Shown: piece by piece, positions 1-64,000 of the stretch
How positions within the stretch are numbered: the stretch's first letter is position 1
Layout: every line of letters begins with the position of its first letter
From: Shigella phage CWP003
Reading direction: 5' to 3' (one strand)
Sequence record: OL856099
DNA length: 64,000 nucleotides
Translations under genes and position numbers: made by a program
Notes under the pieces: generated by a model
Told to the model about the DNA's origin: nothing
Seen by the model: the letters and a program-made list of their open reading frames with translations, nothing else
The model's database searches: none

Positions 1-1295
1 ACCAGTTTGACATCAACTTGTCAGACTTCGACAGCATCATCATGAACCAGTACCAGCTTGTGGCCGCAATCGCAAAAGTTCCGTCGACCAAACTGCTTGG
101 GACTTCGCCAAAAGGCTTTAACGCCACTGGTGAATTCGAGATGGTCAGCTATCACGAAGAGTTGGAAACGTGCCAGCAGCATGACCTGACAAAAATTCTC
201 GACCGCCATTACAAAATCCTTCTCAAATCAGAAGGGGTGAATGTCGATGTTAAGGTTGCATGGGAACCAGTTGGCTCACTTACTGCTACTCAACTTGCAG
301 AAATCAATGATAAGCGAGCCAACACTGGCAAAACTCTTATTGATGCTGGCGTCATTTCTCCTGATGAAGAGCGCGACCGCATCAAAGACGACAAAAACAG
401 CGGCTACAACCGTCTGCCGGAAGACGCAGCAGAAGAAACCCCAGGGATGTCTCCAGAGAATATGGCATTGCTTGGCAAGTCTGCTGGTGAAGTCCTGCAA
501 GGTAAGGCCGATATTGAACAGGCGAAAGCTGATGTCGTTAAGATGGGCGGCCAGTTCTATAGCGAAACAGGTATTATGCCAGAGGGTGCCGCGCGTGGTG
601 AGTTGGCGGAAAACCCTGACAAAGCGCCTGTCGAAATCAACATGGACGATACCGATGATGAATCAAGCCATCAGGTTGATGTCCTAACGCAGTTGAAAGA
701 AGGGCTGGAGGGTATTGCGGATTACTACCTGAAAGAAGGTCAGGATGTGGATTTTGACCCTCAAAAAGATTCACGGTCGGTGCAACCGTCTACCCTTCCA
801 AGCGTTAAAGGACACGTCGTCAACTTACGCCACAACGTGGGTAAAATGGACGCAGCATCATTACCTAAGATGAAGTTGCACGGAATGATTCTTGGCATTG
901 AGAATCCGCGAAACAGCATTCGTAGAGGAAACAGCCTTGACGGTGAATGGGCCGTGAAGATGCCGCACCACTACGGATTCATCAAGGGCACCAAGGGCGC
1001 AGACGGTGATGAAGTCGACTGTTTTGTGGGTCCAAATCTTAAGTCGCCGAAAGTCTTTATCGTGAACCAAAACGATAACTACTCTGGCGAGTTTGATGAA
1101 CACAAGTGTATGCTTGGATTCGATTCAGCAGAAGAAGCGAAAGAAGCTTATCAAGCATCATTTGGTAACGGTTGGAACGGATTCGACTCAATCCACGAAT
1201 TAGATGTGAACTCATTCAAGGAGTGGTTGAAGGGTGATTGCTCTCAAGCATACGGAGCACTCAATAATCCTACTAATTCACCGAAGCAAGGTTGA
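1..1295 (+). CDS. portal-like head protein, 5' end outside window, with C-terminal inorganic-pyrophosphatase-like region
   Basis: Frame is open from window edge (no stop upstream of nt 18) to TGA 1293-1295; sits directly upstream of MuF-like gene; C-terminal part contains YGFIKGTKGADGDEVDCFVG, matching the family I pyrophosphatase D-x-D-x-x-D signature. Confidence 0.45.
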   Translation, partial: QFDINLSDFDSIIMNQYQLVAAIAKVPSTKLLGTSPKGFNATGEFEMVSYHEELETCQQHDLTKILDRHYKILLKSEGVNVDVKVAWEPVGSLTATQLAEINDKRANTGKTLIDAGVISPDEERDRIKDDKNSGYNRLPEDAAEETPGMSPENMALLGKSAGEVLQGKADIEQAKADVVKMGGQFYSETGIMPEGAARGELAENPDKAPVEINMDDTDDESSHQVDVLTQLKEGLEGIADYYLKEGQDVDFDPQKDSRSVQPSTLPSVKGHVVNLRHNVGKMDAASLPKMKLHGMILGIENPRNSIRRGNSLDGEWAVKMPHHYGFIKGTKGADGDEVDCFVGPNLKSPKVFIVNQNDNYSGEFDEHKCMLGFDSAEEAKEAYQASFGNGWNGFDSIHELDVNSFKEWLKGDCSQAYGALNNPTNSPKQG

Positions 1296-1296
1296 T

Positions 1297-2148
1297 ATGG
1301 CTTTTAAAGCTTCGAAAAAACGTGAACGCCGCGCACCCGATAGAGTCGGGCGCGGCAGTCCGATAATCCCATCAAACGCTATTGCGATGGCCTACCGTCG
1401 TGAGATGAAAGGTCTTTGCTATGCGATGATTGATGACTATCAGGCAGGAATTTCAGAGTGGCTTGAAAAGAAGCAGGTGCAGAAGTTCTTTGCGCAAGAC
1501 TCTGCTGATTCAACATTCCAAACTCTTATGAAACGTCTGCAGCTGAAATGGGCAAAGGCGTTTGCTCGTGTTGGGTCGAAGATTGCCGCTGATTTTATCA
1601 AGTCGGTTGAAAAGGGGGCTACTTCTGCTACATTCGCCAGCCTTAAGTCCGCAGGCATAGAAGCGCCAAAGGCCACATATAACAAATTCGTTGAGAACAC
1701 TCTTAGAACAAGCGAGACGTTTAACACGACTCTAGTGACTAAGGTCGGCGAGGATATTCACAACAGAGTGTACGAAGCAGTCATGCTTTCGCTGACTTCG
1801 CCCGACCCAGCCCAGCAAGGCACGTCAGGCATTCAGGCGGCGCTGCGAAACGTAAAACACTTCTCTGCAAAGAGAGTCGACTTAATCGCTAAAGACCAGA
1901 CAAGCAAATTGTATTGCGTTCTAAGCGATGAAAGGATGCGCCAGAATGGAGTTGAAGAATTTGAATGGGCGCACTCAGGAGCAGGAAAGGAGCCGCGAAT
2001 CTCTCATGAACATGTCGACGGAATGAGATTCAAACTTGATGACAAGCGTCTATGGGAAGTGGGCGGAGAGTTGAAGTTCAAAAAGGGTGACATCGGTCCT
2101 CCTGGATGGGCGATACACTGCAAGTGCAGAAAAATACCAATCATTTGA
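1297..2148 (+). CDS. phage head morphogenesis protein (Mu F-like / SPP1 gp7-like minor head protein)
   Basis: ATG 4 nt after upstream stop; C-terminal HVDGMRFKLDD...GPPGWAIHCKCR resembles the MuF domain; position after portal-like gene. Confidence 0.6.
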   Translation: MAFKASKKRERRAPDRVGRGSPIIPSNAIAMAYRREMKGLCYAMIDDYQAGISEWLEKKQVQKFFAQDSADSTFQTLMKRLQLKWAKAFARVGSKIAADFIKSVEKGATSATFASLKSAGIEAPKATYNKFVENTLRTSETFNTTLVTKVGEDIHNRVYEAVMLSLTSPDPAQQGTSGIQAALRNVKHFSAKRVDLIAKDQTSKLYCVLSDERMRQNGVEEFEWAHSGAGKEPRISHEHVDGMRFKLDDKRLWEVGGELKFKKGDIGPPGWAIHCKCRKIPII

Positions 2149-2155
2149 GGTCATT

Positions 2156-3076
2156 ATGACGATACCAATCAGCACGTTTCCTCTATCTGGACAAACGCCA
2201 GTATTGCCTGCTGTATATGCTAACGGTTTGGCGATTGTTTCGGAATTCACATCCGATAAAAACCTGATTGTTCCATTGAGTCCGCCATTGGCGTCTGGAT
2301 ACAATTCAGTTGGCCAGTTCTTTATGATCGGTAATGATGGCGATTCTACCAGCAAGCCGAATCTGACACTTTCAGTTCCCAAAATGAACATAACAGACGT
2401 GCAGACTGGTTTAACTGCATCTACGATCACCATCGCTTTTGGAGAAGCAGTGATTATAGGCATGGAGTCTGGAGGGTCCAAGAATGCTGTCGCCGTTAAG
2501 GTAGTCAAATCCAGCAGCAACCAATACACACTACCAGCGGCAACGGCTTCTGTTCTTGGCGGCGTCAAAATAGGAAGTGGCATAAGCGTTGCAGGTGACG
2601 GTACAATTAGTGTGACTCAATACTCATTACCGATTGCATCAGCATCAACCTTGGGTGGCATAAAGGTAGGAACGACACTATCAATTGATGGTTCTGGCGT
2701 CCTTAATGCTGCTGCAAGCACTGTGCAGAACGCAAGCAACAGCGTAAGCAATCCTCCGACAACTCTGGTGAATCTGGCAACCTTAAACCTGCCTGCAGGG
2801 AAATGGCTTGTGACAGCAAGTCAGTTGACTGTCGCGACAGCAGGAGTTCAAGCGAATACCGGAATTACAGTCAAGCTGTCAACAAGTAATTCAGATATTA
2901 CGGATGATGCATTTACAATGTCAGCTGGCATTCGGGCTGCAGGTCGTTTCGGCGGCAATATCCCAACAAAGATAATTACTCTTGCCGCGCCTGGCAACGT
3001 GTATCTAAACTATCAATGCACAGACGCATTGACATCTACCGTTTACGGACAGATCACCGCAATTAAGTTGAACTAA
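2156..3076 (+). CDS. structural protein with internal tandem repeats (fibre-like)
   Basis: ATG at 2156 after GAGG; repeated segment YTLPAATASVLGGVKIGSGISVAGDGTISV / YSLPIASASTLGGIKVGTTLSIDGSGV. Confidence 0.45.
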   Translation: MTIPISTFPLSGQTPVLPAVYANGLAIVSEFTSDKNLIVPLSPPLASGYNSVGQFFMIGNDGDSTSKPNLTLSVPKMNITDVQTGLTASTITIAFGEAVIIGMESGGSKNAVAVKVVKSSSNQYTLPAATASVLGGVKIGSGISVAGDGTISVTQYSLPIASASTLGGIKVGTTLSIDGSGVLNAAASTVQNASNSVSNPPTTLVNLATLNLPAGKWLVTASQLTVATAGVQANTGITVKLSTSNSDITDDAFTMSAGIRAAGRFGGNIPTKIITLAAPGNVYLNYQCTDALTSTVYGQITAIKLN

Positions 3077-3086
3077 AGAGGAAGTT

Positions 3087-3224
3087 ATGCAAAAGATTAT
3101 TCAGTCACGTTACGTTAAAGTGCGAAATATTAATTGCAACTCTTTGCTTTCTTGGAAATGGGCTGTTTACGACTCGATGCTGATTGGCGTTTTAGTTGCT
3201 GGAGTGCTTTTTAATATTCACTGA
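3087..3224 (+). CDS. small membrane protein (45 aa)
   Basis: ATG preceded by AGAGGAAG; hydrophobic C-terminal segment MLIGVLVAGVLF; below the ORF-table size cutoff. Confidence 0.25.
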   Translation: MQKIIQSRYVKVRNINCNSLLSWKWAVYDSMLIGVLVAGVLFNIH

Positions 3225-3270
3225 ATCGCCTGGCAATGGATTGCCGCAGGATTTTACGCGTATAATGACG

Positions 3271-3531
3271 TATCATCCGTATCAAGTAAGTAGTTGTTTT
3301 CAAAAGAATCTTACGGATGATACGGATGATACGCGTTGCCGCGATACTTTATAGGAATTCAAATAAATTAATTTAAAATTATATATCTAATTTAATTTTA
3401 TTTTTTTATAAACTCTTATATATGAAAAGTATCCGTATCATCCGTATCATCCGTAGCACACCAGTGATAGCGCGGCTTATACACTGATACGGATAAAAAT
3501 ACGCCTCATTTTATCCGTATCATCCGTATCA
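3271..3531. repeat. iteron-like array of 9-bp unit ATCCGTATC (both orientations) flanking an AT-rich core at 3355-3425
   Basis: GTATCATCCGTATC 3271-3284; inverted copies 3314-3334; three tandem units 3432-3458; further copies 3488-3496 and 3514-3531. Confidence 0.6.
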
Positions 3532-3588
3532 CACTAATTAAGGCGCGGCTATATCGGTTGTTATACATATTCAAACCATAATTATTGT

Positions 3589-3617
3589 TTGCCTAAGTTT
3601 TTTTCATTAGATATAAT
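3589..3617 (+). promoter_or_regulatory. sigma70-type promoter upstream of scaffold/capsid genes
   Basis: TTGCCT, 17-nt spacer, TATAAT, about 30 nt upstream of start at 3647. Confidence 0.45.
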
Positions 3618-3646
3618 ACACAATACTTATTTGAGGGTGGATGCGA

Positions 3647-5059
3647 ATGCAAACGGCACGCGAAATTGACAAAAATGGATTCTTGACGATTGTGGGTTGT
3701 CCCATTTCGTCATTTGGCATTTTTGATTATTCTGCAGGTCAGGTTGGACTTGATGGTGATCCGAATCGCATCGTAAAAGTTTATCGCCCAGAGTCAGCGG
3801 TGAAAGACCCCGAAGCGATAGATTCATTCAAAAATATCCCTTTCATCGACAATCACGAAATGCTTTCTGGATTCGAAGGTGATGAGGATAACACAGCACC
3901 CGAAGAGTATGGCGTTGATGGCGTTCTAACTGGCAATGTTTATTATGACAAGCCATGGATGCGCGGCGACCTTAAAGTTTTTAGCCGTCGTCTGAAGAAA
4001 GCCATCGATTCTGGAAAGGTTGACTTGTCTTTGGGCTATGACTGTGAATTCATCATACAGTCTGGAGAGTTTGACGGGCAGCCGTATGAAGTGGTACAGA
4101 CAACTCTTCGCGGCAACCACATTGCTCTCGTGGACGTTGGTCGAGTACCAGGTGCACGGGTGCTGGATGGTCGTTGCTTTGACCATCTTTGTTTGACGAC
4201 TGTAACACCATCCAACGAGGATTTAGACATGCCAAAACCGTTAAAAGGTAAAGCGCGTGATAATGCTGTTGAACAGCTGAAATCACTGATCCCTGCGCTC
4301 GAACAATTTCTGAATGAAGAGAGCACCGAAGCTGCTCATCAGGACGAAGTTGAAGTGAAAGCAGAAGAGAAGGATTCAACCGAAGAACGTGAAGAAGTGA
4401 TGGTTGATCCAGAAGTTAAAGCAGAAGCTGAAGAGACTCCAGAAGGTGAAGAGAAGTTTGAAGTTGAATCTGAATCTCACGCTGGCGGCGAGCTTCCGCA
4501 ACTGATCAGCCAAATCGAAGCACTTATTGCAAAACTGAAAGGTGGCGCGGTAGGTGATGAAGAAGAAGTTGAAGCCGAAGTCAAAGACGAAGAAGTTGAA
4601 GTCAAGGCTGAAGATGTATCACCTTGCGACAAAGCTGAAGATGTGGTTAGCGGCCTGCAAAACAGCAACGTAAAGGGGGCTTCGGTCGAAAAAGATGACA
4701 AACCGACAAAAGCGGCGAAAGCGTCGCCAGGTCCAGCAAAAGGGGAACACTCAATGGCATCTGATTCAGCAGTTGCTGCTTTCTACGCTGATTCTGCTCG
4801 TAAGAATAGCCTCTACCAGCGCCTGTCTAAAGTTGTTGGTGCCTTTGATCATGCAACTATGGACTCCAAGTCCGTAGCGAAATATGGCGCTAAAAAGTTA
4901 GGCTTGAAGTGCGTTGATGGTGCTGAGTTTGACGTGGTGGATAATTATCTGCGCGGCGTTGAACACGGTCAAAAACAGCGTGTAGTCGCAAAACAAAAGG
5001 CCGCTGCGGATTCTGCAGCAACTGACGAAGCATTTGAAGCTTGGTTGAAAGGGGAATAA
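3647..5059 (+). CDS. scaffolding / prohead protease-like protein with acidic E/V/K-rich repeat region
   Basis: GAGGGTGG RBS 6 nt before ATG 3647 (alternative ATG 3641); long acidic low-complexity stretch typical of scaffolds; position before capsid gene. Confidence 0.5.
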   Translation: MQTAREIDKNGFLTIVGCPISSFGIFDYSAGQVGLDGDPNRIVKVYRPESAVKDPEAIDSFKNIPFIDNHEMLSGFEGDEDNTAPEEYGVDGVLTGNVYYDKPWMRGDLKVFSRRLKKAIDSGKVDLSLGYDCEFIIQSGEFDGQPYEVVQTTLRGNHIALVDVGRVPGARVLDGRCFDHLCLTTVTPSNEDLDMPKPLKGKARDNAVEQLKSLIPALEQFLNEESTEAAHQDEVEVKAEEKDSTEEREEVMVDPEVKAEAEETPEGEEKFEVESESHAGGELPQLISQIEALIAKLKGGAVGDEEEVEAEVKDEEVEVKAEDVSPCDKAEDVVSGLQNSNVKGASVEKDDKPTKAAKASPGPAKGEHSMASDSAVAAFYADSARKNSLYQRLSKVVGAFDHATMDSKSVAKYGAKKLGLKCVDGAEFDVVDNYLRGVEHGQKQRVVAKQKAAADSAATDEAFEAWLKGE

Positions 5060-5061
5060 AT

Positions 5062-5679
5062 ATGACTTTCCAAACTAGTGTAGGCCGTCAATATACAACT
5101 GGCTTTCCTGGCGACATCGTTCGCGACGGCCCACAGCGTGGGAAGCCAGGTCGAATCGTTAGCGCCAACGACGGTGCAAACGTAAACGCCATCAGCCGTG
5201 TGTTTGGTTTTAAAGCTGACGTATCTTTAATGGGTACTGGCCAAACCAAAACTTTGGGCGCGCAGGACTTTGAAGTTGAGCTGGGCGGCACCAACTACTA
5301 CGGCATCCTCGGCAATAGCAAGCGTTATGCGCTGTATGGCAACTCTACTGGTCCTTTGGGCGCCAGCATGGTTCTGCCTCAATATAGCGAAGGCGAGTTC
5401 TACGATATGTGCACGGGCCTCGTAGTTGAAGTATTCAACCCTGGCACCAGTCCGCAGACGCTGAACTACGGCGACCTGCTCGCTTATGTACCTAAAGGCA
5501 TCTCAAGCGTGAACAACCCGAACAACTTGCCTATCGGTGCAATTATCGCCTATACTGGCTCACTGCCAACTGGCATGGTTGCCATTCCAGGCGGTATCGT
5601 GATTGACCCGACTGCTATTGCCCTTTCCGGCCCAAGCGTCCAGTCTTCCACTTATACCATTGTACAATTGACTCGTTAA
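5062..5679 (+). CDS. capsid-associated hypothetical protein
   Basis: AAGGGG RBS; lies between scaffold and major capsid genes. Confidence 0.4.
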   Translation: MTFQTSVGRQYTTGFPGDIVRDGPQRGKPGRIVSANDGANVNAISRVFGFKADVSLMGTGQTKTLGAQDFEVELGGTNYYGILGNSKRYALYGNSTGPLGASMVLPQYSEGEFYDMCTGLVVEVFNPGTSPQTLNYGDLLAYVPKGISSVNNPNNLPIGAIIAYTGSLPTGMVAIPGGIVIDPTAIALSGPSVQSSTYTIVQLTR

Positions 5680-5693
5680 TAGGCAGGTGAATA

Positions 5694-6833
5694 ATGACTC
5701 GCATTAGCCAAACACACTCTCGCCTCCCAGCGAGCAAGGTGCGCCCTTTTGATATGCAATCCGTTACCGACGCGGCTGTTTCCCAGCTTGCTCGTATCGG
5801 TATTGTGTTTGATTCCGCGATTGTGCGTGATCAGATTGAGCACTTAAACCGTGCAGGCGCTTTCCGCGTAGGTGACGCCGCGTTTACCGCGCCGCAGACC
5901 ACGCCATCAATCCCGACCCCGCTGCAGTTCCTGCAACAGTGGCTGCCTGGCTTCGTCAAAATCATGACCGCTGCCCGTAAAATTGACGAGCTGGTTGGTA
6001 TTGACACCGTTGGTCAGTGGGAAGATGCAGAAATCGTTCAGGGCATCGTTGAACCAGCTGGCACCGCAGTTGAATATGGTGATTTCACCTCTATTCCTCT
6101 GGCAAGTTGGAACGTGAACTTTGAACGTCGTTCCATCGTTCGCGGTGAAATGGGCATGGCAGTCGGCATGCTGGAAGAAGGCCGCGCGTCTGCGATGCGT
6201 CTGAACTCCGCAGAGACCAAGCGCCAGCAGGCTGCTGTATCTCTGGAAATCATGCGTAACGCAATCGGCTTCTATGGTTGGTACAACGGGAACAACCGCA
6301 CGTTCGGCTTCCTGAATGATCCAAACCTGCCAGCGGCGATGACTTCAAACACCACTTCCGGCTGGGCTACTGCGACCTTCCAACAGGTGACTGCAGACAT
6401 CCGTTTGATGGTCCGTCAAATTCGTGTAAACTCTCAGGATCAGATTGATCCAGAGAAGGTTGACATGACTCTGGCGTTGCCGACCAACTCTATTGATTGG
6501 CTGTCAAACACCACCGACTTCGGTATTTCTGTACGTGACTGGATCACCCAGACTTATCCGAAGATGAAGATCAAATCTGCACCGGAACTCAACGGCGCAC
6601 TTGGCAGTGACCCGACTTTCCTGAACGTGGCATATCTGTATGCTGATCACATCGATTCCTCGATTGATGGCTCAAGCGATGATGGTTCCGTATTCAGTCA
6701 GCTGGTCCAGACTAAGTTCATGACTCTGGGCGTTGAGAAACGTGCTAAGAGCTACGTTGAAGACTACGCAAACGCAACAGCAGGCGTTCTGCTCAAGCGT
6801 CCTTTCGCAGTCGTCCGTATGACTGGTATCTAA
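5694..6833 (+). CDS. putative major capsid protein
   Basis: AGGTGA RBS; 379 aa; position after scaffold; stable hairpin directly downstream. Confidence 0.5.
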
Positions 6834-6858
6834 TTGCTGTGATTACACAGTAAAACAC

Positions 6859-6888
6859 ATGGGGCGTGGTCGAAAGGCTTCGCCCCAT
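6859..6888 (+). terminator. GC-rich hairpin after capsid gene (terminator or transcript-stabilising element)
   Basis: ATGGGGCG...CGCCCCAT stem; no clear U-tract. Confidence 0.3.
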
Positions 6889-6948
6889 ATCAATAGACCT
6901 CAAGGGCTGTAGGGGCTTATCTGAGGCTTATATAAATAGGACTACAAA

Positions 6949-7413
6949 ATGCCAAAATACATCGTTTCAACTATGTCTATGTCAGTCAACTACACTTTCT
7001 ATACGGAAGTGAAAGAAAACCCGAACGCAAAAGCTGGTTCAGGCGCGCTTCCAAATATTCGCAAACAGATTCTGATTAAGGGCGGCGCTGGTCTTACTTC
7101 GGCAACTTCCGGCTTTGGTGAAATGGCAAAAGGCGCTGATGGGGCACCTTTGTGGACTCCTGAAGGAATCGTCACCGTTGTAAGCGATGCTGATTTTGAA
7201 CATCTAAAAGATCATCACGTATTCAAGCAGCACCTTGAAAAAGGTCTGGTTAAAGTGGTTAACCACGACATCGTTGGCAATCACAAAGCTGTTGCTAAAG
7301 AAGTGCGCAGCATGTCAGATGACCCGTTCGCACCTATGACGCGTGAAACTGCTGACAAGCGCATCAAGGTTAAATTGAGCGGCGAACAAGAAAATGATTT
7401 GTTCCGCGTTTAA
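6949..7413 (+). CDS. hypothetical head protein
   Basis: ORF in structural operon. Confidence 0.45.
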   Translation: MPKYIVSTMSMSVNYTFYTEVKENPNAKAGSGALPNIRKQILIKGGAGLTSATSGFGEMAKGADGAPLWTPEGIVTVVSDADFEHLKDHHVFKQHLEKGLVKVVNHDIVGNHKAVAKEVRSMSDDPFAPMTRETADKRIKVKLSGEQENDLFRV

Positions 7414-7427
7414 ATAAGGTGAATGCC

Positions 7428-7883
7428 ATGTCATTAGATTACGAAAAGTTCAGAATAAAATTTCCACAGTTTGCTGATCAGGTAAAATTCCCTGACACAA
7501 CGCTTCAAGTATTCTATGACATGGCATGTGAATTTATTGAATCACAAGACAGTCCTTGTCGTGTTTTAAATGGCAGTAAATTGGAGCTGGCATTGGAATA
7601 TATGACGGCTCATCTTTTATGCATAGCCACAGACCAACAGGTGTCTGTGTCTTCTGGTGACGGAGTTGAACAAGGCGGCTTCGTGACTGGTGCAACAATC
7701 GGTGACATCACCGTGAATAAGGTAGCGCCGCCAGCAAGTGATGGTTGGGAATACTGGCTTTCAAGCACTCCTTATGGCATGGCGCTTTGGGCGTTTCTGC
7801 AAGCACTGGCTGTCGGCGGCTTGTCGTTTGGCGGTCTTCCAGAGCGCGAAGGATTTCGTAAAATTGGTGGGGTATTCTGGTGA
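7428..7883 (+). CDS. hypothetical head-tail joining protein
   Basis: AAGGTGA RBS before ATG 7428 (table ORF starts at GTG 7419). Confidence 0.45.
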   Translation: MSLDYEKFRIKFPQFADQVKFPDTTLQVFYDMACEFIESQDSPCRVLNGSKLELALEYMTAHLLCIATDQQVSVSSGDGVEQGGFVTGATIGDITVNKVAPPASDGWEYWLSSTPYGMALWAFLQALAVGGLSFGGLPEREGFRKIGGVFW

Positions 7884-8266
7884 GGATTCCTGGCGTAAAC
7901 TTATATCGAGTTGCGACAAAGGTCATCGGTCGCCAACCGATTCAATATTACATGTACAAGGGGCGCACTCTTGATAAAATGCGCAACTACGTTACAACTT
8001 ATGAAGAACCAATCACGCTACTTGCTTCGGTGCAGGCTGTTCTTCGAAATCAATACGTCGAGCTTGGATTAGAGCTTCAAAAGAACTATGTCAAAATCTG
8101 GGTAGACAAAGACATTGTTGACCTTGACCGCGATGCTTCCGGCGACTATTTTGTGTTTGGTGGGAAAACGTATAAAATGGAAGATGAAACGACATGGTTT
8201 GACCAAGATGGTTGGACGTCTTGCCTTGCCGTGGAAGTAAAACAAAGCTTTCCAGTGTCTACTTGA
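7880..8266 (+). CDS. hypothetical head-tail joining protein
   Basis: GTG start overlapping upstream stop; GGTGGGG RBS. Confidence 0.45.
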   Translation: MRIPGVNLYRVATKVIGRQPIQYYMYKGRTLDKMRNYVTTYEEPITLLASVQAVLRNQYVELGLELQKNYVKIWVDKDIVDLDRDASGDYFVFGGKTYKMEDETTWFDQDGWTSCLAVEVKQSFPVST

Positions 8267-8267
8267 G

Positions 8268-8849
8268 GTGCATATGACAGATGTCGACCTGATTGACATG
8301 CTGGCAACGAGAATTGAAGAAGGTCTGGCGGCGTATAGTCGTGCAGACCTTTCTGCTGTTCCGGTCCAGAAAAAGTATCAACCGACTCAACAGGGCATTC
8401 CGACTGGTGATCAAATTTGGTTTAACCTTTTATTCTCAGTTCCTTTTGGATGGTCCATGAGGAAAAGTGAATTTGTCAATGATGAGTCTCAATTCGTAAA
8501 CGGCAAATTTAAAGATATTGAAGATCAGATATACGCAACACGTTTTCAAATCAGCGGCTTATTTCCAGAAGTTCCTGGCAATCCAGAAAAGCCTACTGCT
8601 AATGACGTGTTGACTTATTTGGCAAGATTCATAACTCATAAAGCTAATCTGAGAGATTGGTTCAAAAAGCATCAGGCATCAGTATATCGAATCGACATGA
8701 ATAATAATGAAAAGTTTTATGATGACATGTCACAATTCGAATCATTCCCTTCTTTTGATTTAGTAATACTTCACAGAAACGCAATTTCAATTGATACTCC
8801 TGCAGTGGCAAGAGCTGTTAATAATGATTTGGGTGACGTTCCGGTGTAA
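8268..8849 (+). CDS. hypothetical structural protein
   Basis: ORF tightly packed in structural operon. Confidence 0.45.
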   Translation: MHMTDVDLIDMLATRIEEGLAAYSRADLSAVPVQKKYQPTQQGIPTGDQIWFNLLFSVPFGWSMRKSEFVNDESQFVNGKFKDIEDQIYATRFQISGLFPEVPGNPEKPTANDVLTYLARFITHKANLRDWFKKHQASVYRIDMNNNEKFYDDMSQFESFPSFDLVILHRNAISIDTPAVARAVNNDLGDVPV

Positions 8850-8850
8850 T

Positions 8851-9336
8851 ATGACAAAATCAAAAATGATAGAAAAACAGATTAAGGCACTTCAATCTAT
8901 GAAGGGTCTTACTGTTGAGGCAGGATGGTTTGATTCTACCAGATACCCTTCAGAAACTGGTGGAGAAGGCATGCTGGTGTCAGAAGTCGCGCGGCTTAAC
9001 GAGTTTGGTCACATAGCCGTTTTGAACTTTGGACAAGGCCCAGTCAGGGTAGAAGTGCCACCCAGACCATTCATGAGATATGCCTATGAATTATTCGTTA
9101 GTGAGCGCAGTGAAATAGAGAATAAAATTGCTAAAAAGATTTTTTCCGGTAAAATAGACGCTAGACAGGCATTGGGTCAAATTGGGCTTGCGATGGAAGC
9201 AAAGATTGTCGAATCAATTAAAAACGGACCGTGGCAACCAAACGCCAGATATACTGTACGTGTGAAGGGATTCGACAAGCCTTTGATTCACACTAGCCTC
9301 ATGTGGCAATCTGTCAGCAGCCAAGTCATTAAATAA
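8851..9336 (+). CDS. hypothetical structural protein
   Basis: ATG 2 nt after upstream stop; table ORF 8791 starts inside upstream gene. Confidence 0.45.
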   Translation: MTKSKMIEKQIKALQSMKGLTVEAGWFDSTRYPSETGGEGMLVSEVARLNEFGHIAVLNFGQGPVRVEVPPRPFMRYAYELFVSERSEIENKIAKKIFSGKIDARQALGQIGLAMEAKIVESIKNGPWQPNARYTVRVKGFDKPLIHTSLMWQSVSSQVIK

Positions 9337-9348
9337 GAGGACACCGAC

Positions 9349-10887
9349 GTGATCAGTCAATCTCGTTATATTAAAATTGTATCAGGGGTCGGAGCAGGCG
9401 CGGCTGTTGCAGTTCGCAAACTGTCGCTTCGCGTCATGACTTCTAATACAGTTCTGCCGCCAGGCATTGTAGCAGAATTTTCAACGGCTGATGCTGTTGG
9501 ATCATATTTCGGTTATTCTTCCGAAGAATATAAGCGCGCAGCATTATATTTTGGATTCATCAGCAAGCAAATTAACTCGCCTGATTCAATCAGCTTCTCG
9601 CGTATTGTTTCAACTGCGATTCCAGCAATGGTCATCGGTGATACTGAGCCTAAAGTGCTTGCTACGTTCCAAGCATTCACTGGCGCTATTTTAAGCATCA
9701 CTTATGATGGCACAGACTACCTGACTGACGCAATTAACCTTTCAGCAGCAACAAGTCTGGCGAATGTGGCTGAACTTCTGGAAACGGCAATCAATACTAA
9801 ATTTGCAGCAGAAGGGGGCACGTCGGTGCCTGCACTTGCTGATGCAGAAGTGTATTGGAACGCTAATACTCAGCAGTTCACGCTGGAAGCAGCGCCGTCG
9901 ACCGCTGGCGCAGGCAATCTGTCTATCAACGTCACAGGCCAACCGACCGACCCGTCTCAAGCATTAGGTTGGACCACCACTGGCACCGTAACCGTTGCAG
10001 GCCAGGGCGTTTCAAGTCCGGTAGAAGCCATCGCGGCATCTGTGGAAATCTCCAACAACTTTGGCTCATTCCTTTTTGCTGGGGCTGACCGAACTCTGGA
10101 AGAAATTACCGCTGTGGCAGCGTGGACTCATTCGCAGAATAATATGTACATGTATTTATTCTCGACTTCGTTCGCTAATATCGGGTCATACTACACCGCT
10201 CTGAAAGGGTACTCAGGCGTTGGCATGATGATTCGCGCAACTAACCTTGCAAACGATTACATCGACCAAGCACCTGCTGAAATCCTCGCGGCGACAAACT
10301 ATAATACTGTGAATGCGACTCAAAACTACATGTATTATCAGTTTGATACTCGCAACGTGACTGTTTCAACTGACTCTCGTGCAGACACTGCTGATCAAAA
10401 CCGTGCTAACTACATCGGTGCAACTCAGCAGGCCGGACAAACCTTGGCATTCTTCCAGCGCGGCGTATTGATGGGCGGGTCTACCGCAGCAGTTGACATG
10501 AATACTTATGCCAACGAGATGTGGCTTAAATCTGCTATCACTTCTCAGCTGTTCAGCATGTTCTTGAATCTTGGTCGCGTGCCTGCAAACGAAGAAGGTA
10601 AAGCGACTGTACAAGCAATGATTCAAGTTGCTGTTGACAATGCGAAGGTTAACGGCACCATCTCTGTTGGCAAGGCGCTGACTGAGATTCAGAAACAATA
10701 CATCACGCAAACTTCCGGTGACAGCACTGCTTGGCGGCAGGTTGAAACTATCGGTTACTGGCTGACTGTAGATTTTGATACTGAAACCACTTCCGATGGG
10801 CGCACCGAATACTATGCAACATACACGCTAATCTACTCTAAAGATGATGCTGTGCGTCGCGTTGAAGGTCGTGACGTCCTTATCTAA
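9349..10887 (+). CDS. tail sheath protein
   Basis: GTG start after AAGAGGA; 512 aa; followed by tube gene; resemblance to sheath family recalled from memory, not searched. Confidence 0.55.
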   Translation: MISQSRYIKIVSGVGAGAAVAVRKLSLRVMTSNTVLPPGIVAEFSTADAVGSYFGYSSEEYKRAALYFGFISKQINSPDSISFSRIVSTAIPAMVIGDTEPKVLATFQAFTGAILSITYDGTDYLTDAINLSAATSLANVAELLETAINTKFAAEGGTSVPALADAEVYWNANTQQFTLEAAPSTAGAGNLSINVTGQPTDPSQALGWTTTGTVTVAGQGVSSPVEAIAASVEISNNFGSFLFAGADRTLEEITAVAAWTHSQNNMYMYLFSTSFANIGSYYTALKGYSGVGMMIRATNLANDYIDQAPAEILAATNYNTVNATQNYMYYQFDTRNVTVSTDSRADTADQNRANYIGATQQAGQTLAFFQRGVLMGGSTAAVDMNTYANEMWLKSAITSQLFSMFLNLGRVPANEEGKATVQAMIQVAVDNAKVNGTISVGKALTEIQKQYITQTSGDSTAWRQVETIGYWLTVDFDTETTSDGRTEYYATYTLIYSKDDAVRRVEGRDVLI

Positions 10888-10934
10888 ATAATTGCCGCCG
10901 TAACTGGCGGCCATCTCTCTGAGAGGAATCTGTA

Positions 10935-11402
10935 ATGATTAACGTTTCCGGTTTTGGCGCTTCGATTCGTTTAGTGGCATCAAACACTTTTCCAAATGGT
11001 GTAACTCTTTCTGATTTCGCAGATGATGCTGATCCGATTGACGCGCCTGATCTTCAAATCTCTGAAGCGGCAATGGGATTGAACGGTGACTTGGTAGTCT
11101 GGAACCGTGCCAACCCTCTTGAAGTAGGCGTCAACATCATCCCTACTTCTGAAAGCGATGTAAACTTAGATGTTCTGGCAGCGGCTAACCGTGTAGGCAA
11201 GCGCAAGAACTCTGCGAAAGACGTGATCACCCTTATTCTGACCTACCCTTCTGGCATGGTCATCACACTGAACAAGGGAACTTTGACTACTGGTTCAGTG
11301 ATTCCTGGCATCCAGTCTCAGGGTCGTGTAAAAACACGTCAATATCGCTTTAAGTTTGAGAACGTAGTCAAAACTGGCGTGAGCAACCAAGAGATTTTAT
11401 AA
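10935..11402 (+). CDS. tail tube protein
   Basis: GAGAGGAA RBS; about 155 aa directly after sheath; paralog at 12353. Confidence 0.5.
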   Translation: MINVSGFGASIRLVASNTFPNGVTLSDFADDADPIDAPDLQISEAAMGLNGDLVVWNRANPLEVGVNIIPTSESDVNLDVLAAANRVGKRKNSAKDVITLILTYPSGMVITLNKGTLTTGSVIPGIQSQGRVKTRQYRFKFENVVKTGVSNQEIL

Positions 11403-11731
11403 TGTATCAAATACCACTTGACAGCGTACCTAACCAGAATATCAGCTTTAACGTTGACGGTGCTTATTGGCAGCTGCACATATTCGCCGCAATTGAGCAC
11501 ATGTGCGCAGATGTTTACCGCAATGGCGAATTGTTGATTCAGGGGGTACGTTGTTTTGGTGGTATACCAATGGTGCCTTATAAATATCTCATGATTGGGT
11601 ACGGCAACTTTATTTTTGACAGCGTACCCGATTATGAGCATTTTAACTCTGGCGGCTGTAATTTATATTACATGTCAGAATCTGAGTTGGCTGAATTCCA
11701 GAAAACTGCTGAAGCGGAGTTTGCAATTTGA
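11402..11731 (+). CDS. hypothetical tail protein
   Basis: ATG overlapping upstream stop. Confidence 0.4.
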   Translation: MYQIPLDSVPNQNISFNVDGAYWQLHIFAAIEHMCADVYRNGELLIQGVRCFGGIPMVPYKYLMIGYGNFIFDSVPDYEHFNSGGCNLYYMSESELAEFQKTAEAEFAI

Positions 11732-12084
11732 CAACTCTAACGATTGAAGTTAATGATAACAATGACCTTTTTCTGCCTGATGGAAGAAATTTGAATATTC
11801 TGTCAGGAGAAAAGGCCATGGTACAAGTTATCAAGGCGGCGCATCAAATGCGACTTGGTGAAGACTTGTACGATGTTGAAAACGGAGTCGATTATTTAGG
11901 CACTGTTTTCAAATCGCCCGTTGATGAAGACGGTGCGAGAAAGTCGATTGCAGATGCTATTCTGAAGAAAGCAGACGTTGCCGGAATCGACTCATTGACT
12001 GTCACCATCCAAAACGGTATTCTTGGATTCACCGCTGAAGTGGTGACTATTTATGGCGAACGTATAAAGGTGAGTAATCAATAA
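11728..12084 (+). CDS. hypothetical tail protein
   Basis: start overlaps upstream stop. Confidence 0.4.
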   Translation: MTTLTIEVNDNNDLFLPDGRNLNILSGEKAMVQVIKAAHQMRLGEDLYDVENGVDYLGTVFKSPVDEDGARKSIADAILKKADVAGIDSLTVTIQNGILGFTAEVVTIYGERIKVSNQ

Positions 12085-12350
12085 TGGCACAAGTAATTCA
12101 TTTTGCTAATGGCGTCATGAAATTTGGCGAAAAATTTGAAGACGCATCGGAATTATTCAAAAAGACTTCAAACCCTGTTGCGGAGAAGAAAGAACAGGTT
12201 GAAGAGAAGGCAGTAGAATCGAAAGTTGATTTCGATTCAATGAGCGTCTCTGAATTGAAGGCTTATGCAAAGGAACATGAGATTGACATTAAAGGTCTTT
12301 CTTATAAGGATGAAATTCTTGCAGCAGTTAAATCTGCATCTGCGGAGTAA
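12084..12350 (+). CDS. small protein with C-terminal HeH/SAP-like (Rho-N-like) motif
   Basis: C-terminal MSVSELKAYAKEHEIDIKGLSYKDEILAAVKSA resembles helix-extension-helix nucleic-acid-binding motifs. Confidence 0.4.
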   Translation: MAQVIHFANGVMKFGEKFEDASELFKKTSNPVAEKKEQVEEKAVESKVDFDSMSVSELKAYAKEHEIDIKGLSYKDEILAAVKSASAE

Positions 12351-12352
12351 AC

Positions 12353-12850
12353 ATGGTCAATATTAGTGGATTTGGCACAAGCATTAGAATTGTCGCTCTC
12401 CAATCTTTTCCTGTTGGGCTGAATATCAGTTCTTTGTCTGATGACCAGGATTCGCTAATTATTGAGGAAGTTGAATCAGTAGGCTATCAACTTACTTATG
12501 ACGGCGGCATTTGTATTTATGACAAGGCCGCCGTCGTTCGCGTATCCATTGCAGTGATCCCAAACACTGAAGACGACATAAACCTAAAGCTTTTGCTTTC
12601 CGCTCGTAAAGGCGGATTCAAGTGGCTTCCTATACAGGATGTCACATCAATGCTTATTACATATCCTGATGGCGGCAGAGTAGCATTTTCGAACGGGACC
12701 ATCATCAGCGGTCCGCTTGGCGACTCCATTGAGCAATCAGGTCGTCGCAAGACAAACAGATACACATTCGTGTTTGCCAGCTACGGCGGCGCACAGAGTA
12801 CATCGCAAATTGCAAAAGGCGTGGTGCAGAGCATATTGGGGTCAATTTAA
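12353..12850 (+). CDS. tail tube protein paralog
   Basis: N-terminus MVNISGFGTSIRIVA aligns with MINVSGFGASIRLVA of 10935 gene; shared ITYP(D/S)G and NRY/RQY segments. Confidence 0.5.
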   Translation: MVNISGFGTSIRIVALQSFPVGLNISSLSDDQDSLIIEEVESVGYQLTYDGGICIYDKAAVVRVSIAVIPNTEDDINLKLLLSARKGGFKWLPIQDVTSMLITYPDGGRVAFSNGTIISGPLGDSIEQSGRRKTNRYTFVFASYGGAQSTSQIAKGVVQSILGSI

Positions 12851-13383
12851 TGGCTATCGATTTATTGTCATATAGTCTTTCAAACAGAAGCTTCAAAATA
12901 AGAAGCTTCAACCTTGGGGAAGTGTCAACGCTTGGTTGGGCTATTGTTAACGTAAAAATAAGACTCCAAGCAAAGATATTCAAAAACCAAAGGGAAGACG
13001 GAAGCTATATCGTCGATGGCAGAGTCAAAATGCCTAGAATATTGACTGTGACTGTAATAGCACAGACAAAAAGCGCGTCCGACGCAATCACAAAGATGTT
13101 GCAGAACAGGTCCACGATATACACAATAAATTCTCGTGGGCTAATATTTGAACGTATGGTGCTGCAAAATAACAATTTCAGCCAAGATGCTGACAATATA
13201 ACTTCACAACCCATACAACTGGTATTCCACGAAATATTAACACAGCAGGATGTGTCTATTCAAACAGCGCAAGCAGCCGACTCAACTGTCATCGAGCGCG
13301 GCATAGCTTATATAAAAGAAACCACTGCCAGCGTCACTGGCGTTGCAACAAAGGTGATGAATGGCATCAAGGGGATGTTCTGA
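12850..13383 (+). CDS. hypothetical tail protein
   Basis: ATG overlaps upstream stop. Confidence 0.4.
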   Translation: MAIDLLSYSLSNRSFKIRSFNLGEVSTLGWAIVNVKIRLQAKIFKNQREDGSYIVDGRVKMPRILTVTVIAQTKSASDAITKMLQNRSTIYTINSRGLIFERMVLQNNNFSQDADNITSQPIQLVFHEILTQQDVSIQTAQAADSTVIERGIAYIKETTASVTGVATKVMNGIKGMF

Positions 13384-13943
13384 TGGACTTTGTTTCGATT
13401 CTGCTCTCTGGTCAATCTTTGACCATAACGAATGAGTCAACAGGGATTTCTGTATGGACAAAGCTTTCTCCAGTATCTGCAGAAATAACATCACCAGCAG
13501 AAACCACTCAATTTCCACTTGCTGGAACGGCAATGCAGGTGGTGGAAGTATCAAGCACATCCTCAGTAAGCAATCTACAGGCGGCAAAAGTAATAATGCC
13601 AGCGCACATGGCGCTAAACGTAATTTGCAACGACCAATCGACTATTGAAAACATAATTAATACATTCGACAATGATGAAGTTACATTTTCAATAACTTCT
13701 CGAAGCATAATTGCAAGCAAAATGTCGATGTCTGATGTTGAAATAACTCAGTCAGAAGAAAACCTGAATGGAGTCTCAATTGTAATAACATTTGAACAGA
13801 CGTCATTTAGTATTCAAGGAAGCTTTGACCCTAAACAGTCCGCAGATGAATCGTCAAATGGCGTTGCCATTAAAGAGCCAGTCAGTTTGACTACAACTGT
13901 GAGTTCGTTATATAATAAAATAAAATCAACAGTAGGAATATAA
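13383..13943 (+). CDS. hypothetical tail protein
   Basis: ATG overlaps upstream stop. Confidence 0.4.
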   Translation: MDFVSILLSGQSLTITNESTGISVWTKLSPVSAEITSPAETTQFPLAGTAMQVVEVSSTSSVSNLQAAKVIMPAHMALNVICNDQSTIENIINTFDNDEVTFSITSRSIIASKMSMSDVEITQSEENLNGVSIVITFEQTSFSIQGSFDPKQSADESSNGVAIKEPVSLTTTVSSLYNKIKSTVGI

Positions 13944-13944
13944 A

Positions 13945-14361
13945 ATGAAGATCACCAATAAACAAACTGGTCGTAAAGTAGAAATTAAAATCAGCAAAAT
14001 GACTGCGATGGAAGGTTGGAACATACAGCGCCGATTCATCGAATTTGCAATGTCAAAAGACCCTGCATTTCGTTCAGAATACACAATGGAAGTATTAAGC
14101 TTTGCAAAGGTTGAACTTGATGTAGGGCAAGAAATTCCTCTGAGCACTGGCGCACTTATTGACAACCATCTTGGCGACTGGGAAAACTTGAAATTGGTTT
14201 TCGAAGCGGTGTTGATGGAAAACGGAATAAACCCAGAGACTCATGCTGAACGTGAAGGATACTGGGAACAAGCTGGCGGCGAAATGGCTGCAGCATTCAT
14301 TGGCGAATCGATGCGATTAATCGCGCCATTCCTCAGCGGCGAGACTCCAAACAAGGGGTAA
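13945..14361 (+). CDS. possible tail assembly chaperone
   Basis: position immediately upstream of tape measure gene; no frameshift site identified. Confidence 0.35.
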   Translation: MKITNKQTGRKVEIKISKMTAMEGWNIQRRFIEFAMSKDPAFRSEYTMEVLSFAKVELDVGQEIPLSTGALIDNHLGDWENLKLVFEAVLMENGINPETHAEREGYWEQAGGEMAAAFIGESMRLIAPFLSGETPNKG

Positions 14362-14364
14362 ACT

Positions 14365-16545
14365 GTGTCTGACTCATTAGAAAAATTTGTTCTTCAATAT
14401 ACGGTGGACTTGAAAGAGTCCATCAATCGTCTTGAGCAATTGCAAGATAAGGTTGATCAGACAAATAAAAAGGCAAAGTCCGCTGGCAAAGACTTCACCG
14501 GAGCATTCAAAGATGTGTTCGGTGAGCTGAAGCCTCTCACAGCTGAACTGGGGTCTATTGACGGAATCCTTGCGCGGCTTACTTATCGCTTTGCCGCGCT
14601 CGTCCCTGTTGTCGCAGGATTGGCTGTCGTAGTCAAATCTATCGTTGATGTTCGAAAAGAATACGAAGCGCAAAGGAAGCTTGGATTTGAAGCAGGTCTT
14701 TCACCAATTGGCGTAGAGCAATTACAGCGGCAATTGAATGAAAGTTCAGGCGGAGTTCTTGGTGCGCAAGGGTCAAGGGATTTAATCAGCAAGGCTTCTA
14801 ATCTCGCATTCAATGCATACACCAACCCCGATGTGATGAACAAGGATAACTTGCTGCTGAACAAGATGGGGACCAGTCCTTTCAACAGTAACGGCGGCAT
14901 CAAAGACACAAACCAGCTGCTTGATGAAATTGGCACAAAGCTGAGAAGTGTGAATGAGCAAACCGCTCGTGCTATTGGTGCTCTGGCAGGTTTTACCGCC
15001 GATGAAGTCCGTGCGCTTCGTGAGCGAAATCAATCAGTCAAAGAAAGCACCCGTATAAGCGACGAAGAAACGGCGAAGCTGCAAAGACAGCAGGCTGCGC
15101 TTGAAACGATACGAAACAGCATGGGCCAAATTCAAGAAGACTGGCGACGCATTGAACTGGTAATCGGCGAGAACGTGATGCCAGCATTCTCGACGCTTGT
15201 CAGCAAGACTGCCGATACAGTCGAAGGATTCCAGATGATGTTCCAAAGAATGTCTGATGGATGGTCTGAATTTGTCGACAATTTCATCGCTGACTTGAAG
15301 CACCCGTTTGATAAACAGGCGGCTGTCAACGAGCGCCACGAGCGTGCCGTTGACAGATGGATCACACAGATGGCAGACGGCGATGTGAAACGTCAGAGGA
15401 ACCAGGAGCAAAACGCGGCTGAACAACGCTCTGCGCAAGCACTTTTCACTCGCGACATCAACCTGTTTTCAAGCGCCGTTTCAACCTTTGCTGGTGTTAT
15501 TGATGAGCGACAAGCGTGGGCTGCATGGGCTGGTGAGATAGGACGAAGCGCAGGCCAATCCGCAATGCCTGGAACGCCAGCACTAAGCACTGGTGCGACC
15601 GTAGGTAACAACTTGGGGTCAGGCAATCCGACTGCATATGACTCAATCTATGAGGAAGCATCCAAGCGTTATGGAATCCCTGTTGCGATGATGAAGGCCG
15701 TAACAGAAGTCGAATCTGGATTCAACCCAAATGCCGTAAGCGGAGCAGGCGCGACCGGACTGATGCAAATAATGCCTTCCAACTTCAAGGGTCTTGGCAT
15801 CACAGACGGTAACGACCCAAGACAAAACATTATGGGCGGCGCTCAACTTCTCAAGGAATATTTAACTGCTGCCAATGGCGATTGGAATCTTGCTCTGACG
15901 ATGTATCACGGCGGATACGACCGCAGCGGATGGGGAAAGAACACCCGTGCATATCCTGGCAAGGTCATGGCTGCTCTCGAACGACAGGCGAATGGAGAAT
16001 ACGCCACGGGAGCGCCGCAAGGTGCACCAGTTACTCCAGTGCTTAGCGGTAGCGGAGCAGAAGCGCCGAAAGGAAGCTATGCACCAGTACAAGGCCAATC
16101 CCGCCAAACGGTGCAATACAGACAGTTGCAAGAAGCCATTGCAGGATACCTAAACGTGCCAGTTGAGCAGCTGATGCAAGGGCAAGTTAACAAAGGTGAT
16201 ATTGACTTTGCTCAAACTTACCTTAAACTTGGAACGCAAAGGGATTATATTAAAAACATGCAGCTGGCTTCAACTCCAGGTGTAAGACCGAACATTCAGG
16301 CCGAAGCGATGAAGAATGCTCGTCTTGCGGCATTCCAGCTTGAGGCGTTCCAGAAATACGGCGGCGACCTCTCCGCGAATAGTCGACCTGGTGGGCGTGA
16401 TATTACTATGGGTCAGAAAAACGTTGTCATCAACGTCAACGGCGCTCAAGACCCACGAAGCACGGCTATTGAGACTAAGCGCGTGCTTGAACAAGATGAT
16501 ATCAACGACATAAACAACCTTACTGCTACACCTTTGAAGTGGTGA
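14365..16545 (+). CDS. tail tape measure protein with lytic transglycosylase (SLT-like) domain
   Basis: GTG start; helical N-terminal region; segment YGIPVAMMKAVTEVESGFNPNAVSGAGATGLMQIMPSNF typical of lytic transglycosylases. Confidence 0.6.
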   Translation: MSDSLEKFVLQYTVDLKESINRLEQLQDKVDQTNKKAKSAGKDFTGAFKDVFGELKPLTAELGSIDGILARLTYRFAALVPVVAGLAVVVKSIVDVRKEYEAQRKLGFEAGLSPIGVEQLQRQLNESSGGVLGAQGSRDLISKASNLAFNAYTNPDVMNKDNLLLNKMGTSPFNSNGGIKDTNQLLDEIGTKLRSVNEQTARAIGALAGFTADEVRALRERNQSVKESTRISDEETAKLQRQQAALETIRNSMGQIQEDWRRIELVIGENVMPAFSTLVSKTADTVEGFQMMFQRMSDGWSEFVDNFIADLKHPFDKQAAVNERHERAVDRWITQMADGDVKRQRNQEQNAAEQRSAQALFTRDINLFSSAVSTFAGVIDERQAWAAWAGEIGRSAGQSAMPGTPALSTGATVGNNLGSGNPTAYDSIYEEASKRYGIPVAMMKAVTEVESGFNPNAVSGAGATGLMQIMPSNFKGLGITDGNDPRQNIMGGAQLLKEYLTAANGDWNLALTMYHGGYDRSGWGKNTRAYPGKVMAALERQANGEYATGAPQGAPVTPVLSGSGAEAPKGSYAPVQGQSRQTVQYRQLQEAIAGYLNVPVEQLMQGQVNKGDIDFAQTYLKLGTQRDYIKNMQLASTPGVRPNIQAEAMKNARLAAFQLEAFQKYGGDLSANSRPGGRDITMGQKNVVINVNGAQDPRSTAIETKRVLEQDDINDINNLTATPLKW

Positions 16546-16549
16546 TCAT

Positions 16550-17422
16550 TTGAAAAAGAGAATCCTTAAAGTCACCTTATCCATGCCGGATGGCACAAGC
16601 CAAGTTCTTGATGAAGGATTGATGCTCAGATGCCGAATCAAAAAGGCAGCACTTTCCGTTCAGAATAAGGCCACGATTGAAGTCGCAGGATTGACAGGGT
16701 ACTTGAGAGAGTACCTGCTTTCCAACTTCACGGCATTCAACAAACGTCTGCGTGATCAAGGTCAGTTGGCGGCGAACTATGTTAACGTGACTATTGAAGC
16801 TGGATACAGAGAGGGGAGCGTAATCAGCAGCAACTTGGTATACAAGGGACAGGTGACGACGGTGGAGATAACAGCGCCGCCGCCGAATATCGTCATCAGA
16901 ATCACGTGTTACACAAACCAAATAAACAGAACGAAGTTCATAACTCAAGCCGCGCCATCCAACCCGACTTTCAAAGAGTTTGTGGAATGGTCTGCAAAAC
17001 AAATGGACATCGATACTGTTATTTGTGATACGTCGATTAACAATCAGCGACTTGTGAATCCAGGAAGGACGACATATGTTGCTGCTGCGCTGCTGCTTGA
17101 GATCCAGAACTATCAACGCAACTCCATCGCGGCATACATTGATGACGATACGTTAATTGTTAAGGATAAAGACAAAATTCTAAATCCAGACCAGATTACA
17201 GTCATTGAGGAATTTGTCGGAATACCGATGTGGAACGAGTGGGGTGCAGACTTCACTTGTATGTATAACGCAGATTTGAAGCTTGCACAAGGTGTTAAAT
17301 TCAAATCAGTCTTAAACCCAAGCTTGAACGACACCACATTTGTCATCATGCAACTTGAATATGATTTAGCAAGTCGTGATGATATATTTACGGTGACGGG
17401 CGGCGTTGCACCATCGGCATAA
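16550..17422 (+). CDS. tail / baseplate hub-region protein
   Basis: apparent TTG start after GGTGA; follows tape measure. Confidence 0.4.
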   Translation: MKKRILKVTLSMPDGTSQVLDEGLMLRCRIKKAALSVQNKATIEVAGLTGYLREYLLSNFTAFNKRLRDQGQLAANYVNVTIEAGYREGSVISSNLVYKGQVTTVEITAPPPNIVIRITCYTNQINRTKFITQAAPSNPTFKEFVEWSAKQMDIDTVICDTSINNQRLVNPGRTTYVAAALLLEIQNYQRNSIAAYIDDDTLIVKDKDKILNPDQITVIEEFVGIPMWNEWGADFTCMYNADLKLAQGVKFKSVLNPSLNDTTFVIMQLEYDLASRDDIFTVTGGVAPSA

Positions 17423-17424
17423 AT

Positions 17425-17946
17425 ATGAGAAAGAATAAAGTAATTGACTTGTTTGGCGTTACTTATGAAATTCATCAATTCAGCGCAATAGATGCATTCG
17501 AAATGGTGGACGACATAAGCATATTAACTCCACTTGAATTATTGAGTGAATGTTATGTCATCAAATATGACGGGTCCAAAGTAAGGCTTAATTCTGAAAA
17601 AGTAATTAGTGAGGAAGTGAAAAGCATACCTAATCACTTGCCGCCTAATCTTGTGTTGAAAGTATTAATGGAAGCCGTTAAAAAGCACAACTTTGGATTC
17701 CTTAGCGATTGGAAAGGCACCAAGATTCCAAATAGATTCTTGGCGGATGCACCGACAGTAGAGCCTAATTATCTTGAGCCAATGGTTGCAAGTCTAATAA
17801 ATAACGGCCTTGCCTCTTTAAAGGAGTTGGAAGAATACTATTCATTGCGTGATGCATTTGCCATGTTTGATGGTTTAATAGCAAAATCACTTAATGAAGC
17901 CTACTCAAACGAAGCTGCCATTAAAGAATCAAAGTCAAATCGCTAA
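17425..17946 (+). CDS. hypothetical baseplate protein
   Basis: ATG 3 nt after upstream stop. Confidence 0.4.
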   Translation: MRKNKVIDLFGVTYEIHQFSAIDAFEMVDDISILTPLELLSECYVIKYDGSKVRLNSEKVISEEVKSIPNHLPPNLVLKVLMEAVKKHNFGFLSDWKGTKIPNRFLADAPTVEPNYLEPMVASLINNGLASLKELEEYYSLRDAFAMFDGLIAKSLNEAYSNEAAIKESKSNR

Positions 17947-17956
17947 AATATTGCTT

Positions 17957-18005
17957 ATAGACTCCTTATAGATTATAATTTGTTGATCAGATATAAGGAG
18001 TCTAT
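17957..18005 (+). promoter_or_regulatory. 14-bp inverted repeat enclosing the RBS and start codon of the 18004 gene
   Basis: ATAGACTCCTTATA 17957-17970 pairs with TATAAGGAGTCTAT 17992-18005; loop contains TATAAT. Confidence 0.35.
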
Positions 18006-18732
18006 GATGGCAGAAAAGTTAACCCAACTTACAAGCCCCAACCAAACTGACAAATCAAGTATGTTTGCCGCGCTTCAGGGAATGCTGGACCGTGGCAAGT
18101 ATACCACTGATGGTATGATTCCTGCGCAAGTAATATCTTATGACCGCAAGAAAAATTTAGCAGTCATAAAACCTGTTATTCATTTCGTAAGTCTTGATGA
18201 TAAGCCAGTGGAGCGTCAACCTTTGGTGTCAATTCCGGTACTGGCAATCGGCGGCGGCGGATTCGTGATCAACTTCCCTTTGAAGGAAGGGGACTTGGGC
18301 TGGATATTCGCTGGCGACCGCGAGTTGTCGACATTCCTTGAAGAATTGAAGCCGACTGCGCCTACCAATGGCCGTGTAAAAACTTTCGCTGATGGACTGT
18401 TCATACCGGATGTATTCCGAAAATACACCATAAGCGGAGAGGATGCAGGGTCAATGGTAATTCAATCCCTCAGCGGCGCTGTGAGAATTGCACTAAGCGA
18501 TGACTCAATAAACATAACTGCGTCTGCTGGAGTAAACGTCAAGACCCCGATAACCACTATCGATCAACAATTGATAGTAAATGGAAAGGCAACATTCAAT
18601 GGTGGGATAGAAGGCAAAGAAGGAACGACGGCAACGCTTCCGACTGGTACAACGGTCGGCGGCATTGATGTATCCACTCACGGGCATATCGGTAACGGGC
18701 CTGGAAACAGAACTGGGAATATGATAGAATGA
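18004..18732 (+). CDS. baseplate spike / gpV-like protein
   Basis: AAGGAG RBS before ATGATG; Gly-rich GGGGF segment; position before J-like gene. Confidence 0.4.
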   Translation: MMAEKLTQLTSPNQTDKSSMFAALQGMLDRGKYTTDGMIPAQVISYDRKKNLAVIKPVIHFVSLDDKPVERQPLVSIPVLAIGGGGFVINFPLKEGDLGWIFAGDRELSTFLEELKPTAPTNGRVKTFADGLFIPDVFRKYTISGEDAGSMVIQSLSGAVRIALSDDSINITASAGVNVKTPITTIDQQLIVNGKATFNGGIEGKEGTTATLPTGTTVGGIDVSTHGHIGNGPGNRTGNMIE

Positions 18733-20000
18733 GTGCACAATATTCTTACATAGTAAGCACTGGTGTGATCACCATTGACACGGCAGATTTATTGGCTGAT
18801 GTTCAAGGTGAATGGATTGAGTCTTTAGGGGTCGGGCTTGATGTTGATGCTTCGACGCCGCAAGGCACGCTAATCGCAACAGAAACGTTGGCAAGAACTT
18901 CAGTGATGAAGAACAATGCCGAATTGGGAAGTCTCATCAACCCTAACTACTCATATGGAGTATATCTTGATGCAATCGCGGCGCTTCTTGGTATCGAGCG
19001 CACAAAGAACGTAAGCACGATGTTGAAAGGTGTGACTGCAGAGGGAACGCCGCTGCTGGAAATTCCTGCTGGAAGTCTTCTTACTGATTCAAATGGTACA
19101 TACTGGTATGTTCTGGAAGACGTTCAAATCACTTCGACTGGCAAGACAAGCAATATGACTCTTGCGTCAAAAGATTATGGATCATTCACTGTTACGCCTG
19201 ATGAAGAGTTTACAGTGGTGCAAGGTTATGATGTCATCGGATGGTCAAGAACTTATTCAACGTCGGCAACAACGACCGTGCCAGGAACACAATACATGAG
19301 CGACGGAGCATTAAAGGCCGCTCGTGTTAAGCGTCTTTACCAGCAGGGCATTGCATCGCTTGGTGCCATTCGCGCTCGCGCCATGTCGGTCGACGGTGTA
19401 GAATCTGTGATGGTCGTTGAGAACGACACAGGAGCGCCTGGAACGGTGCGCGGCATCACCTTCTCAACGCCTAACGGTGTTTGGGTGTGCGCAAGCGGAA
19501 CATTTGACAAGCAAGTGTTTGCGGAGACGATATTCAAGGCGAAGATGGGCGGTCAACCTTGGGACTTTGGCGCTGCTAATCAAGGTGATCCGGTAAACTC
19601 GCCTGATGGAATCGAAGTGGTCGATGCAGAATCACAACTGTCTTATTTCGTCAAATTCAACACTGCAGTGATATATGATTTGTATGTTGATATAACCGTT
19701 TCAAGAGGAACGGCTACCGCTGATGCTGAGTCTATTATTGCCGCTGTACTGAATTACGGCAATGGCAATTTTAACGGTGAGCAGGGGTATACAGTAGGGC
19801 AATCTCAATCTTCTTTTGAAATTGCTTCAGCAGTATCCTGCGAATATCCAGGACTTTACATCAAAGATTGCAAAATTGCAGCAGTCAAAAGCGGACAGGC
19901 AGCGCCAACTTATCCTTCCGATTATGGCAGCGAGTGGATTGCCAATCCATGGGATAAGGCCAATACCATGCGCGGCTTCATCAACGTTAAATTTGTGTGA
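18729..20000 (+). CDS. baseplate J-like protein
   Basis: start overlaps upstream stop; size and position. Confidence 0.4.
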   Translation: MSAQYSYIVSTGVITIDTADLLADVQGEWIESLGVGLDVDASTPQGTLIATETLARTSVMKNNAELGSLINPNYSYGVYLDAIAALLGIERTKNVSTMLKGVTAEGTPLLEIPAGSLLTDSNGTYWYVLEDVQITSTGKTSNMTLASKDYGSFTVTPDEEFTVVQGYDVIGWSRTYSTSATTTVPGTQYMSDGALKAARVKRLYQQGIASLGAIRARAMSVDGVESVMVVENDTGAPGTVRGITFSTPNGVWVCASGTFDKQVFAETIFKAKMGGQPWDFGAANQGDPVNSPDGIEVVDAESQLSYFVKFNTAVIYDLYVDITVSRGTATADAESIIAAVLNYGNGNFNGEQGYTVGQSQSSFEIASAVSCEYPGLYIKDCKIAAVKSGQAAPTYPSDYGSEWIANPWDKANTMRGFINVKFV

Positions 20001-20006
20001 GGAACT

Positions 20007-22745
20007 ATGCAAAAGTTTGACACAAACCTGTTGCAAAACCTTAAGTGGATGCAGAACAACGCGCCAAACATCACATCTTTGGTTCAGAAGAAGAGTGACT
20101 GGTATGAGCGATATCAAGATCAGTTTTGGATTGACTGGTACAAGAACATATTCAACATTGATACTTGTGATGCAATGGGCATCTATATTTGGTGTGACAT
20201 CCTATGCATACCAAGGGATTTTGTTGACTTAAGCAACTATGAGCACAACTGGGCGTTTGGACCCACACGCGACAACTTCGAAGGGCCGGACAATATCGGC
20301 GGCAACTTCTTTGGTGCTGGCGGAAAGGTTGTGAAAAACATCGAAGAAGCCCGCATCCTTCTGAAGCTTCGTTATCTGACGCTTACAAGTGATGGCCGCA
20401 TAGAAAGCATCAACCGTATGCTTAAGTGGATTTTCAACCGTGGAGAAGATTGGGATTACTCTTCATCGCGCTACGCATATGTGACAGATAATACTCAAGG
20501 CGCGGTGTCTTCTTCTGAAGCAACAAACGGCTCATTCCTTCTGTACGACTGGCAGGGGTCAACTGAGATTCAGCACGATTATAAACAAGTTCTTTTGAGC
20601 CACGGCAACAACGCAGGACTTACCATAAGTGGGGTGGCAGGGACCGTTTCGCGAATGGCACACCCAGACTGGTATTCATGGGGCAATGGTTCCGGCGCTG
20701 GTATTGTCGGCGGCGATACACGACAATATGGCGGCCCTGACTATTACGGCCAACTGTGCGGTGACTACCCAGGAGAGGCCATAGAGAATTTCGCCAACGC
20801 AGTACGGGTCATCAAGACCGCTTCCAGCGGCGAGCCTGTGTATTCTTTGGCCAATAATCCAAGCGCCCAATCTATTGCGCTTCCTTCTCAGGCTGGTGTC
20901 AACGTTTGCTATAGCTTCTACATAAAAGTGCTTTCTGAAAACGTGGCTTCTGTTTCCGTAACAGAGAACAGTGATGCATCGAGTAATGGAAAACTTTTCG
21001 ACCCAGTGACTGGGCAGTTCAATCTTGACTCTTCTTTGAGTTATTTCATCACAGGCAAGTTCGACGGTGTGAGAAGGGAATCAAACCGTGGTGGCATCAA
21101 GGCAATCGGCGGCGATTGGTACAGAATCTGGATTGTAGAGCAAACTGCAAACGCTACGGCTGGGGTGAAAACAAGCTTTTCAATTGAGTTGAAAGCAACT
21201 GCCGCTGGATCAACCCAGACTCGCGAATTGCCTGAAGGGTCTGATGCGCTTCTTTTTGGATACTCCATTTGTGTTTGCGACCCTGTTCAAAATCCTAATG
21301 GGCCTGAGCCTTATTTCTATGGGACTCAAAATCCTCCTGCAGATGGAACGGCAATCCTGTCTGTTACGGCAGGAACGCTCAACAACATATCTTGCGCAAA
21401 CGGTCCGTTGACCACAAGGGATGGCGTGGTAGGTGAATCATTCATGCAGCCTGGTTCATCGCTTGCATACTCTGGTTCAATCGGCGGCTACCCGTACCCA
21501 GGAAACGCAACATTGATTGCAGAGACAGATGGAATCAGACGCTCATGGAACGTTAGCCGACTGGACGGCGTACCGCCGCCGCCGACCGCTGACTATTACA
21601 TGGAATATGTCATCGGGCCTTATTTCGCCAACAACTTATCCGACAACTTTAAGACGCTAGTTGGCGACAGGAATGAAGGATTCTTGCCAGCAAATGCCGG
21701 AATACGTTGGCAGCTTTACCAAGAAGTCGCAGACTTATCTGATATTGATTTGACCGTCAGCAACATAACAGACACGCGAGTAGGATTCGAAACGGAAGGT
21801 GTCGCATGGATTAACACTGACGGCATCATCAGAGTTGGCGGCATAAACGAGTGGCCGTTGAACAACTTCAAAGGTGTTATACGACAGCTTGAATCTTTGA
21901 AAGGTGTGAACCAAGTTATCGACGGCGCACTTGTCAACGACTATTCAATCTCAAAAGCATCAAGAGATGACTTTGGTCGTGAAATCCCACGTGCTGCGAT
22001 CACAAACTACTGGCGATACACACAGCCCAATGACGGCACATCTTTTGGAAATATCGTCAAGGACGGAGATAACACGGTAACGGCGACGCCAATCAGCGGT
22101 GTGCCCAACCAGTTCCCATCATTCAAGCTTTCCGCTACAATAGGGACTGTGCCAGCGTCCGGCTATGCACGTGCTGTACTTGCTACTAAATACACTGGCA
22201 ACCTGACTGGTCCTTTGTCATTTATCGCAATAGTTAAAAACAACACGGTAAACGGTCAAAAACTTTTCGTAACCGTACCGGATGGTATGGGCGGCTATAT
22301 CCCTAAATTCTACAGCATAGGCGCAGGTGATTTGCAACGCATCGAAATTGACCTTGCCGCTGAGATTGTTGCAGGAACGACTTGGGATGGTTCGACAGGT
22401 GGAATCAGCATTGGTTTGATATCAGGGAAAGACTTGCCGACCGAAGTCGGTACGACTCTTGAACTTGATATTTTAAGCTTGATGCTTGTTTCTGGTAATA
22501 CGATGAATGCGCTTGCGATTTCAACAAGCGAAGACTTTGCAAAGAAAACTGCAACTTCTATATACATCAAAAACCCAGGGTCACTGGCGACTGGAGTTCA
22601 ATTGATAGCTTCGAATGGGGATGTTGTAGCGACAGTAAACTTTCCAAGAAGTGCTGCTGGCGGTTATGTTTCAAGCATGAATATAACTGACTCAACTGGT
22701 GATTGGGCATCAACCCTTTTATCAAAAATTAAATACATCGTGTAG
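20007..22745 (+). CDS. large tail fibre / baseplate wedge protein
   Basis: GAGGAA RBS; 912 aa; position. Confidence 0.45.
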   Translation: MQKFDTNLLQNLKWMQNNAPNITSLVQKKSDWYERYQDQFWIDWYKNIFNIDTCDAMGIYIWCDILCIPRDFVDLSNYEHNWAFGPTRDNFEGPDNIGGNFFGAGGKVVKNIEEARILLKLRYLTLTSDGRIESINRMLKWIFNRGEDWDYSSSRYAYVTDNTQGAVSSSEATNGSFLLYDWQGSTEIQHDYKQVLLSHGNNAGLTISGVAGTVSRMAHPDWYSWGNGSGAGIVGGDTRQYGGPDYYGQLCGDYPGEAIENFANAVRVIKTASSGEPVYSLANNPSAQSIALPSQAGVNVCYSFYIKVLSENVASVSVTENSDASSNGKLFDPVTGQFNLDSSLSYFITGKFDGVRRESNRGGIKAIGGDWYRIWIVEQTANATAGVKTSFSIELKATAAGSTQTRELPEGSDALLFGYSICVCDPVQNPNGPEPYFYGTQNPPADGTAILSVTAGTLNNISCANGPLTTRDGVVGESFMQPGSSLAYSGSIGGYPYPGNATLIAETDGIRRSWNVSRLDGVPPPPTADYYMEYVIGPYFANNLSDNFKTLVGDRNEGFLPANAGIRWQLYQEVADLSDIDLTVSNITDTRVGFETEGVAWINTDGIIRVGGINEWPLNNFKGVIRQLESLKGVNQVIDGALVNDYSISKASRDDFGREIPRAAITNYWRYTQPNDGTSFGNIVKDGDNTVTATPISGVPNQFPSFKLSATIGTVPASGYARAVLATKYTGNLTGPLSFIAIVKNNTVNGQKLFVTVPDGMGGYIPKFYSIGAGDLQRIEIDLAAEIVAGTTWDGSTGGISIGLISGKDLPTEVGTTLELDILSLMLVSGNTMNALAISTSEDFAKKTATSIYIKNPGSLATGVQLIASNGDVVATVNFPRSAAGGYVSSMNITDSTGDWASTLLSKIKYIV

Positions 22746-22755
22746 AGGAACGGCA

Positions 22756-24540
22756 ATGCCAACACTTATTAACAGACCTTTCGCGCAAAGCGGTGATGTA
22801 TCCGTGGTGCCGGATGCAAGCCCAAGCGGTTACGTGAACTTCCAGCGCGGCTACACACCTGACTATGCGCTTGCCCTGGAGGCTGGAAACGTCGCCGCGA
22901 AAGCTGTTGAGCGCGAATCCATGAACTGGTTGCTGAATTTGATTACAGACAACCTTATGTTTATTCAAGATCATGGCGCTCAACAATATTTCTCTTCTGA
23001 CTTGAAGCCGGATGGATACCCGAAAAACGCCATCGTAGTAAGCAACTCTGGAACGCCTTCAGCGCCTGAGTGGCGCATCTTTCAAAGCGTGGTCGACGGC
23101 AACACAAGCGCCGTACCAGCCAACGGAGAAACGGAATCTTGGCAGGAATTAACGCTGCCCAGCGAAGCGCGAAAATACATTCCGATGCCTGCTGGCGGCG
23201 ATGCGCAAAACCCGTACTTTGTTCGTGGATTGATTTCAAGTTTTGTGGACTTCGATAATATCACGACTTCCACAACTATCGTGATTCAATCCGATTCCGT
23301 CGCCGCTCTGTGCTCTAACATCCCGAATGCGGTTGGCGCAACGAAGGTTGCAGGTCGGCTGCAGGTCTGCGCTTGGCAGGTCGATGCGCAGACCTTTGCC
23401 TTGCAGCAATATACATCAATGAATGGCTATTTGTTTACTCGCTCTTATGCTTCTGGTGCTTGGAGTGCTTGGATTCAAAATGCCACTGTTCAAGACGTGC
23501 AAATTGGAACGCCGAATCTTGCATCAGGTAAAGGAGCGCAAGACATAATCCTTACCGTCCCAGCAGGTTATTCATGGCCTCCGTCAGCAGGTAGTCGCCT
23601 GACAATCGTCAATGATGTAACGACTACCGGACCTGTCACAGTGACCATTGGTGTAAACAAAGTTGCCGTTCTTGGATTCGACGGCAGCGAGTTGCCAGCT
23701 GGCGCTATCGTAGGCCTGTTGCCATTCACCATCATCTATGACGGCACTGTTTGGCGTCTTCTTCAGGCATTCGGCGCGGCGCAAATCGGCGTTGATGCTA
23801 CGGAGCCGCAGCAGTTTGTTACCAAAAGGCAACTTGACGCGCTTGCCGCGAAGTTGATTACCATGGGCGACGTATTCGAAGTTGGTGAGACTCGATTCCT
23901 TACCAACGGTACTAACCCAAACACTAAACTGGGCGCTTACGGTCAGGTATGGACAAGGTTGCCTGATAACATGGTGATTCGCACGTCTGGCACGGCGCGA
24001 AACGGTCTTGATACAGGCGGTGCAGACTCTGTTACTCTTACCGCTGCAATGCTTCCACTCCACAATCACAGTGTGAACATTACCACGCGACAAAGTGGTC
24101 CATGGTCAAATACCACTGGAGACGCAGGCAACCATAACCATATAGGTGATACAAGCCAAAACGGTGCTCACTCTCACGGTATGGATGCGGCTGGCAACCA
24201 CCATCACGACAGTGGATGGGGCGAGGCGTTTGCCGACCAAGCTCGATACGGAGTTTATGATGGAACAAACAACAACATTGGAAGCAGAAAGACGGATTAT
24301 GATAACTACAAGTTCAACACTTCAACTAACGGCAACCATGTCCACAATATTCAATCTTCTGGTTCACACACCCATGGCTTGAATATTCAATTTTCCGGCA
24401 ATCACAGCCACAGCTATACACTTCCCGCTCACACTCACGATGTGGTCGGTAACACTGGCGATGCAGGACAGTCCGTGCCGACGGCTGTTGCTACTTTGCC
24501 GCGATACGTTGTTTTGAATGGCTGGTACAGAAGCGCATAA
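22756..24540 (+). CDS. tail fibre protein with C-terminal HxH repeats
   Basis: GAGGAA RBS before ATG 22756; C-terminus carries repeated H-x-H motifs (NHNHIG, HSHG, NHHHD, HVHN, HTHG, HSHS, HTHD) as in metal-binding fibre tips. Confidence 0.55.
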   Translation: MPTLINRPFAQSGDVSVVPDASPSGYVNFQRGYTPDYALALEAGNVAAKAVERESMNWLLNLITDNLMFIQDHGAQQYFSSDLKPDGYPKNAIVVSNSGTPSAPEWRIFQSVVDGNTSAVPANGETESWQELTLPSEARKYIPMPAGGDAQNPYFVRGLISSFVDFDNITTSTTIVIQSDSVAALCSNIPNAVGATKVAGRLQVCAWQVDAQTFALQQYTSMNGYLFTRSYASGAWSAWIQNATVQDVQIGTPNLASGKGAQDIILTVPAGYSWPPSAGSRLTIVNDVTTTGPVTVTIGVNKVAVLGFDGSELPAGAIVGLLPFTIIYDGTVWRLLQAFGAAQIGVDATEPQQFVTKRQLDALAAKLITMGDVFEVGETRFLTNGTNPNTKLGAYGQVWTRLPDNMVIRTSGTARNGLDTGGADSVTLTAAMLPLHNHSVNITTRQSGPWSNTTGDAGNHNHIGDTSQNGAHSHGMDAAGNHHHDSGWGEAFADQARYGVYDGTNNNIGSRKTDYDNYKFNTSTNGNHVHNIQSSGSHTHGLNIQFSGNHSHSYTLPAHTHDVVGNTGDAGQSVPTAVATLPRYVVLNGWYRSA

Positions 24541-24548
24541 GGTGATTT

Positions 24549-25193
24549 ATGATTAATGCAAACGTAATATCTAAAGGGACCGGATGCAGCATGGATGTTG
24601 CAGAGAAATGGGTGGACCATTTCAAGCAGGCTTGTGAGCACTACGGAATCAAAAGCAAGAATGCCATCGCGGCATTCCTTGCAAACGTAGGAGTAGAGAC
24701 GGGCAGCTTGAAGACCTTTGTGGAAAATCTCAACTACTCTGCTCAAGGTCTTGCCAATACATGGCCTAGTCGTTACAGCGTCAACGGTCGCTCTGGAAGT
24801 GCCCCGAACTCATTGGCCCTGTCGATTGCCCGTAAACCTGTGGAAATCGCCAATAATACATATGCAAACCGCATGGGCAACGGTTCAGTAGCATCTGGCG
24901 ACGGTTGGAAGTACCGTGGCCGTGGTGCCATTCAGCTGACTGGAAAGGCCAACTATGCGGAATATACGCGTCAATCAGGCTATGATGCATTGAACAATCC
25001 TGATATTCTGACTGAACCAAAATACATTGCTGACAGCGCGGCATGGTTCTTTAAGAATAGCGGCTGTATTCCTCTTGCGGATGCAGGAAATTTTGATTCA
25101 ACCGTTAAGCGGATTAACGGGGCCGCGCCGAACGCAGCAAACCACGGCGAGTTGCGAAGAAAGCGTTACAAGGATGCATTAGCAGTTATGTAA
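24549..25193 (+). CDS. endolysin, glycoside hydrolase family 19-like
   Basis: AAGGTGA RBS; motifs NVGVETGSL and YRGRGAIQLTGKANY characteristic of GH19 muramidases; no signal peptide. Confidence 0.7.
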   Translation: MINANVISKGTGCSMDVAEKWVDHFKQACEHYGIKSKNAIAAFLANVGVETGSLKTFVENLNYSAQGLANTWPSRYSVNGRSGSAPNSLALSIARKPVEIANNTYANRMGNGSVASGDGWKYRGRGAIQLTGKANYAEYTRQSGYDALNNPDILTEPKYIADSAAWFFKNSGCIPLADAGNFDSTVKRINGAAPNAANHGELRRKRYKDALAVM

Positions 25194-25196
25194 GAA

Positions 25197-25218
25197 AAAG
25201 GCCCATATGGGCCTTTGT
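25197..25218. terminator. bidirectional rho-independent terminator between convergent genes
   Basis: AAAAAGGCCCATATGGGCCTTTGTTT hairpin with flanking A/T runs. Confidence 0.5.
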
Positions 25219-25449
25219 TTATTTTACGGCTTCAACTTGGACGGGCGGAGCGGAACTTGTATCAATGTCTGGCAAGTCGAAGTAATACCCCGCCATACCA
25301 ATTGCACCCACAATCGCGGCCCGTGCCACCTTGTTGCTAATTGACTCCCCAATAAGCTTTACCAACAGGGATAAGATTTGAGACGTCAAAGCCTTTTTCA
25401 GCCTTTTGTTTTCTTCCAAATCTTTCTGCATAACTACCACCCATGTCAA
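25219..25449 (-). CDS. small membrane protein (holin or moron product candidate)
   Basis: one hydrophobic segment AAIVGAIGMAGYYF; start overlaps upstream stop. Confidence 0.4.
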   Translation of the reverse strand: MTWVVVMQKDLEENKRLKKALTSQILSLLVKLIGESISNKVARAAIVGAIGMAGYYFDLPDIDTSSAPPVQVEAVK

Positions 25450-25988
25450 CGCACTTCCTGTGTCTTAACATTACCTGAAGCATCTCTCAAGGGCAGTGGA
25501 TAGTAGGCCATTTGGTAGTCTGATACGCCTTCAATGTGATAAAACACGATTACGTCTTTGCTGTTGATGAGCATGTTAACGACATCTGATTTATCTTCTG
25601 GAGTGAGTATTAGTGCGCCGCCTGTCCTGCTGTCTACTGCAACAGGGTATGTCTTGTCGACAAGGCCGCTGTCCAATGTATTATACCTGACAACGATTTC
25701 AGGGGCATCAACTTTTGCCATTGACATTCCGAACACAAACGACACGACCTGCCGACCGCGATCATTCATTACGCACATCTTTTCTTTGTCAAATCTTTCT
25801 TTTATTACGTCGTATTTATTCCAGCAAAACTCAAATGACTGCCCATTGTTAAAATATCTTGTCAAAACTTTTGCACTTCCATTCGGCGGCGTAAACATAT
25901 TTTCAGCCGATGCAGTCTTGGTGAAGAATATAACTGTCAGCATAGCCATGATGATGATCAAAACAATCTTTAATTTGTTCGCTTTCAT
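25446..25988 (-). CDS. secreted / periplasmic protein with signal peptide
   Basis: AAAGGTGA RBS; N-terminus MKANKLKIVLIIIMAMLTVIFFTKTASA-EN is a typical Sec signal; own promoter (TTTACT-16-TATACT) upstream. Confidence 0.5.
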   Translation of the reverse strand: MKANKLKIVLIIIMAMLTVIFFTKTASAENMFTPPNGSAKVLTRYFNNGQSFEFCWNKYDVIKERFDKEKMCVMNDRGRQVVSFVFGMSMAKVDAPEIVVRYNTLDSGLVDKTYPVAVDSRTGGALILTPEDKSDVVNMLINSKDVIVFYHIEGVSDYQMAYYPLPLRDASGNVKTQEVR

Positions 25989-26070
25989 TATAATTCACCT
26001 TTTGATTATGAATATTAATAGTATAGGCTTAAGGTTTTGAAAGTAAATACGCCGAAAGTAAATAAAAGAA

Positions 26071-26092
26071 AAGCCGGAAATTTCCGGCTTTA
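26071..26092 (-). terminator. rho-independent terminator after ligase operon
   Basis: AAAGCCGGAAATTTCCGGCTTT hairpin followed on the minus strand by a T-run. Confidence 0.45.
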
Positions 26093-26163
26093 TGTATACA
26101 CTGTATATTAAATTCTAGAAAACGGCGCGATAGATTATACGCAACAATTATTTATCCAGTGTG

Positions 26164-27138
26164 TTAAAAATACTCCATATCGGTAATATCACGGAAGCAC
26201 TTATACAAGGCAGAGCGCGGCACGTCAACTATGCCAAAGTTAAAGAATTTATATGTCAAATACTTGTTTCGATAATTCTCGCGATTCTCCCAAAGCATTT
26301 TTCTCTCTGCCATAGGCATTGAACCAGCGGAGACGCGGAAGGGAATCATTTCACCTTTCTCATCAACATATTTTGGATTGACAACCACAAATGATCCAAG
26401 GTATCCTTTTGCAACTAAGCCTTCAGCCTCTTTCGAACGCTTAGTGCGACCCAACTCATCAATGAATGCTTCGTTGTTATTCTCCATCATCTCAACGAAG
26501 TCTATGATCAGTCCTTCTTCATCGGTCCACGGCTTGTCCTTCCACACATCACGTGACTTTGGCGTCGCGCGGCCATGCTTGTATTTGCCCGTCCAAGACT
26601 TGCCATACAAGCCTTCATAGCCAAGCTGGTCTGCTTCGATTTGCATCGCCGCGTACTGTTCCATATTTTCGATGTTTCGATATTCGAGAGCGCGAAGGAA
26701 TGGGCGTCGACCATGGTTGATGAGGTGCTGATTGACTTCAGCAACTCTAGCGCGATAGTTTGCATAACGCTTTTCAAAAGGCAAATCAGGGTCGCTGAAG
26801 TCATCAAACACCCACCATGTAAAGTTAGTGATTGCATCAGTGTTCATGCATGCAGTATAGGCCTGTTGCATGACGTTCTTGTCATTCGGATTACCGTCAA
26901 TTAGCTCTCCATCAAGTCCGTGAATCAATTCACCCAAGAATAGGAACTCTTTTTTGATTTGAATGTTGCGCAGTGCCATGCCGGATGTGCCCATTGGCAA
27001 GTTGTCATACGCCATCGCGCGTATTCCATCGACCTTGAAGGATAATCCGCAAGGCAGCGGCACATCTTCGCCGCGCTCGATGATTTGTTTACGCTGGCAA
27101 CCTTTCATTGGTTTTAATGCTTTGATTTCTCCTGCCAT
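26164..27138 (-). CDS. ATP-dependent DNA ligase
   Basis: AAGGAG RBS before second ATG; nucleotidyltransferase motif I SFKVDGIRAM; DGELI and EGLVAK motifs. Confidence 0.6.
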   Translation of the reverse strand: MAGEIKALKPMKGCQRKQIIERGEDVPLPCGLSFKVDGIRAMAYDNLPMGTSGMALRNIQIKKEFLFLGELIHGLDGELIDGNPNDKNVMQQAYTACMNTDAITNFTWWVFDDFSDPDLPFEKRYANYRARVAEVNQHLINHGRRPFLRALEYRNIENMEQYAAMQIEADQLGYEGLYGKSWTGKYKHGRATPKSRDVWKDKPWTDEEGLIIDFVEMMENNNEAFIDELGRTKRSKEAEGLVAKGYLGSFVVVNPKYVDEKGEMIPFRVSAGSMPMAERKMLWENRENYRNKYLTYKFFNFGIVDVPRSALYKCFRDITDMEYF

Positions 27139-27731
27139 CACTCAAACTCCTTATTCATCACTTGTTCCAGCGCATAGGCATAAGCCTGATCAGTCGATTT
27201 AATAAACGTTCCGTTGTACATCACACCTTTACGGTCCTTGATGTCTTCATAGGCGGCTTGAGCGCAATCAGACAGTCGAAGTCCATAATCATGCGCTACG
27301 CCGGAAAGATAATCGACTGCGGCCATGATAGTGACATCAATATCCATGCTTTGATTTTTAGCAATGGCGTCACCAAGCCGTCCGAGAGTCTTCGCCAAGC
27401 GAAGGATAAAGGAATGAGGGTGAGCGCCTTTGTCAGCGCAACCGCCTCCGTTGATGTCTTCGATTTTTGCACCATTTTGCGCGGCAAGAATAGTTAACAC
27501 AACAAGGCAATCACCGATGTCGTCCTTGATTGCGGCTTGCAAATCACAAATGGCCTGCTCTGTATATCCGATTTCAGGGTCAAAGAACACAAGGTCATGG
27601 AGTTGATCCACGTGGTCGGTCAACTCCCCAAACTCGCTAATAAGCTTCGGGTATTGGTCTTTAAGGCCGCAACCTTTGATGATGTTACGGTCAGAAGCCC
27701 ATTGGCGAATGTTTGCATAAATCTGGTTCAT
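27138..27731 (-). CDS. MazG-like nucleoside triphosphate pyrophosphohydrolase
   Basis: KLISEFGEL and IGDCLVVL segments fit the MazG EExxE-type helical fold. Confidence 0.5.
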   Translation of the reverse strand: MNQIYANIRQWASDRNIIKGCGLKDQYPKLISEFGELTDHVDQLHDLVFFDPEIGYTEQAICDLQAAIKDDIGDCLVVLTILAAQNGAKIEDINGGGCADKGAHPHSFILRLAKTLGRLGDAIAKNQSMDIDVTIMAAVDYLSGVAHDYGLRLSDCAQAAYEDIKDRKGVMYNGTFIKSTDQAYAYALEQVMNKEFE

Positions 27732-28246
27732 TTATTTTCCTTTGATGCGTTGAATTGGTCGATTTTAATTTTAGCCTGATTATAAGTATCAATCAAGCTA
27801 TTAACTTTCTCTTTTAATCGGTTCGTTTCTGCGGCGAACTGAACAAGAAATCGGACATCCTCTTCTGATAGTCCACAGTTTCCTTCTGGGATAGAGAGGC
27901 GTCCAGTGGTCGCAGAGTAGGGCACACTCCTGAGTAATTCACGGGAACAGCTGAGTTGCTCGCGCAGCTTGATATTCCCAGACTTGTAACGAGCAATAGT
28001 GTCATCAGCAACCAGTTGCGCTTCCTGGCGACCCTTCTCATATGCCGATGCCGATTCAACCTGTAAAGATGCAATTTGCTCTTCGAGTGCATTTATCTTG
28101 TCCTTACGCTCATTAAGCGATGTCAGATATTGATTGTCCTTGGCCAGTGATGCGTTGGTTTGCTGAAGGTCTTCAACGTATGATCCAGCGGCGAACGCGC
28201 CAACAAGGGCCAGAATCTTCAGTAGCGGTACAATTCTTTCTATCAT
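27728..28246 (-). CDS. Rz: i-spanin (Rz-like)
   Basis: N-terminal transmembrane segment, coiled-coil periplasmic region, conserved Cys residues; lipoprotein ORF embedded in +1 frame. Confidence 0.55.
   Translation of the reverse strand: MIERIVPLLKILALVGAFAAGSYVEDLQQTNASLAKDNQYLTSLNERKDKINALEEQIASLQVESASAYEKGRQEAQLVADDTIARYKSGNIKLREQLSCSRELLRSVPYSATTGRLSIPEGNCGLSEEDVRFLVQFAAETNRLKEKVNSLIDTYNQAKIKIDQFNASKENK
27814..28041 (-). CDS. Rz1: o-spanin (Rz1-like lipoprotein) embedded within the Rz frame
   Basis: MRRVARKRNWLLMTLLLVTSLGISS-C lipoprotein signal with lipobox; wholly inside 27728-28246 in a different frame. Confidence 0.5.
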   Translation of the reverse strand: MRRVARKRNWLLMTLLLVTSLGISSCASNSAVPVNYSGVCPTLRPLDASLSQKETVDYQKRMSDFLFSSPQKRTD

Positions 28247-28264
28247 GATGCACCAGATAAATAA

Positions 28265-28286
28265 AAGGCCGCCAATCGGCAGCCTT
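28265..28286 (-). terminator. hairpin terminator after SSB-like gene
   Basis: AAGGCCGCC-AATC-GGCAGCCTT stem-loop with T-run on the minus strand. Confidence 0.35.
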
Positions 28287-28303
28287 GTTGATTTGATTGT
28301 CGA

Positions 28304-29164
28304 TTAAAACTCTTCTGCGTCGGTCGGAGTTTCATTGACAGGACCAGCGGCACCACTTGCTTCTTCCTGCTTGCTGCGGTCAATGTTAACGTTGCCGCCA
28401 ACCACGTCGTTGTGGAATGCTTTGGCGACTTCGTACAGGCCTTTGTCCTGCACCAGACCTTCCAGCTCAAACTTCAGGACGGACCAGGTGTTGCCGTCTT
28501 TGGACTGAGACGCAGTACCCATGCGAACGATGTTCATGAAGGTCGGCGGCGTTTTCAGGCCCTGCGGAGTCTGAACTTTCTTCTGCTGCAGAGCGGTCAT
28601 CAGCATGCGAGACGGCTTGATCATGGAAGAAGTCAGAGACAGCATTGCACTACCAAATTCACCAGTTTCTTCGTTCAACAGAATCACGAAGTGGTTACGT
28701 GTATCTGCGTAGTAAGGTGATTTCTTCTCGTGCACCTTGCCGTTTTCGTCTGGCACAAACACCTTACCGTTGATCTCAACAGCGCGGCCTGCCGCGACTT
28801 CTGCATCAACGTGCTCTTTGGTGAATTCACCTTTAAAGCCTTTATCGTCGGACTCGCGACCGCCCCAAAGGATGAAGGTGCGTTTGAATGCGCAAGGGAT
28901 GATCTGCACGCCCTTCTTGCCGTCATACAATTCACCAGTAACGGTGTTGTACAGCATACCAGCTTTTGCGCCAGGAACGTGTTTTGGATCATCTTCGTCG
29001 ACCATCGGAGACATCTTTTGCAGTACGACGATAAAAGGAATGGCATAAGCGTCGGCATCGGCACCTTCAAAACCAGCGCCAAAATCGGTCATATCGACAA
29101 AATCAGCCATAGCGGACATCTGGGTGTTTTTTGCTGCAACTTCGGTAGTTTCTTTCTTAGACAT
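28304..29164 (-). CDS. single-stranded DNA-binding protein-like
   Basis: acidic C-terminal tail ending TDAEEF (acidic tail with terminal Phe as in E. coli SSB and T7 gp2.5); in replication operon. Confidence 0.45.
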   Translation of the reverse strand: MSKKETTEVAAKNTQMSAMADFVDMTDFGAGFEGADADAYAIPFIVVLQKMSPMVDEDDPKHVPGAKAGMLYNTVTGELYDGKKGVQIIPCAFKRTFILWGGRESDDKGFKGEFTKEHVDAEVAAGRAVEINGKVFVPDENGKVHEKKSPYYADTRNHFVILLNEETGEFGSAMLSLTSSMIKPSRMLMTALQQKKVQTPQGLKTPPTFMNIVRMGTASQSKDGNTWSVLKFELEGLVQDKGLYEVAKAFHNDVVGGNVNIDRSKQEEASGAAGPVNETPTDAEEF

Positions 29165-29223
29165 TTGGTGTTTTCCTATAGTATCAAGTTTCGTGGCAAC
29201 CTGATTTCAAGATAAAGGTTAAA

Positions 29224-29781
29224 TTACTTTTTGCTTTTAGGCAAGGTTATTTTAGCTTCTTTATACTCAAAAACGCTAATATCTTCACTAACTGGATTAC
29301 CCGCTTCCAGCTGTTCTTTAACAAATGACTTCAGTGTAGCAGAATGAACGCCTTGTTTCAACGTGGCTTCAACACCGTCTTCACGCAGCGCGGCAACAAT
29401 CTCTTGCGCTTGCTCGATTTCTTCGCGACCGAACTCAGCCGTGACGCTGGACTTGATCAAGCCGCCGTAACCGTTGTTGACGAGCCAATCGAATACCTTC
29501 AATTCATTTTCTTTCTTGATTGAAGCATTTACTTTTGACTCGACCTTGATTTTGGTCTTGTCTTCAAGCTTGATTTCGGACACGCCAAGCTCATCCATGA
29601 CGCCAGGAAGCAGAACAGTTTTGATTTCACTGATGCGCTGCTTTTGCATATCAGCTTCATCTTCAAGCTCTGTCAAAGCTTCTTGGCGTTCTGCCAATTC
29701 CGATACTAAGCGCGCAAGGCGCTCTTGAATGCTCTCAGGAGCGACCTGCGGCAAATCATCTTCCCAATTAATATTGCTCAT
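29224..29781 (-). CDS. hypothetical protein (replication module)
   Basis: AGAAGGTAA RBS; coiled-coil-like N-terminus. Confidence 0.45.
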   Translation of the reverse strand: MSNINWEDDLPQVAPESIQERLARLVSELAERQEALTELEDEADMQKQRISEIKTVLLPGVMDELGVSEIKLEDKTKIKVESKVNASIKKENELKVFDWLVNNGYGGLIKSSVTAEFGREEIEQAQEIVAALREDGVEATLKQGVHSATLKSFVKEQLEAGNPVSEDISVFEYKEAKITLPKSKK

Positions 29782-30041
29782 ATTTTACCTTCTTGCATTA
29801 GCCCTTCAACACGGGTCATTTGATAACGTTCAGGTTTCCAAGCCGCCAAAGCCTTCTCAGCGCCTTTTAAAGTCTTATATGCCTTGATGCCAGGCATAAT
29901 TACGGTATTCACCCCAGCACCGTTGCCATAATCAAACTCTTTTACAACGCGGAACATGCCGTCAATTTCTTTGACCAAAAGACGTTTGAACGCGATTGCG
30001 CCAGTAGCTTCATTTTTGTAACGTTCAAGGATGCGTACCAT
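29778..30041 (-). CDS. hypothetical protein
   Basis: AGAGGA RBS; start overlaps downstream gene. Confidence 0.4.
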   Translation of the reverse strand: MVRILERYKNEATGAIAFKRLLVKEIDGMFRVVKEFDYGNGAGVNTVIMPGIKAYKTLKGAEKALAAWKPERYQMTRVEGLMQEGKI

Positions 30042-30115
30042 TTTGTATTCCTCTATTTCGTTTCGATGAAGTAATTATGACTCATCTTCCGTGACAAGTC
30101 AAATTATTTTTGATA

Positions 30116-31639
30116 TTAATTCATCTTTTTGCCGTCGAGGATGTGATCAGCAAGCATTGACTTCATACTGAGTGAACGCTGAATTTCTTCGTCGATGGTA
30201 TCAACACCAATAAAATCAACATACAACACGCTTGATTTGGTGCCGATGCGGTGATTTCGGTCTTCGGATTGTTTGCGCAGCTCGTTGTCGTAGTTGCAAG
30301 AATAATAAATTGCCAAGTCAGCGGCGGTAAGCGTGATGCCGATGCCTGCCGCTGCAGCGTGGCAAACCAATACCTGTGTTCCACCATTCGCGACTGTGTT
30401 CTTCTGGAAGTCATCAATTAAGAACTCGCGCTGCTCTTTGGACGTTTCACCGTTGTATACACCAGTGACCACGCCTTCAGACTCAAGCCAGTCCTTAATC
30501 TGGTTCATCTCTTCCTTAAAGATGGCCCAAACGATGAATTTGCGCTCTGGGTCGTCTTCCAGCACCCCTTCCACATAATCCTTAAAGGCCGTGAATCGTG
30601 GGTTGTCTTCCATGTAGACCATCTCATCATACACCTTAACAAAACCGGATGTCACCTGCTTCATCTTAGTGCGCGACGCGATCATCTCAAACTTGACGTT
30701 TTCTTCTTCGCCCTTGTATTCCATCAAATAGTTGTACTCATTCTTGAGTTCATCGTAAACATCGCGTTGTTTAGGCGACAACTCGAAGTCAATAAACTTG
30801 TACACCTTCTCTGGAAGGTCAGGCAAGTATTCTGCTTTTGTTGCACGAAAATAGTGCGGTTCCATCAGCCGGATAAGCTTGTCAAGGTTCTTGTACATCG
30901 GTCGGCCAAACTGGTCTTTGCGCGGCACTTGCGGAATCCCATAGCCATTGCCGCCGATTTTCTTGAGGATGGCTTGCATCTCTGGGTCGTGCGCTTCAAG
31001 CAGCACAGTGAATTCAGAGTTAAAGGCACGGAATGATTTGGTGCCGAGCAATCCTGCTTCAAGGAAGTGGTATTGCATGTAAATATCCGCAGGCGAGCGC
31101 GGCAACGGCGTGCCAGAAAGGATTCGACGGGCCTTTGCCAGCCGTCCCAATTCCACAACCTTGATGGAGCGTTTGGCTGTGTTATTCTTGATGCGCGTTG
31201 ATTCGTCGATGATCATCAGGCAGCGGTACTTCTTCAAGACCGACTCGATGTGTTGATAACCGACTGGTGTGTTGACAGTATCGATGTTGAATGAGAAGAT
31301 GCGCGCAGGCACTTCGCCTTCGGGGTAGTGATCAGCAAACATCTTCTCCCAAAGCGCCTTGCCCTTTTTAGTTTTCATCTTGTCGTTGCCGCGCCAGTAG
31401 TGCCCAATCCACTTGATGGAAAGGTGCTCTGGCGCTTCACGACGAATCCAGTTTGAGTGGACACCGTTTGGAGCGATGACTACCATGGCATCGAACGCGC
31501 CAGCGGTGAAGTGCTTTTCAAACTCTGCCAAAGCGGTCCAAGTTTTACCAAGACCCTGTTCCATGAAATAGGCAAAGTATTTTCTGCGGCCTGCTTTATC
31601 AAGCGCCAGAAGCTGGTGGCGCATCCCTTGTGTTTTCAT
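30116..31639 (-). CDS. SNF2-family helicase
   Basis: helicase motifs including GLGKT-like P-loop and MIIDESTRIKN (DExx box); C-terminal helicase domain. Confidence 0.6.
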   Translation of the reverse strand: MKTQGMRHQLLALDKAGRRKYFAYFMEQGLGKTWTALAEFEKHFTAGAFDAMVVIAPNGVHSNWIRREAPEHLSIKWIGHYWRGNDKMKTKKGKALWEKMFADHYPEGEVPARIFSFNIDTVNTPVGYQHIESVLKKYRCLMIIDESTRIKNNTAKRSIKVVELGRLAKARRILSGTPLPRSPADIYMQYHFLEAGLLGTKSFRAFNSEFTVLLEAHDPEMQAILKKIGGNGYGIPQVPRKDQFGRPMYKNLDKLIRLMEPHYFRATKAEYLPDLPEKVYKFIDFELSPKQRDVYDELKNEYNYLMEYKGEEENVKFEMIASRTKMKQVTSGFVKVYDEMVYMEDNPRFTAFKDYVEGVLEDDPERKFIVWAIFKEEMNQIKDWLESEGVVTGVYNGETSKEQREFLIDDFQKNTVANGGTQVLVCHAAAAGIGITLTAADLAIYYSCNYDNELRKQSEDRNHRIGTKSSVLYVDFIGVDTIDEEIQRSLSMKSMLADHILDGKKMN

Positions 31640-32058
31640 GACAATTCCTCTAAATACTTGATGATGTGATGAATAGTGCCCTTCACGATTATCTCACGTT
31701 GAACGTCTGCAATATTATAACGCTTTAATTCAATCGAAGGGTGGACTAAATAAAACATCTTCTCAGAATCGACTTTAAGCAAAACAAATGATGGGTATTT
31801 CCAATCATTCCACGAAGAAAGAAAGCTGCACTGACCTTTCTCAAATGCATTTCTGAAAGGTGCAGTGGTGGCCCTTGCAGGCCACGATTCAAAGAACTTC
31901 ATTTCAAGCCAAAAGCCGCGCCCTTTCCGGTTGGTGCCGATTACGTCCGGCACACCATCACCCGTCATTGATTCGATTCTTTGAAGCTTCAAGATTGATT
32001 CTGAATGCTTCTTCAAAGGCACGAATATGTATTTCTGTTCACGGTTATTTGTTGCCAT
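31636..32058 (-). CDS. VRR-NUC-like PD-(D/E)xK nuclease
   Basis: PDVIGTNRKGRGFWLEMK fits the PD...E.K nuclease motif; adjacent to SNF2 helicase. Confidence 0.5.
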   Translation of the reverse strand: MATNNREQKYIFVPLKKHSESILKLQRIESMTGDGVPDVIGTNRKGRGFWLEMKFFESWPARATTAPFRNAFEKGQCSFLSSWNDWKYPSFVLLKVDSEKMFYLVHPSIELKRYNIADVQREIIVKGTIHHIIKYLEELS

Positions 32059-34942
32059 CTGGATACACCTGTTTGATCACGTCGACGATAAACATGTCAA
32101 TACCTTCAAGCTTGCGGCCTTTCATCAGAAAGAATGCGCCGTTCCCGACGTTCTCTGCAATGTACTTACCGTATTTCTGGAACTTCTCTGGGCGAATCCT
32201 GAAGCGCATTGGCGAGTCGGTCGAATCGTCCTTGCACATAAGGTCAATGAACTGAGTCTCAAGCTTGTTTCCATACTGGTCAAACTCTGCGTAGCGGCCA
32301 TCAGCTTGAAGACCCTTTTTAAGTTTGCCGTGCTTTGTATAAATGCCGCGCTCAAGACGTTTACGGATGCGTGTCGCTTCGTTCTCGTCAGCCAGCACTT
32401 TCTTGGTCAACTTGCCGATTACTATTGCACGCTCGTCATCGCCGACTTCCTTCATCTGGCGTATTGAAGCACCGGAAGTAACGCCAATCAGATAGGGGTC
32501 ATTATACGCCCAGCCAAACTTGGTGTGCATCTCTGTAAGGTCGCCGTATTTGACTTCAGCATTGGCCAATGCATCCTTTTGTTTTTGCGTTAAGGTTCCG
32601 GCTTCACGCGCTTCGATGTACTTCATCGCCTTCACCATTCCGTACCCTTTGGCATTCATTATGCCGCCGATTAGCTTTCCGTTAGCGATGGTCCAGTTCA
32701 TTGAAGAGTGATCAGGGTCGATTGGCACATAATCCACGCCTTCCTTTGCAAGTTCACGTAATATCGCAATCGTCTGGTCTTCGTCCTTAGCAGCGCGTAA
32801 GCAAGCAGCGGCAAATTCCAACGGGTAGTGTCGTTTAAGCCACAAGGTCCAGTAAGTCACGACCGCGTATGACACGGAGTGTGACTTGTTAAAGCCCCAT
32901 GACCCGAACGTCGCCATCGCCTGCCAAAGCTTTCTTGCATCCGCTTCCGGTACGCCGTTATTTATTGCGCCTGCAACGAAGTCTTCGCCAAGCTTGTTAA
33001 AGTATTCCTCACCCTTACGACCTGACATCGCCTTACGCACAGCTGACGTTTTCGCCCAGTCGAATGAACCAATCTCTTTAACCACGGCCATGATTTGCTC
33101 TTGGTAAAGAAACACGCCATAAGTCTCTTTTAAGTACGGCTCAAGCTGCGGCACGTCGTACTCAATCGGCGCACGTCCTGCCGCGCGTTCAATGTATTTC
33201 TGGGCCATACCGGACGACAACGGGCCAGGTCGGCCAAGTGCTGTCAGGTTATCGATTTTGTTAAAGTTATCAACGTGCACAAAGTTGGTCACTGAGCGTA
33301 CAGCGTCGCCTTCAAACTGGAAGATGCCTGACATCTTGTTTTCGTTAAGGATGTCAAGGACGCTTTGGTCATCAAGCTTGATTCCGTACAGCGTTTCAGC
33401 ATCTATCACGCCAGTATCAGAAATGATTCCGAGGGTGCGAAGACCCAATGCATCAAGCTTCAAAAGGTTAAGGTATTCGCTGTCAGGCTTATCAATTTGT
33501 GCAATCCCTTCCGCCGTTACCGTACAGTAATCAGAGATTGGGTCATTACAAACGATGATTCCCGCTGCGTGAACGCCAGTGTGGGAAGGGTGAATCTCAA
33601 GGTCACCCATGCATCGCGCGGCATCGGGATATTTAGCCACAAACTCTTGGCCCGTGGTCGTTGTTGCAAAGGTGTCCTCCAGGCCGTGGCCATAACGGGC
33701 GTCACCGGATGAGTATTCAAGCAATGCGTTTTTAATGTTGGCCGTTTCGTGATATCCAATGTTGAATTTCTTACCAACCTGAGCCATTACTGAGTTGGCC
33801 TTAAGCGTGTTGATGTTGCCAAGTTTTGCAACGTTCATTTCGCCGTATTTTTCTTTAAGGTAATCAAACACCATATAGCGTTTGGTATCCTCAAAGTCAA
33901 TATCAATATCAGGAAGGTCTGCGCGGCTTACGTCAATGAATCGGGCAAACAGTAGCTTATACGGGATTGGGTCGACCTCCGTGATGCCGAGGCAATAACA
34001 AACCAGTGAACCAGCCGATGAGCCGCGAGCGGGTCCGACGAGCATTTTTGTTTTTGCGAATCGTACAAGGTCCGCTACCACCAGAAAGTATGAGTCGAAA
34101 TCTTTCAGCTGAATCTGGTGAATCTCTTCGTTGAATCGGTCCTCATATTCCTGAGTCCATTCTTTGATGTGACCTGCCTTAAGGCGGTACTCCATCCCCT
34201 CACGAGCAAGCTTTACCATGTCACCAGCAAGGTGGATAATCGGTGCCTTGCGCAGCTTCAGGTCAAGCCCAACGATTCCATTTGCAATATCAACCGCATT
34301 GGCCGTTGCTTGATTCAACTCGTCTTCGGTCAGGATTCCTTTAAGCTGTTTGCGCAAGTCTTCCGCGTCAACGATGCAGTGCGGCTTAACCGTGTCTCGA
34401 ACTTCCCATGCATAAGCAAAGTCAACGTGCTCAGGTGAAGGCATGTGGTTGTATCCGGTTAAAACCAGCGGCCTTCCGTTGCTGCGGTGAGCCAATACCT
34501 GGCGCTTGGCCAAAAGGAACGATGATGGGTTGACGTCTATATAATCATAGTCCTCTGGCCGCAGCAGCTCCACGGCCCCGCCACAGAATTTAACGACGCC
34601 ATCGAGCGCCCCGAACTCTGCACGGGTCAGTCCGCCGCGCTGTGTTGCAAGCGTGGTCGCGTTGTAAAAGGATTTCAGGTCAAGCGCCAATATCCAAGCC
34701 TTCGGTTTGAATCCCTTTTTCGGGTCCGCATCAGGGTCAATGATTGGAATCTCCATACCGAACATAGGCTTGATATCATTCTTCTGACATTCCTTTTCCC
34801 ATCGAACGTGACCCCATGTATTGTTATCAACTAATGCCGCGACTTCGCAGCCCAACTCTTTGAGCCGTGCTATAATTTCAGGATGCCGTCCATATACTTC
34901 TTTGAACGTGTAACCGCTGCGAACTCTCAATTGTGGAAACAT
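32045..34942 (-). CDS. dnaE: DNA polymerase III alpha subunit-like replicase
   Basis: 965 aa; N-terminal PHP-like QLRVRSGYT; large polymerase-sized ORF beside a proofreading exonuclease. Confidence 0.75.
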   Translation of the reverse strand: MFPQLRVRSGYTFKEVYGRHPEIIARLKELGCEVAALVDNNTWGHVRWEKECQKNDIKPMFGMEIPIIDPDADPKKGFKPKAWILALDLKSFYNATTLATQRGGLTRAEFGALDGVVKFCGGAVELLRPEDYDYIDVNPSSFLLAKRQVLAHRSNGRPLVLTGYNHMPSPEHVDFAYAWEVRDTVKPHCIVDAEDLRKQLKGILTEDELNQATANAVDIANGIVGLDLKLRKAPIIHLAGDMVKLAREGMEYRLKAGHIKEWTQEYEDRFNEEIHQIQLKDFDSYFLVVADLVRFAKTKMLVGPARGSSAGSLVCYCLGITEVDPIPYKLLFARFIDVSRADLPDIDIDFEDTKRYMVFDYLKEKYGEMNVAKLGNINTLKANSVMAQVGKKFNIGYHETANIKNALLEYSSGDARYGHGLEDTFATTTTGQEFVAKYPDAARCMGDLEIHPSHTGVHAAGIIVCNDPISDYCTVTAEGIAQIDKPDSEYLNLLKLDALGLRTLGIISDTGVIDAETLYGIKLDDQSVLDILNENKMSGIFQFEGDAVRSVTNFVHVDNFNKIDNLTALGRPGPLSSGMAQKYIERAAGRAPIEYDVPQLEPYLKETYGVFLYQEQIMAVVKEIGSFDWAKTSAVRKAMSGRKGEEYFNKLGEDFVAGAINNGVPEADARKLWQAMATFGSWGFNKSHSVSYAVVTYWTLWLKRHYPLEFAAACLRAAKDEDQTIAILRELAKEGVDYVPIDPDHSSMNWTIANGKLIGGIMNAKGYGMVKAMKYIEAREAGTLTQKQKDALANAEVKYGDLTEMHTKFGWAYNDPYLIGVTSGASIRQMKEVGDDERAIVIGKLTKKVLADENEATRIRKRLERGIYTKHGKLKKGLQADGRYAEFDQYGNKLETQFIDLMCKDDSTDSPMRFRIRPEKFQKYGKYIAENVGNGAFFLMKGRKLEGIDMFIVDVIKQVYPDGNK

Positions 34943-35484
34943 TATTTACTCCAGATGTCATATACGCCAATTTGTTGGCAGACTTTGTGCAGTAATATTA
35001 CGTCGTCTAATGCACGGTGTTTCTGTTCATATTTTCCGAAATATAATTCATACAGCTCTTGAAGCTTAACTCTTCGGCCAAAAATAGGCAAGGTTTGCTC
35101 GACTGTACAAATGTTTATTTCTGGAAAATTAACATCACCAAGTGTAAGACCTTCGCGCTGTAGTGCATAATCAAGAATGTTCTTATCGAACGCATGGTTG
35201 TGCGCGATAGTTGCATCAGTCTTCTTGAAGATTTCTTTTAGCTGCGGAACGAAATGGATGAATGGTGGATTGCACTCAAGGTCTTCATTTGTTAATCCGG
35301 TAATCTTTGTGATGATTTCTTCAATCACAATTTCAGGATTAATTATGAACTCGAAAGTTTCAAGAATCTCTTTTCCATCCGTCAACAGGCCTGCAAATTC
35401 AATAGGGCGCGGCTGCATCCCAAGCGGCGCTTTCGGGTGCACGGTTAATCCGGTTGTTTCGAAGTCATAAGGGAGAAATAACAC
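34942..35484 (-). CDS. DnaQ-like 3'-5' exonuclease (DEDDh)
   Basis: GTG start after GGAGG; Exo I motif LPYDFETTGL, Exo III-like HNHAFD. Confidence 0.65.
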   Translation of the reverse strand: MLFLPYDFETTGLTVHPKAPLGMQPRPIEFAGLLTDGKEILETFEFIINPEIVIEEIITKITGLTNEDLECNPPFIHFVPQLKEIFKKTDATIAHNHAFDKNILDYALQREGLTLGDVNFPEINICTVEQTLPIFGRRVKLQELYELYFGKYEQKHRALDDVILLHKVCQQIGVYDIWSK

Positions 35485-35538
35485 ATTAGCCTCCTACAAA
35501 AAGGCCGCCCATTAGGACGGCCACAGATTCACGATTCG

Positions 35539-36090
35539 TTATACAGTGTACGGAGTACCGTCTTGATTCAACCGCACGATGAACTTAAGGTCGACACCAA
35601 TGATTTCACGCGTATCAAAGATCACATAGTTGTAACGACGCTGACCAGCAATGTTTGGGTTGGTGTGAGAGTCGGTCACAACTTCCTGCGCAACCTGAAT
35701 GCCTTCTTCTTTAAAGAACTTGCGCCATTCAGCAAGTTCAGCGGCAGTCACGTGCATACCAAGATGGCTAACCTGATTGTCGTGCGCATCGATGTATTCG
35801 ATGTTTTCGTGAATCCAGTTGCAACCTTTTGTATAGTCAAGAATTTCAAGCTCAAGAGGCTTACCAGCTCCGCCATCGGTGCCGTTGCCAGCCTGATAGT
35901 TGAAGCGCAAGTCAGCTTCGTTGGTGCAATCGCCGCGCTGACCCTTAAAGACATCAGCTTCAAATACGCGACCAGTAGCAACAACGTGATCATGGAACCA
36001 TTCTGTCAGGCCGATTTTAGCCAGGAAATTCTGTGCGCGCTGAGCACCTGGAATTGACAGGGCGATTTGTTCAATTTTAAAATGTGGCAT
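35539..36090 (-). CDS. hypothetical protein, possibly VOC/glyoxalase-like
   Basis: AAGGAAA RBS; weak resemblance only. Confidence 0.3.
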   Translation of the reverse strand: MPHFKIEQIALSIPGAQRAQNFLAKIGLTEWFHDHVVATGRVFEADVFKGQRGDCTNEADLRFNYQAGNGTDGGAGKPLELEILDYTKGCNWIHENIEYIDAHDNQVSHLGMHVTAAELAEWRKFFKEEGIQVAQEVVTDSHTNPNIAGQRRYNYVIFDTREIIGVDLKFIVRLNQDGTPYTV

Positions 36091-36180
36091 TTTGTTTCCT
36101 TAATTAAATATTATTGATTAATTACTGTGTTGTCTTCGTCCTGTTTTTCAGGAGCAGCGACAACTTCAAATGTTCTTGAT

Positions 36181-36864
36181 TTATTTACCAAATGGAATAT
36201 CAGTACCAGACATAAAGCGCCATGCGCCCGTAATTAAGATATGGCGAATGAAGTCAGCAATTACTTGCGGCTCAGTCTCCAATCCATTCATCAGCGCCTT
36301 TTTCTGGTATTCAGCAGCATACTCAGGAGTCCAGCCGCGAGTCGCGCAAACAGCATCTTCAATCTGTTTGGACATGCCAGTACCACGTAGCTTGTTAGGA
36401 CTAATAGAGAATACCGTGATCCCGTATTTAGGCGTAAGCTCGTGAGCCATCTGCTTGCTAATCATGAGCGCAGCAGCCTTGGAAGCATTATAACACAAGC
36501 TGGACGTCATAGGAATATGCGCAGCGTTGGAAACGATGTTGATCACAAAACCTTTGTTGTCAATAAGACTTTTCAGCGCGGCCTGAGTCGTGTTGACGAA
36601 AGAGAAGGCGTTGGTGTGCATAACGCGATTGAACTCTTCGTAGTTAACATCTTCGAACCAGTTGTTGGAGTTGACGCCAGCGCAGTTGATCAAGCCTTCT
36701 ACGTCGTATTGAGAGAGAAGCTCTTTCATCTGTTTCGCGTTACGGATGTCATAGCCGTTCTCCAAATCAATACCGACAACTTCATGACCGTAAGCGCCAA
36801 GGGTGTCAAAAATGGATTTACCAAGACCGGAATTGCAGCCAGTTACAACAATTACTTTTTTCAT
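36181..36864 (-). CDS. short-chain dehydrogenase/reductase (SDR)
   Basis: N-terminal VVTGCNSGLGKS (TGxxxGxG) and catalytic YNASKAA (YxxxK). Confidence 0.7.
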   Translation of the reverse strand: MKKVIVVTGCNSGLGKSIFDTLGAYGHEVVGIDLENGYDIRNAKQMKELLSQYDVEGLINCAGVNSNNWFEDVNYEEFNRVMHTNAFSFVNTTQAALKSLIDNKGFVINIVSNAAHIPMTSSLCYNASKAAALMISKQMAHELTPKYGITVFSISPNKLRGTGMSKQIEDAVCATRGWTPEYAAEYQKKALMNGLETEPQVIADFIRHILITGAWRFMSGTDIPFGK

Positions 36865-36929
36865 TTATTTATCCTTTTTGGACTTCGTTTCGATGAGATA
36901 AATATAACTCATCGAAACGCACAAGTAAA

Positions 36930-37802
36930 CTATTTATTGAAATTAATATTATGGGTGTTGACAAGACGTTCACACATGGCGCTGTAAACACCATCATCGT
37001 GTATTGAGTCTTCGTGCTTCAGGCCGCTGATTGCGAAGCGTGTAAGCTTGACAATCTTAAGCTCGAACAGATGCCACATGTGGTAGTCTTCCGGCGTTTT
37101 CAACGTCACGCCATTAGGGAAAAGCACCTGCATAACCTGACCTACCATCACAGCGTTATCGCCATAGACCGCGTTGCGCTCACGGAAGGTTGCTGCCATC
37201 GCATCAAGAATATCGGCGGCAGTTGCCGGAGATTGTTCAACTTCCACAGCCTTAGTCTCTTCTTGCCCTGTTGCACTTGGATCAATTGCTAATTGTTGCA
37301 CCACTTCACCTGCCTTGCAAAGATTAAATGTAAAAGCGATTTTATTTTGAGCAACGGAATTATAATACAATGCTTCATCTTGCATCCGCGCGAGTACGTC
37401 TTGTCGGTCGTCGAATACATTGATGATTCGATAATCGCCGTGCCGCAATGCGTGCGACAGCCATGCAGATTTCATAATAGTTGATGGACGTTTGTCGCCA
37501 TAGTCTCTCATCTTGATTGTAAATTCATCAAAAGGGAAAACATTGTCCAGACGTTCAAAAGTCACTTGTCTGTATTTTTCTGGCCTTGCAGTCCAATATT
37601 CAACCGCCTCACCGCGAAGAGAGGCCGACTCTACTGCTGATGCAATGTGAGGATAGAACTGATCATAACCAATACCGCTGTGATAATCATCATAGTCTGA
37701 CAACGGACCTGCCACCTTGATGCGGTCTAAGCGCCAACGGTCATCAAACAGCGTTCCGTCAAGGTCGAATACGTTTAAGATTTCGCTGTTTTTAATGCTC
37801 AT
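36930..37802 (-). CDS. HAD-superfamily phosphatase-domain protein
   Basis: HAD motif I VFDLDGTLFDD near N-terminus; C-terminal half unassigned. Confidence 0.55.
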   Translation of the reverse strand: MSIKNSEILNVFDLDGTLFDDRWRLDRIKVAGPLSDYDDYHSGIGYDQFYPHIASAVESASLRGEAVEYWTARPEKYRQVTFERLDNVFPFDEFTIKMRDYGDKRPSTIMKSAWLSHALRHGDYRIINVFDDRQDVLARMQDEALYYNSVAQNKIAFTFNLCKAGEVVQQLAIDPSATGQEETKAVEVEQSPATAADILDAMAATFRERNAVYGDNAVMVGQVMQVLFPNGVTLKTPEDYHMWHLFELKIVKLTRFAISGLKHEDSIHDDGVYSAMCERLVNTHNINFNK

Positions 37803-38602
37803 CCTTTTGATACTCCATCTTTAGCAACTGGATTGTTGGTGATTGGCATCGCACTCCAAAACTGGATGCGCAACTCTTCTTGCTGTGCCGTGGTATCCAT
37901 CCAATCACGATACCAAGGGCAATGGGCTTTACCGTGACGAGGAAATGCGCACTTACCCATACCAATGCATTGCGGCTGCAGTAATGGATTCGCCCAAGGG
38001 TGCACCTTGAGGACTTCCGCAACCATTGCGCGGAATACTTCTTGATACTCTCCTTGCGTGCGCGTGCACAAGCGGTTTGACGCCATCTGCTGCAGCGTGC
38101 GCAAGTTGAACTTTGCCATGATATGCGTTTGCATATTAGAAGGCAACACGGCACGTGCATCTTGAATCTCTGCGCCAGCCGCGCGAAGCTCTTGATACAA
38201 AGCGTCGATAGTCGCCATCGCATCATCCCACTTCTCTGCCAGTTCAGCTGCCTTCTCGTCATGGCGAGTCCATCCCTTTGGATCATCCTCTGGGTAAGTG
38301 AATTTAGCAGGACGAATCGCATCAAATGCAGACGACTCCTGAGCGCGGCTGGTGCGTTCTTGATATGCGCCTGTGCGTGTGCGTACCATCTGATGGGTCA
38401 TGTTCTTTGATACAGCTGTGATATCAAAGATATAGTCCACAAAGTCAAAAGGCGACTTGATTGTATCAAGCATGTAGCGCCAATGCTCTTGCTTCTCTGA
38501 TTCCGTCATCTCAGAGACAGGCTTACCAGTCATGCGCGTGTTCTTTGTTTCCAGCAAAAGGTCAAGTGCATCTTGGGTGTATCGAATTAATTCAACTTTC
38601 AT
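37799..38602 (-). CDS. thyX: ThyX-like (flavin-dependent thymidylate synthase family) protein with variant motif
   Basis: SPFDFVDYIFDI...HQMVRTRTGAYQERTSR parallels the ThyX SPFEH...HQLVRHR...S.RY region, with Thr in place of the motif His. Confidence 0.5.
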   Translation of the reverse strand: MKVELIRYTQDALDLLLETKNTRMTGKPVSEMTESEKQEHWRYMLDTIKSPFDFVDYIFDITAVSKNMTHQMVRTRTGAYQERTSRAQESSAFDAIRPAKFTYPEDDPKGWTRHDEKAAELAEKWDDAMATIDALYQELRAAGAEIQDARAVLPSNMQTHIMAKFNLRTLQQMASNRLCTRTQGEYQEVFRAMVAEVLKVHPWANPLLQPQCIGMGKCAFPRHGKAHCPWYRDWMDTTAQQEELRIQFWSAMPITNNPVAKDGVSKG

Positions 38603-38615
38603 TTTAATTGTCCTA

Positions 38616-39062
38616 TTAACGGTAATTCACTAGTTGCTGATCACCAGAGAAGGTGCAATGATAAACGAATTGTGCGTTATAAAGCAACTGAAAACTTTTC
38701 TTTGGTTCATTATTAGAACTCATTGATGTAAAGATTTCTGCACCAGAACGGTTTTCACCAATCAGATTGATAAAGCCGCCAGTTGAACGAGGTTGAACGA
38801 AAGTGAAACGTTGCATCCACGGAGTCCGGTTGACACCTTTTCCGGTGAATCCTTGAATCTGAATATTCAGACCTTCTTGCTCATTCACACCGATGTAAGT
38901 GGTAATCTTCGCACCAGTCGTTGCTGCGGTCTTACCGTCCATCGCTTCGCAATCGTAAACAGCGATTGAATCGGAAGTACGGATGGCGGCTTCAGTCGCT
39001 TCCATATACATGGTGCCGAGAATAGCAGTTGCGGCAAGCGCGATTCCAGTGATTCGTTTCAT
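38616..39062 (-). CDS. secreted small protein with signal peptide
   Basis: AGAGGA RBS; MKRITGIALAATAILGTMYMEATEA signal-like N-terminus; two Cys. Confidence 0.5.
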   Translation of the reverse strand: MKRITGIALAATAILGTMYMEATEAAIRTSDSIAVYDCEAMDGKTAATTGAKITTYIGVNEQEGLNIQIQGFTGKGVNRTPWMQRFTFVQPRSTGGFINLIGENRSGAEIFTSMSSNNEPKKSFQLLYNAQFVYHCTFSGDQQLVNYR

Positions 39063-39127
39063 TTTCGTTTCCTCTATGAGTTCTGCTTCAATGATTAAAG
39101 TATACGCCCATTGAAGCAGAAAGCAAA

Positions 39128-40123
39128 TTATTTATTAGCAATATAAGCAAATTTTTGATAGTTATTTGCTTTGATGAGTTTTTCGACTTCAACAAGGTCA
39201 TGAGCGACGTCATCAAGCAAGATATTGCGCCAGGTCGCGAATCGACCGACACTAAACACGTTTAAATCCATAGTCAGCTGCAGGAGTAGGGCGTGTCGCA
39301 AGTCTTTCGGAATGTCGACAATCTTGCCATATTTCTGGTCGACCTTTTCAACTTCTTCAAGAGCAATGTCACTCCATGAAAGGCCAAAGGCCGTCAACAC
39401 TTCGTCGACTTCTGCGCGCAGCTTCATGTCACGGTAACGAGTGATGCCGCCTGCGGCTTCAACTGCAGCTTCACTCACGCTGACCAAAGGAATTGTTTCA
39501 ATGATAAGCGTGTCACCAGTAATTGATGCGCGGTAAGTTCTGACGGAGTAGTCAGGGAAGTAAATTGTCTGATACAAATCACACTTACGTTTAATCTTAA
39601 AGCGGTAAACGCGAATGTTTGCTTTATCAAATGAGAAATCAAGCTTTTGATCAATTCCAGCAAGCTTCATCATGACTGGCAGCGGCGACGTGTTGATGAT
39701 TGGCGTCTCGCTATAGCCGCAAAGAGTATCAACCGGAGTATTAAAGAATATGCGGTCACCCAGTTTGTCGACAAGCTGATCATAAAAGTCATCAGGCGCA
39801 ATATAACGCGTTGCAGTCTTAAGCTTCATGATTGAACGGCTGCCAAATTGATTGGTGACCTTCATGGAATACATATTGGCAAGGTTGATTGGGCAATGGT
39901 CGTGATAGTAGTTGCCGCGAAAATACACAGCCTTGTCAACTGTCACGGCCTTAAAAGGGATTCCGGTAATACGGCTTACTTCTTCGCCGCGAAAGCGTAG
40001 CAGCGCCTTGTGCTGTTGCGCTCGTTCCCCTGCTTCGTACACAATAGAGTTCGGGAAGTGACACGCGGTGATAAGTCCTGCCAATCCGCCGCCGATAATC
40101 ATTACAGGTTGTTTCATGTTCAT
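39128..40123 (-). CDS. FAD/NAD(P)-binding oxidoreductase
   Basis: N-terminal Rossmann motif VMIIGGGLAGL; AAAGGA RBS. Confidence 0.6.
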   Translation of the reverse strand: MNMKQPVMIIGGGLAGLITACHFPNSIVYEAGERAQQHKALLRFRGEEVSRITGIPFKAVTVDKAVYFRGNYYHDHCPINLANMYSMKVTNQFGSRSIMKLKTATRYIAPDDFYDQLVDKLGDRIFFNTPVDTLCGYSETPIINTSPLPVMMKLAGIDQKLDFSFDKANIRVYRFKIKRKCDLYQTIYFPDYSVRTYRASITGDTLIIETIPLVSVSEAAVEAAGGITRYRDMKLRAEVDEVLTAFGLSWSDIALEEVEKVDQKYGKIVDIPKDLRHALLLQLTMDLNVFSVGRFATWRNILLDDVAHDLVEVEKLIKANNYQKFAYIANK

Positions 40124-40255
40124 TTGTCCTTTGTGGGTGATATGAGAAGTATAATAGCTAAATTATTTTACAGCAACAAGTCATTTTATTTAGTACAGAT
40201 GAAAAAAGACCCACAACAAGTGTGGGTCAATTACCGCTGCATAACCGTCCTAAGG

Positions 40256-41095
40256 TTATTCCGCTTGATCACCGTCTTCGGCATCTTCGTTGGGTTCAAC
40301 ATCGACAAACTCGATGTGGCCCATCTCTTCCAGCTTGCTCAGGTAGGAGCGAACGGAAGCGCCAAACAGTTGATCTTTAACTTTTTCGCCCAGCTCATCG
40401 ATAGACTGCGCCACGCCAACTTCGCCTTCTTTGATCGCCGCCAGAACGCGTCCACGGGTGGAATGCTCTTGCGGCTGGCTCAGGCCATTGCCAGTGTAGA
40501 TGAAGTGAGTAGCTTTTGCACGACGTTGACCGTTTGCCTTTTTAGCGGCCTTACGTTCTGCGATGGCTTTGCGACGTTCTTCAGCTTCTTTCTTACGCTG
40601 TTCTTTCTGTTGTTCTGCAGCTTCTTTCGCCGCAATCTTAGCAGCTTCACGCTCTGCCTTGCGTTTCGCTTTAGCTTCTTCTTTGGCCTTCTCTTTTTCG
40701 GCCTTCGCTGCAGCACGGGCTTGATCACGCTCTGCTTTCTTAGCAGCAGCTTGTTCAGCTTTCAGGCGCTTGGCTTCTTCTTTAGCCTTTGCCTTTTCGA
40801 TTTCTTTTGCTGCTTTAGCGGCTTCACGCTCTGCTTTCTTAGCAGCAGCCTTTTCTGCACGCTCTTTAGCTTTCTTAGCTGCTTCTTCAGCACGCTTCTG
40901 AGCCTTCTCATCAGCAGCCTGCTTGCGTTTCAGGGCAGCTTCTTCACGCTTGGCTTGTTTTTCCTGCTCACGCTTCTGGCGTTTTTCTTCGGCTTCTTTC
41001 TTTTTAGCCAGACGTTTTTCTTCAGCCACGCGACGGCGTTCTGCTGCAGCTGCTTGCTTTTCTTCTTTAGATAATACTTTGATTGCTTCGGCCAT
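40256..41095 (-). CDS. K/A/E-rich low-complexity helical protein with small C-terminal globular domain
   Basis: about 200 aa of AKKAEREAAKAAKE-type repeats; RBS TAAGGAC before ATG at 41095 (table ORF starts at GTG 41101). Confidence 0.5.
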   Translation of the reverse strand: MAEAIKVLSKEEKQAAAAERRRVAEEKRLAKKKEAEEKRQKREQEKQAKREEAALKRKQAADEKAQKRAEEAAKKAKERAEKAAAKKAEREAAKAAKEIEKAKAKEEAKRLKAEQAAAKKAERDQARAAAKAEKEKAKEEAKAKRKAEREAAKIAAKEAAEQQKEQRKKEAEERRKAIAERKAAKKANGQRRAKATHFIYTGNGLSQPQEHSTRGRVLAAIKEGEVGVAQSIDELGEKVKDQLFGASVRSYLSKLEEMGHIEFVDVEPNEDAEDGDQAE

Positions 41096-41254
41096 ATTCA
41101 CAGTCCTTAAATAAATTAGTTTATTTTATATTCCCCGTTTGGGATAACTTAATTATGCCTTCAGTCGCCGCCAGTAGCAACTAAAAACTCTGGCGGCAAT
41201 GCCACTTTAATTAAACTGATTTTCAGTTTTATTTTTCGTAAATTTACGTCAACA

Positions 41255-42439
41255 TTAACGCGCTTTCAAATCACGGTACACGGTCAGATTCTTCTTAGCG
41301 CGGGTGATGGCTGTGTACATCATCTTGGCATACGGAACGCCGCGCAAGATTTCTTCTAGCACGCACACATTGTCCCACTCGCTGCCTTGCGATTTGTGCA
41401 CCGTTATGACATAGCCATAGTCCATGCCTCCAACAGCGCGTTGAGCCTCTTTGCGCACTTCCTGATCAGTAGAGAAGGAAAGAGGATTTATCTTCACCTT
41501 TATATCTTTGCCATCGGTAAGCGAGCGCAAATTGACATACATGATTTCATTAGACTCGTCTTCATCCCTTTCAAAGTCCGGTACTGGCTCATAACTAATA
41601 ACAATCCCTTGCTCGCCATTACAGAATCCTGGACCGTGTTGATTGAATGTGCAAATAACTTTCTCGCCGATTCCTGGCATTGGCGTTATACGTCCGCTCA
41701 CTTGGCGCAATAATGAATTCCATTTATCTTTGGTGCTATTATAAGAGCAAATAATTTGATCATCTTCGCCCATGAATTTCTTCAGTGCGGTAACGCGCGG
41801 CGATTCAGCCAACACCTTTACGTCATCGTATTCACGCGGAGGAAGTCGGTTGCCCTGTCGCACGAAGAAGGAAGCGCGGATTATGTTTGACTCTTTCCCC
41901 TGCCGCATGATTTCGGTTAACAGTACGTCAACGGCATCTTCAGTGAAGTAGGCGGCGGCTTTTACCGGAGGGACTTGTCCAATGTCGCCTAATGCCAGGA
42001 CAGGGATGCGGTGATCAAGAAGGCGCTCTGTGTCCCACTCACCGACCATTGAAGCTTCATCAAGGACGACAAGGTGCGGCCTTTCATCAAGCGTTGACTT
42101 TCTTGCGAAGATTGGTTCATTGTCATCGTTAACGCCGCGCACGTTATAGATGAACTGGTGAAGGGTCTTAGCGCCACGACAACCTTTTTGCTTTAATCGG
42201 CTGGCGGCCTTTCCGGTCGGCGCAATATAAATGGCACCGTACTCACCGACACAACGGCGCACAATCTCACGCGCAATAGAGGTTTTACCTGTTCCTGCAT
42301 AGCCAGCGATGAAAAACACGCGCTTCGTCGTTTTACCGTCCTGCAATCGCTTGTACCATGCAACGGCCTTTTCGATGGCATCAATCTGTTGCGCGTTGAA
42401 CTGAATCACTGGCTCATTATTAAATTCTGGAATGTTCAT
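41255..42439 (-). CDS. Dda/RecD-like SF1 DNA helicase
   Basis: Walker A GYAGTGKTS, Walker B VVLDEASMV, C-terminal VITVHKSQGSEWD motif. Confidence 0.7.
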   Translation of the reverse strand: MNIPEFNNEPVIQFNAQQIDAIEKAVAWYKRLQDGKTTKRVFFIAGYAGTGKTSIAREIVRRCVGEYGAIYIAPTGKAASRLKQKGCRGAKTLHQFIYNVRGVNDDNEPIFARKSTLDERPHLVVLDEASMVGEWDTERLLDHRIPVLALGDIGQVPPVKAAAYFTEDAVDVLLTEIMRQGKESNIIRASFFVRQGNRLPPREYDDVKVLAESPRVTALKKFMGEDDQIICSYNSTKDKWNSLLRQVSGRITPMPGIGEKVICTFNQHGPGFCNGEQGIVISYEPVPDFERDEDESNEIMYVNLRSLTDGKDIKVKINPLSFSTDQEVRKEAQRAVGGMDYGYVITVHKSQGSEWDNVCVLEEILRGVPYAKMMYTAITRAKKNLTVYRDLKAR

Positions 42440-42765
42440 TATAACTCCACTACGCTTTCAAGGTCCAGATATACTGGAATAAAATGGCAATCTTCTTTTC
42501 GTTCAAACATCTCACCGTCAACGTGACTGAAGAAAACAGTCGTGTTTGGTATCTTCCACCCTTTCTCGTCGCGCACCAGGTACGCCATGGATTCAACAGG
42601 GATGTAAAGCGATACCGGATTTGCGGCAAAGATGAATTTGATTCTGTCTGGTTGACCCAGGAATCGCATAATTGTAAGACTTGAATTCAGTCTTGTATTA
42701 AGGAAGGACTCAACGATTCCGACGTGTGTCGCACGTTCGCGTTGCTTCGTATCTTTTTCGTTCAT
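42439..42765 (-). CDS. hypothetical protein
   Basis: first gene of minus-strand operon. Confidence 0.4.
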   Translation of the reverse strand: MNEKDTKQRERATHVGIVESFLNTRLNSSLTIMRFLGQPDRIKFIFAANPVSLYIPVESMAYLVRDEKGWKIPNTTVFFSHVDGEMFERKEDCHFIPVYLDLESVVEL

Positions 42766-42868
42766 TTCAGGCGACCTTTGTTAGTGCGGAAATATTTTCT
42801 GATAGTATAATTGCAGATATAGTATAAAGCAAAGTAAATCGAAATTGTGAACTAAATGGTAAATATTG

Positions 42869-42896
42869 TTGACTTTGTATCACTCAATATTATACT
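42869..42896 (+). promoter_or_regulatory. sigma70-type promoter for early plus-strand operon
   Basis: TTGACT, 16-nt spacer, TATACT in the divergent intergenic region. Confidence 0.45.
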
Positions 42897-42925
42897 GCAG
42901 GTATTGATCACCGAAGGAAAGAAAG

Positions 42926-44008
42926 ATGGCTAGTTTAAGAGAAGAAGCAAAAATAATCGAAGAGTTTTTGACGGAACTCCAAAGAGGCATTCCAGAAGAT
43001 GAACGCGTCATGACCGTGTTTGCTCCTGAAGCAACAGTGCAGACTGACGAGCGCGGCAAAAAGATTAACAGCAGCTTCTGGCCTAAGCCTTGGAAGCTTG
43101 GCAAGCCGCTGATGCAACATCAGAACGGTTACGCCTGCATAAGTTCAATGCGTAAGTCTCCCAACCCAAAGACAGGCGAGATGCGATACTGGCGCACGGA
43201 ATCGGCTTTCGGTCATGGCATGGCGATGATGGTCGACGACATCGGACACGGTAAAGGGTCCAAAGGCGATTTGGATTTGGAGTTCTTTTTCGAGCGCCTA
43301 AAACCAACCGTCATTGTCGAGACTTCGCCGAACAACCACCAGCTGTGGTACTTCTTTAAAGACCCGATTGACCATCTTATCCAGTTCAAGGCATTTCTTG
43401 GGTCTTTCGTAAACATGGTACTCAAGAAGGGCGGCGACAACACGATTAAAGATGTGACGCGCGTTGGCCGTGTTCCTGGGTGTATCAACAACAAACGTGT
43501 GACTCACGACGGACCTTACAAATATGTCGATGAGAACGGCGACCCGTTCCGCTGCCGACTTGTTCATGCAGACTACTCTTTGCGCTACACAATCGAAGAG
43601 ATTTGCCAAGCCTTCGGTTTCCACGTCGTTATGCCGCAAAAGCGTGAAATTCAAATCGACGTTGACGAATACAAATATGACGCTGTTTGGTATAAGATAG
43701 CCCAGCAAATCCTTGCGCGCAATAAGATGGGCGAAGGGTCCGATGGCGATGTGGTTGAAAACATGTCAGGTAAATGCCGCATCATCTGTCCTTGGGGTGA
43801 AGAGCACACCAACGGCGACCCATACGGCGCTTATTTTCGCGGCCCAATCCCTGGCGCTGAACATGAATTCGTTTTCGGTTGCGCTCACGACTGCCACCGG
43901 AAAGGGGAAGGCAAGAAAGGATGGACCGCTTTTGTTGAAGCAGTAGTTATGCCTTATATTGAGAATCAACTTGATATGATAAATCGTCGCGCAGGTGGCA
44001 TAAAATAG
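42926..44008 (+). CDS. putative DNA primase (primase-polymerase-like) with C-terminal Cys/His cluster
   Basis: AAGGAAAG RBS; acidic MMVDDIGHG segment; CPWGEEH...GCAHDCH cluster; upstream of P-loop helicase-like gene. Confidence 0.4.
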   Translation: MASLREEAKIIEEFLTELQRGIPEDERVMTVFAPEATVQTDERGKKINSSFWPKPWKLGKPLMQHQNGYACISSMRKSPNPKTGEMRYWRTESAFGHGMAMMVDDIGHGKGSKGDLDLEFFFERLKPTVIVETSPNNHQLWYFFKDPIDHLIQFKAFLGSFVNMVLKKGGDNTIKDVTRVGRVPGCINNKRVTHDGPYKYVDENGDPFRCRLVHADYSLRYTIEEICQAFGFHVVMPQKREIQIDVDEYKYDAVWYKIAQQILARNKMGEGSDGDVVENMSGKCRIICPWGEEHTNGDPYGAYFRGPIPGAEHEFVFGCAHDCHRKGEGKKGWTAFVEAVVMPYIENQLDMINRRAGGIK

Positions 44009-44066
44009 TTTGCTTTTATTTTTCTAGCAACTATAATCATTTTATGAACTGAAGCAGAGGTGATTT

Positions 44067-44213
44067 ATGCAAAGCGAAGAATTGAACATCGAGCTTGAAG
44101 GTCTGTTAAATTCGTTAGAACCTAAGCACGTAGAGCTTCCCACCCTTGAAGGTGTCATGGCTCACCACCAATCGGCTGCGGCCAAACACTACTCTGAATT
44201 TGTTAAGGAATAA
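44067..44213 (+). CDS. small hypothetical protein (48 aa)
   Basis: GAGGTGA RBS; below ORF-table cutoff. Confidence 0.3.
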   Translation: MQSEELNIELEGLLNSLEPKHVELPTLEGVMAHHQSAAAKHYSEFVKE

Positions 44214-44215
44214 AA

Positions 44216-44506
44216 ATGAACGAACCAAAAATGATGACCACTGAAGAAGCACAAAAACTTCGCGTGGAGAACGAGCTGAAGCTTGTCAATGAAATTCTTC
44301 CTCTGTTTAAAGGCTATGCGGTTGAAGAAGTCGTTGGCGCAATCCTTAATGTGTCGACTCACGTGGCGATGAATCTGAATGCAGAGCGTTTCAATACTTT
44401 GCTGACGATCAACAACTTTACTGTCAGTGCGACATTTACCGTTGAGCCAGTCAATTTTGAAGAGGCTGCAGCCGCGATTCAACAACAGAGAAATCAAGAG
44501 GTGTAG
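44216..44506 (+). CDS. hypothetical early protein
   Basis: ATG 3 nt after upstream stop. Confidence 0.45.
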   Translation: MNEPKMMTTEEAQKLRVENELKLVNEILPLFKGYAVEEVVGAILNVSTHVAMNLNAERFNTLLTINNFTVSATFTVEPVNFEEAAAAIQQQRNQEV

Positions 44507-44507
44507 C

Positions 44508-44771
44508 ATGGGCGCTTTCCGCAACGAGTTCATTTGGAACGTTACAAGCAGTCTTTCGACTTGTCCTAACTGTACGAGCGATGTTATCAAGGTGCGGCAG
44601 CATCGCAATGCAGAGGAAGGTGCCTGGGAGGACGGCGACCTTGTAGAGTGCCAGTGCTGCTCTCACGAAGGCGTGGTGGAGCTTTACGCCGGAGAAGGTT
44701 GCCCACCAGCAGACCGTTCAGCACGCGTTGAATGGGATGCGACAGACTCCATCGGTGATACTCAACAGTAA
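44508..44771 (+). CDS. small Cys-rich (zinc-ribbon-like) protein
   Basis: CPNC...CQCC cysteine pairs; ATG 2 nt after upstream stop. Confidence 0.4.
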   Translation: MGAFRNEFIWNVTSSLSTCPNCTSDVIKVRQHRNAEEGAWEDGDLVECQCCSHEGVVELYAGEGCPPADRSARVEWDATDSIGDTQQ

Positions 44772-44789
44772 ATTTAGGTATAGATACAT

Positions 44790-44894
44790 ATGAAAGCCGT
44801 AAAGAAATACACATTAATCATTTCCCTTGTAATCATCCTGGGGCTATTATATGTATTGGATATGGCATATTATTTGGCAGGGGTGAGTAAATGA
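44790..44894 (+). CDS. small hydrophobic membrane peptide (34 aa)
   Basis: MKAVKKYTLIISLVIILGLLYVLDMAYYLAGVSK; stop overlaps next start (ATGA); not in ORF table. Confidence 0.3.
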   Translation: MKAVKKYTLIISLVIILGLLYVLDMAYYLAGVSK

Positions 44895-45181
44895 ATATTG
44901 TAATTCTTTATGGTGAGAATATCAGCGATGACGACATCGAAGTTGCCGTTGATGTTTACGGTATCGATGAGGTGAAACGTGTTGAAGAAATTAATGGCTC
45001 AAATCTTAATGAGATTGCCAAAGAAGCTGGTTGCCCTTCTGAAGAGATTCTGGTGGTTACTAACGATGACCTGTCTTCTATGGATTGTTTGCGTCGCATC
45101 TTCACCGATTGCCAATACCTTCATTCTGTTCAGTCAGTAAACAAATTGAGAAAGGCATACGCTGACCAATTTCCTTGCTGA
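44891..45181 (+). CDS. hypothetical acidic early protein
   Basis: ORF followed by terminator hairpin. Confidence 0.45.
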   Translation: MNIVILYGENISDDDIEVAVDVYGIDEVKRVEEINGSNLNEIAKEAGCPSEEILVVTNDDLSSMDCLRRIFTDCQYLHSVQSVNKLRKAYADQFPC

Positions 45182-45235
45182 TAGTTCACCAGTTATATTG
45201 CTTTAAACTGAGTTTTACTATATTAATATACAACG

Positions 45236-45262
45236 CCAGATTTCTGGCGTTTATTTACCGCA
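45236..45262 (+). terminator. rho-independent terminator
   Basis: CGCCAGA-TTTC-TGGCG hairpin followed by TTTATTT. Confidence 0.4.
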
Positions 45263-45317
45263 CCCTGAAAGGATATATCCATGCAACAATATAACAAAGC
45301 CGTATCAGGAGGATTAA

Positions 45318-46988
45318 ATGTCAATTGAACATGACAATCTTCCAGAGGATACAGGTGATGAATTTGGTGCAATCTTTGACGAAATTCAAGACGCTGGTGT
45401 TTCAGAAGAAATGCAAGCGGCAGAGCAGCAAGGCACCAGAGCTAAAATCAGCCTACAGCACAAGGCTGTTGAGAAAGATGCAGAGCGCATGGAATGCTAC
45501 GGTGAAGAAGACTTGGTTGAAAGAGCACGTTTGCTCGCCTCACTTCAGGTAATCAAGTTCCCTCATTATAAACCGACGAAAGATGATTTTGTTCTTCAGG
45601 CGGACCGGACGAGTGACATGAACCGTTATGCGGTTTTCGACGCGTTGTTTGATAAGGGAAGCGGCATCGTCCCATTCCCTCACAAAGATACTTTTCGTGG
45701 ACGCTTAGTCGACCATCGCGGCGAAACATTCACCGACCGGACGTTGGAAGTCACAGAGATAGTTGCCGCTGTCGATGCAGCAGGCCTGTCCAACCCAAAC
45801 TCACGTCAGGTCGCTCAATCCTATAAGGAATGGGCCATGCGTTATCAGCGCGACGACCTGATGGACTTCTTCTACAAGAAGCTTCCTGAATGGGACGGTA
45901 CTGCGCGCATTGAGAAATACCTTATCGAGCTATTCCGACCGTTCGATACAGAGTTAAACCGACAAATCGGTGTGTATTTTTGGCTATCGCTCTATAACCG
46001 CCTGACCAACCCTGGCTGTCAAGCGCCAATCTCCATCGCGCTCATCGGCGGCCAGAACGCAGGGAAGAGTTATTTTAGTAAGCTGCTTTGCGAAGCTATT
46101 ATGAACGACCGCCACGCAACACCGATTCCGTTGAACTTGGCCGCGCAGAACTTCAACCCGTTCTTGCGAGCTATTACGGGTCGCTCAATTATCGCGAACG
46201 TTGGCGAGATGACGGGCTTTAAAAAGGCCGACATCGAAAACATGAAGGCATTCCTGACTAAGACGGAAGATGACCTGGACTTCAAATTTGAAGACACGCA
46301 GGTCAAACCACGCCAGTGGATTGCTATCATGGACGGCAACGAATACGCAGGCATGCAGCGTGACGATACGGGCAACCGTCGTGTGTATCCTATCTTTGTT
46401 GGCCAACTCGCCGACAAGGACGGGCAACCGAACTGGTCAAAAGACTTCCAAGCTGACCTTTCCACTTTGAAAGAAGACGTTTGGCAACTGATGGCTGAGT
46501 GTGCTGCGTGGATGGAGAAGCACGGCGAAGCAGGTTACAACGCGTTTGTCGGTGAAACGTCTCGCATGCTTACTGAGTTCAGTAAGAACGAAATGGAACG
46601 CGCTCGCGGCGTTATCCGTGATGAGATGGTCGACAACGACCTTGTTGAAGTCGTCATTACCGCGCCTTATGACCGACATCACAGCGGACGCTGGCACATC
46701 ACCAGTGGTGCAATCGCTATGGGATTCAGAGCTAAGTGCGGCAAGTCGCCTTTCTCACGTACCCTTGCGCCGCACATGTCGAAGCTTGGATTTGAGCCTG
46801 CAACCTATCGCAACCAGCGCGGCTACTTTACGCCGCTGATTAAGAATGAAGCAGGGGAATACATTTCTGACTTGATGACTATCTTAGCGTATCTTATTCG
46901 CGACGAGTCTGACCCTGAAGATATTGAATTCTTGAAGAAGGTTATTGAACGCAAACGTTCTTTAGGAAGAGATAAGGATGAATTCTGA
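45318..46988 (+). CDS. P-loop NTPase, primase-associated helicase-like
   Basis: CAGGAGGA RBS; Walker A IALIGGQNAGKSY; 556 aa; follows primase-like gene. Confidence 0.5.
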   Translation: MSIEHDNLPEDTGDEFGAIFDEIQDAGVSEEMQAAEQQGTRAKISLQHKAVEKDAERMECYGEEDLVERARLLASLQVIKFPHYKPTKDDFVLQADRTSDMNRYAVFDALFDKGSGIVPFPHKDTFRGRLVDHRGETFTDRTLEVTEIVAAVDAAGLSNPNSRQVAQSYKEWAMRYQRDDLMDFFYKKLPEWDGTARIEKYLIELFRPFDTELNRQIGVYFWLSLYNRLTNPGCQAPISIALIGGQNAGKSYFSKLLCEAIMNDRHATPIPLNLAAQNFNPFLRAITGRSIIANVGEMTGFKKADIENMKAFLTKTEDDLDFKFEDTQVKPRQWIAIMDGNEYAGMQRDDTGNRRVYPIFVGQLADKDGQPNWSKDFQADLSTLKEDVWQLMAECAAWMEKHGEAGYNAFVGETSRMLTEFSKNEMERARGVIRDEMVDNDLVEVVITAPYDRHHSGRWHITSGAIAMGFRAKCGKSPFSRTLAPHMSKLGFEPATYRNQRGYFTPLIKNEAGEYISDLMTILAYLIRDESDPEDIEFLKKVIERKRSLGRDKDEF

Positions 46989-47635
46989 TGAATAAAGCAA
47001 TCAACATCGCTAAATTCTTTCAACATCTCGGTGAACTGAACAAAGAGAGTGACGTTCACGGAGAAGAAATGAACCGGATGATTTCAACCGTGTTGCGTGG
47101 TTTTGGTTACGATAAGGACTCAATCACCTGTAAGCGCACGAAGCTTGTCGATGAGACATACCTTTACTACGTTGAATTGCGCGTAGGCAAAGATTTGATG
47201 ATCATCGACCCTAAATTGGAAGGGGCGCACTGTTTTGGCGCTCACCCTCGTGCGAGTGAATTCAAGGGTCGCGGTCGCAACCGACTCCAGAAGCTTGATG
47301 ATGCAGGCGACCTGAACATCTCGATGTTCCTCAAAGAGTTCCTTGCTCTGCCGAAGGTTGCATCTTCAACGGGCCGTGATGACCTGTGCAAGATTGGATT
47401 CAGAACTAAAGATTTGCGCAATGCGCTACGCAAGAAGGGATTTGTGCCTTCTTATGATAACGTCGCCGCGCTGATGGCTTCCATGGAGGAAGCTGAAGCA
47501 ATGGACAAGGTGCGCGGCTATTTCCTGAATACAGGCTACACAATGTATGAGTGGCACACCAAAGGATTGACGGTCGCCGACTTCATCTATTCATTAGAGC
47601 AGAAGTATGTACGCAATATGCAGGCCACAGGATAA
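46988..47635 (+). CDS. hypothetical protein
   Basis: ATG overlapping upstream stop (ATGA). Confidence 0.45.
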   Translation: MNKAINIAKFFQHLGELNKESDVHGEEMNRMISTVLRGFGYDKDSITCKRTKLVDETYLYYVELRVGKDLMIIDPKLEGAHCFGAHPRASEFKGRGRNRLQKLDDAGDLNISMFLKEFLALPKVASSTGRDDLCKIGFRTKDLRNALRKKGFVPSYDNVAALMASMEEAEAMDKVRGYFLNTGYTMYEWHTKGLTVADFIYSLEQKYVRNMQATG

Positions 47636-47674
47636 TTATCATCAAAATATTTGCTTTTCTGACGAGGTGATATT

Positions 47675-47899
47675 ATGATTAATTTAGACAGGATTGAGTT
47701 AGCACTTAGTACCTTAATCAAATATTACCAGTTTGCTTTTAAGGCTAGTTTATTTGGCTTGTTCAATCCTCATCAAGCAGCAAAGGCGCGAAGCAATGCC
47801 AACCGCCTGCGCTGCACTGGTATAGTCATCCACGACCGGATATTGACAGAGGGTAGATTCAGCCATGAATACACAAGGGAGAATAACAAAGCAACGTAG
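47675..47899 (+). CDS. hypothetical small protein
   Basis: GAGGTGA RBS. Confidence 0.35.
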   Translation: MINLDRIELALSTLIKYYQFAFKASLFGLFNPHQAAKARSNANRLRCTGIVIHDRILTEGRFSHEYTRENNKAT

Positions 47900-48074
47900 A
47901 GCTTTACAAGTCCTCATCCACTACCTGACACGCCTTTATCCAACGGCGCACGAGCAGAATCCATCAACTGGTCACCTGTTTAAGCGCCGTAACCTTTCGT
48001 TGAAAACATTCGCTTTAATCCAATACGACCGCTACCTGGACGGGCGCTACTGTGGCCCGAAGGACTCACTATGA
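47865..48074 (+). CDS. hypothetical small protein
   Basis: GAGGGTAG RBS; overlaps upstream ORF by 35 nt. Confidence 0.35.
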   Translation: MNTQGRITKQRRALQVLIHYLTRLYPTAHEQNPSTGHLFKRRNLSLKTFALIQYDRYLDGRYCGPKDSL

Positions 48075-48349
48075 TTACTACATACAAAGTGTTCTTTGTC
48101 AAGTGCACATCATCGATTGATGACCAGTTTACTGCTGGAAAGAATTATCCCGTGATTTCTGAGTCAAGACTAGATATAATCTTGAACGATCATGAAATCT
48201 ATGAGCCGATGCCAGCAACTGCGTTTGATGTTATCGGTCACGTTCGGATTAAGACGAATATTGAAACGATGCATGACCCGTTGTTCAAGAAGCAGATTAA
48301 GAATGCCATGCAAGACTTTTGCGCAGCAATGTTTAAATACTATAAGTGA
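48071..48349 (+). CDS. hypothetical small protein
   Basis: ATGA start/stop overlap. Confidence 0.4.
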   Translation: MITTYKVFFVKCTSSIDDQFTAGKNYPVISESRLDIILNDHEIYEPMPATAFDVIGHVRIKTNIETMHDPLFKKQIKNAMQDFCAAMFKYYK

Positions 48350-48356
48350 GTTGAAG

Positions 48357-48578
48357 ATGAGAAAGAAAACTCTTAAGGCTGGGGACCGCATCCGTTGGAT
48401 GTCAGGACAGAATATGCGCGCAGGCACCATCCTTGAGCTGGATCAATACCTTACTGATTCGCGTGGTCGCAATCACTATCGCGTTCGAATCGATACGGTA
48501 AAAGAAGATGACAAGTCACTGGTTGGTGAAGTGGTCATCGTTACTCCACGTCAAATTAAGGCGGCTTGCGAAGCATGA
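48357..48578 (+). CDS. hypothetical small protein
   Basis: ATG at 48357 within table ORF 48192-48578. Confidence 0.4.
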   Translation: MRKKTLKAGDRIRWMSGQNMRAGTILELDQYLTDSRGRNHYRVRIDTVKEDDKSLVGEVVIVTPRQIKAACEA

Positions 48579-48732
48579 ATAAATTTCAGTTCAAAGATAA
48601 CAAGATCAGTAAAGCAGACGCAATCAAGCAGCTTCGCCGCGTACTTGAAGCCAGCGGCCATACAAAAGAGCGTGCACGCGTCTTAGCCAAAGAACATTAT
48701 AAACGTTTTGTGTCACAAATCAGAGGTTGACC

Positions 48733-49080
48733 ATGGCTCATGTTAAAGATGAAACGCTGTATGGCGCAGAGATTAAGAAGCGCGTGCGTGAGATGGCTGA
48801 AGGCGGTACGTTGATACCGTCGCGAGTCCGCTGCGACCACGTGATTGGCGTGTCCGGTACGAAGGAGATGGGCGTGTTGGTAAAAGACATTCGCGTTGGC
48901 GATGTCATGGTCATCGACCGACAAGCGCGAGTTGTTATCCAGGTGCAACCGAACGATGATGAAGGATGTGTCCTATTGAAGCTGAAGAAGCTTTCATCCA
49001 GCCCAGCAAAGGCCGTCATCAAGAAGGTCTGGCCCGAAGGATTACGCAAACTCATTCGTCGACCAGTGGAGAATGCATAA
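48733..49080 (+). CDS. hypothetical small protein
   Basis: ATG at 48733 after GAGG. Confidence 0.4.
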   Translation: MAHVKDETLYGAEIKKRVREMAEGGTLIPSRVRCDHVIGVSGTKEMGVLVKDIRVGDVMVIDRQARVVIQVQPNDDEGCVLLKLKKLSSSPAKAVIKKVWPEGLRKLIRRPVENA

Positions 49081-49358
49081 TGAATAAAGATACCTTCAAC
49101 GAAAGATTGGCGAAATTTGAAAAAGAGCAAGGTGAAAGGCCGTTAAAAGTACGTTTGAATGTTGATAGAAATTACGGTTTGGACATTCAGACTTATAGCT
49201 TGTGGCTGGTAGGTCGTTCGAGCTTTGACGATGCATTAATAATGGGAGTTGACACGCTTTTCTTAGAAAGATTTAAAAGCAATAAAAAGGCTATCGATTG
49301 CTTATCACGATATGAAAAATGGCTTGTTAAGTATTATAAAGAACGGGAGAATGTATAA
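49080..49358 (+). CDS. hypothetical small protein
   Basis: ATG overlapping upstream stop. Confidence 0.4.
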   Translation: MNKDTFNERLAKFEKEQGERPLKVRLNVDRNYGLDIQTYSLWLVGRSSFDDALIMGVDTLFLERFKSNKKAIDCLSRYEKWLVKYYKERENV

Positions 49359-49594
49359 TGGAAGATTATATTAATTCTATGTACATGGCATTCTATGTCG
49401 TGCAACTTCCCAATGGCGCGGTATTTTATGGCGAGTATACCTTTGACGTTCAATATGACGTCTCAGAGCGTACAGTGTTAACAAGGGAGTTGATTGCGGA
49501 CCTTAAGGACGACATCAAGCGCGTCGCGCGGCAGCAGTTCAATTTGGATGACACCGTCATCGTTCGAATTACCGGAATAACAGAGGTGCAGTGA
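49358..49594 (+). CDS. hypothetical small protein
   Basis: start overlaps upstream stop; GGGAGAA RBS. Confidence 0.4.
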   Translation: MEDYINSMYMAFYVVQLPNGAVFYGEYTFDVQYDVSERTVLTRELIADLKDDIKRVARQQFNLDDTVIVRITGITEVQ

Positions 49595-49923
49595 TGACCC
49601 GTGATCAGATACTCGCCGCGCATGAGCGTGGGTTGATAAAGGAAGTGTGGAAGAAGGCCAATGCCTTTGCTGATTCTTATTACTTCTTAAAGAAGTGCAT
49701 CAAGCAAAACGCAAAGATGGATAACACTGTATTGACATTCAACCTTTTGTCTAACGGAGCGAAGCTTGATGCAATATGCGGTTGCAGAATTGCCAGTGTG
49801 ATGTTTGAACGAGGTGCTCACAAAGACTCTTTCTTCTATCAATTCTCTCACCGGACGGGTGATACAAAGATAACAAGGACGCGTGAAGAGCTGGAGATTG
49901 ACCTACTCCACTATGTAAAATGA
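49591..49923 (+). CDS. hypothetical small protein
   Basis: ATGA overlap. Confidence 0.4.
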   Translation: MMTRDQILAAHERGLIKEVWKKANAFADSYYFLKKCIKQNAKMDNTVLTFNLLSNGAKLDAICGCRIASVMFERGAHKDSFFYQFSHRTGDTKITRTREELEIDLLHYVK

Positions 49924-49928
49924 ATATC

Positions 49929-49976
49929 AAAAAGGTGAGCTAAATGCTTGCCTTTTCTTTTATCAATACTTATACT
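49929..49976 (+). promoter_or_regulatory. conserved promoter box, copy 1
   Basis: CAAAAAGGTGAGCTAAATGCTTGCCTTTT, then TTGCCT-17-TATACT; near-identical copy at 51441. Confidence 0.4.
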
Positions 49977-50008
49977 CTTTTCATCAAGACTAACAAGCGA
50001 GGTGAATT

Positions 50009-50257
50009 ATGGAACGTTATATAGATGCAGAGTGCTTGATAAGTGCAGGTTTGAATGAGGCTGTAGAAGGAAGTAAATATGCCATCTGTCAATCTGATTA
50101 TCCGTACAAAGATACTTTTTGGATTGAATTTGGATCAAAAGGGAGTAAGCACCACGTCACTTATGACGTTTGGAAAGCACCAAGCGGACTTTTTTACATT
50201 TTAAAACGTCATTGCCAGCCAGAGTCAGGCGCATTGGCCATATTCAAGGAGGTGTGA
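50009..50257 (+). CDS. hypothetical small protein
   Basis: GAGGTGA RBS. Confidence 0.4.
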   Translation: MERYIDAECLISAGLNEAVEGSKYAICQSDYPYKDTFWIEFGSKGSKHHVTYDVWKAPSGLFYILKRHCQPESGALAIFKEV

Positions 50258-50259
50258 TT

Positions 50260-50577
50260 ATGATTTACTTAGGCATCGACAAGGAACAAGACGAGCGGTT
50301 AGGAAGCGTATTAAACGTGGACTTAAACACATCTGTACACATCAAGCCTTGGCCAGAGGCGCACCCCGACGTAGTTGTACCCGTTGCGCCTTGGGCGCGT
50401 TACGTTGCCATTGACAATGATGGACTTGTCCATTGTTACTCAGAAAAGCCGACATACTTCGAAAAGTATCACCAATGGCTTATGACTGGATGGGCATTGG
50501 TGCGCTGTTGCGGCGAAGTCGGTCTGGAAGGCTGGAGCTTCGAGGCCAGTGAATCGTGTGTCGAGGTGCAATTATGA
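50260..50577 (+). CDS. hypothetical small protein
   Basis: AAGGAGG RBS before ATG 50260. Confidence 0.4.
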   Translation: MIYLGIDKEQDERLGSVLNVDLNTSVHIKPWPEAHPDVVVPVAPWARYVAIDNDGLVHCYSEKPTYFEKYHQWLMTGWALVRCCGEVGLEGWSFEASESCVEVQL

Positions 50578-50792
50578 ATGCCGCGCTGGGTAAGTTGTCT
50601 TTTAACAAGCGCAATGAGCTGCGCATGGTATCGCGCTTTCAACAAACGCATTTATCACTAATCAAGATTGCAAACAAGGCCTACTCTCTAAATTGTCCTG
50701 AAGAAGAATGGAAAGAATTGAATGAGCGTCGTAAACAATTACAAAAGGCTGCATTCAAGCTGCAGCAATATGCTATGGAGTATGCAAAATGA
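50574..50792 (+). CDS. hypothetical small protein
   Basis: ATGA overlap. Confidence 0.4.
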   Translation: MNAALGKLSFNKRNELRMVSRFQQTHLSLIKIANKAYSLNCPEEEWKELNERRKQLQKAAFKLQQYAMEYAK

Positions 50793-51181
50793 GAATGAAA
50801 CGTTGCCCGTATTGCCACGATGTGATGCGTCTATCACACGAAGGATTTGTTAATCACATGAATGGCTGTGATAAGAATCCTAGAAATGAAAGCAACCTTG
50901 AAGAAAGAATGTTTCTGGTGTCATTCAAGTATTCAGCTTATGACGCGCAACTGGCTTACGGTGCGAGCGGTGCACCAAGTGCTATTAACTGCCCAACGAC
51001 ATTGAGAAGTGACATCGACTCAATCCAACTTGCGGCTTGGATTAACGTTAAGGAAGGAATCACGCCGCACTTTATCGCGCGCATCCAATCCCAGATTCTA
51101 CAAATCAAGCGCGAATACAACCGTGACATCACTGAAGTGAAGGTGCTTTCCATTACGCCGATGAATAAGGAGTTGCCGTGA
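50789..51181 (+). CDS. hypothetical protein with N-terminal Cys/His zinc-binding-like motif
   Basis: CPYCH...H...C near N-terminus; ATGA overlap. Confidence 0.4.
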   Translation: MRMKRCPYCHDVMRLSHEGFVNHMNGCDKNPRNESNLEERMFLVSFKYSAYDAQLAYGASGAPSAINCPTTLRSDIDSIQLAAWINVKEGITPHFIARIQSQILQIKREYNRDITEVKVLSITPMNKELP

Positions 51182-51438
51182 ACAAGGGTCCGATGACTAA
51201 GTTAGCCGTTGCCGCGCGGAAGCTTCGACAAGCCGTTAATGGGTCGCGGCCCGTGGTGTTAACACTCGACGATGCAAAGGCACTGGTAGAGCTACTCGAC
51301 GAGCACAACCGACGCAAGAATCTGGAGAACACATTACGCTGGCGCGTCACTCCAGCCGGGCGGGAGAGCGAGAAGAAAGCTTACTTGCGACGCAAACTAA
51401 GGTCAGTCGGCCTCCACGAAGAGGCGAAGAAGATTTGA
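51178..51438 (+). CDS. hypothetical small basic protein
   Basis: GTGA overlap; Lys/Arg-rich. Confidence 0.4.
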   Translation: MNKGPMTKLAVAARKLRQAVNGSRPVVLTLDDAKALVELLDEHNRRKNLENTLRWRVTPAGRESEKKAYLRRKLRSVGLHEEAKKI

Positions 51439-51440
51439 TT

Positions 51441-51488
51441 CAAAAAGGTGAGCTAAATGCTTGCCTTTTTATTTACCTGTATTATACT
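51441..51488 (+). promoter_or_regulatory. conserved promoter box, copy 2
   Basis: same box as 49929; TTGCCT-16-TATACT. Confidence 0.4.
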
Positions 51489-51516
51489 TATTTCATCAAG
51501 CAAAGGAGAATTGATT

Positions 51517-51822
51517 ATGAGTTATGACGAAAGGTTTGGCAGAAGCGGATTATTTCATGACGCTGTACACAAAGACAGCCAAGATGTTGTCTGCGTAGCA
51601 TTTAATGAATCTTATTACGGCGTGTTCAAGCCGTTTAAGGTCGGTGAGACATACGAATTGTTTCACGGCTGGTTGACGCGTCGCAACAACTTGCCTGATA
51701 TGGAAGTATGGTGGATAGAATACAAGGGTCAGGCTCATCGGTGCAAAGTTGTAGAGATGCACGGCGTCAAATACTATCAATCTATTATCAGCGGCTTTGT
51801 TTTTAAAGAGGGTGAGCTATGA
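51517..51822 (+). CDS. hypothetical small protein
   Basis: AAGGAG RBS before ATG 51517. Confidence 0.4.
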   Translation: MSYDERFGRSGLFHDAVHKDSQDVVCVAFNESYYGVFKPFKVGETYELFHGWLTRRNNLPDMEVWWIEYKGQAHRCKVVEMHGVKYYQSIISGFVFKEGEL

Positions 51823-52124
51823 GTACAGAAGCAATGAAGAAAAAGGTTTTGAACGCTTTGCAAGAAGCCGTGAACTGTGGTGCCATTAAAACGTTCACAG
51901 AAAGGAACGTCGGTGAAGTGACGGTGCACGGATTTAACAATAACAAAAATGGAATTGCAGCCATCATGCTTTTAAAGAATAGCGATGACACATTCATCCT
52001 TTACGTTGGCGGATATGAGCTTATCGTTGATGATTTGTTTATCACTTGCGCTGACGGCCTTAACCCGATGTTAACGTTCGAGCGTCGCGGCATCCGTGTT
52101 GCAACATTTGGAGGGAAGTTATGA
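51819..52124 (+). CDS. hypothetical small protein
   Basis: ATGA overlap. Confidence 0.4.
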   Translation: MSTEAMKKKVLNALQEAVNCGAIKTFTERNVGEVTVHGFNNNKNGIAAIMLLKNSDDTFILYVGGYELIVDDLFITCADGLNPMLTFERRGIRVATFGGKL

Positions 52125-52306
52125 GTACCGAAGTCCACAACGCATCAGCCTTGGTAAGCTTTTACCGTAACAAAGGCGTGTCGCTCGTTAAAACGCCGCA
52201 AGGGATGTTGTTCTTTGGCACGCGATTCCTGAAAGCATCGGAGCGTGAAACGCTGTCCAAGTTCGACCAGAAAACATTACACGCAGTTTGGAGAAGACAA
52301 CAATGA
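52121..52306 (+). CDS. hypothetical small protein
   Basis: ATGA overlap. Confidence 0.35.
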   Translation: MSTEVHNASALVSFYRNKGVSLVKTPQGMLFFGTRFLKASERETLSKFDQKTLHAVWRRQQ

Positions 52307-52596
52307 GACTAAGCCTAGCGCAAATTCAAACATTGTACCGAATGGAAGATGGAACGCCATACATGCTGCGCGGCGACCGCAAGAAGGCTTATGAAAAGCG
52401 GCCATCACTGTTCCACGACATCAATGCGCCGTCAATCCCTGTCTTATTCCGGTTGGGCCTTGTTGATTGGGCAGCGCCAGGAGAGAAAGACCCGACGCGC
52501 TATTCATCCGTGGTGATGACAAAAGCAGGTCGCGCGGCATTAAAAGAAATTAAAGAGAGTATGGCTGGAGGTAAATATTATGGCATCAAATCTTAA
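52303..52596 (+). CDS. hypothetical small protein
   Basis: ATGA overlap at 52303. Confidence 0.4.
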   Translation: MRLSLAQIQTLYRMEDGTPYMLRGDRKKAYEKRPSLFHDINAPSIPVLFRLGLVDWAAPGEKDPTRYSSVVMTKAGRAALKEIKESMAGGKYYGIKS

Positions 52597-52816
52597 AGCC
52601 CGTTTATTATTCATCAAGCCGCATGTGCCGTATAAGATTAGCAAACGCACCTGGCTTAATATTTACAACCGCAGCGGCGACCGTTGCTTGTACAAGGCGA
52701 AGCGACGCAAGAAGGTATATTTAAAAGCGGTGATGTCGAAGCCCGTCGATGCATTCACCATCGGCGAAAATGAATTGTCAATCGGCTATCAAATTGAACT
52801 CGGAGTAAAGAAATGA
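52580..52816 (+). CDS. hypothetical small basic protein
   Basis: GGAGG RBS; overlaps upstream by 17 nt. Confidence 0.35.
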   Translation: MASNLKARLLFIKPHVPYKISKRTWLNIYNRSGDRCLYKAKRRKKVYLKAVMSKPVDAFTIGENELSIGYQIELGVKK

Positions 52817-53322
52817 AAATCGAACAACTCGAAGCAGTATTGGAAATGGCCGTAAAGGCAGGCGCAATCAAAAGCTATCGTCGCGAGAAGTCAGATAGCG
52901 ACAGGGTGTTTTGTCGCAACTTCTATATCGTCGGCAACCTTAACGACCACTACGCCATCGAGTGGTATATTAACATAATGACCCTTAAGTCGCGCACAAT
53001 GGAGCTTTGGTGCGATGACATCTGTCTTTCGAATACTCACCCAAGCTATGATGTCGCCCTGGCATTCTATCACGGAAGCCGTCAACCTGTCGCCCACATC
53101 GGTGAGAAGCATGAGCATCTTAAGGCGCAACCAGAGGAATCAATGGAAGGCTGGATTGAATGGGCTGGCGGCGAGAATCCGGTGCCTGGTAAGAAGGTCA
53201 AGTATAAGTTGCGCGACGGCGATGAATCAAGAAAGCCTGTTCTTTCAGATGATTTGAGATGGGAGATGGTTGACGATTCTTATGCAGCTGACATCATCGC
53301 TTATCGCGTCGTGGAGGAATGA
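52813..53322 (+). CDS. hypothetical protein with C-terminal GGENPVPG domain (paralog of 54206)
   Basis: C-terminus WAGGENPVPGKKVKYKLRDG...DIIAYRVVEE shared with 54206-54781. Confidence 0.45.
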   Translation: MKIEQLEAVLEMAVKAGAIKSYRREKSDSDRVFCRNFYIVGNLNDHYAIEWYINIMTLKSRTMELWCDDICLSNTHPSYDVALAFYHGSRQPVAHIGEKHEHLKAQPEESMEGWIEWAGGENPVPGKKVKYKLRDGDESRKPVLSDDLRWEMVDDSYAADIIAYRVVEE

Positions 53323-53663
53323 TGGAAGAGCAAGAAGGCCGTGAACTAACGTTCGACGAGCAAATGAAAGAGCTTCAGCGCACATCGCCTCTGCGCGGTA
53401 AGGTTGTTGACATTGAGGCGAGCGAATCCAATCTCACCAAGTGGCGGCTCAAGTGCACCAGCACAAGCAAGGATATGTTAAGCTTCAAAGTCGGTCAGAC
53501 TTATTTGCTTTATGAGGCAAAAGGACTTATTATTGATGGAAGGCAAATTGTCTTCACGGTCGTCAACGGGATGCGTTGGTTCGTGAAGCGTGATGTCGAG
53601 GGTCGTGACATGTTTGTCGCAGGCTTTCCAGAAGCAAGATTCCAATTGGAGAAGATTAAATGA
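53319..53663 (+). CDS. hypothetical small protein
   Basis: ATGA overlap. Confidence 0.4.
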   Translation: MMEEQEGRELTFDEQMKELQRTSPLRGKVVDIEASESNLTKWRLKCTSTSKDMLSFKVGQTYLLYEAKGLIIDGRQIVFTVVNGMRWFVKRDVEGRDMFVAGFPEARFQLEKIK

Positions 53664-53992
53664 AATTGAAATGGTATGTGGACCCTGAGCCAACAGGCCA
53701 ATACAGGTCATTCCAACGTCGCGGCTGGCCGACTTGTTACAACGGTAATCCCGATAAAGAAGATTGCGAGCTGCTTGCCGCCATCGTAAGCCTCGACCAT
53801 CACGGCTATGAAGGCCACTACGCGAGAGCAACCAACCTTCGGCTCAAGGTGCGCATCCATTTCAAGGTCGCAGGCGAGGACCGCACCGGACTCTCCAAGG
53901 AAGAGTTCAGCAGCATCGCTGAAGCAAAGGCATGGCTCAAGGCATTCTATAAGAACAACCCTAAATTCTATCCAACTAAGGATGCGTCATGA
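53660..53992 (+). CDS. hypothetical small protein
   Basis: ATGA overlap. Confidence 0.4.
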   Translation: MKLKWYVDPEPTGQYRSFQRRGWPTCYNGNPDKEDCELLAAIVSLDHHGYEGHYARATNLRLKVRIHFKVAGEDRTGLSKEEFSSIAEAKAWLKAFYKNNPKFYPTKDAS

Positions 53993-54222
53993 CCGATAAA
54001 CAATACGCAGTCGGGCAGCGTGACATCGAGCAACTCGACGAGGGCGGCTATTATACGCGCCACATCTATGCCATGACGCATGAAGGACTTTACAGCAAGT
54101 CTGACATCGCTGCTGAACTGGCCCATCGTGACTTGCAAATTGACATGTTGCGTCTTGCTCTTGAGAAGCAAACACAAATCGCCATCGAAATTTTGGAGAA
54201 GTTAAATGATACAACGTTATGA
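53989..54222 (+). CDS. hypothetical small protein
   Basis: ATGA overlap. Confidence 0.4.
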   Translation: MTDKQYAVGQRDIEQLDEGGYYTRHIYAMTHEGLYSKSDIAAELAHRDLQIDMLRLALEKQTQIAIEILEKLNDTTL

Positions 54223-54781
54223 TGTTGATTATTGCACGCAGCACGCTTGCACATGCGAAGTTGTAAAGGATGATGAAGGCGGCTATGTTGAATATGAGGA
54301 CTATGCCGCGTTGGAAGCGAAATACAGTGAAGTAAAAAGTCGCGTCGAGCTGGAAGCGAAACATAGTGAAGTTAAAACGTATGCAGTAAACTGCAACGAC
54401 GCGTGGCTTAATACAAAGGGTGATGACACCTCTGGTTCATATGTCAAGTTTTCTGATTATGCCGCGCTGGAAGCGAAATATAGTGAAGCGCAACGCGAGT
54501 TGGTTGCATTACGCTCACAGGTCCGTGATGCATCGGCGCTCGTTAAGCAGTTGCACGATGTTGTTGCTACTATAGTCGTGGATGTTGATGCGCCGAAGGA
54601 AGAAGCGTGGACCGTGTGGCACGGTGGAGAGAATCCGGTGCCTGGGGAAATGGTTGAATACAAGCTGCGCAATGGAGAAGATAAAGTGCTGTCAAGACTC
54701 TCTGACCATCTTCACTGGGGTCATATAGGCGCGTTAAAGGGCAGCGACATCATCGCTTATCGGGTCGTTAAGGAGGGGTGA
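54206..54781 (+). CDS. hypothetical protein with internal DYAALEAKYSE repeat and C-terminal GGENPVPG domain
   Basis: GGAGAAG RBS; internal duplication at nt and protein level; C-terminal paralogy to 52813 gene. Confidence 0.45.
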   Translation: MIQRYDVDYCTQHACTCEVVKDDEGGYVEYEDYAALEAKYSEVKSRVELEAKHSEVKTYAVNCNDAWLNTKGDDTSGSYVKFSDYAALEAKYSEAQRELVALRSQVRDASALVKQLHDVVATIVVDVDAPKEEAWTVWHGGENPVPGEMVEYKLRNGEDKVLSRLSDHLHWGHIGALKGSDIIAYRVVKEG

Positions 54782-55314
54782 TGGGTAACAATGCAGGATG
54801 GGGCAAGCCGCGATACTCCAAACTTGCCCACTACTTTGACAATGGCGAACAAATCAGCTTGTGCGGCAAATTCAATAAGGGCAATACGGAGTTGACCGAC
54901 TCTCAAGAAATGGAGTCAAGTTTAACAATTGGTGATTGCGCGAAGTGTCGCAAGGCATTATATGAATTATTAACTCTAAAGGGATTGAAAGTTGCAAAAT
55001 CAAGGGATGAATGGGTCATGAACGTCTGTGAAGGGAATACAGAATTAATGGATGAATGGCTAAAGACGGATGCGGTCAATGCCATATTCAAAAGGAATTA
55101 TAAGACCTGTATGCGTTACAAGATGAAAGATGATATTATTTTTATGGTATTATCTTATTCAAGGAACACAACGGACGTCAAAAAGCTTCGACAATATCGC
55201 CACAAGGTCATGTGTGAATTGCGCCGTTTAGGAGTGATTGTTGATAATAATGTCATTAAAACGGAGTTGGAGAAGCGGGATAAAAGGAATGGTGACTGGA
55301 AGGTCAGCGGATAA
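54778..55314 (+). CDS. hypothetical protein (last gene of early operon)
   Basis: GTGA overlap; followed by 850-bp non-coding region. Confidence 0.45.
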   Translation: MMGNNAGWGKPRYSKLAHYFDNGEQISLCGKFNKGNTELTDSQEMESSLTIGDCAKCRKALYELLTLKGLKVAKSRDEWVMNVCEGNTELMDEWLKTDAVNAIFKRNYKTCMRYKMKDDIIFMVLSYSRNTTDVKKLRQYRHKVMCELRRLGVIVDNNVIKTELEKRDKRNGDWKVSG

Positions 55315-55580
55315 AGAACACTGTATTGCGTGTTTTGAATAATGGGATGTGTACAATTGGTCGCTTTACGCGGCCTTTTGTTGTTGTTTGGGTCGTGTTT
55401 CGTGATTGAATAATTATGAGGCGATGTTTTATTTATTAATTGTGCGGAAATATTTAGAAATATATATAGACAGGATTGTTAATATTTTAATAGTGTATGG
55501 CTATCGGTCCGTGGTGTTTGTTAGGAATTATCTATGGATTGAAATTTTAGTGTCGTGAAACGTGGTGTTTGAACATATTT

Positions 55581-55937
55581 GATACGCGTAAAATACGGCT
55601 AAAAATTAAGCGTATCATGGCTGCAGGCCGCGCCGTTCCTGGATTCCTCTTTTCCAAATTGGTACACCCTTACGTCATGATACGTCATGGTTTTTTATCC
55701 GTATCAGTGTACAGCCCTTGCCGCGCCTGGCTTGTACATTAATCTTACGGATGATACGGATAAAACTGGGCATCGTTATATATATAATTTGAAAAATTAA
55801 TTAACTCCATTTTGAATTAATTTAAATTAATTTTTTTCTACATCCTCATACTTATGTTAATTTATATATAACGTATTATCCGTAAGATATAAGTAAAAAC
55901 AAAGACTTGCGGCAATACGGATGATACGTCATGATAC
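55581..55937. repeat. second iteron-like array (GATACGGAT / ATCCGTATC units, GTCATGATACGTCATG variants) around an AT-rich core at 55770-55870
   Basis: CTTACGGATGATACGGATAAAAC 55744-55766 and TTTATCCGTATCA 55696-55708 closely match segments of the 3271-3531 array; AT-rich core shares ATTAATTTAAA(T)TA. Confidence 0.6.
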
Positions 55938-56103
55938 GCTTCAACCAGCCAGTAGCGGCTAAGTCATTGATTTGCATAACAAGCGGCGAAAGGGATGGAC
56001 TTCTTTTATACGTATCAAACAGTACACCACGCACCACGGTCCGATATTCATTCAGCACTATGATTTATGTACGTTTACAGCCAATTTGAACATCAATCTG
56101 CAC

Positions 56104-56132
56104 TTGAATATAATGTTCAATCATTATATAAT
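56104..56132 (+). promoter_or_regulatory. sigma70-type promoter for gene 56167
   Basis: TTGAAT-17-TATAAT. Confidence 0.45.
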
Positions 56133-56144
56133 TCACACTATTAA

Positions 56145-56168
56145 TTTGCACTATGGGATTTGCACTAT
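56145..56168 (+). promoter_or_regulatory. two tandem TTTGCACTAT motifs between -10 element and start codon (operator-like)
   Basis: copies at 56145-56154 and 56159-56168, the second overlapping ATG 56167. Confidence 0.45.
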
Positions 56169-56640
56169 GAGTCAAGATTATGTAGCAATGCCTGAAGACT
56201 TTGAAGACCCGCGATTTGCAGAGCATAATCAGGCATTATTCGATGAGTTCATCGACCTTGTTATTCAGGGCCATGACATGCGCGCAGCTTTTGCACTAGT
56301 ATTTGGCATGGAGGTTGCGACCGATAACTACACTGGCCAGCGAATCCTGTGCACTCAGCGCAATCCGTACTACAAGATGCGCTACAAAAAGCGTATGGAA
56401 GAGATGCCATTGAAGGAATTGTGGAGCGTAAAGAGTTCCATTCACAATTTAGTGAAGCTTGTGCGTGATCCAGAAGTCGCAGCATCAGCCAAGCTTAATG
56501 CCATTCGTGAACTGAATATCATCTACGGCATTACGATGATTGATGAAAACGGCAATAGTAAAATGGGCCGTTCCATGGATGATTTCTACAAGGATTTTGG
56601 AGAGGCGGCCAAAGAGGGTGAGCAATTCTCCCGCCACTAG
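56167..56640 (+). CDS. hypothetical protein (157 aa)
   Basis: ATG at 56167 within table ORF 55972-56640; GGGA 8 nt upstream; promoter at 56104. Confidence 0.45.
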   Translation: MSQDYVAMPEDFEDPRFAEHNQALFDEFIDLVIQGHDMRAAFALVFGMEVATDNYTGQRILCTQRNPYYKMRYKKRMEEMPLKELWSVKSSIHNLVKLVRDPEVAASAKLNAIRELNIIYGITMIDENGNSKMGRSMDDFYKDFGEAAKEGEQFSRH

Positions 56641-56644
56641 CCAA

Positions 56645-57038
56645 TTTGCACTATAAAACGGCCCTAGAACACATTTTCTCCACTTCTAGGGCCATCGGTA
56701 ATACGACGGGGAAGGCTGCAACCATAAACGCGTTAGAAAGTGTATTATTATAAGTCATCTTTTAGTCACTTTACGTAACAATTTACGACCTTCCGCCGTC
56801 CAGTCGAACGACTCCACCAGCAAATTTGCACTATAACCTAAGACGATGCGCCCTTTCTCGTTATCTACCCGCCAACAAGTCTCAAATAGCATTCGATTTG
56901 CACTATTAACTATCGCCGCAACGCGCGTTGGGTAAGCGCAATTTGCACTATGGTCATAAAGGGATAAGGTGCGACCACTTCCGATGGACAACGTAGCGAT
57001 GAGAATAAGCGTATTCATAAGCCACCAATTTGCACTAT
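56645..57038. repeat. array of five (A)ATTTGCACTAT motifs in about 400 bp
   Basis: copies at 56645, 56825, 56897, 56942, 57029; variants at 57334, 57344, 57613. Confidence 0.6.
56660..56693 (+). terminator. perfect 10-bp stem hairpin after gene 56167 (terminator or RNA element)
   Basis: GGCCCTAGAA, 14-nt loop, TTCTAGGGCC; no U-tract. Confidence 0.35.
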
Positions 57039-57039
57039 G

Positions 57040-57061
57040 AAAAGCGACCCCGAAGGGCCGC
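57040..57061 (-). terminator. rho-independent terminator for minus-strand gene 57069-57695
   Basis: on minus strand GCGGCCC-UUCG-GGGUCGC hairpin followed by UUUU. Confidence 0.5.
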
Positions 57062-57068
57062 CATTCGA

Positions 57069-57695
57069 TTAGATAATCTGGAAGGTGTAGGACTTGTTGC
57101 CGAACTCGAAGTTCAAGCGTCCCGCTTCTTTAAGCTTCATGCGGAAGCGAATGTGCTTGCTATCCGGTAAGCCCAGCGCGGCGAACGCTACGCGGACTGA
57201 TTTGAACTCGCCTACACCCTCGACCATAACGGCGTTACGGGTGAGACGCTTTTGCGCCACTTCCTTGTTATCCCAACTTTTTGCAATACCTTCGCTATTC
57301 GAACGGCGATGGGAAGGAGTTCCATTTTGCACTACGCAACTTGCACTATCGTTTAGGCCGCTTTTAACGAAGGCTTCATACTCTTCGTCGGTCATCGCGT
57401 CGAGTTCTTCCTGGGTCGGCTCGGCCTTTTTGACGACCGCACGCGCCTTATGCGTTTTTACATCGCTGGACACTTCCTCGCGCGGCTTCGCGTCTGGGAT
57501 GGGCGATTCGTTGGACGGCTCATCGAGCGCGTTTAAGGACTCGATTAACGCGATTACGCGAGTCTCGGCGGTCCGGCGGTCCGCAAACTTCTTAATCGGT
57601 TTTGAGCCGGAATTTGCATTATAGAATGCAACGAGGTCGGCGGTCTTAGTTGCGATAACGTCGCCGCTAGTAGAAAAGCGATTTAAGCTAACCAT
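57069..57695 (-). CDS. hypothetical protein (island gene)
   Basis: AGGAG RBS 8 nt before ATG; CpG-rich codon usage distinct from rest of window. Confidence 0.5.
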   Translation of the reverse strand: MVSLNRFSTSGDVIATKTADLVAFYNANSGSKPIKKFADRRTAETRVIALIESLNALDEPSNESPIPDAKPREEVSSDVKTHKARAVVKKAEPTQEELDAMTDEEYEAFVKSGLNDSASCVVQNGTPSHRRSNSEGIAKSWDNKEVAQKRLTRNAVMVEGVGEFKSVRVAFAALGLPDSKHIRFRMKLKEAGRLNFEFGNKSYTFQII

Positions 57696-57775
57696 AATAA
57701 ACTCCTATTTGTTAGGGCGCTAGGCGCGAAAGAATTTTATTAAAGCGCCGCGCACGACGCTCTAAAAATCCTCTC

Positions 57776-58090
57776 TTACTCTTCGTCGTCTTCGATTAAT
57801 TCGAGGGCGAAGGCGTAAGCTTTGCTATCGTAATTAACTAAAACGGCGAGTTCGAACTCGTTAATAAACGCCGTTTTACCGCATAAATTTAATTCCGCAT
57901 CGACTTCGAAGAATCCGTTTTCGTCGCGCTCTAAGCGAGAAGCAGCGAGTTGCTCGATTACCGTCGCGTCGTTAATTTCTTCGCCTAAGCGAACGCCGGA
58001 GAATTTCGCGAGAATTTCGCCGTAAGTAAGCGTAACGCCCTGGACTTCGGCGGTTGCGTTTTCGAGGGTAAAGCGGGTAACGATAGCCAT
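57776..58090 (-). CDS. small acidic protein (island gene)
   Basis: AGGAG RBS; 104 aa, Asp/Glu-rich; own sigma70-type promoter. Confidence 0.5.
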   Translation of the reverse strand: MAIVTRFTLENATAEVQGVTLTYGEILAKFSGVRLGEEINDATVIEQLAASRLERDENGFFEVDAELNLCGKTAFINEFELAVLVNYDSKAYAFALELIEDDEE

Positions 58091-58158
58091 AACAAACTCC
58101 TAGTTGGGAGAGGCGTTAACGACCTATTCGTTAACTCATCCCGTCCCGATATGAGTAC

Positions 58159-58186
58159 ATTATAATATAGTGTAGAAAAAAGTAAA
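58159..58186 (-). promoter_or_regulatory. sigma70-type promoter (minus strand) for 57776 gene
   Basis: reverse complement reads GTGCTTTACT-16-TATAAT. Confidence 0.5.
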
Positions 58187-58230
58187 GCACTTTTTCGATA
58201 AAAATGCGATAAATTATTTTATCTTTTTTC

Positions 58231-58258
58231 TTTACTTCTTCGTACACTCGCGTATACT
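58231..58258 (+). promoter_or_regulatory. sigma70-type promoter for 58315 gene
   Basis: TTTACT-16-TATACT within CTTTACTTCTTCGTACACT box. Confidence 0.5.
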
Positions 58259-58314
58259 TGTTTATATCGAGACGGGCGATGGCCCTTTCTTCTACTAGCA
58301 TCGGGAGCTTTATT

Positions 58315-58617
58315 ATGACTACTTTAATCTCTTCCATCCTTACTTACGACGAAGACCGCTTAACCGTTCGCTCTCTTATCGCCGCCGTTAACGCGGAACT
58401 CGAAACTAGCATTATTAAAGCGCGCGCCGTCGCCTTCGTCGGCCTTTCCTTCGACGATATTAAGTATGCAGAGTATAGCGCCATTCGCGTCGTTACTACC
58501 GACGATAACGCCGTTACCCTTATCGAGACGGTTACGCCTCGCGGCGAAGCGTTAATTATCGTCGAGTATATCGACGTAGAAGGCGATAAAGCTTATAAAT
58601 ATTTTATCGCAGAATAA
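58315..58617 (+). CDS. small acidic protein (island gene)
   Basis: GGGAG RBS 7 nt before ATG 58315; 100 aa. Confidence 0.5.
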   Translation: MTTLISSILTYDEDRLTVRSLIAAVNAELETSIIKARAVAFVGLSFDDIKYAEYSAIRVVTTDDNAVTLIETVTPRGEALIIVEYIDVEGDKAYKYFIAE

Positions 58618-58629
58618 CGAAAAAAGTGC

Positions 58630-58658
58630 TTTACTTCTTCGTACACTAAGACTATAAT
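58630..58658 (+). promoter_or_regulatory. sigma70-type promoter for 58726 gene
   Basis: TTTACT-17-TATAAT in same CTTTACTTCTTCGTACACT box; conserved leader TTTATATCGAGA. Confidence 0.55.
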
Positions 58659-58725
58659 GTTTTATATCGAGAGGGGATGAGGTAGCGAATAGGTCGCTAC
58701 CCTCCCGACTAACTAGGAGAATATT

Positions 58726-59016
58726 ATGATTACTTTAGCCGCTATCCGTTCCGCTCGCGTCGAAACTTCCGAAAACTCTAACGTATTTGGCGAAAAACTT
58801 AAAAACGTTTATCTCTTTAACGTAGATGCGACTATCGAAGAGCTTCATAGTCCTATCGATTTTAGCGAATTTACGGAACTCGAAGAGGAAGATATTACTA
58901 CCTTCCGCGTTACTATCGAAGGTAAGGTTTATTTTGCTACGGAGTTCGGCGGCGAATATCTCGCGGTATCCGAAGGCGAAGGCCGTTACTCTTTCTTTAA
59001 AATCGTCTCCTTATAA
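58726..59016 (+). CDS. small acidic protein (island gene)
   Basis: AGGAG RBS; 96 aa, Glu-rich; terminator downstream. Confidence 0.5.
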   Translation: MITLAAIRSARVETSENSNVFGEKLKNVYLFNVDATIEELHSPIDFSEFTELEEEDITTFRVTIEGKVYFATEFGGEYLAVSEGEGRYSFFKIVSL

Positions 59017-59035
59017 TACCCTTCCGTTACTAATA

Positions 59036-59060
59036 GGCCGCGCTTAGTCGCGGCTTTTCT
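59036..59060 (+). terminator. rho-independent terminator
   Basis: GCCGCG-CTTAGT-CGCGGC hairpin followed by TTTT. Confidence 0.5.
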
Positions 59061-59531
59061 TCGTCCCTATCTCGATGCGCTTCTCCGCGAAAACTCCTTT
59101 ATCCTTCCCTTCTTCGTCGCATAATCTTCGTCGAGATGCGCCTTAGTTCGCATAACAGGTATTACGTTAAATGGAGAACATCGCGTAAGTCCTTGTTTTA
59201 TATAGACACCTATATCGGACCGTTAGGGAGGGTCGCGTAAGTCGTTGTTTTATAAAGGCGCAAAACTTTCCCTTCGTTCCGAACTAAAACGAGAAATATG
59301 CCGACCCTTCGCCCGAAAATAGTACGCGTGCGAAATTACCGACATCTAGAATAATCCCCACCGATATTATCCTGCGCGCAATCATTCGCTTTCGAATCAT
59401 TATGCTTCATATTATTATGCGTCGAATCATTAGCTTTCGAATTGTAACGCTGGAAACTGTAACGGCGATTGATTATTGCGTTCGTGTGGTTTTTAGGGCA
59501 TGGGTCTTTTGGTGCGTTTTGGTACTTGATG

Positions 59532-59644
59532 AAATTTGCAGTACACTAATCAAAATACGACACATTTGGTCCACTAACTTTTCAAAGAAAAAGTCCTAGA
59601 CAGTACCGTACTATTTTGTGCCCACAGTAAATTTGCAGTACACT
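59532..59644. repeat. pair of perfect 16-bp direct repeats AAATTTGCAGTACACT
   Basis: copies at 59532-59547 and 59629-59644; related to the TTTGCACTAT family. Confidence 0.55.
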
Positions 59645-59713
59645 CCTGCGCGGCAGGCAAAAGAAAGGGCCGCCACAGCGACCCACGATTCACGGTTAAA
59701 TCAACAACACCCA

Positions 59714-60094
59714 TTATTCACTCTTATGGGCATCACCAAAGCCATCCGCAATCTGGCTGATCAATGATTCAATGGACACAGTTTTACCAATTGATCGAGC
59801 GGTAATAGCAAGCATATTATCAATCAAACCATGATTAGATGCATATGTTCCAGGTTTTGAATCATCTTCAGAACAGCCAAAAAGCTGATCGCGAAGACTT
59901 TCAAGAGAACGCTCAATATTTTCCAGCTTCTCTTCTAAATCGGATTGGCGACGTAAAACCCATGTTAAGTCGCGGCTGCCGACTTCCAACCCATCAGAAT
60001 CGCAAGCTGGAACGTCAATTTTGATGCTGCCACCAAAGGCCATTCCGCTGCCTTTAGCATATGTATTGTGAATAGAATCATTTTTATTTGACAT
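59714..60094 (-). CDS. hypothetical protein
   Basis: start taken at internal ATG (MSNKNDS) at 60094 of table ORF 59714-60124. Confidence 0.4.
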   Translation of the reverse strand: MSNKNDSIHNTYAKGSGMAFGGSIKIDVPACDSDGLEVGSRDLTWVLRRQSDLEEKLENIERSLESLRDQLFGCSEDDSKPGTYASNHGLIDNMLAITARSIGKTVSIESLISQIADGFGDAHKSE

Positions 60095-60167
60095 ATCATT
60101 ACCTTTCATGAGGGTGATTAACAATAACTATAATAAAGCCGCATATCGCGGCATTCAAATCGGTTTA

Positions 60168-60416
60168 TTAATTGTAACGATTGGATTCATCAATCGATAC
60201 CAACTGTGCTGGGTCGCCGGATACGGTCGAGCCAATGATGCCCATCTGCTGAAAGAACTCTGAATAAACTTCCTTCCAGTACTTACGCGCTGCTTTCTGG
60301 GCTTGTCCTTTTCGCTTGAAGCTTTTACCTTGAAAGATGAAACGGTCGCTTGCCGCTCGATACTCCACCACACCTTCCAGCCATTGTAAGAATGCTACTG
60401 ATTCATTTTGATTCAT
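60168..60416 (-). CDS. hypothetical small protein
   Basis: ORF in minus-strand operon. Confidence 0.4.
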   Translation of the reverse strand: MNQNESVAFLQWLEGVVEYRAASDRFIFQGKSFKRKGQAQKAARKYWKEVYSEFFQQMGIIGSTVSGDPAQLVSIDESNRYN

Positions 60417-60423
60417 GTTAACC

Positions 60424-60819
60424 TCAACATTTTAATAAGAAAGCACCCAACCAACTTTCCTCAACCTCGCGGCCAGTAGCCACACGGTCGGTTTTTGCTA
60501 TGGGTCTGGATTCGCCGCAGGGTAATCCGTCTTGTAGTTGTGTACTATTGCCAATTCTCACCAGAACCTTTCCATCAGGGTCGATATAAGCGCGACAACC
60601 CATGATTTCGAGTCGTTGTAGACACTGGCGAATCGTTTTCAGCCTTTCACCGGACCGGATAGAGCGCGGTCGCGACCGCTGACCATTCTTATTCACTGTC
60701 CGCTTCACAACCGGAATCTCATTGGTGCGCTGCGCTTTCGGTCGGTAGTAGGCTTCTTCGCCAGGAGTCGCACCTGGCGTCAATTCGCGCTTGAGAGCCT
60801 TTTCAATATCGATGATCAT
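60424..60819 (-). CDS. hypothetical basic protein
   Basis: start at ATG 60819 (MIIDIEK) overlapping upstream small ORF stop. Confidence 0.4.
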   Translation of the reverse strand: MIIDIEKALKRELTPGATPGEEAYYRPKAQRTNEIPVVKRTVNKNGQRSRPRSIRSGERLKTIRQCLQRLEIMGCRAYIDPDGKVLVRIGNSTQLQDGLPCGESRPIAKTDRVATGREVEESWLGAFLLKC

Positions 60820-60821
60820 GA

Positions 60822-60920
60822 TTATGCCGCTGCAGCGTAAACAATTGCATAAGCGATACCAAACAGCGCGGCAATACATACCGTGCCCCAAAATGCAAAG
60901 CGCCGTGATTCTTTATCCAT
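60822..60920 (-). CDS. small membrane peptide (32 aa)
   Basis: MDKESRRFAFWGTVCIAALFGIAYAIVYAAAA; GGTGGA RBS; not in ORF table. Confidence 0.3.
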   Translation of the reverse strand: MDKESRRFAFWGTVCIAALFGIAYAIVYAAAA

Positions 60921-61122
60921 TATCCACCGCCCCAATATCCTTCAAGAACTTGTGCAAGTCGCCTTTCTTATTAAGCTTTTGCATAGTTTTGATATCATCA
61001 AGTGATATGCCTTGATCGCTTTGTTGTTTGTCAATGCAGACAATGCCGCCTTTCTTAGCCTTGATTGTCATGCCTTTGGCTTCAATACTTTTTACGAAAT
61101 CGGACAATAATTTAATTTCCAT
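60913..61122 (-). CDS. hypothetical small protein
   Basis: ATG at 61122 overlaps upstream stop (TAATG). Confidence 0.4.
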   Translation of the reverse strand: MEIKLLSDFVKSIEAKGMTIKAKKGGIVCIDKQQSDQGISLDDIKTMQKLNKKGDLHKFLKDIGAVDNG

Positions 61123-61412
61123 TAGAATCTTCTCCCACATCCATAAAAATTAAACACTAATTTTGCCATGTCATCTTGTGAAATCACGTTGTAGTGTTTA
61201 GGCAAATTGCTTTCTGACAATGCCTTCTGGGCTTCTTCTTCTGTCTCAAACAAAGGGATGCACCAATTAACTGCGTCGCCAGAATCATTGCTATCAACTT
61301 GTTTCAAGAAAACCAAGCGGTTGTCTTCAGGATCAATTCCGCAAATCACATATTTAGGCAGCGCCTTTGCTTTTTGGGCCTTATCAATGTCTTCAAATTT
61401 CATTTCATTCAC
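61122..61412 (-). CDS. hypothetical small acidic protein
   Basis: follows tail fibre gene on minus strand. Confidence 0.4.
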   Translation of the reverse strand: MNEMKFEDIDKAQKAKALPKYVICGIDPEDNRLVFLKQVDSNDSGDAVNWCIPLFETEEEAQKALSESNLPKHYNVISQDDMAKLVFNFYGCGRRF

Positions 61413-61486
61413 CTCACTTGTTAACGTATAATGAGTATAACTTAATAGCGCATAAAGTAAAGGCGCTTTTCAGCGCCTTGAGTGAA

Positions 61487-63820
61487 TTATTTCGCTGCTT
61501 TTAGCGCGGCTATCTCTGCCTCTAGTGACTCGACCTTCTTCATCAACTCCTGCACCACGTGCATCGTATCCAAAAGCATAGGTGTTGTGTCAAGTTCTTT
61601 TTGTTCAACAATTTCTCCTGGATTGCTGCCAACATACTTACGCGTCTTAACATATAAAGGCTCAACGACCTCTGCTTGCTGTGCAATAATGCCATGCCGA
61701 ACTCGATTTTGTTCGTCATTGTCATAAATGAACTCTACAAATTCCAGTCCTTTAATATTAGAGTATGATTTATCAACTCCAACAGGGGCGATGCCGTGTT
61801 TTACACGTGAGTCAGAAGTGCCATTTTTTGTATAACTGAAGTTACCGTAATCGGTTGAACCATATATTTGACCATCAATGTCAAAAAAGTAACGGCAAAA
61901 TTTTCCGTTATCTCCACCGACTACCACGCAAGCTATGCCGAATGCATCATTCCCTGGTAAGTACATATGGTATCCAACCTTGGTCGGATAGCCATTAGGC
62001 TTGATTCCTCCGAGAGAATAGCCGCGCACCAGAGTATCTGATCCACTCGCGATGGCCACTCTGTCCATTCCGTTAGTGGTCAGGTTTGCTGCCGAGGCAT
62101 CCGTGATGCCATTCCATGTCCCCAAATTTGTATACATGCGGAATGGGTTGGTCTTCCCTGACTGTCGGAAGTCAACTGTTCCATCCTCATAAAACTTATA
62201 AGAATGTTTTGAAGCCCCTTCTGCCTCTACGACGGCACAACTAGAAGAACCCCATGAAGAACTTGAGTACAGGCGTGCAAACTGTGATGAACTAGGATTG
62301 CTATATTTTGACTCTACTTTCCCGCCGACAACCACAGTGCCTGCCACTGGTGCGCTTGAGTCTGCATTTATTACGCTCCAAGACGTATTCGCGGCAACAA
62401 ATCCACCCGATGCACGAATAACCCAGACTCCTACGAAGTTACGCGGAACAATTTCCGCTGCTGAACGACCATAAACAGGACTGCAGCGAGAGGCGTCAAA
62501 GTTTGTTTGTATGAATCTTGACCCAGAGCCTGCTGCCGCAGGAGAGTCACCCGAAGTTATTGACTGAAAAGCACCATTAGTCGCCACTTGGCTTGGCGCA
62601 GAAGCCAATGTCACCATTGTGTGCGGCGCTGCGTAAGTTATATTTGGAGCGCCTGATTCAGACACAACCCCGTTGGACGATGAATTCCCGCCGTCACCCC
62701 TTCCAAATAAGGCCTGTATGGAACCAGTCTGCACCCCGTTGCGGTCTGGCACACGGAATGTCGTTGTTCCGTTACCCAGAGAATACTTGCCGCGTTTTGC
62801 TGGGTTGGCAAGCCAGTCAGCATCGGCAATAGGTGACAGCATCTGAGCATAAGCCCAAAGTTCAGGCCAATCCGCTCGATTCAATAACTGTCCATCAGAA
62901 ACGACTTCATACGGTTGAATATATGCACGACTGTCGCGTAAGTGGAAGTCACCAACGCCATAGTTCATGACACCGTTCATGCTTGGGCCAACGGTGCCTG
63001 TGTTCACTAAGTTCTCAACCCAACGCTTAGTCGCAGCATCATAATCGTTTACCGGATCACCAGCAAGCGGAGTCGACCCTTGTGGACGGATGTTTAGCCA
63101 AGCCTGAGCGTTGTCTGCTGAGCCAGTACCGCCCATGGAAGTCGGGACAATGTTTTGATCAGCGACTGCGCCAAATCCAAAAGCGGACTTCATACCCTGA
63201 ATGGTAGTTTGCCCTGTCCCACCGTTTTCTACAGGGATTACATCCTTGTCGGTGTATATTTGCACCCAATTAGACCAAGCCGATGATGCAGCGGTGTATC
63301 TTCTTTGGTGCAGCGTGTTATTGGAATAAGTTGTATATCTTTGGATGCAACTTTCTGTGGCAACGCCTGTTTGTAGCACCTCAAGAACTCCCGCTTGTGC
63401 CACAGGGTAGTTAAGGGGTGCCGATGCGCCAGCATTTGCTGATTGGTGATATTGACCAAACCATGAACCAGTCAACGCATTAAGGTTGATGCCTGAGGGA
63501 ATCTCTCCAAAGTTTCGGACAGTACCCGTCAAAGTCGCAGCAGTTGTTCGAATGGAAAGTAAATCACCAGCTGCCCATGCACGCGCTTCAGTTCCTTCCT
63601 GTTCACGCTGCACGGTCAGGACGTTTCCAACCACGGCTGTTACTGTGACTATTTCAAATTGGAGGCCTGTTGCAGCGTCGACGATTGTCGCCACTACACG
63701 CTCGTTTGCGCCCAAGGTCGGAAAGCCTGACCCTGAGCGAATTGTGATTGTGGTGTCTGAAGTCGTCGTTGGTTGAGCCAGCGCGACCTCAAAGTTGTTT
63801 TTGAATATTAGCCTTGGCAT
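61487..63820 (-). CDS. tail fibre / tailspike with C-terminal peptidase-S74-like intramolecular chaperone domain
   Basis: C-terminal SDSRVKHGIAPV...RHGIIAQQAEVVEPLYV...coiled-coil end matches the Ser-Lys autoproteolytic chaperone domain of phage fibres. Confidence 0.6.
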   Translation of the reverse strand: MPRLIFKNNFEVALAQPTTTSDTTITIRSGSGFPTLGANERVVATIVDAATGLQFEIVTVTAVVGNVLTVQREQEGTEARAWAAGDLLSIRTTAATLTGTVRNFGEIPSGINLNALTGSWFGQYHQSANAGASAPLNYPVAQAGVLEVLQTGVATESCIQRYTTYSNNTLHQRRYTAASSAWSNWVQIYTDKDVIPVENGGTGQTTIQGMKSAFGFGAVADQNIVPTSMGGTGSADNAQAWLNIRPQGSTPLAGDPVNDYDAATKRWVENLVNTGTVGPSMNGVMNYGVGDFHLRDSRAYIQPYEVVSDGQLLNRADWPELWAYAQMLSPIADADWLANPAKRGKYSLGNGTTTFRVPDRNGVQTGSIQALFGRGDGGNSSSNGVVSESGAPNITYAAPHTMVTLASAPSQVATNGAFQSITSGDSPAAAGSGSRFIQTNFDASRCSPVYGRSAAEIVPRNFVGVWVIRASGGFVAANTSWSVINADSSAPVAGTVVVGGKVESKYSNPSSSQFARLYSSSSWGSSSCAVVEAEGASKHSYKFYEDGTVDFRQSGKTNPFRMYTNLGTWNGITDASAANLTTNGMDRVAIASGSDTLVRGYSLGGIKPNGYPTKVGYHMYLPGNDAFGIACVVVGGDNGKFCRYFFDIDGQIYGSTDYGNFSYTKNGTSDSRVKHGIAPVGVDKSYSNIKGLEFVEFIYDNDEQNRVRHGIIAQQAEVVEPLYVKTRKYVGSNPGEIVEQKELDTTPMLLDTMHVVQELMKKVESLEAEIAALKAAK

Positions 63821-64000
63821 TTTACGGTCCTCGTTTTGTCGACAACCGTATTATAGCCTTAATTTCTTTTGAGAGGAATATGACGGTTGCTGTCATTATT
63901 TGGTTTAATAATGAGCATAAAAACGATTAGAAAGATGATGGCTGATATACTTAATTCAATCAGCGCGGCCTGAGATATGGATTGATCTTCATGATACTGC

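Follow-up and report, generated by a model that had tools for sequence, protein, structure and literature searches.

The hypermodification pathways of phages M6, ViI, PaMx11, phiW-14 and SP10 comprise a dUMP hydroxymethylase, a 5-hmdU DNA kinase, an aGPT-Pplase amino-acid:DNA transferase and tailoring enzymes, and in PaMx11 the FAD oxidoreductase gp47 acts on hypermodified thymine in DNA (PMC8989533). Rhizobium phage RL38J1 possesses a true UDP-galactopyranose mutase (UGM) (PMC13326640). A 2025 preprint reported that, in the DNA of the Pbunavirus phages F8 and 14-1, thymidine at TG sites is decorated with a sugar-alcohol or pentose-like group; the derivatives, of 362 and 390 Da, were described as a ‘sugar alcohol’ and a ‘circularized aldopentose’ derivative, the modification affects about one quarter of T, in TG context, and no biosynthetic genes were named (PMC12191111). 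Wifcevirus phages, for their part, resist restriction without a known mechanism (PMC11990801).

Here we analysed a stretch of 64,000 nucleotides (the window) from Shigella phage CWP003 (OL856099), a Wifcevirus. An earlier note, made from the sequence alone, had proposed that six genes in this window might form a nucleotide- or DNA-base-modification pathway. Five of these six genes constitute an ancient conserved cassette just upstream of the exonuclease and Pol III alpha genes, and this cassette is the best candidate for the genes behind the sugar-like thymine modification of the related Pseudomonas phages.

Organization of the six-gene block

The six ORFs are consecutive on the minus strand, at positions 35539-40123, in agreement with the coordinates and flanks given previously: a Lys/Ala/Glu-rich protein and a Dda-like helicase are encoded upstream, and an exonuclease and Pol III alpha downstream. 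The flavoprotein gene (39128-40123, minus strand, 331 aa) is the first of the conserved cassette. It is followed on the same strand by a signal-peptide-like ORF (38616-39062, 148 aa), a ThyX-family gene (37799-38602, 267 aa), a HAD/DUF6378-like phosphatase gene (36930-37802, 290 aa), a gene for a short-chain dehydrogenase/reductase (SDR; 36181-36864, 227 aa) and a VOC-superfamily gene (35539-36090, 183 aa). All six start with ATG and have a GGA-type ribosome-binding site; packing is tight, with intergenic gaps of -4 to 90 nt, and the GC content is 0.458, as compared with 0.463 for the window. The HAD start overlaps the ThyX stop as ATGA, an overlap from which we read these two genes as translationally coupled. 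The replication operon holding the cassette also includes ligase and MazG-like pyrophosphatase genes.

Two strong minus-strand terminator-like hairpins, overlooked in the earlier note, enclose exactly the six genes. One (40208..40228, minus strand; 8-bp stem and T-run) lies between the Lys/Ala/Glu-rich gene and the cassette, and the other (35503..35522, minus strand; 8-bp stem with seven GC pairs and T-run) separates the VOC gene from the exonuclease/polymerase genes. Terminators are annotated in phage Mansfield at positions matching both.

Conservation and co-distribution

The flavoprotein is present in 361 of 50,697 phage genome records, and a DUF6378-like domain in 363 of them. The genus counts of the ThyX subclade (at least 38% identity) match those of the flavoprotein, with 292 in Pseudomonas, 27 in Escherichia, nine in Serratia and six in Xanthomonas; other ThyX clades, from Gordonia, Mycobacterium and Sulfolobus viruses, have no flavoprotein partner. 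The core trio of flavoprotein, ThyX subclade and HAD/DUF6378 protein is thus co-distributed almost one-to-one across phages. Much of this co-distribution lies within one vertically related supergroup, in which the trio travels with the Pol III alpha/exonuclease module.

In two podoviruses of about 40 kb, Cronobacter phage Ss1 and Vibrio phage PVA7, the flavoprotein gene directly adjoins the ThyX gene, and in the ~206-kb Rhizobium phage RHph_TM2_3B the trio lies within 7 kb, in a stretch without a match to the Pol III alpha or exonuclease of the window. A flavoprotein search of the genomes of 185,579 species returned seven loci, all on MAG contigs, and the family is essentially confined to phages. 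These loci were retrieved by the flavoprotein alone, and in all seven the same strand carries a gene of the ThyX subclade 0-3.5 kb further downstream; at one of them (L018), all five genes occur in order, with exonuclease and Pol III alpha genes next. Very distant phages retain the arrangement flavoprotein-ThyX-HAD(-SDR-VOC), at 29-40% protein identity.

The 148-aa ORF does not share this conservation. Among the loci compared, it is present only in the two Wifcevirus loci (L001 and L002) and is absent from those of Hera, F8, Ss1, Ralstonia and Rhizobium; in Pluto, the flavoprotein and ThyX genes have no intervening ORF. Its N-terminus (MKRITGIALAATAILGTMYMEATEAA) resembles a signal peptide on inspection, in line with its previous description as a secreted protein, and Pfam and PHROG scans gave no family matches. 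This ORF is probably a Wifcevirus-specific insert rather than a pathway member.

Assignment of the cassette proteins

Domain assignment of each protein left the earlier gene inventory essentially unchanged. The flavoprotein belongs to phrog_4828 (E=2.7e-150), a PHROG of unknown function; it has no Pfam match even at E<=10, including GLF and Amino_oxidase, and no NCBIfam match. In the family alignment, the GxGxxG motif and a C-terminal GRFATWRNILLDD motif are invariant, as are many Arg and Lys residues, and there is a single FAD-type Rossmann motif. An AF2 model (pLDDT 86.8) has UGM as its best structural match, with a nearly equal score for protoporphyrinogen oxidase (PPOX), and predicts a UDP-galactopyranose-mutase/protoporphyrinogen-oxidase/amine-oxidase fold. 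No other product of the ~45 non-structural ORFs scanned has a sugar-nucleotide enzyme as its closest structural match. The published annotation of Mansfield, based on HHpred, names this protein UGM. However, the flavoprotein has no sequence homology to the Glf/UGM and PPOX class beyond the Rossmann motif, and is shorter by 35-140 residues: hhalign against E. coli Glf aligned only this motif (20 residues, 4.7% probability), and a profile search of the PDB recovered no UGM. With no Pfam GLF match and no profile homology outside GxGxxG, membership in Glf by sequence was rejected.

The ThyX-like protein matches Thy1 (PF02511; E=2.9e-30) over profile positions 2-191 of 191, scoring below the TIGR02170 equivalog cut-off (81.8 versus 87.9 bits). 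It shares with Thermotoga maritima ThyX (TM0449) the full-length Thy1 domain and, in pairwise and multiple alignments, the equivalents of Q75, R78, R80, E86, R90, R147 and R174, among which Q75, E86, R90, R147 and R174 bind dUMP in the T. maritima enzyme. It differs from TM0449 in the signature RHR(X)7S, in place of which it has RTR(X)7T. Across the subclade, R(T/N)R replaces RHR, F takes the place of H53, T that of S88, and A, V or I that of Y91 (A in the window protein; T. maritima numbering), and a Cys-rich C-terminal extension is common to the proteins of the window, F8, Hera and Pluto. Unlike TM0449 and its relatives, this subclade always co-occurs with the UGM-like flavoprotein. Judged by these features, we class the protein as a divergent ThyX of a distinct subclade.

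The HAD protein, previously described as a phosphatase with an extra C-terminal domain, matches HAD_PNKP (E=5.4e-8), and residues D13, D15, T71, K111, D131 and D132, which make up HAD motifs I-IV, are invariant in 40 homologues. Its AF2 model (pLDDT 88.8; helices at 195-280) comprises a phosphatase domain, a linker and a C-terminal four-helix DUF6378-like bundle; homologues match DUF6378 weakly. The top Foldseek match is the T4 Pnkp phosphatase (5uj0), and the fold is also near that of class B/C nucleotidases. Neither Pfam nor the AF2 model revealed a P-loop 5'-kinase domain, and the polynucleotide kinase/phosphatase of database annotation was rejected on this ground.

The SDR matches adh_short (E=1e-31), whereas its NCBIfam matches are all generic and under their cut-offs. 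The motifs VTGCNSGLG (TGxxxGxG), NCAG and S...YNASK (YxxxK) are intact in its translation and identify it as a predicted classical short-chain dehydrogenase/reductase; Asp33 suggests NAD(H) as cofactor. The protein is conserved in Hera, Pluto and L018. The VOC assignment is less direct: the window protein matches Glyoxalase_4 only weakly and under threshold (E=0.09) and profile searching recovered no PDB entry, but among 33 close homologues 11 do match this domain (best E=6.7e-6). The alignment is highly conserved, with Q8, E80, E82, H109, H113, H142 and D167 invariant, and the 690 homologues lie mostly on phage contigs of 60-73 kb.

A candidate pathway for thymidine hypermodification

Both F8 and 14-1 carry the flavoprotein/ThyX/HAD-DUF6378 trio. 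Their flavoprotein and ThyX are about 41% and 49% identical to those of the window, a HAD/DUF6378 homologue is also present, and the trio is placed as in the window, with the Dda helicase gene on one side and the exonuclease/Pol III alpha genes on the other; SDR, VOC and the 148-aa ORF are all missing from these loci. The most likely reading, to which we give about even odds, is that the cassette specifies a new thymidine-hypermodification pathway, yielding a non-canonical C5-substituted T or dU in virion DNA that would block restriction.

The ThyX and UGM folds are both capable of covalent flavin-N5 iminium chemistry. In the proposed pathway, the ThyX-like enzyme and the UGM-like flavoprotein would jointly equip a uracil or thymine nucleotide with a carbon or sugar substituent at C5. 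The HAD/DUF6378 protein would dephosphorylate an intermediate or a sugar-phosphate substituent, or clear the competing canonical nucleotide, and the SDR and VOC proteins, only in the lineages that have them, would tailor the sugar through reduction of a carbonyl and isomerisation/epimerisation of the enediol type. The Wifcevirus product would be the counterpart of the sugar-alcohol- or pentose-bearing thymidine of F8 and 14-1. We infer every one of these chemical steps, as well as the causal role of the cassette in the modification or the restriction phenotype; if this is true, the cassette may explain the restriction-enzyme resistance of Wifcevirus. Published restriction-site counts for Wifcevirus were reproduced with standard recognition sequences. 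F8 DNA is cut by EcoRI (PMC12191111), whereas Wifcevirus is EcoRI-resistant in vivo (PMC11990801), and the TG motif alone can therefore not account for the Wifcevirus phenotype.

The earlier idea of a base-modification pathway thus gains circumstantial support from the conserved cassette, the co-distributed trio, the modified relatives and the restriction resistance of Wifcevirus, and loses one of its members, the 148-aa ORF. Other observations run counter to it. The SDR and VOC genes are missing from the sole phages with a measured modification. In these phages the modification is partial and TG-specific, which suggests an enzyme that works on DNA after its replication, while the ThyX-like and HAD proteins resemble enzymes of mononucleotides and neither a DNA-binding nor a base-flipping domain was recognized. 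The adduct masses differ between F8 and 14-1 despite flavoproteins that are 97% identical. Moreover, the ThyX-like protein could, by its sequence, be an ordinary thymidylate synthase, as many phages have.

A more specific version of the pathway, which we regard as speculative and rather unlikely in this exact form, is that the UGM-like flavoprotein and the ThyX subclade carry out a new flavin-N5-iminium reaction linking deoxyuridylate, at its C5, with C1 of a sugar or of an aldose phosphate, that is, ThyX chemistry with a sugar replacing formaldehyde. Reduction would give 5-(1-deoxyalditol-1-yl)-dU, and ring closure C-glycosyl-dU. The masses calculated for the former with a pentose (dU + pentitol - H2O, 362.3 Da) and for the latter with a hexose (dU + hexose - H2O, 390.3 Da) equal the two reported for F8 and 14-1 (PMC12191111), and are equally consistent with an O-linked tetritol or pentose on 5-hmdU; seen from thymidine, the products would be ‘tetrose sugar-alcohol’ and ‘circularized aldopentose’ derivatives. 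The HAD protein would strip the sugar phosphate, SDR and VOC would tailor the chain, and linkage to a dedicated Pol III alpha/exonuclease pair would reflect incorporation of the unusual nucleotide. This linkage is absent at the Rhizobium phage locus examined and otherwise constant.

The main competing explanation, a real possibility though we lean against it, is an ordinary module for dTMP supply or salvage. ThyX would then be a normal enzyme that raises dTTP levels to sustain very rapid replication, and the flavoprotein would serve the ThyX subclade as an obligate partner in redox or flavin handling. The HAD protein would act as a nucleotidase or as a 3'-phosphatase on DNA ends, the SDR and VOC genes would be auxiliary metabolic genes, and any modification of the DNA would be due to other, unrecognised genes. 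Since the ThyX-like protein retains its dUMP-binding residues, in addition to a full Thy1 domain, its predicted activity may simply be dTMP synthesis. Consistent with such a module are the HAD protein's closest relationships, to the T4 Pnkp 3'-phosphatase and to class B/C nucleotidases, the MazG-like pyrophosphatase and ligase genes in the same operon, and the reportedly extremely fast replication of Wifcevirus (PMC11990801). A strict flavoprotein-ThyX partnership would explain the one-to-one co-distribution too; yet the ThyX enzymes characterised so far draw on NAD(P)H directly and are not known to require a partner protein, and the flavoprotein, with a substrate domain like that of UGM/PPOX and one FAD-type Rossmann motif, is unlike a flavin reductase. 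A salvage module also leaves the conserved SDR and VOC genes unexplained, and deprives the sugar-thymidine of Pbunavirus and the restriction resistance of Wifcevirus of candidate genes, no other enzyme-like ORF having been found.

It is very improbable that the genes share no common pathway and are independent accessories in a permissive slot of the replication operon. The slot does take insertions, in that Wifcevirus has the 148-aa ORF there, Mansfield and Bas99 an additional small ORF, and F8 five small ORFs, but gene order is held at 29-40% identity and in seven of seven independently found loci, ThyX and HAD appear translationally coupled, and the phyletic distributions are near-identical. 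Very improbable, too, is a role in sugar-nucleotide or host-envelope metabolism, in which the flavoprotein would be a genuine pyranose-furanose mutase (converting, for example, UDP-Galp to UDP-Galf) that remodels host sugar-nucleotide pools or surface glycans with the SDR, VOC and phosphatase, ThyX being linked by position only: UGM is the best structural match and the name given in Mansfield, glf and a galactofuranosyltransferase gene both lie in the E. coli O16 gene cluster, Wifcevirus isolates need the O16 antigen (PMC11990801) and RL38J1 provides a phage precedent, but the flavoprotein is unrelated to Glf in sequence past GxGxxG, no glycosyltransferase was detected in the scanned window ORFs, and the family is kept, always beside ThyX, in phages whose hosts (Pseudomonas, Xanthomonas, Vibrio, Rhizobium and others) have unrelated glycans.

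Comparison with known base-modification systems

If the cassette does specify thymidine hypermodification, its enzymes would differ from those of described systems. Pfam and PHROG scans of ~45 non-structural window ORFs, which very divergent hypermodification enzymes could escape, gave no match to a 5-hmdU kinase, aGPT-Pplase, TET/JBP or ThyA-type dUMP hydroxymethylase, and no methyltransferase was found among these ORFs. Nor was a DNA glycosyltransferase domain, as in the T4 glc-hmC, base J and RB69 ara-hoC systems, detected in them. In M6, ViI, PaMx11, phiW-14 and SP10, partial replacement of T by a C5-methyl-substituted derivative blocks restriction, and the genes responsible cluster with nucleotide-metabolism genes, as here. 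By contrast, the one-carbon enzyme of the window is of ThyX rather than ThyA type, the defining enzymes of those pathways were undetected, and the adduct reported in relatives of the window phage is a sugar or polyol rather than an amino acid or polyamine. A further likeness is to the clusters of RB69, DLP3 and RL38J1 for glycosylated 5-hydroxycytosine or Galf-type DNA glycosylation, in which a thymidylate-synthase-family enzyme with flavin chemistry and sugar-nucleotide enzymes lead to sugar-bearing pyrimidines (PMC13326640).

A delimited six-gene cassette in the replication region

Over positions 35000–41200 the window is 99.9% identical to Escherichia phage vB_EcoM_WFH (WFH) of the genus Wifcevirus, the ~28 sequenced members of which share 94–100% identity over this stretch; the genus is distantly related to the Pseudomonas Pbunavirus group (PMC11990801). 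Structural genes, endolysin, ligase, a MazG-like protein, a UvsW-type helicase, a DnaE-type Pol III alpha and an epsilon-like exonuclease are followed by the cluster, beyond which lie a Lys/Ala/Glu-rich protein, a Dda-like helicase and primases. The six minus-strand ORFs listed in the earlier note are all present where it placed them, and its observation holds overall. Each ORF begins with ATG behind a GGA-type ribosome-binding site, with intergenic gaps of -4 to 90 nt, and the ThyX and HAD genes overlap through ATGA, which suggests translational coupling. Strong terminator-like hairpins on the minus strand (40228–40208 and 35522–35503) exactly flank the six genes, and terminators are annotated at both corresponding places in phage Mansfield; the replication region therefore holds these six genes as a delimited cassette. 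With a GC content of 0.458, against 0.463 for the window, the cluster is not a recent import.

Two kinds of small ORF vary between relatives. A 148-aa ORF (38616–39062, minus strand), without family matches and found only in Wifcevirus among the loci compared, is treated as a lineage-specific insert; its N-terminus reads, by inspection, as a signal peptide, and this ORF, the ‘secreted protein’ of the earlier note, stands outside the conserved set. The Wifcevirus phages Mansfield (L001 7112–7327) and Bas99 (L002 39460–39630) have an additional ORF of 71 and 56 aa, respectively, between the VOC and SDR genes, which WFH lacks (window 36091–36180); the cassette thus tolerates small insertions. Directly upstream of the cassette, in the window (40256–41101, minus strand) and always in Hera, F8, 14-1 and Pluto, lies the gene for the Lys/Ala/Glu-rich protein (281 aa), which has a long low-complexity N-terminal part and a conserved C-terminal stretch of ~110 residues. 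The latter resembles a winged-helix domain by inspection and may bind DNA; the label ‘TolA’ in some records is a mis-annotation.

Proteins encoded by the cassette

The flavoprotein (39128–40123, minus strand, 331 aa) falls in PHROG 4828, annotated as ‘unknown function’. A word-indexed search puts its family at 1,954 proteins and an exhaustive one at 1,140 clusters (50% identity), all single-domain and about 300–330 aa long. In the alignment GxGxxG is invariant, as are many Arg/Lys positions, and there is a C-terminal GRFATWRNILLDD motif. AlphaFold models the protein with confidence (pLDDT 86.8, pTM 0.83). Single-sequence and profile searches of PDB sequences returned nothing significant, the profile search finding nothing beyond the Rossmann motif, which was also all that hhalign aligned between the family and E. 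coli Glf, a UDP-galactopyranose mutase (UGM). The protein is of the UGM/protoporphyrinogen oxidase/amine oxidase class, closest to UGM and not demonstrably a UGM; bona fide UGM membership, as annotated in Mansfield, is rejected. The earlier note described it as an FAD-binding oxidoreductase; no Pfam or NCBIfam family matches it, even at E ≤ 10.

The ThyX gene (37799–38602, minus strand, 267 aa) encodes a full Thy1 domain (E = 3e-30), as the earlier note had supposed, and scores 81.8 against the NCBIfam ThyX equivalog, just under the cut-off of 87.9. Relative to T. maritima ThyX the dUMP-contacting positions are retained, RHR becomes RTR, and H53, S88 and Y91 are replaced by Phe, Thr and Ala, respectively; every ThyX that accompanies the flavoprotein carries these same deviations. 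Myovirus members have an added Cys-rich C-terminal extension (LLQPxCxxxGxCAFPRxG...C.(W/F)YRxWMD; window 37799–38000, the C-terminal third of the gene), which is common to Hera, Pluto and F8, with ~37 extra residues inserted in F8, and is lacking in the podovirus and Rhizobium homologues. This extension may be a metal or redox site.

The next protein (36930–37802, minus strand, 290 aa) proved to be a HAD phosphatase with an extra C-terminal domain, in line with the earlier reading: all four catalytic HAD motifs are invariant, and a variable linker leads to a strongly conserved domain of ~100 residues with four predicted helices, homologues of which match DUF6378 weakly. The nearest solved fold for the HAD part is the 3'-phosphatase of T4 Pnkp; PDB sequence searches (single-sequence and profile) with the whole protein and with its C-terminal domain gave nothing significant. 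Since a kinase domain is absent, the database label ‘polynucleotide kinase’ is wrong and was rejected, and since hhalign found no relation between the DUF6378-like domain and the window's own MazG-like protein, we do not call this domain MazG-like. In Ralstonia phage PY059YO380 a deposited minus-strand ORF (L004 8380–9211), likely a mis-annotation, covers a plus-strand HAD domain detected by tblastn, which is followed by a separate 100-aa DUF6378-like ORF; the two domains can thus be separate proteins. In Cronobacter phage Ss1, ThyX is followed by a gene with DUF3310 at its end.

The remaining two genes encode a classical SDR (36181–36864, minus strand, 227 aa) with cofactor and catalytic motifs intact, confirming that assignment, and the best-conserved protein of the cassette (35539–36090, minus strand, 183 aa), which probably belongs to the VOC superfamily. 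The earlier note had called its VOC fold ‘possible’: 11 of 33 close homologues match Glyoxalase_4 (best E = 6.7e-6), whereas the query itself reaches just E = 0.09, and PDB sequence searches (single-sequence and profile) gave nothing significant.

Co-inheritance of the core trio

Luteibacter phage Pluto, Serratia phage Hera and a Bacilli-binned MAG contig carry flavoprotein, ThyX, HAD, SDR, VOC, exonuclease and Pol III alpha genes in the same order, with protein identities down to about 32–41%. Pbunavirus phages, some of the Pseudomonas phages most often used in therapy, have flavoprotein, ThyX and HAD/DUF6378 genes in the same slot, without SDR and VOC (F8, 14-1). Outside this myovirus supergroup the flavoprotein gene adjoins ThyX in ~40-kb podoviruses (Cronobacter Ss1, Vibrio PVA7), and the ~206-kb Rhizobium phage RHph_TM2_3B has all three genes inside 7 kb, in a region that gave no match to the window's Pol III alpha or exonuclease. 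These arrangements indicate that the cassette is ancient and its core trio co-inherited.

Across 50,697 phage genomes the flavoprotein occurs in 361 records and the DUF6378-like domain in 363; ThyX at ≥38% identity is found in the same taxa as the flavoprotein with identical per-genus counts, and ThyX proteins of other clades occur without either partner. A flavoprotein profile scan of one genome from each of 185,579 prokaryotic species yielded seven loci only, all on MAG contigs, and in 7/7 the ThyX subclade lies 0–3.5 kb downstream on the same strand. Co-inheritance, gene order and co-distribution are strong evidence that the flavoprotein is functionally coupled to this ThyX subclade, and good evidence that the HAD/DUF6378 protein is coupled to it as well. 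The conserved gene order also makes mere co-location of these genes very unlikely. A role for the cassette in host glycans or UDP-Galf, to which the UGM-like fold might point, is very unlikely too, considering the range of hosts across the family and its constant position next to ThyX.

Published DNA modification and restriction resistance

Digested virion DNA of F8 and 14-1 was recently shown to contain sugar-like thymidine derivatives of 362 and 390 Da that replace about a quarter of T, and enzymes with TG in their recognition sites are blocked (Yee et al., PMC12191111); that study names no biosynthetic genes, and we found no later paper naming any. In the WFH window, 26.6% of thymines stand in TG context. 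Wifcevirus phages resist most restriction systems tested, EcoP1_I being the exception (PMC11990801). The published site counts for Bas99 were reproduced exactly with AACN6GTGC, GAGN7GTCA, GAATTC, GATATC, CACAG and AGACC. The resisted EcoKI, EcoCFT_I and EcoCFT_II sites have TG on one strand, whereas EcoP1_I sites have none, a pattern that fits a TG-type modification. Sites for EcoRI and EcoRV are likewise free of TG, yet Bas99 tolerates 19 and 4 of them, respectively; plain transfer of the Pbunavirus motif to Wifcevirus is therefore rejected, and if base modification is responsible there, its context must be broader or different. Together, the published modification and the resistance of Wifcevirus make the modification idea more than speculation. 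Looked for as an indirect sign of a modified genome, a homologue of 14-1 gp88, the anti-END inhibitor of Pbunavirus, was not found; the protein is too small for its absence to inform.

F8 and 14-1, which carry different adducts, were compared gene by gene. Their cassette genes are 81–97% identical, and among the cassette neighbours ORF70 alone is strongly divergent (57%, against 91–99% for the genes beside it). This comparison identified no adduct determinant and did not link ORF70 to the adduct difference. The sequence of ORF70 (L006 2031–3227 in one Pbunavirus locus, L009 13997–15301 in another) suggests a coiled coil that bears a CxxCxGxG zinc-ribbon motif.

Other candidate genes

All window ORFs of at least 60 aa were compared with the complete 14-1 genome. 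Besides structural, lysis and replication genes, the two share the trio, the MazG-like protein, a Pam3 gp33/gp34-like pair and two unknowns. None of the ~45 non-structural ORFs scanned against Pfam and PHROG matched a P-loop 5-hmdU kinase, aGPT-Pplase, TET/JBP dioxygenase, ThyA-type hydroxymethylase, glycosyltransferase or methyltransferase. By its predicted structure, the flavoprotein is the sole scanned product with a sugar-nucleotide enzyme as closest match, and it occurs in a group whose relatives carry a sugar-like thymine adduct.

The Pam3 gp34-like and gp33-like pair (28304–29164 and 29224–29781, minus strand; PF23977, DUF7307) is conserved in 14-1, the Ralstonia podovirus and MAG locus L017, each time in the genomic neighbourhood of the flavoprotein, and its members are further candidates for an unrecognised DNA-directed activity. 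Proteins of phrog_4783 (55972–56640, plus strand) and phrog_4730 (57069–57695, minus strand), with gp76 and gp77 as 14-1 counterparts, are among the few other non-replication, non-structural genes in common. The first ~45 residues of a 191-aa ORF (54206–54781, plus strand) show a weak similarity to a Lar-like restriction-alleviation protein (phrog_3592, E = 5e-5), which could add to type I RM resistance irrespective of DNA modification.

Proposed chemistry and alternatives

At the level of predicted genes, a ThyX-type enzyme, a UGM-fold flavoprotein and a phosphatase constitute a conserved, co-transcribed and co-distributed set, joined in most lineages by the reductase and the VOC protein. ThyX transfers a methylene group from folate to C5 of dUMP via a flavin-N5 iminium, and UGM forms a flavin-N5–C1(sugar) iminium, a rare covalent-flavin chemistry common to both folds. 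In the explanation that we prefer, and rate at about even, the cassette makes a C5-substituted thymidine or deoxyuridine for virion DNA that blocks restriction: ThyX and the flavoprotein would build a C5 substituent bearing a sugar or polyol, the phosphatase would strip phosphate from an intermediate or clear a competing nucleotide, and the SDR and VOC proteins would tailor the sugar by reduction, isomerisation or epimerisation. By arithmetic, 5-hmdU with an O-linked tetritol (362.3) or pentose (390.3) fits the published masses, and dU with C5 bonded to C1 of a pentose that is then reduced (362.3), or of a hexose with ring closure (390.3), fits them equally well; this direct C5–C1 bond, which would be new enzymology, is unlikely.

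TG-specific, partial modification implies action on DNA, whereas ThyX and HAD look like mononucleotide enzymes with no evident DNA-recognition module, and this mismatch is the main difficulty. That the cassette is almost always linked to a dedicated pair of Pol III alpha and exonuclease genes may be a hint of synthesis before replication, followed by selective incorporation. The chief alternative, possible though doubtful, is that the module simply supplies dTMP, with the flavoprotein as an accessory to this ThyX subclade, and that other genes are responsible for the modification. The modification pathway proposed in the earlier note is partly supported, by evidence that is comparative and literature-based throughout.

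If the preferred explanation is right, phages hypermodify thymidine with an unrecognised enzyme set, a hypothesis directly testable with the Wifcevirus isolates Bas98–101 in the tractable BASEL E. coli K-12 system. A responsible cassette would provide a genetic marker in ~360 sequenced phages and >1,000 metagenomic protein clusters, account for host-range limits from modification-dependent END nucleases and offer new enzymes for C5-functionalised DNA. It would also define a new set of DNA hypermodification enzymes, combining two covalent-flavin folds and dispensing with the known kinase/transferase machinery.

Follow-up and report, generated by a model that had tools for sequence, protein, structure and literature searches.

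A diverged phage ThyX with an RTR motif and its near-obligate partner flavoprotein

Introduction

Canonical flavin-dependent thymidylate synthase (ThyX, EC 2.1.1.148) is a homotetramer in which each active site is contributed by three subunits, and it makes dTMP from dUMP, CH2-THF and NAD(P)H. A locus of Shigella phage CWP003 (OL856099) raises the question of how far this active site can be altered in nature and what the altered protein then does. The first-pass annotation of the window analysed here, a 64,000-nt stretch of that genome, had described a ThyX-like protein in which the central His of the RHR signature is replaced by Thr, suggested that it may be a functional variant or a protein repurposed for a different flavin-dependent pyrimidine chemistry, and pointed to a separate FAD oxidoreductase next door. 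Is the protein a ThyX, is the Thr what sets it apart, and does the neighbour matter?

Results

A strongly diverged member of the ThyX family

The interval proposed for the gene, which had been given without a strand, is a real reading frame on the minus strand (Table 1). The counterpart of its product in Escherichia phage vB_EcoM_WFH (Wifcevirus; hereafter WFH) is gp065, deposited as "putative FAD-dependent thymidylate synthase"; the gene entry is 99.9% identical to NC_048194, and every public record names the product thymidylate synthase. Membership in the ThyX family, as originally claimed, is solidly supported. The Pfam model Thy1 (PF02511) matched gp065 with an E-value of 2.9e-30 and 105.9 bits (cut-off 24.8) over profile columns 2-191 of 191, and the PHROGs family phrog_85, 'thymidylate synthase', matched at E 6.9e-39. 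Alignment with hhalign of the gp065 profile to T. maritima plus canonical ThyX returned a probability of 99.94% (E 2.5e-37, 218 columns), while in Foldseek the AF2 model (pLDDT 88) matched T. maritima ThyX 1o26/1o27 with a probability of 1.0 and a TM of 0.74; 3g4a, the crystal structure of the S88A variant, was also among the matches. Alignment to ThyX profiles, which the first-pass annotation had proposed as a check, gave a divided outcome: the full-length Thy1 model was passed, whereas with TIGR02170, the NCBIfam thyX equivalog, gp065 reached 81.8 bits, under the cut-off of 87.9. Other derived members score 90-97 bits with this model and the canonical Cys-type relatives discussed below 158-172 bits, and the best match of gp065 to any solved ThyX had an E-value of only about 4e-5. 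The protein is a genuine but strongly diverged phage version of ThyX. It shares with the canonical enzymes (T. maritima TM0449, M. tuberculosis Rv2754c) the fold, the FAD-phosphate and dUMP ligands and a genomic role in the supply of DNA precursors, with replication genes as neighbours; the gene lies in the replication module, beside an exonuclease and PolIII-alpha.

Table 1. Positions in the window of the cassette genes, the terminators around them and the gp065 sites discussed in the text (Tm, T. maritima ThyX).
Feature	Position	Strand	Basis or remark
Intrinsic terminator ending the cassette	35503..35522	minus	8-bp stem, 7 G-C pairs, then TTTTT; annotated in NC_048194
183-aa protein (p183), last cassette gene	35539..36090	minus	sub-threshold glyoxalase/VOC match only
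Short-chain dehydrogenase/reductase (SDR; FabG-like), accessory cassette member	36181..36864	minus	Pfam adh_short, E 1e-31
HAD (PNKP-type) phosphatase domain fused to a ~100-aa C-terminal domain	36930..37802	minus	Pfam HAD_PNKP, E 5.4e-8; phrog_4889
ThyX-like protein, 267 aa (WFH gp065)	37799..38602	minus	ATG-to-stop ORF filling exactly this interval
C179 (within R177-L-C-T-R181), C212, C218, C228: candidate metal site	37919..38068	minus	conservation
Active-site loop Q81-E-R-T84-S-R86-A87 (Tm N85-E-L-S88-G-R90-Y91)	38342..38362	minus	alignments and translation
R74-T75-R76, variant ThyX (RHR) motif	38375..38383	minus	translation; aligned to Tm R78-H79-R80
I48-K-S50-P-F-D-F54, counterpart of Tm H53-E-T-P-F-E-H59	38441..38461	minus	alignments; both His gone
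148-aa protein (p148), signal-peptide-like N-terminus, between partner and ThyX-like gene	38616..39062	minus	ORF
Partner flavoprotein, 331 aa (WFH gp067, phrog_4828)	39128..40123	minus	compact UGM/protoporphyrinogen-oxidase/amine-oxidase-like FAD protein
Intrinsic terminator upstream of the cassette, after a TolA-like gene	40208..40228	minus	8-bp stem, then TTTTTT; annotated in NC_048194

The RTR motif is one of several active-site changes

The peptide quoted in the first-pass annotation corresponds to residues 50-86 of gp065. Three independent alignments place T75 on T. maritima His79, in agreement with the reported replacement, and Q-x-V-R-T-R, hence Thr, is found in 120/120 of the closest homologues (57-99% identity), so that RTR is not due to chance. 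The idea that this change is what distinguishes the protein did not hold. Across the derived clade the motif centre is Thr in 67 sequences, His in 19, Ser in 8, Gln in 6 and Asn in 5, these five residues accounting for 105/105, and the RHR-bearing members (e.g., the Bacilli-MAG phage locus L005) display all the other derived features and the same partner gene. The RHR motif forms hydrogen bonds to the FAD phosphate and ribityl (PMC6514825), and a centre that is always a polar, hydrogen-bonding residue is consistent with this role. The hydrogen-bonding function of the motif centre is thus plausibly kept, both Arg being retained, and Thr75 would stand in for His79 as hydrogen-bond partner of the FAD phosphate. 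Inteins, which usually target functionally critical sites, are inserted in relatives exactly at the R-x-R motif; papers that cite the Trichodesmium thyX intein contained no detail on ThyX motifs.

The other changes concern residues regarded as essential. The pairing of SPFDF with SPFEH quoted in the first-pass annotation also conceals a His59 to Phe replacement, which had been overlooked. At the position of T. maritima His53, gp065 has I48 in one alignment or another and a gap of 5 residues otherwise, and F54 occupies that of His59; among the nearest cluster representatives these positions hold I/L/V in 113/116 and F in 116/136, respectively. In the active-site loop the Arg is retained (R86), while Tyr91, Asn85 and Ser88 become Ala87, Gln81 and Thr84. 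A87 and R86 do not vary in the clade alignment of close homologues; across derived representatives the Tyr91 position is A/V/T/F/I, with Tyr in only 3/116, and the Ser88 position is S/T/A. Relative to T. maritima, His178 is moreover replaced by Arg and Trp181 by Gly, and a Tyr particular to the clade, Tyr186, lies in the stretch G-E-Y-Q. In canonical ThyX, Tyr91 and Ser88 have been described as 'strictly conserved' and critical by mutagenesis, mutation of Tyr91 making flavin oxidation ~1000-fold slower, and His53 stacks on the folate pterin or the reduced flavin (PMC11940539). To the His53-Tyr91-Asn85 network are ascribed folate/reduced-flavin stacking, gating of the folate site and a proposed general acid function. 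The losses of Tyr91 and His53 are consequently more telling than that of the RHR His, which, judged from the alignments, is just one among several lost "essential" residues.

Ligands of the substrate and of the flavin phosphate are retained. The residues that bind or polarise dUMP are present as Q71, R74, R86, R150 and R177 (T. maritima Gln75, Arg78, Arg90, Arg147 and Arg174) and are invariant in the clade alignment; R74, R86, R150 and R177 are still invariant in a 25-sequence alignment spanning 29-60% identity to the query. The other FAD ligands, S50 and R168 (T. maritima Ser/Thr55 and Arg165, corresponding to M. tuberculosis Ser71 and Arg190; PMC6514825), are invariant as well, and the FAD-phosphate/ribityl ligands retained in gp065 comprise S50, R74, the polar T75, R76, R168 and R181. 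The clade in which the critical residues are jointly lost counts 107 tips and is almost entirely viral. As read from these alignments, it is marked by the loss of the His53-Tyr91-Asn85 network together with His59 and Trp181, with Q71, R74, R76, R86, R150, R168 and R177 kept.

A further difference from canonical ThyX is a 60-residue C-terminal extension. Four Cys (Table 1) are conserved in 121/121 sequences of the clade alignment and follow an all-or-none pattern across representatives, with all four in 53, none in 61 and a partial set in 2. They are absent from every solved ThyX and form a candidate metal site that may link the extension to the core. They line up with Cys of canonical cellular Cys-type ThyX proteins (Bathyarchaeia, Methanomassiliicoccales, Planctomycetota, Deferribacter abyssi, Thermincola, Slackia), a subfamily for which we found no name in the literature and which contains the closest cellular relatives of gp065. 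Both share VSRAMTHQLVR-x-R, a Cys at the position of T. maritima Asp176 and the C-terminal Cys triplet. Unlike gp065, the cellular proteins keep G-H53, E-H59, R-H-R, S-Q-R-Y91 and A-Q-W-E, and have no FAD-like neighbour.

A second flavoprotein accompanies the ThyX-like protein

The suspected relevance of the neighbouring FAD protein was supported. The ThyX-like gene lies almost always just downstream of a second flavoprotein gene, and the two are near-obligate genomic partners: the partner is adjacent in every derived-type locus examined, loci anchored on the partner have a ThyX-like neighbour in 76/80 cases, and those anchored on a different ThyX-like branch contain the partner in 76/80, at a median gap of -12 nt, the two reading frames often overlapping. 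The partner is found in none of the canonical cellular ThyX loci (0/77). The pair occurs against backgrounds of otherwise different gene sets: PB1-like myoviruses, a Vibrio podovirus of 40 kb, a Rhizobium phage of 203 kb, and phage-like contigs that had been assigned to MAGs of Desulfocapsa, Bacilli and Dehalococcoidia; in all, the paired system is present in well over 1000 phage contigs. A sub-branch with an R-Q-R motif and long N-terminal extensions lacks the partner, which counts against the two-component reading.

These R-Q-R relatives of 470-570 aa were considered as Chlamydia-style tandem-duplicated ThyX proteins, a notion dismissed by alignment, which reveals just one ThyX domain, preceded by an N-terminal extension that varies; one of them carries an intein. 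No fusion of the partner and ThyX-like genes was found, P0208 looking like a deletion hybrid, and the other long members contain inteins or extensions devoid of Pfam matches, save for a sub-threshold Pam3_gp59 match in P0160.

The partner, gp067, displays a two-domain FAD-binding fold with an N-terminal beta-alpha-beta GxGxxG element and the acidic ribose ligand. Searches with its sequence yielded no match to a curated Pfam or NCBIfam model, only the GxGxxG stretch in the PDB profile search (E 0.09), and only uncharacterised phage proteins in the BFVD fold search. Its family includes about 2000 homologues with many invariant basic residues. Compared with the UGM/PPOX/amine-oxidase superfamily, gp067 is shorter (331 aa vs 365-510 aa) and 12-17% identical, the comparison being one of fold.

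Cassette and genomic context

In WFH the pair belongs to a six-gene cassette bounded by terminators (Table 1). The start codon of the HAD gene overlaps the stop codon of the ThyX-like gene (ATGA), and a HAD gene follows the ThyX-like gene in Pbunavirus SN, Luteibacter phage Pluto and loci L004, L005 and L084/85, its C-terminal domain being a separate ORF in L084. The SDR gene occupies the same place in Pluto and L005 and is missing from SN; p183 likewise has co-linear homologues in Pluto and L005 and is absent from Pbunavirus. The order partner/ThyX-like/HAD/SDR/p183 recurs, at merely 31-41% identity, in a Luteibacter phage and in a phage from a Bacilli MAG, and in L004 and L086 the lineage-variable neighbours include a SAM methyltransferase. 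p148 has no family match and no homologue in any other compared locus; it is lineage-specific and probably outside the enzyme system. Comparison of p148, p183 and the HAD C-terminal domain with Pfam (E up to 10), PDB and PADLOC returned nothing usable. In Rhizobium phage RHph_TM61 the ThyX-like gene adjoins genes for dUTPase, a supplier of dUMP, and RNR. No ThyA or second canonical ThyX is encoded in 171 pair-bearing loci (1.59 Mb), the WFH locus L001 included, so the ThyX-like gene duplicates no conventional thymidylate synthase there.

Discussion

Given the residues that gp065 has lost and its near-constant company of a second flavoprotein gene, it probably works differently from textbook ThyX. 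The explanation that we favour, and whose truth we see as evenly poised, is a flavin-dependent one-carbon transferase of two components that acts on C5 of dUMP, with dTMP still as the product. gp065 would bind FAD and dUMP and carry out the one-carbon transfer to C5, the likeliest product being dTMP for phage DNA replication. It probably acts jointly with the upstream-encoded gp067 in a two-protein system, and gp067 would supply the half-reaction of the lost residues, either by re-reducing the ThyX flavin or by handling the one-carbon donor. The fold, the conserved ligand residues, the pairing, the replication and dUMP-supply context, the lack of another thymidylate synthase in these loci and the inteins at R-x-R all point this way. 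Flavoproteins of the UGM/PPOX/amine-oxidase type are not typical NAD(P)H:flavin reductases, and this division of labour is accordingly speculative. The non-conservation of Tyr91 and Ser88 and the TIGR02170 score under the cut-off count against a two-component dTMP synthase. Our literature search found no biochemical or genetic data on members of the clade, those of PB1-like and Wifcevirus phages included, and nothing functional on PB1-like thymidylate synthase, on a part of ThyX in the modification of phage DNA or on Fe-S or Zn in ThyX.

Could gp065 simply be an ordinary stand-alone ThyX, its substitutions having drifted neutrally in a viral lineage that evolves fast and its flavoprotein neighbour being merely syntenic? 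It would then make dTMP from dUMP, CH2-THF and NADPH, as the comfortable Thy1 score, the public annotations, the intact substrate- and FAD-binding Arg and the conservative nature of a His to Thr change for a hydrogen bond to phosphate would all allow; the S88A substitution also leaves T. maritima ThyX active. We nevertheless consider this quite unlikely. A pairing that recurs across unrelated lineages with overlapping frames and is absent beside canonical ThyX goes far beyond synteny, several independently 'critical' residues have been lost jointly throughout the 107-tip clade, and loss of Tyr91 alone costs the canonical enzyme ~1000-fold (PMC11940539). The same losses, of Tyr91, His53 and His59, could instead mean that the ThyX fold is catalytically dead and serves as a dUMP- or FAD-binding regulator or structural subunit, the partner flavoprotein being the true catalyst. 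Although the sub-cut-off equivalog score and the stronger conservation of the partner, with its many invariant basic residues, would agree with such a role, it appears very improbable: more than 100 diverged cluster representatives show no variation at Q71, R74, R76, R86, R150, R168 and R177, as one would expect if the active site were functional, and inteins target the R-x-R motif.

A different product is also conceivable. It is possible, though on the doubtful side, that the system has been neofunctionalised, such that the methylene is moved to C5 of dUMP and not reduced to methyl, and that the resulting modified pyrimidine nucleotide is built into phage DNA and protects it against restriction; the exocyclic methylene would be caught by water or an amine, or processed by the partner together with the HAD, SDR and p183 proteins (or a SAM methyltransferase elsewhere). 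The lost residues Tyr91, His53 and Asn85 are exactly those tied to carbinolamine/methylene processing and folate gating, the second flavoprotein belongs to an oxidase/mutase superfamily, and the terminator-bounded six-gene cassette of WFH, its five-gene order kept at low identity, comes with 'tailoring' genes that differ by lineage, such as the methyltransferase of L004 and L086. Chemistry of this kind has counterparts. In tRNA modification, MnmC is a second FAD enzyme that trims the adduct afterwards. The flavin N5-methylene is passed to uracil C5 by MnmE-MnmG, where capture of the methylene by a nucleophile can replace reduction (PMC8989533). The likeness of MnmE-MnmG followed by the MnmC FAD domain is one of mechanism only; a GidA/Rossmann fold and a tRNA substrate take the place of the ThyX fold and a free nucleotide. 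PolB of Streptomyces cacaoi/viridochromogenes (PDB 4p5a/4p5b), a ThyX paralogue among the structural matches of gp065, is a UMP/dUMP C5-methylase of polyoxin biosynthesis and documents recruitment of the ThyX fold to other pyrimidine chemistry (PMC5954106); it belongs to bacterial secondary metabolism, and no partner flavoprotein is mentioned for it in the review text. Together with the FAD-dependent steps of thymidine hypermodification, PolB provides the precedents (PMC5954106, PMC8989533).

A modified nucleotide would also fit the restriction resistance reported for Wifcevirus. The window contains 14 EcoRI, 7 EcoRV and 5 EcoKI sites, ~2-fold under-represented, and since such sites are still there their avoidance does not suffice as the sole cause of resistance; anti-restriction proteins could account for it too. 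Against a modified product, R177, which binds uracil O4/N3, and the Arg for the dUMP phosphate are unchanged, and no change suggests a new nucleophile site. Hallmark genes of the 5-hmdU route (ThyA-type dUMP hydroxymethylase, 5-hmdU DNA kinase, aGPT-Pplase, glycosyl- and other transferases) are absent from the cassette and the larger ORFs of the window as scanned with Pfam, PHROGs and PADLOC, and from the RefSeq annotation of record positions 30000-71283. SDR and p183, being absent from Pbunavirus, are not core components, and the surroundings of the RHph_TM61 gene are those of an ordinary dUTPase/RNR cluster. Genomes of PB1-like and Wifcevirus phages are routinely sequenced, with modified bases unreported in the literature that we found, and JG024 DNA is cut by SacII, albeit at a site without T (PMC3008698). 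The "hard-to-sequence genome/methylome" of PaP1 was set aside as an instance of DNA modification in PB1-like phages, PaP1 being a PAK_P1-like Pakpunavirus and no relative. Stated in its wider form, that of a two-flavoprotein nucleotide-modifying system that would make a non-thymine 5-substituted deoxyuridylate or follow a non-folate/non-NADPH route and would, with HAD, SDR and p183, protect the Wifcevirus genome, the proposal seems unlikely.

ThyX is an antibacterial drug target whose mechanism has been derived from a small number of canonical enzymes. Nature provides a very large clade that lacks Tyr91, His53, His59 and the RHR His and retains the substrate-binding Arg, and on it one can test directly what the chemistry really requires; our finding points towards a partner-assisted variant of flavin-dependent uracil methylation. 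The partner family, without a Pfam model of its own, gains a concrete genomic association and hence becomes testable. Should the product turn out to be plain dTMP, the yield would be more modest: the annotation would improve (to "ThyX-like, partner-dependent"), and structural work would have a new ThyX subfamily with Cys to study. If the product is a modified nucleotide, the broad RM resistance of Wifcevirus would find in this system its missing 'genome protection mechanism'.

A distant member of the ThyX family

Over the 5.2 kb around the gene (36000-41200), the window is 99.9% identical to NC_048194/MK373776 and is essentially Escherichia phage vB_EcoM_WFH (WFH), genus Wifcevirus, where the ThyX-like ORF is named gp065, "putative FAD-dependent thymidylate synthase". 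The peptide on which the first-pass annotation based its ThyX call covers residues 50-86, and alignment to ThyX profiles bore that call out. Pfam Thy1 (PF02511) gives a full-length match (E 2.9e-30, 105.9 bits; cut-off 24.8), PHROG 85 "thymidylate synthase" matches at E 6.9e-39, and an AlphaFold2 model built from 67 homologues (pLDDT 88.2) matches T. maritima ThyX structures with a Foldseek probability of 1.0 and a TM of 0.74. Profile-profile comparison of the derived clade, i.e., phage-type ThyX proteins without Tyr91 (T. maritima numbering, Tm), with T. maritima and canonical ThyX gave 99.94% probability and E 2.5e-37 over 218 columns. Judged by sequence, the WFH protein is nonetheless distant from the characterised enzymes: its top match among solved ThyX reaches only E 3.7e-5, and on the curated NCBIfam thyX equivalog model it scores 81.8 bits, slightly below the 87.9 cut-off, whereas canonical relatives score 158-172 bits.

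The gene is the third of six in a cassette that has a strong intrinsic terminator on the minus strand at either end (40228-40208 and 35522-35503).

Features of the WFH cassette
Feature	Coordinates	Strand	Description
Gene 1, partner flavoprotein	39128-40123		331 aa
Gene 2, 148-aa protein	38616-39062		signal-peptide-like N-terminus (MKRITGIALAATAILG...)
Gene 3, ThyX-like gene	ATG 38602 to stop 37799	minus	267 aa
R-T-R motif	38375-38383		residues 74-76 of the ThyX-like protein
Gene 4, HAD phosphatase	36930-37802		PNKP-type, plus unknown ~100-aa domain
Gene 5, SDR			
Gene 6, p183			183-aa unknown protein

The HAD start codon and the ThyX-like stop share bases (ATGA). Partner, ThyX-like, HAD, SDR and p183 genes follow one another in this order, at only 31-41% identity, in Luteibacter phage Pluto and L005, a phage locus from a Bacilli MAG. 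Pbunavirus does without SDR and p183, and in other lineages that slot is taken by a small SAM methyltransferase or DUF3310; the methyltransferase follows the ThyX-like and HAD (or DUF3310) genes in L004 (7178-7675) and L086 (9390-9914). Its replacement of SDR and p183 indicates that the accessory enzymes of the cassette are lineage-variable. The 148-aa protein matched no family and had no counterpart among the other fetched loci; its gene was apparently inserted into this nucleotide-metabolism cassette in one lineage only. The HAD protein is annotated 'polynucleotide kinase/phosphorylase'; its phosphatase domain spans about residues 1-178 and no kinase domain was detected. Its C-terminal domain has no Pfam match and occurs as a stand-alone small ORF in the metagenomic locus L084 (9314-9649). 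Ahead of the cassette (40256-41101) lies an extremely Lys/Glu/Ala-rich 281-aa protein (phrog_4765; some records call it 'TolA protein'), of which Pbunavirus SN and Pluto conserve only the C-terminal ~90 residues.

Thr75 and the wider loss of canonical residues

The first-pass annotation had also read the central His of the RHR motif as Thr. Three independent alignments agree, placing T75 on Tm His79, in the middle of the "ThyX motif" that hydrogen-bonds to the AMP phosphate and to the FMN ribityl and phosphate of FAD (PMC6514825). Q-x-V-R-T-R is present in 120/120 closest homologues (57-99% identity), so Thr75 is no sequencing oddity. Most of these homologues are encoded on 67-74-kb contigs from myoviruses of Escherichia, Serratia, Erwinia, Pantoea and Burkholderia that are PB1-like or Wifcevirus-like, and the family also takes in the Pbunavirus (~49% identity) and Pluto proteins.

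When 1.84 billion cluster representatives were searched exhaustively, 1591 clusters matched at E <= 0.001, and the best 150 were aligned. Most of these depart from canonical ThyX at a common set of positions (Tm to WFH): His53 to Ile48 or a 5-residue gap, His59 to Phe54, His79 to Thr75, Asn85 to Gln81, Ser88 to Thr84, Tyr91 to Ala87, His178 to Arg181 and Trp181 to Gly184. Tyr91 and Ser88 are described as strictly conserved and critical in ThyX; Tyr91 is proposed to act as general acid when the carbinolamine hydroxyl leaves, its mutation slowing flavin oxidation ~1000-fold, and His53 stacks on the folate pterin (oxidised enzyme) or the reduced flavin and hydrogen-bonds to Tyr91 and Asn85 (PMC11940539). 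All three members of this network are missing from the WFH protein, and Tyr91 and His53 are functionally heavier losses than His79 to Thr. Invariant in the clade alignment are (Tm/WFH) Gln75/Q71, Arg78/R74, Arg80/R76, Arg90/R86, Arg147/R150, Asn163/N166, Arg165/R168, Arg174/R177 and Ser/Thr55/S50; for R74, R86, R150 and R177 this holds in a broader alignment too (29-60% identity to the query).

A rough NJ tree puts the 105 sequences without Tyr91 in one clade of 107 tips, and all 19 canonical sequences stay outside it in 33 of 40 bootstraps. The motif centre is His in 19/19 canonical proteins but mixed in the derived clade (T 67, H 19, S 8, Q 6, N 5), so the position has relaxed to any hydrogen-bonding side chain. 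Derived members retaining RHR, such as that of L005, show all remaining derived features. His79 to Thr is thus not the key difference from canonical ThyX, contrary to the weight the first-pass annotation gave it. In three metagenomic relatives (P0157, P0166, P0263), inteins are located exactly at the R-x-R motif, at or directly after it (~residues 74-78); that of P0166 matches Pfam Intein_splicing.

Four Cys are also invariant in the clade, C179 (in R-L-C-T-R) and C212, C218 and C228 in the C-terminal extension. Among representatives 53 have all four, 61 none and 2 a partial set, an all-or-none pattern that argues for one joint unit, probably a metal site with a structural role. The set is in no solved ThyX and we found no mention of it in the literature. 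Since canonical cellular relatives carry it too, it is not a marker of new function. In the cellular genomes L007-L083, a large ThyX subfamily (Bathyarchaeia, Methanomassiliicoccales, Planctomycetota, Deferribacter, Thermincola, Slackia) has Cys at the Tm Asp176 position and a C-terminal C-x5-6-C-x7-9-C, which may form a Zn or Fe-S site; the window counterpart is 37919-38068.

An apparently viral branch paired with a probable flavoprotein

A scan for [ANS][FM]THQ[LFM]VR[THS]R over bacteria and archaea, with one genome per species, yielded more than 515 relatives. Among the 80 most similar to WFH, 77 lie on contigs labelled Bathyarchaeia, Methanomassiliicoccales, Planctomycetota, Deferribacter abyssi, Thermincola, Slackia and others, several spanning 0.2-4.6 Mb. 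All 77 have canonical G-H...E-H, R-H-R and A-Q-W-E, with S-Q-R-Y in 75 and S-Q-R-F in 2. Only three, in loci L004-L006, are derived. Because all three carry the phage-type pair of partner and ThyX-like genes, and L004 also has what is clearly a replication module of phage type (AAA_24, DUF669, helicase, exonuclease, PolIII-alpha, ligase), the derived form appears essentially viral.

The partner matches nothing in Pfam or NCBIfam, and its 1954 homologues are mostly "hypothetical". It has an invariant GxGxxG, a conserved E30, GRFAxW..LLDD as a C-terminal motif and numerous basic residues that do not vary, and its AlphaFold2 model reaches pLDDT 87.6; it is very probably a FAD protein with an anionic, possibly nucleotide, substrate. 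In every derived-type locus examined (WFH, Pbunavirus SN, Pluto, L004-L006, two metagenomic lineages and a 40-kb Vibrio podovirus) its gene immediately precedes the ThyX-like gene; in the 203-kb Rhizobium phage RHph_TM61 it is also upstream, but 1.9 kb away. The first-pass annotation had thought the neighbouring FAD protein relevant, and the pairing statistics support that view. With the partner as anchor in IMG/VR, a same-strand ThyX-like ORF lies downstream in 76/80 loci, three of the four exceptions being truncated; with a different, Cys-less ThyX-like branch as anchor, the partner is upstream in 76/80 (median gap -12 nt), and the other four loci extend upstream by 1.8 kb at most. As a negative control, the partner HMM found no match in 77 canonical cellular loci. 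A derived R-Q-R sub-branch with a long N-terminal extension lacks the partner. The metagenomic P0208 (277 aa), partner-like over its first ~100 residues and ThyX-like in its C-terminal part, is probably a deletion or assembly artefact rather than a true fusion. These proteins thus form a large phage-specific, partner-associated ThyX branch, of which we found no description in the literature searched.

Likely function

That the arginine framework is intact speaks for a functional active site, predicted to bind FAD and dUMP, and a dead enzyme, which fits these invariant arginines poorly, is highly improbable. An ordinary stand-alone ThyX is improbable given the pairing. The main rival to the reading favoured below, a neofunctionalised system producing a modified pyrimidine, is less likely, although it would fit the observations: the processing residues are gone from the ThyX-like protein, a second flavoprotein of oxidase/mutase type is obligatory, and the tailoring genes are variable within a discrete operon; yet uracil recognition (R177) is unaltered, the accessory genes are missing from Pbunavirus, hallmark hypermodification genes were not found among the larger window ORFs scanned or in the RefSeq annotation of record positions 30000-71283, and we found no literature report of modified DNA in these phages.

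The window retains 14 EcoRI, 7 EcoRV and 5 EcoKI sites, those of EcoRI and EcoRV being ~2-fold under-represented. Over 1-64000, GATC occurs far less often than a second-order Markov model predicts (97 times against 273 +/- 18) and BamHI sites (GGATCC) number 0 against 8.5 expected. These GATC, BamHI, EcoRI and EcoRV counts suggest selection against Dam/MboI-type or GATC-containing targets.

We favour, at about even chances, a dUMP C5 one-carbon transferase still yielding dTMP, because of the intact arginines, the inteins and the genomic context. The gene is always located within the replication module, next to the proofreading exonuclease and PolIII-alpha; in RHph_TM61 it neighbours a dUTPase (the dUMP supplier) and ribonucleotide reductase; and 171 pair-bearing loci (1.59 Mb), that of WFH included, contain neither ThyA nor a further ThyX of canonical type. 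In such a transferase Thr75 would take on the phosphate hydrogen bond of His79, and the partner would make up for the lost His53/Tyr91 network through flavin reduction or handling of the one-carbon donor; we infer a split of labour between the two proteins. In RHph_TM61 (L170, 2111-10654), the partner, a derived ThyX-like gene with Asn at the motif centre, a HAD hydrolase, the dUTPase and RNR beta/alpha form one co-directional stretch, the clearest link of a derived ThyX-like gene to dNTP-pool metabolism.

What the first reader, a model, noticed from the sequence alone, without database searches (positions are those of the whole stretch)
40256..41095. Histone-H1 / TolA-like K-A-E repeat protein
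About 200 residues are nearly pure Lys/Ala/Glu/Arg helical repeats (AKKAEREAAKAAKEIEKAKAKEEAKR...), followed by an ~80-aa globular C-terminus with an acidic tail. There is no transmembrane segment, so it is not a classical TolA. The charge pattern suggests a long single alpha-helix or a nucleoid-coating protein, possibly involved in genome compaction or replication-compartment organisation.
Basis: seen in the sequence. Interest (0 to 1): 0.45.

Follow-up and report, generated by a model that had tools for sequence, protein, structure and literature searches.

The report
Charged rod plus winged-helix phage protein
This is a real, strongly conserved gene of a coliphage's DNA-replication region that encodes a roughly 26-nm charged helical rod ending in a small DNA-binding-type (winged-helix) domain; it is neither TolA nor a histone, and its function has never been tested.

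Summary
Window 40256-41095 (minus strand) is gp068 of Escherichia phage vB_EcoM_WFH (Wifcevirus). It encodes 279 aa: about 190 residues that are 92% A/K/E/R/Q, a globular C-terminus, and an acidic tail. There is no TM segment.

New findings:
- AlphaFold predicts one unbroken helix (residues 10-186) followed by a winged-helix (WH) domain entered through an N-terminal strand.
- The helix has no heptads. Its K/R residues follow an 11/3 (hendecad) period, forming a basic stripe opposite an acidic/Ala face.
- This stripe is found in 17 of 22 family members, in a conserved phase relative to an invariant Arg arm. E. coli TolA lacks it.
- All conserved charged residues are basic.
- The family (PHROG 4765, e.g. 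PB1 gp69) is small and was found only in phage genomes and phage-like metagenomic contigs. In 8 of the 9 informative contexts examined it lies directly 3' of a Dda-like helicase, usually as its own transcription unit.
- Within the genus the "low-complexity" helix is under strong purifying selection.

Best reading, inferred and not shown: a DNA-binding accessory or architectural rod of the replication module.

The H1-like polycation idea is weak, because homologues are nearly charge-neutral. The "TolA" and "structural protein" labels are annotation artefacts. I rate it a new variant of a known fold, of moderate interest.

The parts
40256..41095 (-). Complete CDS (279 aa plus stop) = HOV51_gp068; member of PHROG 4765
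   Evidence: ORF list; RefSeq annotation; PHROG 4765 E=2e-83; purifying selection across the genus
40538..41068 (-). Residues 10-186: one predicted uninterrupted alpha-helix (about 26 nm). K/R occupy hendecad positions 0, 3, 7, 10 (a basic stripe). E/D occupy positions 2, 5, 8, 9 on the opposite face, with Ala between them.
   Evidence: AF2 full-length model; periodicity and register analysis
40508..40537 (-). Residues 187-196, ANGQRRAKAT: conserved basic arm (family motif G-x-R-R-x-K-A-T-H; R192 invariant, R191 and T196 nearly invariant) leading into the first strand of the domain
   Evidence: Alignments A1/A3; motif scan
40304..40507 (-). Residues 197-264: winged-helix-type domain, strand-H1-strand-H2-H3-strand. 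It has an HTH-turn Gly245 and invariant R249/K254 on helix 3.
40259..40303 (-). Residues 265-279: disordered acidic tail (net -8). Its length varies from 3 to 43 aa in the family.
41152..41180 (-). Sigma-70-like promoter candidate TTGCTA-17-CATAAT, about 50 nt upstream of the ATG
   Evidence: Consensus scan. Similarly placed (C/G)ATAAT -10 elements occur in Hera and L010 and, by eye, in PB1. Not experimentally mapped.
41104..41108 (-). Shine-Dalgarno AAGGA, 8 nt before the ATG
   Evidence: Sequence read; an RBS is annotated at the equivalent place in phage Mansfield
40208..40228 (-). Intrinsic terminator GACCCACA-CTTGT-TGTGGGTC followed by T6, 28 nt after the stop codon
   Evidence: annotated in the RefSeq record; an equivalent terminator follows the orthologue in PB1, LBL3, Hera, WFC and L010
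41167..41197 (.). Perfect inverted repeat GCCGCCAG-N15-CTGGCGGC spanning the -35 hexamer, of unknown role (helicase-gene terminator remnant, or an operator)

Best explanation
gp068 is a separately transcribed gene of the phage's replication and nucleotide-metabolism module. Its product is a rod-and-anchor protein.

Anchor: a conserved Arg-rich arm plus a C-terminal winged-helix domain entered through an N-terminal strand. The conserved basic residues (R191, R192, R214, R249, K254) most likely contact nucleic acid.

Rod: a 177-residue straight helix whose K/R residues follow an 11/3 period. This gives a continuous basic stripe held in a fixed rotational phase relative to the anchor, with an acidic/Ala face on the other side.

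Proposed mechanism: the WH and arm dock on DNA. The basic stripe then lies along, or bridges to, neighbouring DNA or another polyanion. Alternatively it pairs with the acidic face of a second copy to form an antiparallel bridging dimer. The variable acidic tail would modulate binding. The protein would act as an architectural or accessory factor for the adjacent Dda-like helicase and the replisome.

Shown: gene reality, architecture, periodicity, conservation, synteny, transcription-unit signals.
Inferred: nucleic-acid binding, partnership with the helicase, any oligomeric state.
For: - Conservation: every invariant or nearly invariant charged residue is basic (R167, R181, R191, R192, R214, R249, K254). 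A conserved Gly sits at the H2-H3 turn.
- Stripe: K/R period 3.70, z=13.8, with 0 shuffles reaching it. Register positions 0/3/7/10 are 56-75% K/R, and positions 3, 7 and 10 carry no acidic residues (12% at position 0). The K/R vector lies about 180 degrees from the E/D vector. The same period is the top period in 17 of 22 family members and is absent from TolA. Its phase relative to the invariant R192 is conserved (circular R=0.81).
- Selection: 8-11 synonymous versus 0-1 non-synonymous codon changes in the helix, and a fixed length of 840 nt.
- Context: the gene lies immediately 3' of a Dda-like helicase in the window, PB1, LBL3, Hera and four distant metagenomic relatives, although the downstream genes differ.
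- Expression signals: its own promoter-like site and terminator.
- Unfilled roles: no SSB, clamp or initiator is recognisable in the module, so DNA-binding accessory roles remain unassigned.
Against: - No experiment exists for any family member. Papers give only annotation labels.
- The WH core is not basic overall (net 0 here, -3 to +4 in homologues). WH folds also serve as protein-binding modules: RPA32C, Scc1 and ScpB are among the hits.
- Foldseek finds no significant PDB match (best E 0.42).
- The helix net charge is small in most homologues.
- No 22-24-residue super-period matching the DNA helical repeat was found.
- Helicase adjacency may simply reflect inherited synteny within one phage lineage. 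One distant member (L012) does not show the helicase adjacency on its short contig: it is the first gene of its operon and its downstream neighbour has no Pfam match.
- The phase conservation is partly due to residual homology of the helix segment nearest the WH domain.
Confidence: 0.4

Rival explanations
1. Protein-protein adaptor or molecular ruler. The WH is a protein-binding module (as in RPA32C, Scc1 or ScpB) that recruits the Dda-like helicase or a host factor. The charged helix is a stiff single-alpha-helix spacer that does not touch nucleic acid.
For: - The WH core is charge-neutral and most homologues are near neutral overall.
- There is no heptad seam, and opposite-charge i+3/i+4 pairs are mildly enriched, which is SAH-compatible (z=2.2 in the window, up to 3.6 in homologues).
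- Helix length varies from 86 to 261 aa between lineages.
Against: - All conserved charged residues are basic, including an Arg-Arg arm and R/K on the third helix. This is the usual signature of a polyanion-binding surface.
- A spacer would not need a phase-locked basic stripe, nor near-absolute sequence conservation within the genus.
Confidence: 0.25
2. Sequence-specific wHTH transcription regulator, either an autoregulator or an activator of phage middle/late promoters.
For: - wHTH fold.
- Own promoter, with a perfect 8-bp inverted repeat spanning its -35 hexamer.
- Pbunavirus 14-1 has a non-sigma-70 promoter class whose factor is unknown (PMC10914365).
Against: - The helix-3 sequence (V/I-R-S-Y/F-L-S-K-L-E-E) is almost invariant from E. 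coli phages to Pseudomonas, Burkholderia and metagenomic phages. The inverted repeats upstream of the gene, however, are unrelated in sequence between genera, and the WFH repeat occurs only once in 64 kb.
- A 26-nm charged rod is not a feature of known wHTH regulators.
Confidence: 0.12
3. One reading: an H1-like polycationic protein that coats and condenses DNA (phage or host nucleoid).
For: - The WFH protein is basic (pI 9.6; helix net charge +25 to +28).
- It combines a WH with a Lys/Ala-rich region.
- Monocistronic promoter-plus-terminator units are typical of abundantly expressed proteins.
Against: - The polycationic character is not conserved: helix net charge is -8 to +13 in homologues, and the PB1 protein is about -5 overall.
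- The tract is 20% Glu.
- There is no Linker_histone Pfam match, and H1 globular domains reach only Foldseek probability 0.07-0.11.
- The lead to the nucleoid-associated protein YejK/NA37 stayed at hhalign probability 28% over 39-41 columns.
Confidence: 0.1
4. Virion or internal-head 'structural protein', as labelled in LBL3, NH-4, SCUT-S1, Hera and others, for example a DNA-associated protein packaged with the genome.
For: - 'Putative structural protein' labels appear in several GenBank records.
- A basic stripe could neutralise packed DNA.
Against: - The gene lies in the replication module, on the opposite strand from the head/tail operon.
- The SCUT-S1 orthologue (ORF69) is absent from the 31 proteins detected by virion LC-MS/MS, although trace helicases ORF56 and ORF70 were seen (PMC6521218). 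One caveat: that study used DNA-depleted ghost particles.
- The LBL3 note 'putative cell wall associated hydrolase' points to a low-complexity BLAST artefact as the source of the label.
- In what was read of the E217 and Pa193 cryo-EM papers, no component corresponding to this family was mentioned; Pa193's candidate internal proteins are encoded in the head gene cluster.
Confidence: 0.06
5. A TolA homologue, or an envelope-spanning Tol-Pal mimic, as annotated in ECML-117, FEC19, BcepF1, MTx and others.
For: Compositional resemblance to TolA domain II, and database labels.
Against: - No TM anchor or signal peptide.
- No TolA or TonB C-terminal domain, and no Pfam or NCBIfam hit of any kind.
- TolA domain II shows period 5.3 and |R|=0.12 at 11/3, against 0.40 for this protein.
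- The C-terminus is a winged helix.
Confidence: 0.01

Closest known systems
PHROG 4765 / Pbunavirus PB1 gp69 (ORF66), LBL3 gp64, Serratia phage Hera gp53, Burkholderia phage BcepF1 'TolA'
   Same: True homologues. The full-length PHROG match has E=2e-83. The C-terminal domain is 37-57% identical in homologues outside the genus. They share the same architecture, the same position after the Dda-like helicase, and the same terminator.
   Different: None has a known function. The N-terminal helix is not alignable between genera and varies from 86 to 261 aa. The WFH version is unusually basic.
Winged-helix (wHTH) DNA-binding domains; the closest topology is the MetAP2/Ebp1/Arx1 insert domain
   Different: Sequence identity is only 4-26%. 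No significant Foldseek, Pfam or PDB sequence match was found. The usual beta-hairpin wing appears to be replaced by an N-terminal strand preceded by an Arg-rich arm. This is inferred from the order of secondary-structure elements, not from inspecting coordinates.
Sulfolobus Sso10a (a winged-helix plus long antiparallel coiled-coil chromatin protein)
   Same: An analogy only: a WH domain attached to a long helix, described as an architectural DNA bender and bridger (PMC4941522 abstract; the structural details are from my own knowledge).
   Different: There is no sequence relationship. In Sso10a the WH is N-terminal and the helix is a short, heptad-based dimerising coiled coil. Here the helix is 177 aa, hendecad-periodic and charged, and its oligomeric state is unknown.
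Linker histone H1/H5
   Same: A WH domain combined with a Lys/Ala-rich extension.
   Different: The order is reversed and the tract contains 20% Glu. The extension is predicted helical rather than disordered. There is no Linker_histone match, and the charge is not conserved across the family.
E. coli TolA domain II
   Same: An Ala/Lys/Glu-rich tract predicted to form a long helix.
   Different: This protein has no TM anchor and no TolA domain III, and its charge periodicity differs.
ER/K single alpha-helix (SAH) domains and 11-mer amphipathic repeats (LEA group 3, apolipoproteins, alpha-synuclein)
   Same: SAH domains: highly charged, no hydrophobic seam, predicted to be a single helix. The 11-mer proteins: a 3.67-residue periodicity that produces straight stripes (the comparison with these families is from my own knowledge).
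   Different: SAH domains interleave E and K/R along the helix, whereas here basic and acidic residues are segregated to opposite faces. The 11-mer lipid-binding helices have a hydrophobic face, whereas here that face is Ala/Glu.

Membership tests
TolA (Tol-Pal system) | N-terminal transmembrane anchor | tested here: not met
   Maximum 19-residue Kyte-Doolittle hydropathy is 0.61, and that maximum lies in the C-terminal domain
TolA (Tol-Pal system) | C-terminal TolA/TonB-type domain III | tested here: not met
   No Pfam or NCBIfam hit at all. The C-terminus folds as a winged helix.
TolA (Tol-Pal system) | Long Ala/Lys/Glu/Asp-rich helical domain II | tested here: inconclusive
   The composition is similar. 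However, E. coli TolA domain II has a dominant period of 5.3 and no 11/3 K/R stripe (|R| 0.12 against 0.40).
Linker histone H1/H5 | Globular domain of the Linker_histone (H15) family | tested here: not met
   No Pfam match. Yeast Hho1p GII and H1.0 appear only at Foldseek E 2.5-9.7, probability 0.07-0.11.
Linker histone H1/H5 | Acid-poor, strongly polycationic Lys/Ala/Pro tail C-terminal to the WH | tested here: not met
   The tract is N-terminal, 20% Glu, and predicted helical. Family net charge is -8 to +13.
Winged-helix fold (wHTH superfamily) | Three-helix bundle packed on a small antiparallel sheet | tested here: met
Winged-helix fold (wHTH superfamily) | HTH turn and a conserved polar/basic face on helix 3 | tested here: met
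   G245 is nearly invariant; R249 and K254 are invariant; S250 and S253 are conserved in most members
Winged-helix fold (wHTH superfamily) | Actual DNA (or RNA) binding | not testable with these tools
   Needs EMSA, ChIP, or a complex structure
ER/K single alpha-helix (SAH) domain | High E/K/R content without a hydrophobic heptad seam | tested here: met
   K+R 35%, E+D 22%, hydrophobic residues 5.9%. z at period 3.5 is -0.7.
ER/K single alpha-helix (SAH) domain | Dense i to i+4 (or i+3) E-K/R salt-bridge pattern | tested here: inconclusive
   Opposite-charge i+3/i+4 pairs are only mildly enriched (z=2.2). The dominant signal is segregation of K/R and E/D to opposite faces.
ER/K single alpha-helix (SAH) domain | Monomeric, stable helix in solution | not testable with these tools
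   Needs CD and AUC or SEC-MALS
Canonical (heptad) coiled coil | 3.5-residue periodicity of hydrophobic a/d positions | tested here: not met
   z(3.5) is about -0.7 to -0.9 in the window protein and in most homologues
NA37 / YejK nucleoid-associated protein | Significant match to Pfam PF04245 or to the YejK profile | tested here: not met
   Only 3 of 22 members give sub-threshold hits (best E 0.0068). The PDB profile hit has E 0.33. hhalign probability is 28% over 39-41 columns, both against YejK alone and against a 25-sequence YejK alignment.
PHROG 4765 (phage family of unknown function) | Full-length profile match | tested here: met
   E=2.1e-83 for residues 1-279; the C-terminal domain alone gives E=3.2e-40
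Virion structural protein | Detected in purified virions | tested here: not met
   From the literature, for an orthologue only: SCUT-S1 ORF69 is not among the 31 proteins found by MS (PMC6521218 Table 1). The Pa193 MS tables are not held.

The most novel reading that the evidence does not exclude
The phase-locked basic stripe and opposite acidic/Ala face make the 26-nm helix self-complementary. Copies would pair basic face to acidic face into antiparallel dimers or higher-order lattices, with winged-helix anchors at both ends. This would be a previously undescribed kind of viral DNA-bridging or scaffolding rod that organises replicating phage DNA next to the Dda-like helicase, in Pbunavirus and Wifcevirus phages.
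Probability: 0.12. Interest if true: 0.7.

Novelty: new variant of a known kind. Interest (0 to 1): 0.4.

Why it matters
[quoted passage not shown] Databases mislabel it as 'TolA', 'structural protein', 'helicase' or 'transcription initiation factor'.

Recognising it as a winged-helix protein on a hendecad-striped rod corrects those labels. It also gives a concrete, testable candidate for a missing DNA-binding accessory function in a replisome that has no recognisable SSB, clamp or initiator.

It is also an example of a 'low-complexity' tract that is in fact under strict positional selection. The Wifcevirus isolates of the BASEL collection (Bas98-101) grow on an engineered E. coli K-12 host, so genetic tests are feasible.

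Tried and rejected
- TolA homology: rejected. No TM, no domain III, different periodicity.
- Histone H1 homology: rejected.
- YejK/NA37 lead, raised by weak Pfam and PDB-profile hits. I followed it up with hhalign against E. coli YejK and against a 25-sequence YejK alignment. Probability stayed at 28% over about 40 columns, so it is rejected as evidence of homology. The genome-contig scan and the third protein search, spent on building that alignment, returned only sequences at least 81% identical.
- Heptad coiled coil: no signal.
- A 22-24-residue charge super-period matching the DNA helical repeat: none in the family.
- DNA-level tandem repeats: none of note.
- A conserved operator upstream of the gene: inverted repeats exist at the same place in several genera, but their sequences are unrelated.
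- More distant homologues or alternative domain fusions: exhaustive phmmer found only 27 representatives, all with the same architecture. The profile search added none.
- Virion proteomics: the SCUT-S1 table lacks the orthologue. The Pa193 and 14-1 supplementary tables are not held. The Ceyssens 2009 paper is not held.
- The afdb50 fold library was unavailable.
- PADLOC, NCBIfam and Pfam gave no family for the full-length protein.

Full report
**Identity of the window and the gene.** A 6-kb stretch (38000-44000) around the finding is 100% identical to Escherichia phage vB_EcoM_WFH (genus Wifcevirus) and 94-98% identical to most of the other Wifcevirus genomes. The finding's coordinates coincide exactly with the RefSeq CDS HOV51_gp068, annotated 'hypothetical protein'. 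The gene lies on the minus strand, with its ATG at 41095 and stop codon at 40256-40258. The same gene is called 'TolA protein' in ECML-117 and FEC19, and 'hypothetical' elsewhere.

**Checking the observation.**
- Composition: residues 1-195 are 92% A/K/E/R/Q, with net charge +28. The last 84 residues are compositionally ordinary, with net charge -11 and an acidic end.
- Physical properties: no hydrophobic segment approaches TM strength; pI is 9.6 and MW 31 kDa.
- DNA level: there are essentially no tandem repeats, so this is not a recently expanded repeat.
- Coding frame: the antisense 354-aa ORF at 40010-41074 (+) is a mirror artefact of low complexity.
- Selection: in five Wifcevirus genomes the gene is always 840 nt. 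Codons 1-187 carry 8-11 synonymous but only 0-1 non-synonymous differences. The 'low-complexity' helix is therefore under strong purifying selection on its exact sequence.

**Transcription unit.**
- Upstream of the gene lies a sigma-70-like site (TTGCTA-17-CATAAT, 41180-41152) and an AAGGA Shine-Dalgarno. A strong intrinsic terminator sits 28 nt after the stop codon (40228-40208).
- A terminator directly after the orthologue is also seen or annotated in PB1, LBL3, Hera, WFC and a metagenomic relative.
- Similarly placed -10 elements occur in Hera and L010, and by eye in PB1.
- These are consensus matches, not mapped transcripts. The 14-1 TSS tables that could confirm them are not held.

**Family.**
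- Pfam, NCBIfam and PADLOC give nothing for the full-length protein. PHROGs places it in family 4765, function unknown (E=2e-83).
- A tblastn search with the C-terminal 96 aa finds 356 phage records: 293 Pseudomonas phages (apparently Pbunavirus), 28 Escherichia/Wifcevirus, plus Serratia, Burkholderia, Xanthomonas, Pantoea and Aeromonas phages. Their annotations are contradictory: TolA, structural protein, helicase, transcription initiation factor, head morphogenesis.
- An exhaustive phmmer search of 1.84 billion representatives finds only 27 clusters. All full-length members share one architecture:
  - a charged N-terminal region of 86-261 aa;
  - the motif G-x-R-R-x-K-A-T-H;
  - a conserved domain of about 70 aa ending in G-x-S-x-R-x-Y-L-S-K-L-E-E-x-G-H-x-D-F;
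  - an acidic tail of 3-43 aa.
- A profile search found nothing more distant.

**Structure.**
- With a 22-sequence alignment, AlphaFold2 models residues 183-279 at pLDDT 84, with the core above 90. The order of elements is strand(197-200)-H1(213-222)-strand(229-231)-H2(232-243)-H3(248-257)-strand(261-264).
- Foldseek against the PDB finds nothing significant (best E 0.42). Against BFVD it finds only the protein's own family.
- The MetAP2-type hits align the most residues (78-83, against 49-79 for the other listed hits). That is consistent with a topology in which an N-terminal strand takes the place of the last wing strand. I recall SCOP describing the MetAP2 insert as a circularly permuted winged helix, but I did not check this here and could not inspect coordinates.
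- The full-length model (21 sequences) is a single continuous helix from residue 10 to 186, with pLDDT mostly above 90. It is followed by the WH domain and a disordered tail.

**The helix is not a heptad coiled coil and does not show TolA's charge pattern.**
- Fourier analysis shows no 3.5-residue signal (z about -0.7). It shows a very strong 3.70-residue period for K/R (z=13.8; no shuffle reached it) and a 3.65-residue period for E/D (z=9.6).
- In an 11-residue register, positions 0, 3, 7 and 10 are 56-75% K/R; positions 3, 7 and 10 carry no acidic residues (12% at position 0). Positions 2, 5, 8 and 9 carry the acidic residues. The K/R and E/D resultant vectors point about 180 degrees apart. 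The rod therefore has a continuous basic stripe, an opposite acidic face, and Ala in between.
- The same K/R period is the top period in 17 of 22 family members, even though the regions are not alignable between genera. E. coli TolA domain II has a different dominant period (5.3) and no 11/3 signal.
- Measured backwards from the invariant Arg192, the phase of the stripe is conserved across the family (circular R=0.81). Part of this reflects residual homology of the helix segment nearest the WH domain.
- Opposite-charge i+3/i+4 pairs are only mildly enriched. The helix is compatible with a stable single helix but does not show the classic ER/K pattern.
- No 22-24-residue super-period matching the DNA repeat exists.

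**Conservation logic.**
- Invariant or nearly invariant residues include R167, R181, R191, R192, R214, R249 and K254, and no acidic residue. A Gly is conserved at the H2-H3 turn. S/R/S/K residues lie on the exposed side of helix 3.
- This is what a polyanion-binding wHTH with an Arg-rich arm would look like.
- However, the WH core is not basic overall. The helix net charge is only -8 to +13 in homologues, against +25 here, and PB1 gp69 is net negative.
- An H1-like polycationic coating function is therefore not a conserved property of the family.

**Context.**
- The gene sits in the minus-strand replication and nucleotide-metabolism module. That module contains a ligase, an SNF2 helicase, PolIII-alpha, an epsilon-like exonuclease, HAD/PNKP, ThyX, a UGM-like protein, this gene, and a Dda-like helicase. 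A RepB-like primase lies across a divergent intergenic region.
- No SSB, clamp or initiator is recognisable in the module.
- In PB1, LBL3, Hera and four distant metagenomic relatives the gene lies immediately 3' of the Dda-like helicase, while the downstream genes differ. One very distant member on a short contig does not show this adjacency.

**Literature.**
- No paper found assigns a function to any member.
- The 'structural protein' label traces to records such as LBL3 ORF66 ('putative structural protein; putative cell wall associated hydrolase').
- In the SCUT-S1 virion proteome the orthologue ORF69 is not among the 31 proteins detected, although trace helicases were seen (PMC6521218). That study used DNA-depleted ghost particles, which is a caveat.
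- In what was read of the E217 and Pa193 cryo-EM papers, no component corresponding to this family was mentioned.
- The BASEL paper describes Wifcevirus biology but not this gene.

**Interpretation.**
- Most likely (about 0.4): a nucleic-acid-binding accessory or architectural protein of the replication module, anchored by the WH and Arg arm. A rigid striped rod would contact or bridge DNA or another polyanion, or pair with a second copy.
- Rivals:
  - protein-protein adaptor or ruler (0.25);
  - sequence-specific regulator (0.12), weakened because the upstream inverted repeats are not conserved while helix 3 is;
  - H1-like coating (0.1);
  - virion protein (0.06);
  - TolA homologue (0.01).
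- The weak lead to the nucleoid protein YejK did not survive profile-profile testing (28% probability).

**Verdict.** This is a phage-specific, uncharacterised family built on a known fold, with an unusual, positionally constrained hendecad-charged rod. I rate it a new variant of a known kind and of moderate interest. The key claims (nucleic-acid binding, oligomeric state, helicase partnership) need experiments.

Noticed in passing
window 39128-40123 (-), with 37799-38602 (-) and the genes further downstream on the minus strand: gp067 (331 aa) lies directly downstream of the finding. It has no Pfam or NCBIfam hit and falls in PHROG 4828, function unknown. The Mansfield record calls it a UDP-galactopyranose mutase on the basis of HHpred. 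It clusters with ThyX, a HAD/PNKP-like protein, an SDR and a glyoxalase-like protein. The BASEL paper notes that Wifcevirus phages are fairly resistant to restriction, so this could be a nucleotide or DNA modification pathway.
   Followed up: partly
window 41167-41197: A perfect inverted repeat, GCCGCCAG-N15-CTGGCGGC, spans the -35 hexamer of the gene's promoter candidate and is unique in the 64-kb window. PB1, Hera and two metagenomic relatives carry unrelated inverted repeats (7-9 bp arms, 7-25 bp spacers) at the equivalent position between the helicase gene and this gene. Its role is unknown.
   Followed up: partly
window 40010-41074 (+): A 354-aa ORF antisense to the gene, rich in F/L/S/C. 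It is a mirror artefact of the K/A/E coding tract, not a gene. The synonymous/non-synonymous pattern supports the minus-strand frame.
   Followed up: yes
window 38616-39062 (-): gp066 (148 aa) has a hydrophobic, signal-peptide-like N-terminus (MKRITGIALAATAILGTMY...). It matches no family in Pfam, PHROGs or NCBIfam, yet sits between ThyX and the UGM-like gene.
   Followed up: no
window about 25200-47700 (replication module): The module encodes a ligase, an SNF2-type helicase, a small helicase-annotated protein, PolIII-alpha, an epsilon-like exonuclease, a Dda-like helicase, a RepB-like primase and a second gene annotated as DNA primase. No recognisable SSB, sliding clamp or origin-binding initiator was found by Pfam, PHROGs or the RefSeq annotation.
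   Followed up: partly
window 40538-41068 (-), protein residues 1-186: The WFH protein alone shows an additional 9-residue period in net charge (z=8.6; no shuffle reached it). One other member (P0020) peaks nearby at 8.5 residues (z=7.0); the remaining homologues show nothing. It is not a harmonic of the 11-residue repeat and remains unexplained.
   Followed up: no
window 42766-42925: A 160-bp divergent intergenic region lies between the minus-strand operon (gp070, Dda-like helicase) and the plus-strand RepB-like primase gene. It is a candidate site for divergent promoters or an origin, and was not examined.
   Followed up: no
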